Positions 1 through 25,662 are shown, counted from the first letter of the stretch. The stretch is 25,662 bases of DNA from an uncultured Bacteroidaceae bacterium (GCA_964589155.1 CAZPTO010000001.1:1-25662); one strand, 5' to 3'. The notes: generated by a model from the letters alone, not told the origin. Program-made: numbers and translations.

Positions 1-467
1 GATTGCGTGTGTCTGAACTTGTTGGTCTCAGGATCTCCGACCTGTTCAGCGATGAAGGCTTCGTGAGAATCATTGGGAAAGGGGACAAGGAAAGACTGAT
101 CCCGGTCAGCTCCACTGCCCTGAAAGAAATCGACAATTATATGCCGGACCGAAATGCAATGCTTGATATAGATAAAGGACACATGGATATCCTCTTCCTG
201 AACAGGCGCGGAAGACAACTCACCCGGGTCATGGTCTTTACAATCATCCGGCAACTTATTGAGAAAACCGGCATCCGCAAACGCATCAGTCCACATACCT
301 TCAGGCACTCCTTTGCCACACACCTCGTGAATGGAGGTGCGGATCTGCGCGCAGTACAGGAGATGCTTGGACATGAATCCATTGTTACCACTGAAATATA
401 TACACATCTCGACAGGGAATATCTCAGGGAGGCAATCATCAGCCACCATCCCCGGTCGCAGAAATAA
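1..467 (+). CDS. xerD: Site-specific tyrosine recombinase XerD/XerC, C-terminal catalytic part (5' end lies outside the window)
   Basis: Catalytic residues appear in order: (L)RVSEL (Arg), GKGDKER (Lys), HTFRHSFATH (His-x-x-Arg), LGH, TEIYTH (Tyr nucleophile). The C-terminal HHPR is typical of XerD. The ORF-track TTG at position 3 is an internal Leu, not the true start. Confidence 0.88.
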   Translation, partial: LRVSELVGLRISDLFSDEGFVRIIGKGDKERLIPVSSTALKEIDNYMPDRNAMLDIDKGHMDILFLNRRGRQLTRVMVFTIIRQLIEKTGIRKRISPHTFRHSFATHLVNGGADLRAVQEMLGHESIVTTEIYTHLDREYLREAIISHHPRSQK

Positions 468-606
468 ACAATGGTTTTTCGCTTCAGCAGGGGCACAACG
501 GGCTGCCCGGCCCCGAAATACTATGGTAGGTTGCCGCATCCGGAAATTGCCTCCCTGTTCGCAGGTAACAGCTCCCATAAGAAACAATTATTTAACTTTA
601 TTTAGA

Positions 607-636
607 ATTGTTTTATCGTTTTTTTAGATACATTTG
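607..636 (+). promoter_or_regulatory. Bacteroidetes primary-sigma promoter for ppdK
   Basis: Exact -7 box TACATTTG at 629-636 and a -33-like ATTG at 607-610 (18-nt spacer), followed by an AT-rich leader to the ATG at 698. Confidence 0.65.
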
Positions 637-697
637 TACTTTCGAAAAAATACCCATAGTTAACTTGTTCATTATTAACACTTAAAAGAATATAAGA

Positions 698-3415
698 ATG
701 TCGAAAGTTAAGCGTGTTTATACCTTTGGAGACAAGAAAGCTGAAGGAAAAGCTGACATGAAAAATTTGCTGGGTGGCAAAGGTGCCAACCTTGCTGAAA
801 TGAACCTGATCGGGGTTCCGGTGCCACCGGGATTCACCATCACCACAGATGTCTGTGCTGAATATTATGAGCTCGGACGTGAAAAGGTTGCAGAGCTGTT
901 GAAGCCCGAGGTTGAGGCAGCAGTGAAAAATGTTGAACAGATCATGGGCACAAAATTCGGTAGCAATGAAAATCCCTGCCTGATGTCTGTACGTTCTGGG
1001 GCAAGGGTTTCAATGCCCGGAATGATGGATACTGTGTTGAATCTCGGTATGAACGAGGACGCCGTGGAGGGGCTGATCGCAAAAACCGGGAATGAAAAAT
1101 TTGCATGGGACAGCTACCGTCGCTTTGTACAGATGTATGGCGATGTGGTATTGGGAATGAAACCCGAAAGCAAAGAGGATATCGATCCGTTTGAGGAGAT
1201 TCTTGAAGAGGTGAAAGAGGCAAAAGGTGTTCATAACGATAATGAACTGGACATTGAAGACCTGAAAGGACTGGTCGATAAATTCAAGGCTGCAGTGAAG
1301 AAGCAGACAGGTCATGAGTTCCCGGTTGATCCATGGGATCAGTTATGGGGTGCAGTAATGGCTGTGTTTGACAGCTGGAATACTGACAGGGCCATCTATT
1401 ATCGCACGATGCACCAGATCCCTGGAGAGTGGGGAACCGCTGTGAATGTGCAGGCCATGGTATTCGGTAACATGGGTAGCAAATCAGGTACAGGTGTTGC
1501 ATTCACAAGGGATGCTGCAACCGGCGAGGATATCTTCAACGGCGAATACCTGATCGATGCACAGGGAGAAGACGTGGTTGCAGGTGTGCGAACGCCACAA
1601 CAGATCACCAAAGAGGGTTCGCTTCGCTGGGCCAAACTGGCCAGGGTGCCAGAAGAAGAAAGGGTTTCAAAATTTCCTTCACTGGAGGAGTTAATGCCAG
1701 AAGTATATAAAGAGTTGGATGATACCCAGACGAAACTGGAGAACCACTACAAGGACATGCAGGACATCGAGTTCACCATCCAGGATGGTAAACTCTGGAT
1801 GCTCCAGACTCGTAACGGAAAAAGGACTGCTGCCTCTATGGTGAAGATTGCCATGGACCTGCTGCGTGATGGCATGATCGATGAAAAAACTGCATTGCTG
1901 CGACAGGAGCCGGCAAAACTGGATGAACTGTTGCACCCTGTTTTCGATAAAAAAGCAATGAAAGATGCTGAAGTGATCGCCAATGGGTTGCCTGCATCAC
2001 CGGGTGCAGCAACAGGACAGATCGTGTTCTTTGCTGATGAAGCTGCCAAATATCCCGAGGCAATTTTGGTACGTATCGAGACTTCTCCTGAGGACCTCGA
2101 AGGAATGAACATCGCAAACGGGATCCTTACCGCGCGTGGCGGGATGACCTCACATGCCGCTGTAGTTGCACGTGGCATGGGGAAATGCTGTGTATCAGGC
2201 GCAGGTGGAGTGAAGATCAATTACAGGGAACGTACCATGGTTGTCGGTGATAAGAAGCTGAAGGAAGGCGACTGGATCTCACTCGACGGAGGAGAAGGAA
2301 ACGTATATGAAGGTAAGATCACAACCATCGATCCTGAACTGAGTGGCGACTTCGCGGCCGTACTCGAACTTGCTGAAAAGCTTACCAAAATGGATGTCCG
2401 GACCAATGCCGACTCACCGAATGATGCACAGGTTGCCAGGGACTTCGGAGCAAAAGGAATTGGCCTTACCCGGACGGAACACATGTTCTTCGAGGGCGAG
2501 CGTATCATTGCCATGCGTGAAATGATCCTCGCATCTGATGAGACCGAGCGCCGCAAAGCCCTTGAGAAACTGCTGCCTTACCAGCGTGAGGACTTCGAGG
2601 GAATCCTTGAAGCCATGCATGGGTATGGAGTAACCATTCGTCTGCTTGACCCGCCTTTACATGAGTTTGTTCCGCACGATGAAGAGAATCAGAAGGAAAT
2701 GGCTGACCAGATGGGCGTTTCTGTGGATGATATCAAGGCACTTGTTGATGACCTGCATGAATTTAACCCCATGCTGGGACACAGGGGATGCCGTTTAGGG
2801 AATACATACCCTGAAATCACCGAGATGCAGGCCAGGGCGATCATCGAGGCAGCTGTTAACCTGAAGAAAAAAGGAGTTGATGCACATCCGGAGATCATGG
2901 TGCCACTGATTGGAACTGTTCAGGAATTCCAGATGCAGGAGGAGATCATTCGTACAACAGCCGAAAAGGTATTTGAAGAGAAAGGTGAGAGATGTGACTA
3001 CCTGGTGGGAACAATGATTGAGATCCCCAGGGCAGCACTTACAGCTGATGAGATTGCAAAACATGCTGAATTTTTCTCATTTGGTACCAACGACCTGACC
3101 CAGATGGGCTTTGGTTATTCACGTGATGATGCCGGTAAATTCCTGCCGATCTATATCAAGAAAGGGATCCTTAAAGTGGATCCTTTCCAGTCACTCGACC
3201 AGGAAGGTATCGGTCAGCTTGTGGAGATCGGAACCAACAAGGGACGCACTACCAACGCTGATCTGAAGGTAGGTATCTGTGGCGAACACGGCGGTGATCC
3301 GAGCTCTGTGGAGTTCTGCTACAAAGTAGGGATGAACTATGTGAGTTGTTCACCTTTCAGGGTGCCGATTGCGCGCCTTGCAGCAGCACAGGCCTCGGTC
3401 AAATACGATAGATAA
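698..3415 (+). CDS. ppdK: Pyruvate, phosphate dikinase (905 aa)
   Basis: N-terminal LLGGKGANLAEM, SVRSGARVSMPGMMDTVLNLG, phospho-His motif GGMTSHAAVVARG, FSFGTNDLTQ, catalytic Cys in GICGEHGG. Confidence 0.98.
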   Translation: MSKVKRVYTFGDKKAEGKADMKNLLGGKGANLAEMNLIGVPVPPGFTITTDVCAEYYELGREKVAELLKPEVEAAVKNVEQIMGTKFGSNENPCLMSVRSGARVSMPGMMDTVLNLGMNEDAVEGLIAKTGNEKFAWDSYRRFVQMYGDVVLGMKPESKEDIDPFEEILEEVKEAKGVHNDNELDIEDLKGLVDKFKAAVKKQTGHEFPVDPWDQLWGAVMAVFDSWNTDRAIYYRTMHQIPGEWGTAVNVQAMVFGNMGSKSGTGVAFTRDAATGEDIFNGEYLIDAQGEDVVAGVRTPQQITKEGSLRWAKLARVPEEERVSKFPSLEELMPEVYKELDDTQTKLENHYKDMQDIEFTIQDGKLWMLQTRNGKRTAASMVKIAMDLLRDGMIDEKTALLRQEPAKLDELLHPVFDKKAMKDAEVIANGLPASPGAATGQIVFFADEAAKYPEAILVRIETSPEDLEGMNIANGILTARGGMTSHAAVVARGMGKCCVSGAGGVKINYRERTMVVGDKKLKEGDWISLDGGEGNVYEGKITTIDPELSGDFAAVLELAEKLTKMDVRTNADSPNDAQVARDFGAKGIGLTRTEHMFFEGERIIAMREMILASDETERRKALEKLLPYQREDFEGILEAMHGYGVTIRLLDPPLHEFVPHDEENQKEMADQMGVSVDDIKALVDDLHEFNPMLGHRGCRLGNTYPEITEMQARAIIEAAVNLKKKGVDAHPEIMVPLIGTVQEFQMQEEIIRTTAEKVFEEKGERCDYLVGTMIEIPRAALTADEIAKHAEFFSFGTNDLTQMGFGYSRDDAGKFLPIYIKKGILKVDPFQSLDQEGIGQLVEIGTNKGRTTNADLKVGICGEHGGDPSSVEFCYKVGMNYVSCSPFRVPIARLAAAQASVKYDR

Positions 3416-3436
3416 ACAGCCGTATAATATTTTTTG

Positions 3437-3475
3437 AAAAAGCAGTAGAACTTTGTTTTTACTGCTTTTTTTTTT
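3437..3475 (+). terminator. Intrinsic terminator after ppdK
   Basis: AAAAAGCAGTA (3437-3447) is the exact reverse complement of TACTGCTTTTT (3460-3470). The T run continues to 3475. Confidence 0.85.
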
Positions 3476-3547
3476 GATCTTTGGTATGAATAGAACCCAG
3501 TTCAAGCTGAGGTTGCTCAGTGAGATACTTACCCAAACCATTTTATA

Positions 3548-5167
3548 ATGACCAGAAAACAAGTTGACCTCAACCTGGAGCAGTATGGAATCACCGGGAA
3601 TCCGGAAATACTGCACAACCCTTCCTATGAAGAACTGTATAGTGACGAGCTGCGTAATGATCTTGAGGGCTACGAAAAAGGTGTCGAATCAGAGTTTGGT
3701 GCTGTAAAAGTAGATACAGGCATCTTTACAGGGAGGTCTCCAAAGGACAAGTATATTGTGATGGATGAAACGACACACGATACCGTATGGTGGAAATCCG
3801 ACACAGCAAAATCTTCTGATAATAAGCCCATCAGTCCGGAAGTATGGGAGCATGGATACAAACTTGCATCAGAACAACTTTCAGGCAAACGGATCTTTGT
3901 AATGGATGCCTATTGCGGTGCCAATAAAGATAGCCGGCTCAAAGTGCGCTTCATCGTGGAGGTGGCCTGGCAGGCACATTTTGTGAAGAACATGTTCATC
4001 AGACCAGGCGATGAGGAACTGGCTGCATTCGAACCCGATTTCGTTATGCTGAATGCAGCGAAAACGACCAATCCCGACTGGAAGGAACAGGGGCTCCACT
4101 CCGAGGTCTTTGTTTTCTTTAACCTCACGGAGCGGATGGGAGTGATCGGGGGATCCTGGTATGGCGGGGAAATGAAAAAGGGAATCTTTTCAATCATGAA
4201 CTATTACCTGCCATTACGCGGCATTGCTGCTATGCATTGCTCGGCGAACGTGGGTGAAGATGGGGATACGGCAATCTTTTTTGGCCTTTCCGGAACAGGG
4301 AAAACGACCCTCTCCACAGATCCGAAAAGGGCATTGATCGGAGACGATGAACATGGGTGGGATGATGATGGTATCTTTAATTTTGAAGGCGGATGCTATG
4401 CCAAGACCATCCATTTAAGCGAGGAGAATGAACCTGATATCTATCATGCCATTAGACGGGACGCCCTTTTAGAGAATGTATCCGTGAATGCCGGGGGGAA
4501 GGTGGATTTCGACGATGGCTCGATCACGGAAAATACGCGCGTTTCTTATCCGATCTACCATATTGACAATATTGTTAAGCCTGTTTCCAGGGCGGGTCAT
4601 GCAAAACGCGTGATCTTTTTAACTGCAGATGCATTTGGGGTGATGCCACCGGTATCAAAGCTTACACCAGACCAGACGAAATATCATTTTCTATCTGGAT
4701 TTACGGCGAAACTTGCGGGCACAGAACTGGGGATTACGGAGCCTGTACCGGCTTTCTCGGCTTGTTTCGGAGCGGCTTTCCTGACCCTGCACCCAACAAC
4801 ATACGGAGAGGTGCTGGTGAAACGGATGAAGGCGGCAGGTTCAACGGCTTACCTGGTGAATACAGGCTGGAATGGCACAGGTAAAAGGATATCGATCAGG
4901 GATACCCGCGGAATCATTGACGCCATCCTGAATGGAAATATCGACCAGGCAGAGACCAAAATAATTCCCTTTTTCAACCTGGAAATTCCACAGTCCCTGG
5001 CGGGTGTTGACAATGCTATTCTTGATCCGCGCGACACATATGAGGATCCATCGGAGTGGGAAAGGAAAGCCAGGGACCTGGCATTAAAATTTATAGATAA
5101 TTTCAGGCAGTTTACTGATAATGCAGAGGGGCTCCGACTCGAACAGGTCGCGGGACCTGTGATCTGA
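3548..5167 (+). CDS. pckA: Phosphoenolpyruvate carboxykinase (ATP) (539 aa)
   Basis: [23 protein letters not shown]-loop [39 protein letters not shown]. Confidence 0.98.
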
Positions 5168-5171
5168 TCCT

Positions 5172-5825
5172 ATGGAGGAAGCGCTTACATCTTTCACATT
5201 TCTTGCCTGGATGGCACCTGCAGCTTATTTGCTGGGTTCTTTACCAACAGCGGTATGGACAGGGCGTATTTTTCACGGCATCGATGTGCGTATGCATGGG
5301 AGCGGAAATGCCGGAGCTACCAATGTTATGCGTGTACTCGGCGTCAAAACCGGTGTGCCGGTGTTGCTGATTGATATGCTGAAAGGTTGGGCGGCTGTCC
5401 GCCTGTTGAAATTTCAACCGGATGTTGAAATAGGGGAGGAGAGATTCATGGTTCTTTCTATTGTGCTGGGGATCCTGGCAGTGACCGGTCATATATTTCC
5501 GGTGTTGGCAGGTTTCAGGGGAGGAAAAGGAGTAGCCACCATCAGCGGAGTATGTTTTGCCCTGCATCCGGCAGCCACGGCTGCGGCACTTGGAATATTT
5601 ATCCTGGTGCTGCTGCTTACAAAATATGTTTCAGTGGGTTCCATTTCTGCCGGGATCACTTTCCCGGTATGGGTGATCGTGGTGTTTCGATCACCGTATA
5701 TTTCCCTATGGATTTTTTCAATTGTGGCAGCACTGCTGCTTGTTATTACACATCGAAAGAATATTAAGCGATTGAAAAACGGTCAGGAAAACAAGGCCTC
5801 ATTTCTATTTAAGAAAATGAAATAG
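5172..5825 (+). CDS. plsY: Glycerol-3-phosphate 1-O-acyltransferase PlsY (217 aa)
   Basis: YLLGSLP, GSGNAGATN, D(M)LKG, GHIFPV...FRGGKGVAT, HRKNIKRL..GQE; multiple hydrophobic helices. Starts 4 nt after the pckA stop. Confidence 0.95.
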   Translation: MEEALTSFTFLAWMAPAAYLLGSLPTAVWTGRIFHGIDVRMHGSGNAGATNVMRVLGVKTGVPVLLIDMLKGWAAVRLLKFQPDVEIGEERFMVLSIVLGILAVTGHIFPVLAGFRGGKGVATISGVCFALHPAATAAALGIFILVLLLTKYVSVGSISAGITFPVWVIVVFRSPYISLWIFSIVAALLLVITHRKNIKRLKNGQENKASFLFKKMK

Positions 5826-5886
5826 ACATTGGTACAGCTTGTTATAAGAAATCGGTATAGCTGCAAATGGTCATTGGAAACAGCTA

Positions 5887-6678
5887 TTACTGTGTTTTGT
5901 CCCCGAATTCATCTTCCAGCTTCTGCGTCAGCACTTTGATGCCAATATTTTTCTGAAGGATGCCGTTTTCCGCAATGGAGATCTGTCCTGTCTCTTCCGA
6001 AACCACGATCACAAGCGAATCGGTTACTTCAGAGATACCCAGTGCAGCCCGGTGTCTGAGCCCATATTCCGGCGGAAGATCGGGTTTGTCGGTTACAGGC
6101 AGGATCACCCTTGCCGCCACCAACTGGTCGCGGTCCATCACCAGCGCGCCGTCATGCAGTGGCCCCGTCTTATTAAATATGCTCGTGATGAGCCTGCTGG
6201 ATGTGGCACTGTTCAGGATCTCAGCCGATTCAGTGTACATCTTCAGGTTCGATTTCCTGCGGATTACAATCAGTGCCCCGGTCTTGGTCTGCGACATCTG
6301 CATCACAGCCTTCAGTACCGATTTGATCGGAATCCTTGGTTTGGCTTCAAAACGCATGTTAAAAATGCGGTCCAGGCTGATCATATTGCCATCCACATAA
6401 CGTGATCCCATGTAGATCAGGAACCGGCGGATTTCCTGCTGGAAGACAATGATCAGTGCAATGACACCCACCCCGATTACCTGTCCGATGATCGAACTGA
6501 GCAATTCCATCTGCAAGGCCCGTGTAACCCACCAGAAAATGTAGATGACGGCGATTACGACGATGATGTTCAATGCAACTGTTCCCCTGACCAGTAAATA
6601 GAGCTGGTAGAGTAAAACGGCCACCAGGAGGATATCGATGATATCCAGCAGCCTGATATGAATGAATAATGATAACAT
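5887..6678 (-). CDS. dacA: Membrane-bound diadenylate cyclase (CdaA/DacA, DisA_N domain)
   Basis: Three N-terminal hydrophobic segments, FQQEIRRFL, and catalytic LHDGAL and GLRHRAALGISE..D motifs followed by VSEETG. Start placed at ATG 6678 (MLSLFIHIRLLDIIDILLV) rather than TTG 6696. Confidence 0.93.
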   Translation of the reverse strand: MLSLFIHIRLLDIIDILLVAVLLYQLYLLVRGTVALNIIVVIAVIYIFWWVTRALQMELLSSIIGQVIGVGVIALIIVFQQEIRRFLIYMGSRYVDGNMISLDRIFNMRFEAKPRIPIKSVLKAVMQMSQTKTGALIVIRRKSNLKMYTESAEILNSATSSRLITSIFNKTGPLHDGALVMDRDQLVAARVILPVTDKPDLPPEYGLRHRAALGISEVTDSLVIVVSEETGQISIAENGILQKNIGIKVLTQKLEDEFGDKTQ

Positions 6679-6685
6679 TCCTGAA

Positions 6686-6693
6686 CAAATGTA
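6686..6693 (-). promoter_or_regulatory. Possible -7 promoter box for dacA
   Basis: TACATTTG on the minus strand in the short folP-dacA gap. No TTTG at the canonical -33 spacing. Confidence 0.35.
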
Positions 6694-6713
6694 CAAAAAG
6701 ATGTGGAAAGCAG

Positions 6714-7592
6714 TCAGCGAAATTTACGTACCGACTGGTTGAAAATGGTTACAGCCTCCTTTGCTTCCCTGACATCGTGCACCCTGATGATGTTCACCCC
6801 TCCCTGCAGGAGAAGCATGTGGACTGCTGTCGTGCCATTCAGCGCTTCTTCGCTGGATGATTCCAGGAGCTTGTAGATCATTGATTTTCGCGATACTCCT
6901 GCAACGACAGGCAGTCCGAACATTTGAAAGGCACTTATCTGACCGAGCAGTTCATAATTGTGATCCATGGTCTTGCCGAACCCAAACCCCGGGTCAAGCA
7001 ATACATCTGATATACCCTTATTGTGCAAGAGGTGCACTTTCCGGGAAAAATACTGAATGATCTCGTCCGTGACATTATGATATACCGGGTTGTCCTGCAT
7101 GTCTCCCGGGACGCCCTTCATATGCATGACAATATAAGGTACATTCAGTTTTGAAACCATTGGAATCATCTCAGGATCCAGCGCACCGGCAGAGATATCA
7201 TTGATAATATCTGCCTCAAAATGTGTTACAACCATTTTTGCTACATCGGCACTGTATGTGTCAACGGACAGGATCAGGTCGGGGAATTCGTCCCGCACCA
7301 GTTGTAACACGGGTTCGAGCCTGGCAATTTCTTCTCCGGACTCCATCAGTCCCGCACCAGGCCTGGAGGATGCTGCTCCGATATCAATAATATCGGCACC
7401 TTCGTTTACCATTTCCCGCACCCTTTGCAGCGCAGCTGTGGGATCATTATACGCGCCTCCATCAAAGAAAGAATCCGGCGTTACATTCAGGACACCCATG
7501 ATTTTGGGAGTTTCCAAATTCAACAACCTGCCCCTGCAATTGAGACTGCGGTTCTTTGAAAAAAATGTATCTTTGGCGATGTTTTCAGGCAT
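6714..7592 (-). CDS. folP: Dihydropteroate synthase (about 292 aa)
   Basis: IMGVLNVTPDSFFDGG, DIIDIGAASSRPG, SVDT, INDISAG, LLDPGFGFGK, GVSRKS, IIRVHDV. The ORF-track extension to 7748 overlaps tmk and is not credible, so the start is placed at ATG 7592 (MPENIAKD). Confidence 0.95.
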   Translation of the reverse strand: MPENIAKDTFFSKNRSLNCRGRLLNLETPKIMGVLNVTPDSFFDGGAYNDPTAALQRVREMVNEGADIIDIGAASSRPGAGLMESGEEIARLEPVLQLVRDEFPDLILSVDTYSADVAKMVVTHFEADIINDISAGALDPEMIPMVSKLNVPYIVMHMKGVPGDMQDNPVYHNVTDEIIQYFSRKVHLLHNKGISDVLLDPGFGFGKTMDHNYELLGQISAFQMFGLPVVAGVSRKSMIYKLLESSSEEALNGTTAVHMLLLQGGVNIIRVHDVREAKEAVTIFNQSVRKFR

Positions 7593-7656
7593 ATTGTCAT
7601 TGGAAAAACGATGACAAATTAAGTAAAAATAATTTATATTCAACCGAAAAGCAGTA

Positions 7657-8331
7657 ATGAGATTCCTCGTTATAGAAGGATTAGACGGATCGGGAAAATC
7701 AACACAGGTGGGGATGCTGCGTACACACCTGGAGCACAGGGAGATCAAATATCGCTACCTGCATTTTCCGCGTCTTGAAGAAGGAGTGTATGGCAAGTTG
7801 ATTGCACGCTTCCTGAGGGGAGAAATGGGCGCCAATGACCAGGTGGACCCCTACCTGGTAGCACTCATATTTGCAGGAGATCGAAAGGACGCAACACCGG
7901 TTATGGAGCAATGGATGGAGGAGGATTACCTGGTGATCGTGGACCGCTATGTATATTCAAATATTGCATTTCAATGTGCTAAACTCAATGATTTACAGGA
8001 GCAGAAGCAGCTTGCGGACTGGATCATGGATTTGGAATACAGGGAACACATGTTACCTGTTCCGGATATGAATATTTTTTTAGATGTTCCTTTCGATTTT
8101 ACAAAGGAGCGGCTGACCGGGCACCGAAGTGGTGAGGACCGGCAATACCTGAATGGCAGGCAGGATATTCATGAGAACGATCTTTCATTCCAGGAAAGGG
8201 TCAGGGAGGTATATCATTCGATTTGTACCGGGCTGGGTGATCTGAATATTGTGAACTGCGCCGACGAACAGGGAAAAATGAAATCGCCTGAGGCAATTTT
8301 TAACGACCTGATCCGCGTGACCGGGTTATAA
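7657..8331 (+). CDS. tmk: Thymidylate kinase (224 aa)
   Basis: FLVIEGLDGSGKSTQ P-loop, LIFAGDR, VIVDRYVYSNIAFQ, PDMNIFLDVP, HE.DLSFQERVREVY. Confidence 0.93.
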   Translation: MRFLVIEGLDGSGKSTQVGMLRTHLEHREIKYRYLHFPRLEEGVYGKLIARFLRGEMGANDQVDPYLVALIFAGDRKDATPVMEQWMEEDYLVIVDRYVYSNIAFQCAKLNDLQEQKQLADWIMDLEYREHMLPVPDMNIFLDVPFDFTKERLTGHRSGEDRQYLNGRQDIHENDLSFQERVREVYHSICTGLGDLNIVNCADEQGKMKSPEAIFNDLIRVTGL

Positions 8332-8345
8332 AAAAAGTTTTATTT

Positions 8346-9710
8346 ATGAGAGCAATCAGGTTTATAAGCAGACTTTTACTTGGGGGATTGTTTGTATTCA
8401 GTGGATTTGTAAAAGCAATTGACCCCCTCGGATCATCCTATAAGTTTTCAGACTATTTCCATGCGTTTGGTATCGAATGGCTTGAGCCGCTGACCCTTCC
8501 CCTGGGGATCCTGCTTGCCGCTTTCGAACTCGTGCTTGGCATGGTATTGATCCTGGGCTATCAGAAGCGGCGTACCTACTGGGTACTGCTTATTTTCATG
8601 CTTTTCTTTACGGTACTCACGTTTATCCTGGCCCTGACCAACCCGGTATCGGATTGCGGATGCTTTGGGGATGCGATCGTAATGACGAACTGGCAAACTT
8701 TCTTTAAAAACGTCATCTTCATGGTCTTCGTGCTGATCCTGTTCAGATCGGCAAAAAGGGCTGAAAACGTGCATTCAACCGGTCTTGAAGTATTCCTGAT
8801 CCTGATCCTGTTTGCCGGAAGTACGCTGCTGTCGGTCAGCGCACTTCGCAATCTGCCCGTACTGGATTTTCGTCCTTATGATGTCGGTACCTATATACCC
8901 GGAGAGATGGAAATTCCGGAGGGTGCCCCAATGGATGAATATGAAACTCAACTCTTCTACAGGAACCTGGAGACCGGGGAAACAGAGGAGTTTACCCTGG
9001 AAAATTTTCCCCAGGACACATCACGCTATGTATTCGTTACCAGTGAATCGAAATTGATCAGTAAAGGCTATGAGCCCCCGATCGACGATTTCGGGATCAT
9101 GGACCCGGAAGGATTAGACTTTACTGATGCGCTCCTTTCTTTCGAAGGCTATACGCTGATGATGATAAGTTATAACCTCGAAAAGGCTGAAGGTGATTTG
9201 CTGGCTGCAGGCAATGCCTGGGCAGGTATGGAAAAATTTTCTGCAGATTTCAGGTTTGTTCCGGTGACAGCCTCGGCGGGTAAGGTTCTTGAAGATGTCA
9301 TCAGCACATATGACATCGGTTATCAGTTTTATTCTGGAGATGAAACCATGTTGAAAACAGTGGTCCGTTCCAATCCCGGGTTCCTGATGCTGAAGGACGG
9401 TACGATCGTCGGGAAATGGTCATGGAAGGATTTTCCACCCATGGAGGAATGGAAAGCAAACTGGCCTGAAATGATCCGGCAATACACCGAGGATCAGGAT
9501 CCTGAAATCATGATGCTGATGGAGGAAGGCTACCTGGATGATATGAACTGGGAAATGATCGACTTTGGCAGGACAGCACAGCCGATTATTATGGAGCGAC
9601 ATATGAAGCAAGCCGATCTGGGGACATGGATCATTTTTGCACTCTCTGTCTTCCTGATTATATTTCTTGCGCAATTTATACCATCGAAGAAATCAGACTA
9701 TCGTGGCTAA
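8346..9710 (+). CDS. BT_3928-family membrane protein (DoxX/MauE N-terminal domain plus periplasmic thioredoxin-like domain), 454 aa
   Basis: SRLLLGGLFVFSGFVKAIDPLG, ELVLG, DCGCFGDA, FFKN, DFRPY.VG, D...LKT.VRSNPG..LKDGTI.GKW; ends in a C-terminal hydrophobic helix. Confidence 0.8.
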   Translation: MRAIRFISRLLLGGLFVFSGFVKAIDPLGSSYKFSDYFHAFGIEWLEPLTLPLGILLAAFELVLGMVLILGYQKRRTYWVLLIFMLFFTVLTFILALTNPVSDCGCFGDAIVMTNWQTFFKNVIFMVFVLILFRSAKRAENVHSTGLEVFLILILFAGSTLLSVSALRNLPVLDFRPYDVGTYIPGEMEIPEGAPMDEYETQLFYRNLETGETEEFTLENFPQDTSRYVFVTSESKLISKGYEPPIDDFGIMDPEGLDFTDALLSFEGYTLMMISYNLEKAEGDLLAAGNAWAGMEKFSADFRFVPVTASAGKVLEDVISTYDIGYQFYSGDETMLKTVVRSNPGFLMLKDGTIVGKWSWKDFPPMEEWKANWPEMIRQYTEDQDPEIMMLMEEGYLDDMNWEMIDFGRTAQPIIMERHMKQADLGTWIIFALSVFLIIFLAQFIPSKKSDYRG

Positions 9711-10782
9711 AAGGATCCTCGGTAAATTCTTTTACGGGCTTCTGGTACTCTGGGGCGTTGTTACCCTGGTATTCTTCCTGTTCAATGTATTGCCCGGCGA
9801 TCCGGCACGCATGATGCTGGGGCAGCGAGCGGATATGCAGACCGTGGAAATGATCCGGAAGGAGCTGGGACTGGACAGGAAAATGGGACTCCAATATGCC
9901 AGGTACCTGAATGACCTGTCTGTATTATCTATCCATAACAATGAGGATCCCGGACATTATTTTTATTTCGACACACAGCGCTATCCACAGGCTACCGAGC
10001 TGATCAGGGGAAACCGGCGTTCGCTGGTCCTGAAACCACCCTACCTCGGGATGAGCTATCAAAACCGCAGGACCGTGACCAGCATGATCGGGGATGTCCT
10101 GCCTACCACTTTCCTGCTTGCATTGACCTCGATAGCCTTTGCTTTTGTGATCGGGCTCTTTACCGGGACCCTCTGCGCAATCTGGAAAGACAGTCTTTTC
10201 GATCGGTTCGCCCTGGTCATCAGTACGATCGGGGTATCACTACCGTCATTTTTTACGGCCATACTTTTTGGCTGGTTCTTTGCTTTCGTCCTGGCCGATG
10301 TCACCCACCTGAACCTCACGGGTAACATCTACGAAATTGATGACATGGGGAACGGACGGGTCTTACAGTTAAAAAACCTTTTGCTGCCTGCCCTTACTTT
10401 GGGCATCAGGCCGCTTTCAATTATTATCCAGCTTTCCCGCAACGCCATGCTGGATGTGCTGGGACAGGATTATATCAGGACCGCCAGGGCAAAGGGACTG
10501 CGATTTTCCAGGATCATTTTCAAGCATGCCATGCGCAACTCCATGAACCCCATTGTAACTGCAGTCAGCGGTTGGTTTGCATCCCTTATGGCGGGAGTAG
10601 TGTTTGTGGAATACATTTTCGGGTGGAAAGGACTTGGGTATCTCATTGTCAATGCACTGAACCAATATGACATGCCAGTGGTATTGGGAGCAGTGATCAC
10701 CATTGCGTCAATATTTGTGGTAGTGAATATCCTGGTTGACATTTCATATTCTATACTCGATCCGCGTGTACGCCAACTTTGA
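9703..10782 (+). CDS. ABC transporter permease, OppB/DppB family
   Basis: FNVLPGDPARMMLG, GVSLPSF, LPALTLG, EAA-loop motif DVLGQDYIRTARAKGL, VFVEYIFGWKGLG, VNILVDISY..LDPRVR. Start is uncertain (GTG 9703 or TTG 9667). GTG 9703 overlaps the upstream stop by 8 nt. Confidence 0.9.
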   Translation: MAKRILGKFFYGLLVLWGVVTLVFFLFNVLPGDPARMMLGQRADMQTVEMIRKELGLDRKMGLQYARYLNDLSVLSIHNNEDPGHYFYFDTQRYPQATELIRGNRRSLVLKPPYLGMSYQNRRTVTSMIGDVLPTTFLLALTSIAFAFVIGLFTGTLCAIWKDSLFDRFALVISTIGVSLPSFFTAILFGWFFAFVLADVTHLNLTGNIYEIDDMGNGRVLQLKNLLLPALTLGIRPLSIIIQLSRNAMLDVLGQDYIRTARAKGLRFSRIIFKHAMRNSMNPIVTAVSGWFASLMAGVVFVEYIFGWKGLGYLIVNALNQYDMPVVLGAVITIASIFVVVNILVDISYSILDPRVRQL

Positions 10783-10863
10783 AGCAGCTTCTGAATGCAA
10801 CCGCGATGAATTATTCTTATCTTTAAACCTTAATTATTTTTAAACCAAAATCAATAAGCGATC

Positions 10864-11616
10864 ATGAGACAAAAAATTGTTGCAGGAAATTGGAAAATGA
10901 ATACGCATTTGCACGAAGGACTTGAACTTGCCAGGGCTGTTGAGGCATCCGCAAAGGAGAAGACAAGTGATGCATTGATGATCATTGCTCCACCATTTAC
11001 CCATCTTGCAAAGGTACGTGAAGTGATCAGTGAAGTAAAGCTTGCAGCGCAAAATTGTTCCTCAGAGGAGAGTGGCGCTTATACGGGAGAAGTTTCACCG
11101 GATATGCTGAAAACGGCTGGAGTGGAATATGTGATTATCGGACATTCAGAGAGAAGATCGTATTATCATGAGGATAACGAGATACTGAATAAAAAAGTAC
11201 AACTGGCATTATCAAAGGGCCTTTTCCCCATATTTTGCTGTGGTGAGTCATTGGAAGAGCGCGAGGAAGGTCAGATGTTCGATGTGATCAGGGAACAGAT
11301 TACAGTTGGTCTTAACGGACTTTCGCCCTCTGATATGAAGAATGTGATTGTGGCTTATGAACCTGTCTGGGCGATTGGTACAGGAGTTACTGCTTCCCCA
11401 GAGCAGGCACAGGAGATGCATAAATTTATACGTGATCTGCTTGCCGAACTTTTTAATCAGCAGGTTGCCGATGAAACATCACTGTTGTATGGTGGAAGTT
11501 GTAAACCCTCCAATGCTGCAGAATTATTTGCCAATCCGGATGTTGATGGCGGCCTGATCGGCGGTGCATCCCTGAAGGCAGAAGACTTTATCCAGATCGT
11601 GAACGCCTATGCTTAG
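10864..11616 (+). CDS. tpiA: Triosephosphate isomerase (250 aa)
   Basis: AGNWKMN, GAYTGEVS, IIGHSERR, AYEPVWAIGTG, LYGGS, GGLIGGASL. Confidence 0.98.
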   Translation: MRQKIVAGNWKMNTHLHEGLELARAVEASAKEKTSDALMIIAPPFTHLAKVREVISEVKLAAQNCSSEESGAYTGEVSPDMLKTAGVEYVIIGHSERRSYYHEDNEILNKKVQLALSKGLFPIFCCGESLEEREEGQMFDVIREQITVGLNGLSPSDMKNVIVAYEPVWAIGTGVTASPEQAQEMHKFIRDLLAELFNQQVADETSLLYGGSCKPSNAAELFANPDVDGGLIGGASLKAEDFIQIVNAYA

Positions 11617-11640
11617 GTGTTGCATGTGAGGCAAGTGTAA

Positions 11641-12495
11641 ATGATATTCATTGAATATACTTTTTCATTGCCAGGTGATGCTGCAGACCCTGATATACTT
11701 ATTGCATTCCTGAATGCGAATGGTTATGAAGGATTCCAGGAAGCTGGCAATCAGCTGATCGCCTATTTGCCCCAGTCAAAAAAGGATGAGTCCCTGCTCG
11801 AGGAGTTGATGGAGCAGACCGGTAATGTCCGGATCAAATACAGCAGCAGGGTGCTTCCCGATATCAATTGGAATGCGAAATGGGAGCACGATTTCCAGCA
11901 TATTGAAATTGATGATGTTGTCCGCATCAGCGCTTCTTTTCATGAAAAGGACGAAGCATTTGAATATGATATCCTGATTGATCCGAAGATGTCTTTTGGC
12001 ACCGGTCATCACGCAACCACGCGCCTGATGATCCGGGCAATGAAAGAACTTTCTCTTGCCGGGAAGAAGGTGGCAGACCTGGGATGCGGGACAGCTGTGT
12101 TAAGTATCCTGGCCTCCCGTATGCAGGCTGCAGAAATAGTGGCAGTGGATATTGATCAGTGGGCGGTGCGGAACGCACAGGACAATATTGAGCAAAATAA
12201 GTGTAGGAACATTGTCCTGAAACAAGGAGATGCAGAGGCATTGGGGAATACGGTTTTTGATATTCTACTGGCAAATATCAACCGGAATGTCCTTCTCGAA
12301 TCTATGTTCAGGTTTGGTAAGCATTTGACACCTGGAGGAAACCTGGTTCTTTCCGGCATCATGTTGCAGGACCGGGAGAAGATAGTGGTCGCAGCTGAAA
12401 GTGCCGGGTTTGAGAACACGGACCAGTACAGGGAGAATGATTGGTGTGCACTTGTTTTTCGCAGGACCAATGACCAATGCGCAGCGGTCTGTTGA
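11641..12495 (+). CDS. prmA: Ribosomal protein L11 methyltransferase (284 aa)
   Basis: NWNAKWE, IDPKMSFGTGHHATT, SAM-binding DLGCGTAVL, VDID..A..NA..N, LANINRN, LVLSG. Confidence 0.93.
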   Translation: MIFIEYTFSLPGDAADPDILIAFLNANGYEGFQEAGNQLIAYLPQSKKDESLLEELMEQTGNVRIKYSSRVLPDINWNAKWEHDFQHIEIDDVVRISASFHEKDEAFEYDILIDPKMSFGTGHHATTRLMIRAMKELSLAGKKVADLGCGTAVLSILASRMQAAEIVAVDIDQWAVRNAQDNIEQNKCRNIVLKQGDAEALGNTVFDILLANINRNVLLESMFRFGKHLTPGGNLVLSGIMLQDREKIVVAAESAGFENTDQYRENDWCALVFRRTNDQCAAVC

Positions 12496-12586
12496 TTCTT
12501 TCATGACTTTTGCACGAAGTTTGTGTATAGGAAATTTGTATTTTGGTGGGTATCTGTATACAAGGATGATCTAAAATATCCGGTCT

Positions 12587-15500
12587 ATGAAGAAAATGTT
12601 TTCCCTTTTCCTGCTTACCCTGACGATCTCGGTTTCCAACGCTCAATATGTCAAGGAGTTCTCCCTTGATACCGCAAACTATATCCAGGAGCTTACTACG
12701 CTTTTTGGAACCTCCCTGATGGATGATGAGGATGTGGTTTTTATGAATTTTATATCAACGTGGGACTCCCTTGAATTCGGATACAGGGAAGATATCATGG
12801 TCATTTCAGAGTTGATGCGCCAGCGTAGTTGCAGGCCAAGGCCCCACTATATCATGTTTCTTAAGATATTGCTGGAATTTCATAATGAAGATAAACTGGA
12901 GTTGGGTTACCAGGATTATATCGCAGGTTATAAGGCATTTATGCAGAATGAACAGACCCTCCTGAAGGATATCAACAGTGTGAATAATACCATCTATATG
13001 CTCCTGGACCAATCACTCATATACCAGGCAACATCTCTTCAGTGGCAATTCGCTGGTACCAGTTTTGAATTCGTTCATGACAATGGTTTGAAAATCAACA
13101 CAGATCAGAATCAGATTATTGGCACTTCCGCCGGTGATACGATCCGTGTACATGAGGTTTCAGGTTATGTGGACCCGGTGATGAACAGGTTTGTGGGCAA
13201 GCGTGCCAGTGTATTCTGGAAAAGAGCCGGTTTTGACCCGGCGGTTGTCCATGCGGAGCTCAATGCTTTTGTGATCGACCTGACACAACCTGGTTATTCA
13301 GCCGATAGCGTGACCTTCTACCATGAGGAATTGCTGGAAGAACGTGCATTGGGAAAGCTTGAGGATCGTATTTCGGCGATCAGAAATCCGGAGCAGGCGT
13401 CTTTCCCGAGGTTTTCAAGTTACAAAAGCAATTATGTACTGAATAACATCGTGGAAGGGATCAACTATTCAGGTGCTATTGCTATGCAGGGAGCGAACCT
13501 GGCAGGAACCGGCAGCAGGGGGGGGTATGCGAAACTGGAAGTGTTTTTCAGGGATACACTTCGCGTGCGCATGCGTTCCCAAATCTTCCTCTTCGGGAAA
13601 CGACTGATCAAATCCAATAATACCGAGGTCGCGTTATATATTGAAGAGGATTCGATCTACCACCCTGATATCGTGATGAACTATGATATTCAGTCTGAAA
13701 GGATGCGGCTTTCCAAATCAAAGGATTATAATTCACAAGGGCCCTATTCAAACACTTACCACAAAGTGGATATGAGCTTTGATGAACTAGTCTGGGTGCG
13801 CACAGAGCCTGTGATCAATATGCAGGCTGCGCTCGGAAGTGCGCTTGGAAATGGTTTTTTCGAGTCACACGATTATTTCGATATGGCATTTTATGAAAGC
13901 CTGCAGGGGATGGAATATCAGAATCCGCTTGCCGATCTCTGGACCTTTGGAAATATGATTGGTGGGAGTACGTTCAATGCTGAAGCATATGCCTCCTATT
14001 TGCGCAAGGCACCTTACCAGATCCGGCATCAGCTGATGCAATTGACCAAGTCGGGATTTGTCTATTTTGACTTTGATCAGGACAGGGTTACGCTCAGACC
14101 CAAACTTTATGACTATATCAAGGCAAGTCTGAAACAGAGAGATTATGATATTATCAGGTTCATTACACGGACAGAGGGGAGCCAGGAGAATGCCAGTCTG
14201 AACCTGGATACAAAAGATCTTACGATCAACGGGATCCCTTCTATCTTTCTGAGTGATGTCCAGAATGTGAAACTTGTTCCGTCAGACAACAGGATTGTCA
14301 TGAAAAGAAACAGGAACTTTCAGTTTGATGGCTCAATCGACGCAGGATTGTTTAAGTTTTACGGTAACAATTTCTTTTTTGAGTATGACAGTTTCAAAAT
14401 CAATTTGCAGAACATTGATTCCCTCTCTGTCAGTGCAAAAACAGATGAAAGAGATCCGACGGGAAGATATCTGACAACTACACTTGACAATAATATTGAA
14501 AAGATTACAGGTGAATTGCTCATTGATCATCCCATGAATAAATCGGGCCTTACCTCGTATCCCAAGTACCCGGTTTTTTCAAGTGTAAAAAGTTCTTATG
14601 TTTATTTTGATGAAAAATCGATACAGAATGGGGTATATGATAAGGAACGATTCTATTTTCAATTGTTGCCTTTTACCATCGATAGTCTGGACAATTTCAG
14701 GAGAGATGCATTGAAAATGGAGGGGACCTTTGTATCGGCGGATATCCTTCCACCGATTGAGATGGAGATGACACTTCGTCCGGACAACTCACTCGGATTT
14801 TACATGACTACCCCTGAGGAGGGCATCCCGGTATATGGCGGGGATGCGACCTTCTATAACGACATTGAGATGAGCAATGCTGGTTTGCACGGTTACGGAA
14901 CCCTTGATTATCTTACGTCGACTACCTGGTCGGATGATTTTCTTTTTCATCCGGATTCATTGATGACCATCTCCAGGAGATTCCTTGAGCGGGAACAAGC
15001 AGCACCGGTTTCTTATCCACTGGTAGAAAATGATGTAGCGGATGTGCGTTATTATCCATTCGAAAATGTAATGCACATTAAACGCATCGAAAATGTATTC
15101 AGGATATACGGGGACAGCATCTTTTTTGGTGGCAACCTGGCACTAAGACCTGCAGGGCTTACTGGAATGGGTGGACTCGGATTCCCGGATGCAAGGTTCG
15201 ATTCTGAATCATTCCATTTTCAGGCCGCACGTTTTCACGCTGATTCAGCAGGGGTGCGGCTGAAGAAAGCCGGTACGGATGCGTATACATTTGTCTCTGA
15301 TGATCTGGAAGTGGATGTCAACCTGCAGGAGAATAATGGAGCGTTTATTGCAAGAGAGGATTATACCCTGGTAAAATTCCCCGAAAATCTTTATGAGACG
15401 CGGCTCAACCACATCAGCTGGTTCATGGACAGTGACGAAGTGCTGATGAAACAAACTGTTGAACTGGCAGAAAACCTGGTTGATATCGGAATCGATTCGC

Positions 15501-17056
15501 TAAAGACCAGCGGTCCATCCTACGTATCTGTTCATCCGGGGCAGGATTCGCTGCACTTCGTTTCCCCAAAGGCCTATTTCCATTATGCCAGCAATGTGCT
15601 GAATGCAGAGGATGTGCCGTTTATAGAAATTGGAGATGCATATATCTTTCCCGATGAAGGCAGGGTAGAGGTACTGGAAGAGGCAACGATTAAACCCCTG
15701 AGAAATGCAAAACTGCTTGCCAATAAGATAACCCGGTATCATCTGTTGCACAATGCCAGCCTGGTAATCAATTCCCGTAATCATTTCCGTGGAGCGGCTG
15801 ATTATGAATATATTGATGAATTTGGAAATGTGTTTACATTCCGAATGGATCACGTTGAAGTGGATACTTCTGTGAACAGTTTTGGAAAGGGAGAAATTAC
15901 AGAAGCAGATAGCGTTATGCTCAGCCCGTATTTTGAATACAAGGGATTGGTCAGCATGGATGCAAGAAAGCCTTTCCTCGATTTTTCAGGGGGAACAAGG
16001 TTAACGCATCATTGCGATGTGACAAGCTTCTGGCTGAAGTTTGAAACAGAAATTAACCCCGATAGCGTAATGATCCCCCTGGAGAGCAGAATGCAGAATA
16101 CAGCCCTGAACAATATCTATGCGGGAACACTCAAGGCCCGGGATTCCATACACATTTATCCTGCATTTTTGTCAGGACGCAAGCAATATTTTGACAGGAA
16201 TGTTACCTACGCTGATGGATACCTTTATTATAACAAGCGTAAGAATGCTTACGAGATTGCCAGCCGGGAAAAATTGAATGACCGGAGCAGCGAGGGGAAT
16301 TACCTGGCACTAAGAACGGACTCGTGTGATCTTAGAAGTGAAGGTATCATTGACCTGCAACTCGATTATGGGAGAATTAACCTGAAAACAGCAGGAACTG
16401 CAGCACATGATATTACAACCAACACGCTGGACCTGGATCTTGTCATGGGGATGGACTTTTATTTCAGTCAGGAAGCGTTGAATATTTTTGGCAATGAACT
16501 GGATAGTCTGCCTGAACTGGAACCGGCGGACCTCTCCAGCGAACTTTATCAGCTTGCAATTACGAACATTGCAGGAAAGCTACAGGCGGAACGACTGGAT
16601 ACAGAACTTGGATTATATGGGAGTTACAGTGAAATTCCTGATAGTCTTAAATTCAGTATACTCTTCAATGAACTGCCGCTGCGCTGGAACCAGGAAACAC
16701 GCTCATACAGGCATAATGGCAAAGTTGGCATAGGCATCATCGGAGATGTCCAGGTCAATAAGAAAGTGGATGCCTACGTGGAGTTCGTTGAAAGAGGTTC
16801 AGGAGATATTTTCGATATCTACCTGATGGTGGATGAAAACACGTGGTATTACCTGGCCTATAGTCCGGGGGGATTCCAGGTGCTTTCTTCAAACCGGGAT
16901 TTCAATGGACTGATTTTTGAACTGCCGGACAAGGTGCGGAAACTAAAGTCACGTGGACGTCAGCCCTCTTACATTTATTCACTGGCATCCCAGCGCAGAC
17001 TGGGGTTGTTTCTCGAAAGGTTCCTGCTCTATGAAGACACAGCAAGAGAAGAGTGA
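12587..17056 (+). CDS. Very large secreted hypothetical protein (1489 aa), beta-strand rich, with internal repeats
   Basis: Uninterrupted 4.47-kb ORF with a Sec signal peptide (MKKMFSLFLLTLTISVSNA|Q). No catalytic motif recognised. Confidence 0.88.
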   Translation: MKKMFSLFLLTLTISVSNAQYVKEFSLDTANYIQELTTLFGTSLMDDEDVVFMNFISTWDSLEFGYREDIMVISELMRQRSCRPRPHYIMFLKILLEFHNEDKLELGYQDYIAGYKAFMQNEQTLLKDINSVNNTIYMLLDQSLIYQATSLQWQFAGTSFEFVHDNGLKINTDQNQIIGTSAGDTIRVHEVSGYVDPVMNRFVGKRASVFWKRAGFDPAVVHAELNAFVIDLTQPGYSADSVTFYHEELLEERALGKLEDRISAIRNPEQASFPRFSSYKSNYVLNNIVEGINYSGAIAMQGANLAGTGSRGGYAKLEVFFRDTLRVRMRSQIFLFGKRLIKSNNTEVALYIEEDSIYHPDIVMNYDIQSERMRLSKSKDYNSQGPYSNTYHKVDMSFDELVWVRTEPVINMQAALGSALGNGFFESHDYFDMAFYESLQGMEYQNPLADLWTFGNMIGGSTFNAEAYASYLRKAPYQIRHQLMQLTKSGFVYFDFDQDRVTLRPKLYDYIKASLKQRDYDIIRFITRTEGSQENASLNLDTKDLTINGIPSIFLSDVQNVKLVPSDNRIVMKRNRNFQFDGSIDAGLFKFYGNNFFFEYDSFKINLQNIDSLSVSAKTDERDPTGRYLTTTLDNNIEKITGELLIDHPMNKSGLTSYPKYPVFSSVKSSYVYFDEKSIQNGVYDKERFYFQLLPFTIDSLDNFRRDALKMEGTFVSADILPPIEMEMTLRPDNSLGFYMTTPEEGIPVYGGDATFYNDIEMSNAGLHGYGTLDYLTSTTWSDDFLFHPDSLMTISRRFLEREQAAPVSYPLVENDVADVRYYPFENVMHIKRIENVFRIYGDSIFFGGNLALRPAGLTGMGGLGFPDARFDSESFHFQAARFHADSAGVRLKKAGTDAYTFVSDDLEVDVNLQENNGAFIAREDYTLVKFPENLYETRLNHISWFMDSDEVLMKQTVELAENLVDIGIDSLKTSGPSYVSVHPGQDSLHFVSPKAYFHYASNVLNAEDVPFIEIGDAYIFPDEGRVEVLEEATIKPLRNAKLLANKITRYHLLHNASLVINSRNHFRGAADYEYIDEFGNVFTFRMDHVEVDTSVNSFGKGEITEADSVMLSPYFEYKGLVSMDARKPFLDFSGGTRLTHHCDVTSFWLKFETEINPDSVMIPLESRMQNTALNNIYAGTLKARDSIHIYPAFLSGRKQYFDRNVTYADGYLYYNKRKNAYEIASREKLNDRSSEGNYLALRTDSCDLRSEGIIDLQLDYGRINLKTAGTAAHDITTNTLDLDLVMGMDFYFSQEALNIFGNELDSLPELEPADLSSELYQLAITNIAGKLQAERLDTELGLYGSYSEIPDSLKFSILFNELPLRWNQETRSYRHNGKVGIGIIGDVQVNKKVDAYVEFVERGSGDIFDIYLMVDENTWYYLAYSPGGFQVLSSNRDFNGLIFELPDKVRKLKSRGRQPSYIYSLASQRRLGLFLERFLLYEDTAREE

Positions 17057-17067
17057 GCCCAGGACAA

Positions 17068-17571
17068 TTATTTTCTGATCGACCGGGGTCCAAGTTCAAT
17101 CACATCAAGGTCTTTCACCCTGCTTTCAGCAATATCAAACCTGATCGCCGTGCGCACTTTGTGCATCCCAAGATATCCGGCAGCACCAGGATTGATATGT
17201 AGCAGACCGTTTTTTTTGTCAGGCATCACCTTCAGAATATGCGAGTGGCCGGAAATGAAAAGATCCGGTGGATTATATCGGATCGCTTCACGGATCCGCC
17301 GGTCGTAATTTCCAGGATAGCCCCCGATATGCGTCATCCATATATCAATTCCTGCCCGGTTCAATCGCTGGTGTGCTTTGGTCTCGATCCTGATATCCTG
17401 GCCATCAATGTTTCCATAAACGGCCACTACAGGTTTGAAATTCCTCAGTGCAGACAGGACACTGGTTTTTCCGATGTCACCTGCATGCCAGATCTCATCG
17501 CAATCATCGAAGAAACCAAACAGCTGATCATCAAGAAAACCATGTGTATCGGACAGGACACCAATTTTCAT
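17068..17571 (-). CDS. YfcE-like metallophosphoesterase (calcineurin-like), about 167 aa
   Basis: Metal-binding motifs LSDTHG, HAGDIG, VYGNID, THIGG, SGHSH, INPGAAG. Start placed at ATG 17571 (MKIGVLSDTHG); the longer ORF-track version overlaps rsmE. Confidence 0.9.
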   Translation of the reverse strand: MKIGVLSDTHGFLDDQLFGFFDDCDEIWHAGDIGKTSVLSALRNFKPVVAVYGNIDGQDIRIETKAHQRLNRAGIDIWMTHIGGYPGNYDRRIREAIRYNPPDLFISGHSHILKVMPDKKNGLLHINPGAAGYLGMHKVRTAIRFDIAESRVKDLDVIELGPRSIRK

Positions 17572-17600
17572 AGCCGGGTGTTCTTTTGGGCCGAATTTAC

Positions 17601-17608
17601 TATTTTTG
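17601..17608 (+). promoter_or_regulatory. -7 promoter box for rsmE
   Basis: Exact TATTTTTG ending 18 nt before the ATG at 17626. No canonical -33 box at the usual spacing. Confidence 0.4.
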
Positions 17609-17625
17609 AACCATAGATAGGTACT

Positions 17626-18324
17626 ATGGATGTTTTTTATCAACCAGATATTCAAAATGGTGAACTTTTGCTTGATCCCGCAGAAGCGAATCATTGTGTA
17701 GGTGTGATGCGTCATAAAACAGGCGACCGGATCAATATAATTGATGGCAGAGGCGGATATTACGAAGCTGAACTGTTAAATGAGGACCGCAAAGCCTGTC
17801 GTGTCAGGATCGTTTCACGCAAGGAGCATATTCCTCCAATTCCTTATAAATTGCATATTGCGATTGCCCCGCCCAAAAGTATGGACCGGTTTGAGTTTTT
17901 TGTGGAAAAGGCCACAGAGATTGGGGTGACAAGCATAACACCTGTAATTTGTCAGCGCTCTGAAAGAAGAAAACTACGCACAGACCGTGTTCAGAAAGTG
18001 GCAATCGCAGCGATCAAACAATCTGGGAAAGCCTATCTTCCCGAGATCAGGGAAATGGAGGCATTTCATCATTGGATATCCGGGGATCGTGCCGGTGCAA
18101 AATATATCGCACACTGCATGGACAGCGAACGAACTGAATTGTGGCATGTGCCGCATACTGAGGAGAATTGGATACTGATCGGACCTGAAGGGGATTTCAC
18201 CGAAGCGGAGACTTCTGAAGCAATTTCATGTGGCTTTCAGCCAGTATCGCTTGGGCGACATACACTCAGAACCGAGACGGCAGGAATTGTAGTGTGCTCC
18301 TCGTTTTATGTAAAGATGCAATAA
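17626..18324 (+). CDS. rsmE: 16S rRNA m3U1498 methyltransferase RsmE (232 aa)
   Basis: EANHCVGVMRH..GD, FFVEKATEIGV, AAIKQS, ILIGPEGDF, SLGRHTLRTETAG. Confidence 0.95.
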   Translation: MDVFYQPDIQNGELLLDPAEANHCVGVMRHKTGDRINIIDGRGGYYEAELLNEDRKACRVRIVSRKEHIPPIPYKLHIAIAPPKSMDRFEFFVEKATEIGVTSITPVICQRSERRKLRTDRVQKVAIAAIKQSGKAYLPEIREMEAFHHWISGDRAGAKYIAHCMDSERTELWHVPHTEENWILIGPEGDFTEAETSEAISCGFQPVSLGRHTLRTETAGIVVCSSFYVKMQ

Positions 18325-18325
18325 T

Positions 18326-18358
18326 AAAAAAAACCGCCCGGGGGCGGTTTGTTGTTTT
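18326..18358. terminator. Bidirectional intrinsic terminator between rsmE and the small-protein gene
   Basis: AAACCGCCC (18331-18339) pairs with GGGCGGTTT (18342-18350). An A8 run on the left gives a U-tract for the minus strand; TTTGTTGTTTT lies on the right. Confidence 0.85.
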
Positions 18359-18545
18359 ATACTTCTAATCTTTCCATTGTCTTTTTTACCAGATCAACCC
18401 CGGGATCGACCTCCAGAAGGTTCAGAAAGGCGGTGTAGTGCTCATCTTTCAGAATGTTTTCTTGATATGGAGTTAGAAGCATACCTGACGGTTTATTTAA
18501 GTCATCCACCAGATAAATAAGCGTAGAGGTTCCTGTCATAGGCAA
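18357..18545 (-). CDS. Small hypothetical protein (60-62 aa) downstream of the ECF sigma gene
   Basis: Fills the gap between the sigma gene and a strong terminator on the same strand, with protein-like composition. Start is TTG 18545 or ATG 18539. Confidence 0.6.
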   Translation of the reverse strand: MPMTGTSTLIYLVDDLNKPSGMLLTPYQENILKDEHYTAFLNLLEVDPGVDLVKKTMERLEV

Positions 18546-18627
18546 ACATTGGTTTGGTTTATCAAGATGATAACGCCAGTGTTTGCCCGATTATTGTATG
18601 CTATTTACAATTTATGAAGCAGTGCGC

Positions 18628-19218
18628 TTATGAGGCTGTCAGGATCAGGTTGCGTTCGGTAATCATTTTGCGCAAATTGATCAATGCATATCTCATTCTG
18701 CCCAGCGCAGTATTGATGCTTACGCCAGTATGATCGGCAATTTCCTTAAAGCTCAAGCCTCCAAAATGCCGCAGCAAGACTACCTCGCGCTGATCGTCAG
18801 GCAATTCGTTAATCAGTTTTCTCAGGTCCTTCCTGATCTGACTGCTCACCAGCAATTGCTCAATATTATCCTCTGCAAGCTTTTTGCTGTTAAAAAGATC
18901 CATTTCTGTATCGTCATTGGAGACCGAGTTCATCTGCTTTTCCTTCCTGAAATGATCGATGATCAGGTTGTGCGCAATGCGGATTACCCAGGAGAGAAAT
19001 CTTCCATTGTCACGGTATTTCCCTCTCCTCAGTGACTGAATCACCTTAATAAAAGTCTCCTGGAACAGATCTTCTGCCAGGGATTGATTTTTTATGGTAA
19101 GCAGAATATAGGTGTAAACCTTTGTCCTGTGTCGATTTATCAACGTCTCAATACAAGTTTCATCACCATTGAGGAACGCTTGCACCAACTGCTGGTCGCT
19201 CAGTTTTTCTGTTTTCAA
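18628..19218 (-). CDS. RNA polymerase sigma-70 factor, ECF subfamily (196 aa)
   Basis: Region 2: AEDLFQETFIKV...RFLSWVIRIAHNLIIDHFRK. Region 4: LPDDQREVVLLRHFGGLSFKEIADHTGVSINTALGRMRYALINLRK. TTG start. Confidence 0.93.
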   Translation of the reverse strand: MKTEKLSDQQLVQAFLNGDETCIETLINRHRTKVYTYILLTIKNQSLAEDLFQETFIKVIQSLRRGKYRDNGRFLSWVIRIAHNLIIDHFRKEKQMNSVSNDDTEMDLFNSKKLAEDNIEQLLVSSQIRKDLRKLINELPDDQREVVLLRHFGGLSFKEIADHTGVSINTALGRMRYALINLRKMITERNLILTAS

Positions 19219-19329
19219 AGCTAATCTAGTATTGGTTCAGCGTACAGGTGTTTCGATAGGCTCTTTTTTTAATGATTACTTGTATATAATTTGCAAATAA
19301 GCGAAAAAATTTCTTTTTACAAAATGTAT

Positions 19330-19337
19330 TACATTTG
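19330..19337 (+). promoter_or_regulatory. -7 promoter box for uvrA
   Basis: Exact TACATTTG ending 47 nt upstream of the ATG at 19384. Confidence 0.55.
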
Positions 19338-19383
19338 TTTCTCGTTTGTTTCTCTCTAATTGTTATTAAAATCAACAAATATT

Positions 19384-22176
19384 ATGCCAACGATTTCTGA
19401 TCAGGAAATTTTTGTTAAAGGAGCAAGGGTGCATAATCTGAAGAACATTGATGTTACCATCCCACGCGACCAGCTGGTAGTGGTTACAGGAGTTTCCGGG
19501 TCAGGAAAGTCTTCACTTGCATTTGATACTTTATATGCTGAGGGTCAACGTCGTTACGTTGAAAGCCTTTCTGCATATGCCCGTCAGTTCCTGGGAAGAC
19601 TGGATAAGCCAGATGTGGATTATATTCACGGAATTCCTCCTGCAGTGGCCATCGAACAGAAAGTGAACACGAGGAATCCACGGTCCACCGTAGGTACTTC
19701 GACAGAGATATATGATTATCTGAAACTATTGTTTGCACGAATTGGAAGGACGATTTCACCTGTTTCCGGACACGAAGTGAAGAAACACAGCGTATCCGAT
19801 GTCGTGGACAGTATCCTGGAATTTGAGGACGGAAAGAAGCTTGTAATACTGGCGACAGTATGCCTGCAGGCAGACAGGGATCTGAATTACCAGCTCGGCA
19901 TACTTGCACAGCAGGGGATGACACGTGCCTTAAAGGGGAACAATATGATTGGCGTGGAAGAACTTGCCAGGGACGATGCTTTTCTTAGCAGTGGTATTGT
20001 CCAGCTGGTAATAGACCGCGTGATCGTTTCCCCGGATGAAGACAATATCAGTCGCATCGGTGATAGTGTTCAGACCGCTTTCCAGGTAGGACACGGTTAT
20101 TGCAAGGTCTGGGATCCGGCGGAAGAAAAATCCCGGGATTTTTCGACAAGGTTCGAGCTTGATGGTATTACTTTCGAGGAGCCGACGGAACACCTGTTCA
20201 GTTTCAATAATCCGCTCGGGGCTTGTCCTGTTTGCGAGGGATATGGAATGGTAATCGGCATAGATGAAGACCTGGTTGTTCCCAATAAGGAAATTTCTGT
20301 GTATGATGATGCGATTGTATGCTGGAAAGGGGAAAAGATGAAGCGATGGAAAGAAAAGCTGGTCATGCACGCAGATGCATTTGATTTTCCCATTCACCAG
20401 CCCTATTACAAGCTCAGTGATGAACAGCGCATGCTATTATGGAGCGGGAACAGGTATTTTAAGGGATTAAACAAGTTTTTTGAACACCTTGAAAAGAAGA
20501 AATATAAAATCCAGTACCGGGTCATGTTATCCAGGTACAGGGGAAAAACCACCTGTTATGAATGCGGCGGTTCCAGGCTGCGCAAGGAGGCAATGTATGT
20601 AAAGATCCATGACAGGACCATTTCAGAACTGGTACAGATGCCGGTTTCCGCCTTACTCAGTTTTTTTGAACGTTTTAAACCTGATTCACATGAACAGGAG
20701 ATCTCGGGCAGGTTGATTTCTGAGATCGGTTCCAGGCTTCGTTTTCTGAATAATGTGGGATTGACATACCTTACCCTGAACCGCCTTTCATCTACGCTAT
20801 CCGGAGGAGAGAGTCAGCGGATTAACCTCGCCACCTCCTTAGGCAGCAGCCTGGTAGGCTCCTTGTATATCCTGGACGAGCCCAGTATTGGACTACACCC
20901 CCGTGATACCGGCAGGCTTATAGAGGTACTGAGGGAATTGAAGGAACTGGGAAATACGGTACTGGTTGTTGAACACGATGAAGAGATCATGAATGCTGCA
21001 GATATGATTATTGATATGGGCCCGGAAGCAGGGAGGCATGGTGGAGAATTAGTCTTCCAGGGCAATCACCAGGAGTTGCTGGCTGCACCGAAAGGACTAA
21101 CGGCCGAATACCTGAATGGAACCCGTTCCATAGAATTGCCCCGGCAGCGACGTAAGTGGAACAATTACCTGGAAGTACTGGGATGCAGGGAGAACAACCT
21201 GAAGTCAGTGGATATCAAGGTGCCGTTACAGGTCATGACCGTAATTAGCGGGGTGAGCGGATCCGGAAAATCATCATTTGTAAAGGATATCTTTTTTCCT
21301 TTGCTGTCCCGGAAACTGAACGGTGCAGGTGAGAAGCCGGGCAAGCATGACCTGTTCCGGGGAGATATACACATGCTGGACCAGGTGGAGTTTGTGGATC
21401 AGAACCCAATAGGTAGATCATCCCGATCCAACCCGGTCACTTATCTGAAGGCATATGATGAAGTAAGAAAATTGTTTGCAGATCAGCAGGCATCCAAAAA
21501 CCAGGGGTTCAAAGCTTCTCATTTTTCCTTCAATGTTGATGGTGGCCGATGCGAGGAGTGTAACGGGGAAGGTGAGATACTGGTGGAAATGCAATTCATG
21601 GCCGATGTCCACCTCGTTTGCGAACAATGTGGTGGAAAACGGTTTAAGGATGAGATTTTGGACGTTCGGTTTCAGGAAAAAAACATCTATGATGTACTGG
21701 ATATGACTGTTAATGAGGCAATTGAATTTTTCGGAAAGGAGACCTCCGGATTCCCGTTAAAAATTGCCAGGAAGCTACAGCCATTGCAGGATGTCGGACT
21801 GGGTTATATCAAGCTGGGCCAGTCTTCGAGCACTCTGAGTGGAGGCGAAAGTCAGCGGGTGAAACTGGCGTATTTCCTGAGCAGGGAATCAAATGAATCG
21901 AAAGTTATTTTTATTTTTGATGAACCGACAACCGGGCTGCATTTTCACGACATATCCATGCTGCTTTCAGCTTTTAATGCTTTGATTTCCAATGGACATA
22001 CGGTACTGATCATCGAACATAACCTGGAAGTGATCAAGTCGGCAGACTGGCTTATTGAGTTGGGACCGGGAGGTGGGGAAGAGGGTGGATCGGTCATTTT
22101 CACAGGTACACCCGAGGAGATCATTGCTGTCTCCGACTCACCTACAGGGAGCTATCTGAAACAAAAGATAAAATAA
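19384..22176 (+). CDS. uvrA: Excinuclease ABC subunit A (about 930 aa)
   Basis: [12 protein letters not shown], two Walker A motifs [27 protein letters not shown], two LSGGESQR signatures, zinc fingers CPVC...CYEC and CEEC...[12 protein letters not shown] and DEPTTGLH. Start placed at ATG 19384. Confidence 0.97.
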
Positions 22177-22205
22177 AAAGCCGGACATTGGCCCGGCTCA
22201 TTTTG
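22175..22205. terminator. Possible bidirectional terminator between uvrA and the 147-aa gene
   Basis: AGCCGG (22179-22184) pairs with CCGGCT (22193-22198), with an A run on the left and CATTTT on the right. The stem is short. Confidence 0.55.
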
Positions 22206-22225
22206 AGTAGAAATCGTTTTGGAAA

Positions 22226-22669
22226 TCAGTCATCTTTGAACCCAAACATAATAGCCACACATCCTTCTGCGGGTTCTTCTATATTCCCATCTGCAACAGG
22301 TACCTTTACAACGATTTTAAGTTGCTGGCTTGATTCCAGGCGAAAGTCCCATTTCCATTCAAAATCTTCGTACCTGTTGTTGTAGAGAACCTTGCCATTG
22401 CTGTCAACAATCTTAAACTCAATATCACTCAGGTTGCCTGCTCCACATACCCCGATCCGGTAGTCAGTATCGGAATAAAAAGTCTTGTACAGTTCAGCTT
22501 CTTCGCCTTCAATCAAAAGCGCAGCATGGTAGTTGCCATCATGCTGATAGGGGGTCAGCCCGACTTTACATATTTTTTTTGCAAATTGCTTACATTGTGC
22601 ATTTGCAGATGTTGGCAATGATACCAAAAGTGCAACAAGAGATACTAGAAGTATGCCTTTTCTCATCAT
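22226..22669 (-). CDS. Secreted hypothetical protein (147 aa), predicted beta-sandwich, 4 Cys
   Basis: Signal peptide MMRKGILLVSLVALLVSLPTSANA|Q followed by alternating beta-strand patterns. Starts 10 nt after the lipoprotein stop. Confidence 0.82.
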   Translation of the reverse strand: MMRKGILLVSLVALLVSLPTSANAQCKQFAKKICKVGLTPYQHDGNYHAALLIEGEEAELYKTFYSDTDYRIGVCGAGNLSDIEFKIVDSNGKVLYNNRYEDFEWKWDFRLESSQQLKIVVKVPVADGNIEEPAEGCVAIMFGFKDD

Positions 22670-22679
22670 GATATTACAT

Positions 22680-23609
22680 TTAGGATATATAGCTGTTTCT
22701 TAAATCTGTTATTTTATTTACAAGCTCGTCAAAAACCGGTTTTGTAAGGTTGTGCGATGAACTTGATTTCAGAGTTGTTACGTTGGTCTCTGGGTCTACC
22801 ACGGGAGTATTTTCTCCCAGTGTGATCTCGATTTTATCAAAGGTCGTCTTCAGGTTTTGAACATCTGCCAACACTTTACCTGCATCCGGATCATCTTCAG
22901 CTTCTTTCAACAGTTTAATCATGAAATCAACCGATAATTTCTGATCAATAATACGTTCAACAATCTTGTTGTTCTCGATAGGATCATTTCCCACCTGCTG
23001 CGTGGCAATATAAAGCCCTTCGACCCAGCCGCCGACGAGAATGATCGTGGCCGTGCTTTCAAGGCCGCGTTCCTTCAGATACGAACTGGAGTTCAATAAT
23101 GTTTCAGAAATGATATCAATAATGATCTCCCTGTTATTGATATTGTCCTCAAGGCGCTGGATGGTTTCTTCATTGATCGCGTCAAGAATATTCAGTCCGT
23201 CAGCCATATTTTTTGCCGCCTCAATATAACTGAGCGTTGCCTGGGACTGGTCAAAAAGACTGGCATAGCTAAGGTCAGTCGTGTAGATCCCGAGGTTCAG
23301 TGCCATGTCAAGGTTGGTGATATATCCCGACTGATTTTGAATGGGATTTAACAGGCTTTCATCGTATGTAGCTCCGGCACTGTGTAGTATCTTTGCCGTT
23401 TCAATAGGTGAGGGCAAGGAATAGAAGATGCGTTTGGCAGTTTGCAATTTCTGCTGCGTTTCATCATCCATTACAGCCATGAATTCCTCCTCTTCAGCAT
23501 TTCCATCACTGGCTTTTTTGGTTCCGGAATTGCAGCCGCTGACACCGGCAGCAAGGAATAAGGTAAGGAGCATCAAAACTTTTCCGGAATCTAGAAGATT
23601 TTTATTCAT
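22680..23609 (-). CDS. Hypothetical alpha-helical lipoprotein (309 aa)
   Basis: Hydrophobic signal with lipobox VSG|C (Cys26), amphipathic helical patterns, and a conserved-looking ALNLGIYTTDLSYA / GGWVEGLYIA core. Confidence 0.85.
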   Translation of the reverse strand: MNKNLLDSGKVLMLLTLFLAAGVSGCNSGTKKASDGNAEEEEFMAVMDDETQQKLQTAKRIFYSLPSPIETAKILHSAGATYDESLLNPIQNQSGYITNLDMALNLGIYTTDLSYASLFDQSQATLSYIEAAKNMADGLNILDAINEETIQRLEDNINNREIIIDIISETLLNSSSYLKERGLESTATIILVGGWVEGLYIATQQVGNDPIENNKIVERIIDQKLSVDFMIKLLKEAEDDPDAGKVLADVQNLKTTFDKIEITLGENTPVVDPETNVTTLKSSSSHNLTKPVFDELVNKITDLRNSYIS

Positions 23610-23808
23610 AGGGATTTGGTTTAGTTTTTCTGATCTAGGACTTCTTAGTGAAGTAAAATTAACACTTTTTTTTTAATTTCAAAAAGCAGTTAAGTGCCCT
23701 CAGACACCAATAAACACAATGGTTTCAGTAACAAAGGGATGGGAATGAAATGGGACACCTGTCTGTAATTATCTCATTATTTCACTCCGTCCGGCGGCAC
23801 TGATGAAG

Positions 23809-23839
23809 AAAAAAAAACCACAGAAAATTTTCTGTGGTT
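23809..23839 (-). terminator. Intrinsic terminator after the MORN-repeat gene
   Basis: Perfect 24-bp palindrome AACCACAGAAAATTTTCTGTGGTT (23816-23839). On the minus strand the stem runs into a 9-nt T tract (A 23809-23817). Confidence 0.82.
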
Positions 23840-23863
23840 ATCAAAATCAATATGTTATATGAT

Positions 23864-24298
23864 TCAATACGCCCTCGAGGTGATCAGCTCCCCATGCTCA
23901 CTCCATGAATACCAGGTGCCGGTTCTTTTTCCATTTTCATAATGCATCTCTGCACGCCTGGTACCGTTGGAATCCCAGATAACCCATTTGCCGTGTTTTT
24001 GATCCTCCTTGTAATTGGCGATAGCTATAAGGTTTTCATTTTCATCATATTGCAACCATGTTCCGTCCAGCTTTCCCTGCTCGAAAGACCTTACCTCTGT
24101 TAATTTACCATTATCGGAAAGTAATTTGTACACACCATCCAGTGTCCCGGCATTCATTTCCTGGAACTGGCTCGCCAGCAGCGTCTGCTCCGGTTTTCCA
24201 TTATTTACATCATTACTTGCAAGGATCTCATCGGTATTCTGCTGTGCATACAATGTTCCTGCCAGGAAGATTAATGCGATTGCGTATAGTGTTTTCAT
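23864..24298 (-). CDS. Secreted MORN-variant repeat protein (YwqK-like), 144 aa
   Basis: Signal peptide MKTLYAIALIFLAGTLYA|Q and four repeats with a 24-aa period: GVYKLLSDNGKL.., GTWLQYDENENL.., GKWVIWDSNGTR.., GTWYSWSEHGEL. Confidence 0.85.
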   Translation of the reverse strand: MKTLYAIALIFLAGTLYAQQNTDEILASNDVNNGKPEQTLLASQFQEMNAGTLDGVYKLLSDNGKLTEVRSFEQGKLDGTWLQYDENENLIAIANYKEDQKHGKWVIWDSNGTRRAEMHYENGKRTGTWYSWSEHGELITSRAY

Positions 24299-24332
24299 GA
24301 CAGTATCATGTTTAGTGTACCTGTGTTAACGT

Positions 24333-24340
24333 CAAAGTTA
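24333..24340 (-). promoter_or_regulatory. -7 promoter box for the MORN-repeat gene
   Basis: Exact TAACTTTG on the minus strand, 35 nt upstream of the ATG at 24298. Confidence 0.55.
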
Positions 24341-24421
24341 AGAAAAAGTTAACAAATCTTTGTAACTTCCAATGTTAAATTTTTAAATATTTTTATAAAT
24401 ATCAGAAATACAATTAAATAC

Positions 24422-24443
24422 AACTTAACATTAACTTAACATT
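24422..24443. repeat. Perfect 11-bp tandem repeat (AACTTAACATT)x2
   Basis: Positions 24422-24432 and 24433-24443 are identical. Confidence 0.8.
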
Positions 24444-24470
24444 CAGCCTTTGTTCCGGGCGATTTTAGAT

Positions 24471-25139
24471 TTATTTATTGCGCGGTTGTGAGCGGTCTTT
24501 ACGCGCTTGTGTGTGATAGTACTTGCAGACATGGGTCAGTCCACAGGAGGCGCACTTTGGTTTCCTGGCAAGACAGACATACCTTCCATGGAGTATGAGC
24601 CAGTGATGTGCTTTGTGAACCAGTTCTTCAGGAATGTATTTGAGCAGTTGTAATTCAGTATCAAGGGGAGTTTTCGATCCGGTGGTTAATCCTATCCTGG
24701 CAGCTACCCTGAAAACATGGGTATCCACTGCCATTGCCGGTTGCTGATATGCCACCGAAAGAATCACATTGGCTGTTTTTCTTCCGACCCCCGGGAGTTT
24801 CCGGAGGTCTTCCAGGTTGTCGGGAACGGATCCGGAAAATTCACTGACAAGCGTCCGCGCCATTCCCACAAGATGCTTTGCCTTGTTGTTGGGATAGGAA
24901 CAGCTTTTGATATATTCATATACCTCTTCAGGTTCGTGGTTCGCCAGGATATCTGCACTAGGAAACTTTTTGAAGAAGGTATTTGTGATGATGTTCACAC
25001 GTTTATCTGTGCATTGGGCAGAAAGGATCACTGCTACAATCAATTCATATGTGTCCCGGTATTCCAGTTCTGTCTCAGCAATGGGCATATGTGTTTCGAA
25101 ATAGCCGATCACCTCCTCATATAATTGTGCTTTTCTCAT
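24471..25139 (-). CDS. nth: Endonuclease III (222 aa)
   Basis: LIVAVILSAQCTDKRVN, HhH motif LPGVGRKTANV, AVDTHVFRV, HHWLILHGR, and [4Fe-4S] motif CLARKPKCASCGLTHVC (C-x6-C-x2-C-x5-C). Confidence 0.97.
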   Translation of the reverse strand: MRKAQLYEEVIGYFETHMPIAETELEYRDTYELIVAVILSAQCTDKRVNIITNTFFKKFPSADILANHEPEEVYEYIKSCSYPNNKAKHLVGMARTLVSEFSGSVPDNLEDLRKLPGVGRKTANVILSVAYQQPAMAVDTHVFRVAARIGLTTGSKTPLDTELQLLKYIPEELVHKAHHWLILHGRYVCLARKPKCASCGLTHVCKYYHTQARKDRSQPRNK

Positions 25140-25265
25140 TTCTTCAGCCGTCCTTCCCGTAAATTAGAAAACAGTGTGTTCAATTGAACTTTAATATATA
25201 TCTATAACAAAGATGTCTAATAAATTTAAGAAATGAATAAAAAAACACTGTCATTGCTTATAATC

Positions 25266-25297
25266 TTTGTATTTATAAATATTTATAACTAGGTTTG
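25266..25297 (+). promoter_or_regulatory. Consensus Bacteroidetes promoter driving the leader/attenuator
   Basis: TTTG (25266-25269), 20-nt spacer, TAGGTTTG (25290-25297): an exact match to TTTG-N19-21-TAnnTTTG. Confidence 0.75.
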
Positions 25298-25309
25298 CAG
25301 CAGAATACA

Positions 25310-25360
25310 ATGAAGACAACTTTCGGTGCATATTATTTCTATTTTTTTGATCTCAGGTAA
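25310..25360 (+). CDS. Putative Phe/Tyr leader peptide MKTTFGAYYFYFFDLR (16 aa)
   Basis: ATG at 25310 in an A-rich context with A at -3. Codons 8-13 are TAT TAT TTC TAT TTT TTT; stop TAA at 25358-25360. Confidence 0.65.
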   Translation: MKTTFGAYYFYFFDLR

Positions 25361-25385
25361 TGTGGTCGGGATAGATTTATGGATG

Positions 25386-25416
25386 TACCCGGCGCATGCG
25401 TCGGGTATTTTTGTTT
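25386..25416 (+). terminator. Attenuator terminator hairpin
   Basis: TACCCGGCG (25386-25394) pairs with CGTCGGGTA (25399-25407), with one G-U pair and a CATG loop, followed by TTTTTGTTT. Confidence 0.75.
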
Positions 25417-25622
25417 ACGGACTTTTTTGCCGGAATTATTGTCATTCATAAAGATGTATAATAATTTTGATGCTAATTTGAACAGGCATGAAACCCTCAT
25501 CATTGGGCATGGTAATCTCAGCGGAGCAATGACAAAAGTGCGTGTATATATTGCGCGAAGTGCAAGGAGAAGTGATGAAGATTACACATAGCATAATAAT
25601 TTTTAAAGGTATTGACTCCGTC

Positions 25623-25661
25623 GAGCTCCACTGCGTTCCGGTTCGTGAGCTCACTGCGTTC
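25623..25661. repeat. Short imperfect direct repeat GAGCTC(C)ACTGCGTTC x2, REP-like, cut by the window edge
   Basis: GAGCTCCACTGCGTTC (25623-25638) and GAGCTCACTGCGTTC (25647-25661); each copy begins with the palindrome GAGCTC. Confidence 0.5.
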
Positions 25662-25662
25662 G

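Follow-up and report, generated by a model that had tools for sequence, protein, structure and literature searches.

A predicted phenylalanine- and tyrosine-codon leader-peptide attenuator upstream of pheA in Bacteroidales

The region 25266-25416 of the window (the whole stretch of 25,662 nucleotides from an uncultured Bacteroidaceae bacterium that was analysed here) very probably contains a ribosome-mediated (leader-peptide) transcription attenuator controlling an aromatic amino acid operon headed by pheA. A Phe/Tyr-sensing attenuator had been proposed from the sequence alone, and comparison with relatives supports this reading: the leader, the terminator and the antiterminator are kept across 78 genomes, and their segments co-vary. 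The parts and their coordinates, the degree to which they are conserved, the genes around them, the joint changes of the three pairing segments and the energies of the folds were established directly. They most likely describe a strongly conserved switch, with the operon turned on when Phe or Tyr run short. The parts of the element and the spacer that follows it are these:

25266..25269, plus strand: -33 promoter box TTTG, read from the sequence, one half of the single full promoter match
25290..25297, plus strand: -7 promoter box TAGGTTTG of the Bacteroidetes TAnnTTTG type, read from the sequence
25310..25360, plus strand: leader ORF MKTTFGAYYFYFFDLR, 16 codons and TAA (ATG at 25310, TAA at 25358-25360)
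25331..25348, plus strand: regulatory codons Tyr-Tyr-Phe-Tyr-Phe-Phe (TAT TAT TTC TAT TTT TTT), the proposed stall site, read from the sequence
25338..25352, plus strand: segment 1, TCTATTTTTTTGATC, a possible partner of segment 2 and its 3' flank in minimum-free-energy folds
25360..25370, plus strand: segment 2, ATGTGGTCGGG, with the core GTCGGG at 25365-25370; 5' strand of the antiterminator, from folding and co-variation
25385..25397, plus strand: segment 3, the terminator 5' arm GTACCCGGCG and the CAT of the loop, common to terminator and antiterminator
25399..25408, plus strand: segment 4, the terminator 3' arm CGTCGGGTAT, from the terminator scan and the RNAalifold consensus
25409..25416, plus strand: T-tract of the intrinsic terminator, TTTTGTTT, read from the sequence and from the terminator scan
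25480..25662, plus strand: in-window part of a spacer of ~290 nt (reaching ~25774 in contigs L001 and L004), from comparison with relatives

The window ends at 25662, before any downstream gene. Its upstream neighbour, on the minus strand at 24471-25139, encodes endonuclease III (nth); the unit is thus divergently placed and is not the terminator of that gene. A look-up of the endonuclease III protein gave short contigs only, among them an identical one (L001) that reaches 161 nt past the window's end and closes with GTG AAG AAA ATA GCC ATC CAG GGG GGA. The one contig with the full pheA (L004) came from scanning metagenomes with a 26-mer of this pheA start; its ORF of 278 amino acids matches the Pfam family PDT (prephenate dehydratase) at E = 3.5e-55. 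The start of pheA lies at the window-equivalent position 25775. Identification of the next gene beyond 25662, suggested as a check in the sequence-only reading, has therefore given prephenate dehydratase, by way of overlapping identical contigs. The same reading had named a shared aromatic-pathway gene as one of the likely targets at this place, and pheA, which in the nearest relatives heads an operon for both Phe and Tyr, answers to that description.

PheA homologues numbered 7,496 at E <= 1e-20; the best 120 of these 7,496 are 69-97% identical, and all source-named ones among the 120 are labelled Bacteroidales or Bacteroidota. The comparison set consists of the 80 closest pheA loci, from Bacteroidales/Bacteroidota metagenome-assembled genomes with PheA identities of 65-97%. 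Locus L006 (90% PheA identity) has the same nth and MORN-repeat neighbours as the window. Its operon reads pheA, a DAHP synthase-chorismate mutase fusion, 3-dehydroquinate synthase (aroB), type I dehydroquinase (aroD), a 205-nt spacer, chorismate synthase (aroC) and prephenate dehydrogenase (tyrA); L005 (97% PheA identity) has ORFs of the same size in the same order, without the 205-nt spacer. An operon that includes the first step, the middle steps and both terminal-branch steps makes Phe as well as Tyr, and this fits a leader that contains both kinds of codon.

The leader itself is the 16-codon ORF MKTTFGAYYFYFFDLR, described beforehand as having six consecutive Tyr/Phe codons and as having been missed by the ORF track. 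It was found at 25310-25360, with the run at 25331-25348, and is absent from the gene calls; the earlier description had listed the ORF without explicit coordinates. In a scan for ATG mini-ORFs of 6-45 codons, with F/Y counted per 7 residues, it is the single mini-ORF of the window that passes the 5-of-7 threshold, and no further convincing leader-peptide candidate was found in the window. A search for F/Y-rich upstream ORFs in orthologous loci had also been recommended. An ATG mini-ORF with at least 5/7 F/Y residues precedes pheA in 78/78 loci having at least 250 nt of upstream sequence; the two left-out loci of the 80 have less than 120 nt each. The distance from the mini-ORF end to pheA is 49-345 nt, and 49-191 nt for the unit nearest to pheA (78 loci). 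It had been cautioned that T-rich DNA may give F/Y codons by chance. This concern is answered by the background: outside the pheA upstream regions, 1.47 Mb of the 80 loci, scanned on both strands, hold no mini-ORF with at least 6/7 F/Y residues and 12 with exactly 5/7.

At least two Phe and at least two Tyr codons occur in 87 of the 88 leader units. As can be seen from MRTSFGTYYFYFFDLR (L006), MAFRSSVYYFYFFTCR (L030), MSKTYTYSFFFFYFFFFTR (L067) and MNAGLFAYFYFFFFWVHTGPRSL (L043), conservation among the peptides is limited to the aromatic run; the remainder varies, and the length ranges from ~11 to 34 residues. In an alignment of 41 sequences of the window's family, the invariant columns of the F/Y run include T25, T28, T31 and T34, with which codons 9-12 begin, and also T35. 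Invariance of T at the first positions of codons 9-12 gives the conservation of the F/Y run a period of 3 nt. Such a pattern agrees with a leader that is translated, and translation, stalling of the ribosome and Phe/Tyr-dependent read-through are all predicted for it from its sequence.

The terminator, which had been reported with its U-tract and with GTCGGG repeated in its 3' arm, is a stem of 10 pairs (25385-25394 / 25399-25408; 6 G-C) with the loop CATG and the tail TTTTTGTTT. GTCGGG of the 3' arm lies at 25400-25405, and CCCGGC of the 5' arm at 25388-25393. The terminator scan gave one plus-strand hairpin in the region, whereas the shuffled region averages 0.5 such sites. The same hairpin is the RNAalifold consensus of 41 relatives, and RNAalifold gives no other structure there. 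A G+C-rich hairpin with a T-run lies 3' of all leader units, most of them detected by scan and seven by eye; the seven scan flags of "no terminator" arose where A-T pairs took up the T-tail, and in these units the hairpin can be seen on reading the sequence.

Folding of the leader, another of the proposed checks, gave -15.8 kcal/mol for the terminator alone (25383-25410) and -14.3 kcal/mol for the antiterminator (25360-25398, segment 4 omitted). The minimum-free-energy fold of the latter contains the proposed GTCGGG:CCCGGC pairing of segment 2, and the proposed ATGT:GCAT extension is seen in it as ATGTG:CGCAT. A negligible energy of the 2:3 pairing had been named as grounds for rejecting the model; the value computed here is -14.3 kcal/mol. 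Across the family, the post-F/Y region pairs with the terminator 5' arm at a mean of -12.8 kcal/mol vs -6.4 for shuffles, and 75 of 88 units reach p <= 0.05 against shuffles.

Segment 2, the 5' arm and the 3' arm change together across lineages, as the following core sequences illustrate:

Window family: segment 2 GTCGGG, 5' arm CCCGGC, 3' arm GTCGGG
L075: segment 2 GGCGGG, 5' arm CCCGCC, 3' arm GGCGGG
L056: segment 2 ACGGGA, 5' arm TCCCGT, 3' arm ACGGGA
L073: segment 2 TCCGGGA, 5' arm TCCCGGA, 3' arm TCCGGGA
L042, L043 and L051 (first unit): segment 2 GGGGC, 5' arm GTCCC, 3' arm GGGGC
L063 (first unit): segment 2 GGGAC, 5' arm GTCCC, 3' arm GGGAC

Within the window's family (41 sequences), the six core 2:3 pairs are nearly invariant, with 99.2% of cells paired, and formal covariation amounts to a single compensated pair, contributed by L075, with a score that is also reached by 12 of 500 shuffles. 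Because the stems are almost invariant here, the formal test is uninformative, and tests between lineages were used instead. These were run with our own scripts, in which segment 2 is located by its match to the arm and the shuffle and foreign-arm controls pass through the same procedure. Across the 78 non-redundant units, the lineages have spacers so unequal in length and pairings so shifted in register that a column-wise count would not be trustworthy. In 62.5% of units, the post-F/Y region repeats 6 nt or more of the unit's own 3' arm exactly, against 9% for arms of other lineages.

Of 70 units with a 3'-arm copy of at least 5 nt, 54 have the start of segment 2 at 1-6 nt 3' of the stop codon, and 15 have segment 2 within the ORF, past the F/Y run; the latter class has longer peptides, with segment 2 located 10-26 nt before the stop. 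In either place it could be covered by a ribosome that has moved past the aromatic codons. In the window, the last F codon ends at 25348, the stop codon occupies 25358-25360 and the segment 2 core 25365-25370; segment 2 as a whole shares its first base with the final base of that codon, and its GTCGGG core lies 4 nt past the stop. The size of the ribosome footprint, on which occlusion of segment 2 would depend, is general knowledge.

Pairing of the Tyr/Phe codons with segment 2 had been proposed as well, and this part of the model is supported for the window and its close clade but not for the family at large. In the window, the 1:2 hairpin formed by segment 2 and the F/Y codons (25329-25380) has -9.9 kcal/mol and z = -2.75 vs shuffles, the pairing TCTATTTT:GGGATAGA occurs in the computed minimum-free-energy folds, and the corresponding hairpins of L007, L008 and L010 are likewise better than shuffles. 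Over 68 units of the family, the median is z = -0.42, and segment 2 is mostly upstream-paired in 54%. A general 1:2 hairpin was rejected as a family feature on the basis of this median. We therefore treat two competing hairpins together with occlusion by the ribosome as the probable common core of the family, and the 1:2 hairpin as a feature of the clade. The whole leader folds modestly better than shuffles (z = -1.84); thus, the weight of the evidence rests on comparison with relatives rather than on the single sequence.

The TAnnTTTG-type motif is the promoter of the primary sigma factor of Bacteroidetes. The exact promoter TTTG-N20-TAGGTTTG claimed for this region is present, with 20 nt between TTTG (25266-25269) and TAGGTTTG (25290-25297), and a plus-strand scan of the window and its extension for the full form TTTG-N17-23-TAnnTTTG gave this single match, at the attenuator. 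The -33 TTTG is aligned and kept in the close relatives L006-L013. In 63 of 76 loci, a TAnnTTT[G/A] box ends no more than 30 nt 5' of the first leader ATG, as compared with 3.3% of random 38-nt windows. Transcription is predicted to use this promoter here. A sigma-70 promoter scan showed no excess over expectation, as expected for Bacteroidetes. It should be noted that a Shine-Dalgarno sequence is not expected in this phylum; hence, there is no ribosome-binding site to point to. The -7 box is separated from the leader ATG by 12 nt, which leaves a leader 5' UTR of roughly 5-8 nt. Such a short predicted 5' UTR is a point against the attenuator model: 5' UTRs of less than 10 nt are uncommon, being found in 3.7% of Bacteroides mRNAs (PMC7366714). 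A possible second promoter 3' of the terminator was also considered. The sequence TAATTTTG at 25462 fits the -7 box without a correctly spaced TTTG upstream; a similar box is present in L006 and missing in L007, and the match was taken as a chance occurrence in AT-rich DNA.

Taken together, these parts suggest the following course of events. Transcription would begin a few bases 3' of the TAGGTTTG box, and translation of the 16-codon leader would begin very near the 5' end of the transcript. With tRNA-Phe and tRNA-Tyr charged and plentiful, the ribosome would reach the TAA at 25358-25360 and cover segment 2 (25360-25370); segment 3 would then pair with segment 4, and the resulting terminator with its T-tract would stop transcription at ~25410-25416. 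With either tRNA scarce, the ribosome would stall on the YYFYFF codons (25331-25348), masking segment 1 and leaving segment 2 free. Pairing of segment 2 with segment 3 would exclude the terminator, and RNA polymerase would continue into pheA and the downstream aromatic genes. If the leader went untranslated, the 1:2 hairpin found in this clade would hold segment 2 and favour termination.

Two other explanations of the conserved unit were weighed against ribosome-mediated attenuation. The element could be a real attenuator whose sensor is a protein or small ligand bound to the U-rich or structured leader RNA, the F/Y frame being incidental. T-rich RNA tracts often bind proteins, translation of the leader is a deduction, the 5' UTR is unusually short, and the missing ribosome-binding site, although a Shine-Dalgarno sequence is not expected in the phylum, would suit such a sensor. 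Nevertheless, all 78 loci keep the ATG, the open frame and a stop that puts segment 2 in reach of the terminating ribosome. The 3-nt period of invariance (first-position T in codons 9-12), the agreement of F/Y identity with the products of the operon and the complete lack of other ORFs with at least 6/7 F/Y in 1.47 Mb likewise speak for a coding role, and no Rfam riboswitch or protein-binding leader was matched. We therefore regard a protein or ligand sensor as very unlikely. Marginally less credible still is a free-standing small gene, encoding a hydrophobic micro-protein or a small RNA of ~105 nt with no cis control of pheA. The unit does have its own promoter and an efficient-looking terminator, pheA lies ~415 nt away in this genome, and Sinorhizobium trpL offers examples of an attenuator RNA and a leader peptide with trans functions (PMC7298713, PMC7968998). 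However, in 78 genomes the unit always directly precedes pheA and has the same orientation, the peptide, at ~11 to 34 residues, is unconserved outside the F/Y run, and a conserved, co-varying antiterminator would serve no purpose in a free-standing gene; a trans role could supplement attenuation, not replace it.

A different question is whether the attenuator, while working in relatives, is in this genome partly or wholly uncoupled from pheA by a promoter or processing site in the spacer (25480-25774). The ~415 nt from the leader stop to pheA include this foreign spacer: ~296 nt (25480-25775) stand for 8 nt, including the ancestral pheA ATG, of L006-L008. The spacer is missing from the pheA position in L006-L008 and is homologous (82-84% identity) to the aroD-aroC spacer of L006, an intergenic region that may hold an internal start; it closes with the GTG that replaced the ancestral ATG and is now the pheA start. 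It opens with a small ORF, MKPSSLGMVISAEQ, at 25488-25532 (L006 counterpart, MKPSSLDIAISEE), and contains two G+C-rich tandem repeats of ~22 nt, at 25623-25645 and 25647-25667. Control of pheA could be weakened if the spacer carries a promoter. We consider uncoupling unlikely, if less so than the two explanations above. In the spacer, no terminator, Bacteroidetes-type promoter (TTTG-N-TAnnTTTG), coding potential or Rfam match was recognised, and the scan found no further terminator between the attenuator and pheA; read-through transcripts should thus still reach pheA. Moreover, the attenuator is fully intact, with 83-87% identity to its L006 and L007 counterparts where the attenuators align, and a related spacer precedes pheA in L005 as well (97% PheA identity), which indicates that the arrangement is stably inherited.

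Among known systems, the closest in logic are E. coli pheL-pheA (Rfam Phe_leader) and pheM of pheST, which share with the window element a short ORF containing consecutive regulatory codons, an intrinsic terminator after it and a mutually exclusive antiterminator that uses the terminator 5' arm; pheL-pheA also shares prephenate dehydratase downstream. The element had been said to follow the 1:2 / 2:3 / 3:4 logic of pheL, pheM and trpL. The 2:3 versus 3:4 logic is indeed shared, without Rfam membership: cmscan of 24900-25662 against 4227 families (E <= 10) gave no match to Phe_leader or Bacteroid-trp, L001 and L006 gave none to leader families at E <= 0.1, and the matches obtained were chance-level snoRNA and sRNA. 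By the same scan (no match at E <= 10), the window element has no sequence or structure homology with pheL-pheA. Several other differences are evident. The codons of pheL are Phe alone, whereas the window's family mixes Tyr and Phe; E. coli pheA stands alone, whereas the operon of the window's relatives adds tyrA and common-pathway genes; and the element described here has a Bacteroidetes-type promoter, no Shine-Dalgarno sequence, a very short 5' UTR and an inconstant 1:2 hairpin.

Bacteroid-trp probably acts via a leader peptide. This cis-regulatory motif of Bacteroidetes (RF01692) is located before the trp operon (PMC2864571) and resembles the window element as a leader before an aromatic amino acid operon in the same phylum. 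It differs in the operon (trp rather than pheA) and in the regulatory codons, and its Rfam model has no match here.

Candidate attenuators in Bacteroidetes/Chlorobi are reportedly mentioned in the abstract of Vitreschak et al. from 2004. For B. thetaiotaomicron, the Merino database has a putative attenuator ahead of an operon that reads pheA > hisHb > aroA-aroQ > tyrA (PMC1173090, Table 7, 2005). Compared by this listing, it is alike in phylum, in first gene, in the similar Phe-plus-Tyr operon and in the prediction of terminator and antiterminator. The entry is a database listing, however, and in PMC1173090 there is no description of a leader peptide or of F/Y codons; the operon has hisHb (an aminotransferase), where that of L006 has aroB, aroD and aroC instead. 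In Flavobacterium psychrophilum and other Flavobacteriaceae, a conserved structured 5' element without an Rfam match precedes pheA, and there are clues for leader-peptide attenuation of F. psychrophilum amino acid operons (PMC9723704, 2021). Compared by description, this element shares the phylum and the downstream gene but belongs to another class (Flavobacteriia), and the main text of PMC9723704 gives no codon or pairing details for it. Upstream ORFs with Phe and Tyr codons accompany shikimate-pathway genes in other bacterial groups (PMC6429828, Fig. 6b), a likeness that is again by description. Long B. thetaiotaomicron 5' UTRs contain small ORFs "reminiscent of leader peptides" (PMC7366714). 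A literature search that covered few subscription journals found no account of an F/Y leader, of the antiterminator or of their distribution in Bacteroidales. The element is thus not wholly undescribed, since a putative attenuator (PMC1173090) and a conserved 5' element (PMC9723704) before pheA are on record in the phylum. It is an uncatalogued instance of a classical regulator, the existence of which in the phylum had been predicted in outline, and it should not surprise a specialist.

A broader interpretation is, in our opinion, possible though somewhat short of probable: the units may form an uncatalogued family of dual Phe-plus-Tyr attenuators across the order Bacteroidales, with a core of two competing hairpins in which the terminating ribosome, in place of a 1:2 hairpin, prevents the antiterminator, often tandem-duplicated and translated from nearly leaderless RNA without Shine-Dalgarno sequences. 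If so, their being so widespread would point to transcription and translation being tightly coupled in Bacteroidota. Leader-peptide attenuation requires ribosomes close behind RNA polymerase; Bacillus, where transcription-translation coupling is absent, is the contrasting case. The constant presence of the attenuator may thus be taken, given this general knowledge, as indirect evidence of coupling in a phylum without Shine-Dalgarno initiation.

The element adds a concrete RNA candidate for the control of aromatic amino acid synthesis in Bacteroidales, where RNA regulation is little studied, and it is absent from both Rfam and gene calls. For annotation, it accounts for two features passed over by pipelines, namely an ORF of 16 codons and a "premature" terminator. 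The comparative set of ~90 units from 78 genomes includes natural compensatory variants, tandem copies and the units whose ORF contains the antiterminator strand, and shows which bases to mutate.

Two complete leader and terminator units stand in tandem 5' of pheA in 14 relatives, with a separate segment 2 (the 5' strand of the antiterminator) and matching terminator arms in every unit. One such pair reads MKRNFEYNYFYFN, then MNAGLFAYFYFFFFWVHTGPRSL. A sub-class of leaders with longer peptides, such as ...FFFWVNTGPGSL, carries the antiterminator strand (ACCGGG or CCGGG) within the ORF, 10–26 nt 5' of the stop codon rather than just 3' of it. The loci concerned are as follows.

Tandem units, 100–350 nt upstream of pheA: L015, L028, L042, L043, L051, L052, L054, L059, L063, L066, L069, L074, L082, L084
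Longer-peptide leader, in the unit adjoining pheA: L014, L017, L037, L042, L043, L051, L063, L068, L076

A Trp codon is additionally present in 17 of the 88 leader peptides encoded by the units of the 80 loci, and in the printed examples it adjoins the F/Y run (e.g., FWYFFYFYFF, FFFFW); the window's own leader contains none. As common-pathway genes are part of the operon, these Trp codons might add the third aromatic amino acid to those sensed.

The interval between the attenuator and pheA is occupied by a spacer with the following features.

25480–25662, on to about 25774 in the overlapping public contigs L001 (49–343, minus strand) and L004: spacer of about 290 nt
25488–25532: conserved mini-ORF MKPSSLGMVISAEQ, at the 5' start of the spacer
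25623–25645 and 25647–25667: tandem pair of G+C-rich repeats, each about 22 nt long

The close relatives L006–L008 lack the spacer between attenuator and pheA; its homologue in L006 separates aroD from aroC (8590–8795). The spacer contributed the GTG that now serves as the pheA start. It may be an intergenic cassette that has moved, a mobile element of small size, or what is left of a gene.

Just 3' of the terminator, TAATTTTG (25462–25469) matches the Bacteroidetes -7 box. A similar box, TACTTTTG, occupies the equivalent position in L006 and is absent in L007. No TTTG is found upstream of the window's box at the proper spacing, and the match is probably due to chance in AT-rich DNA.

The JGI contig L002 encodes an endonuclease III protein 100% identical to that of the window, and its intergenic DNA matches as well. 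Its segment 1–172 (minus strand), compared with the window from about 25288 onward, tracks the window up to '...AAATATTTATA' and then diverges completely; the AT-rich part past the breakpoint has no match among the other sequences compared. This break lies within the leader promoter, between its -33 and -7 boxes, and could reflect either a strain-level event (insertion or rearrangement) or a chimeric assembly.
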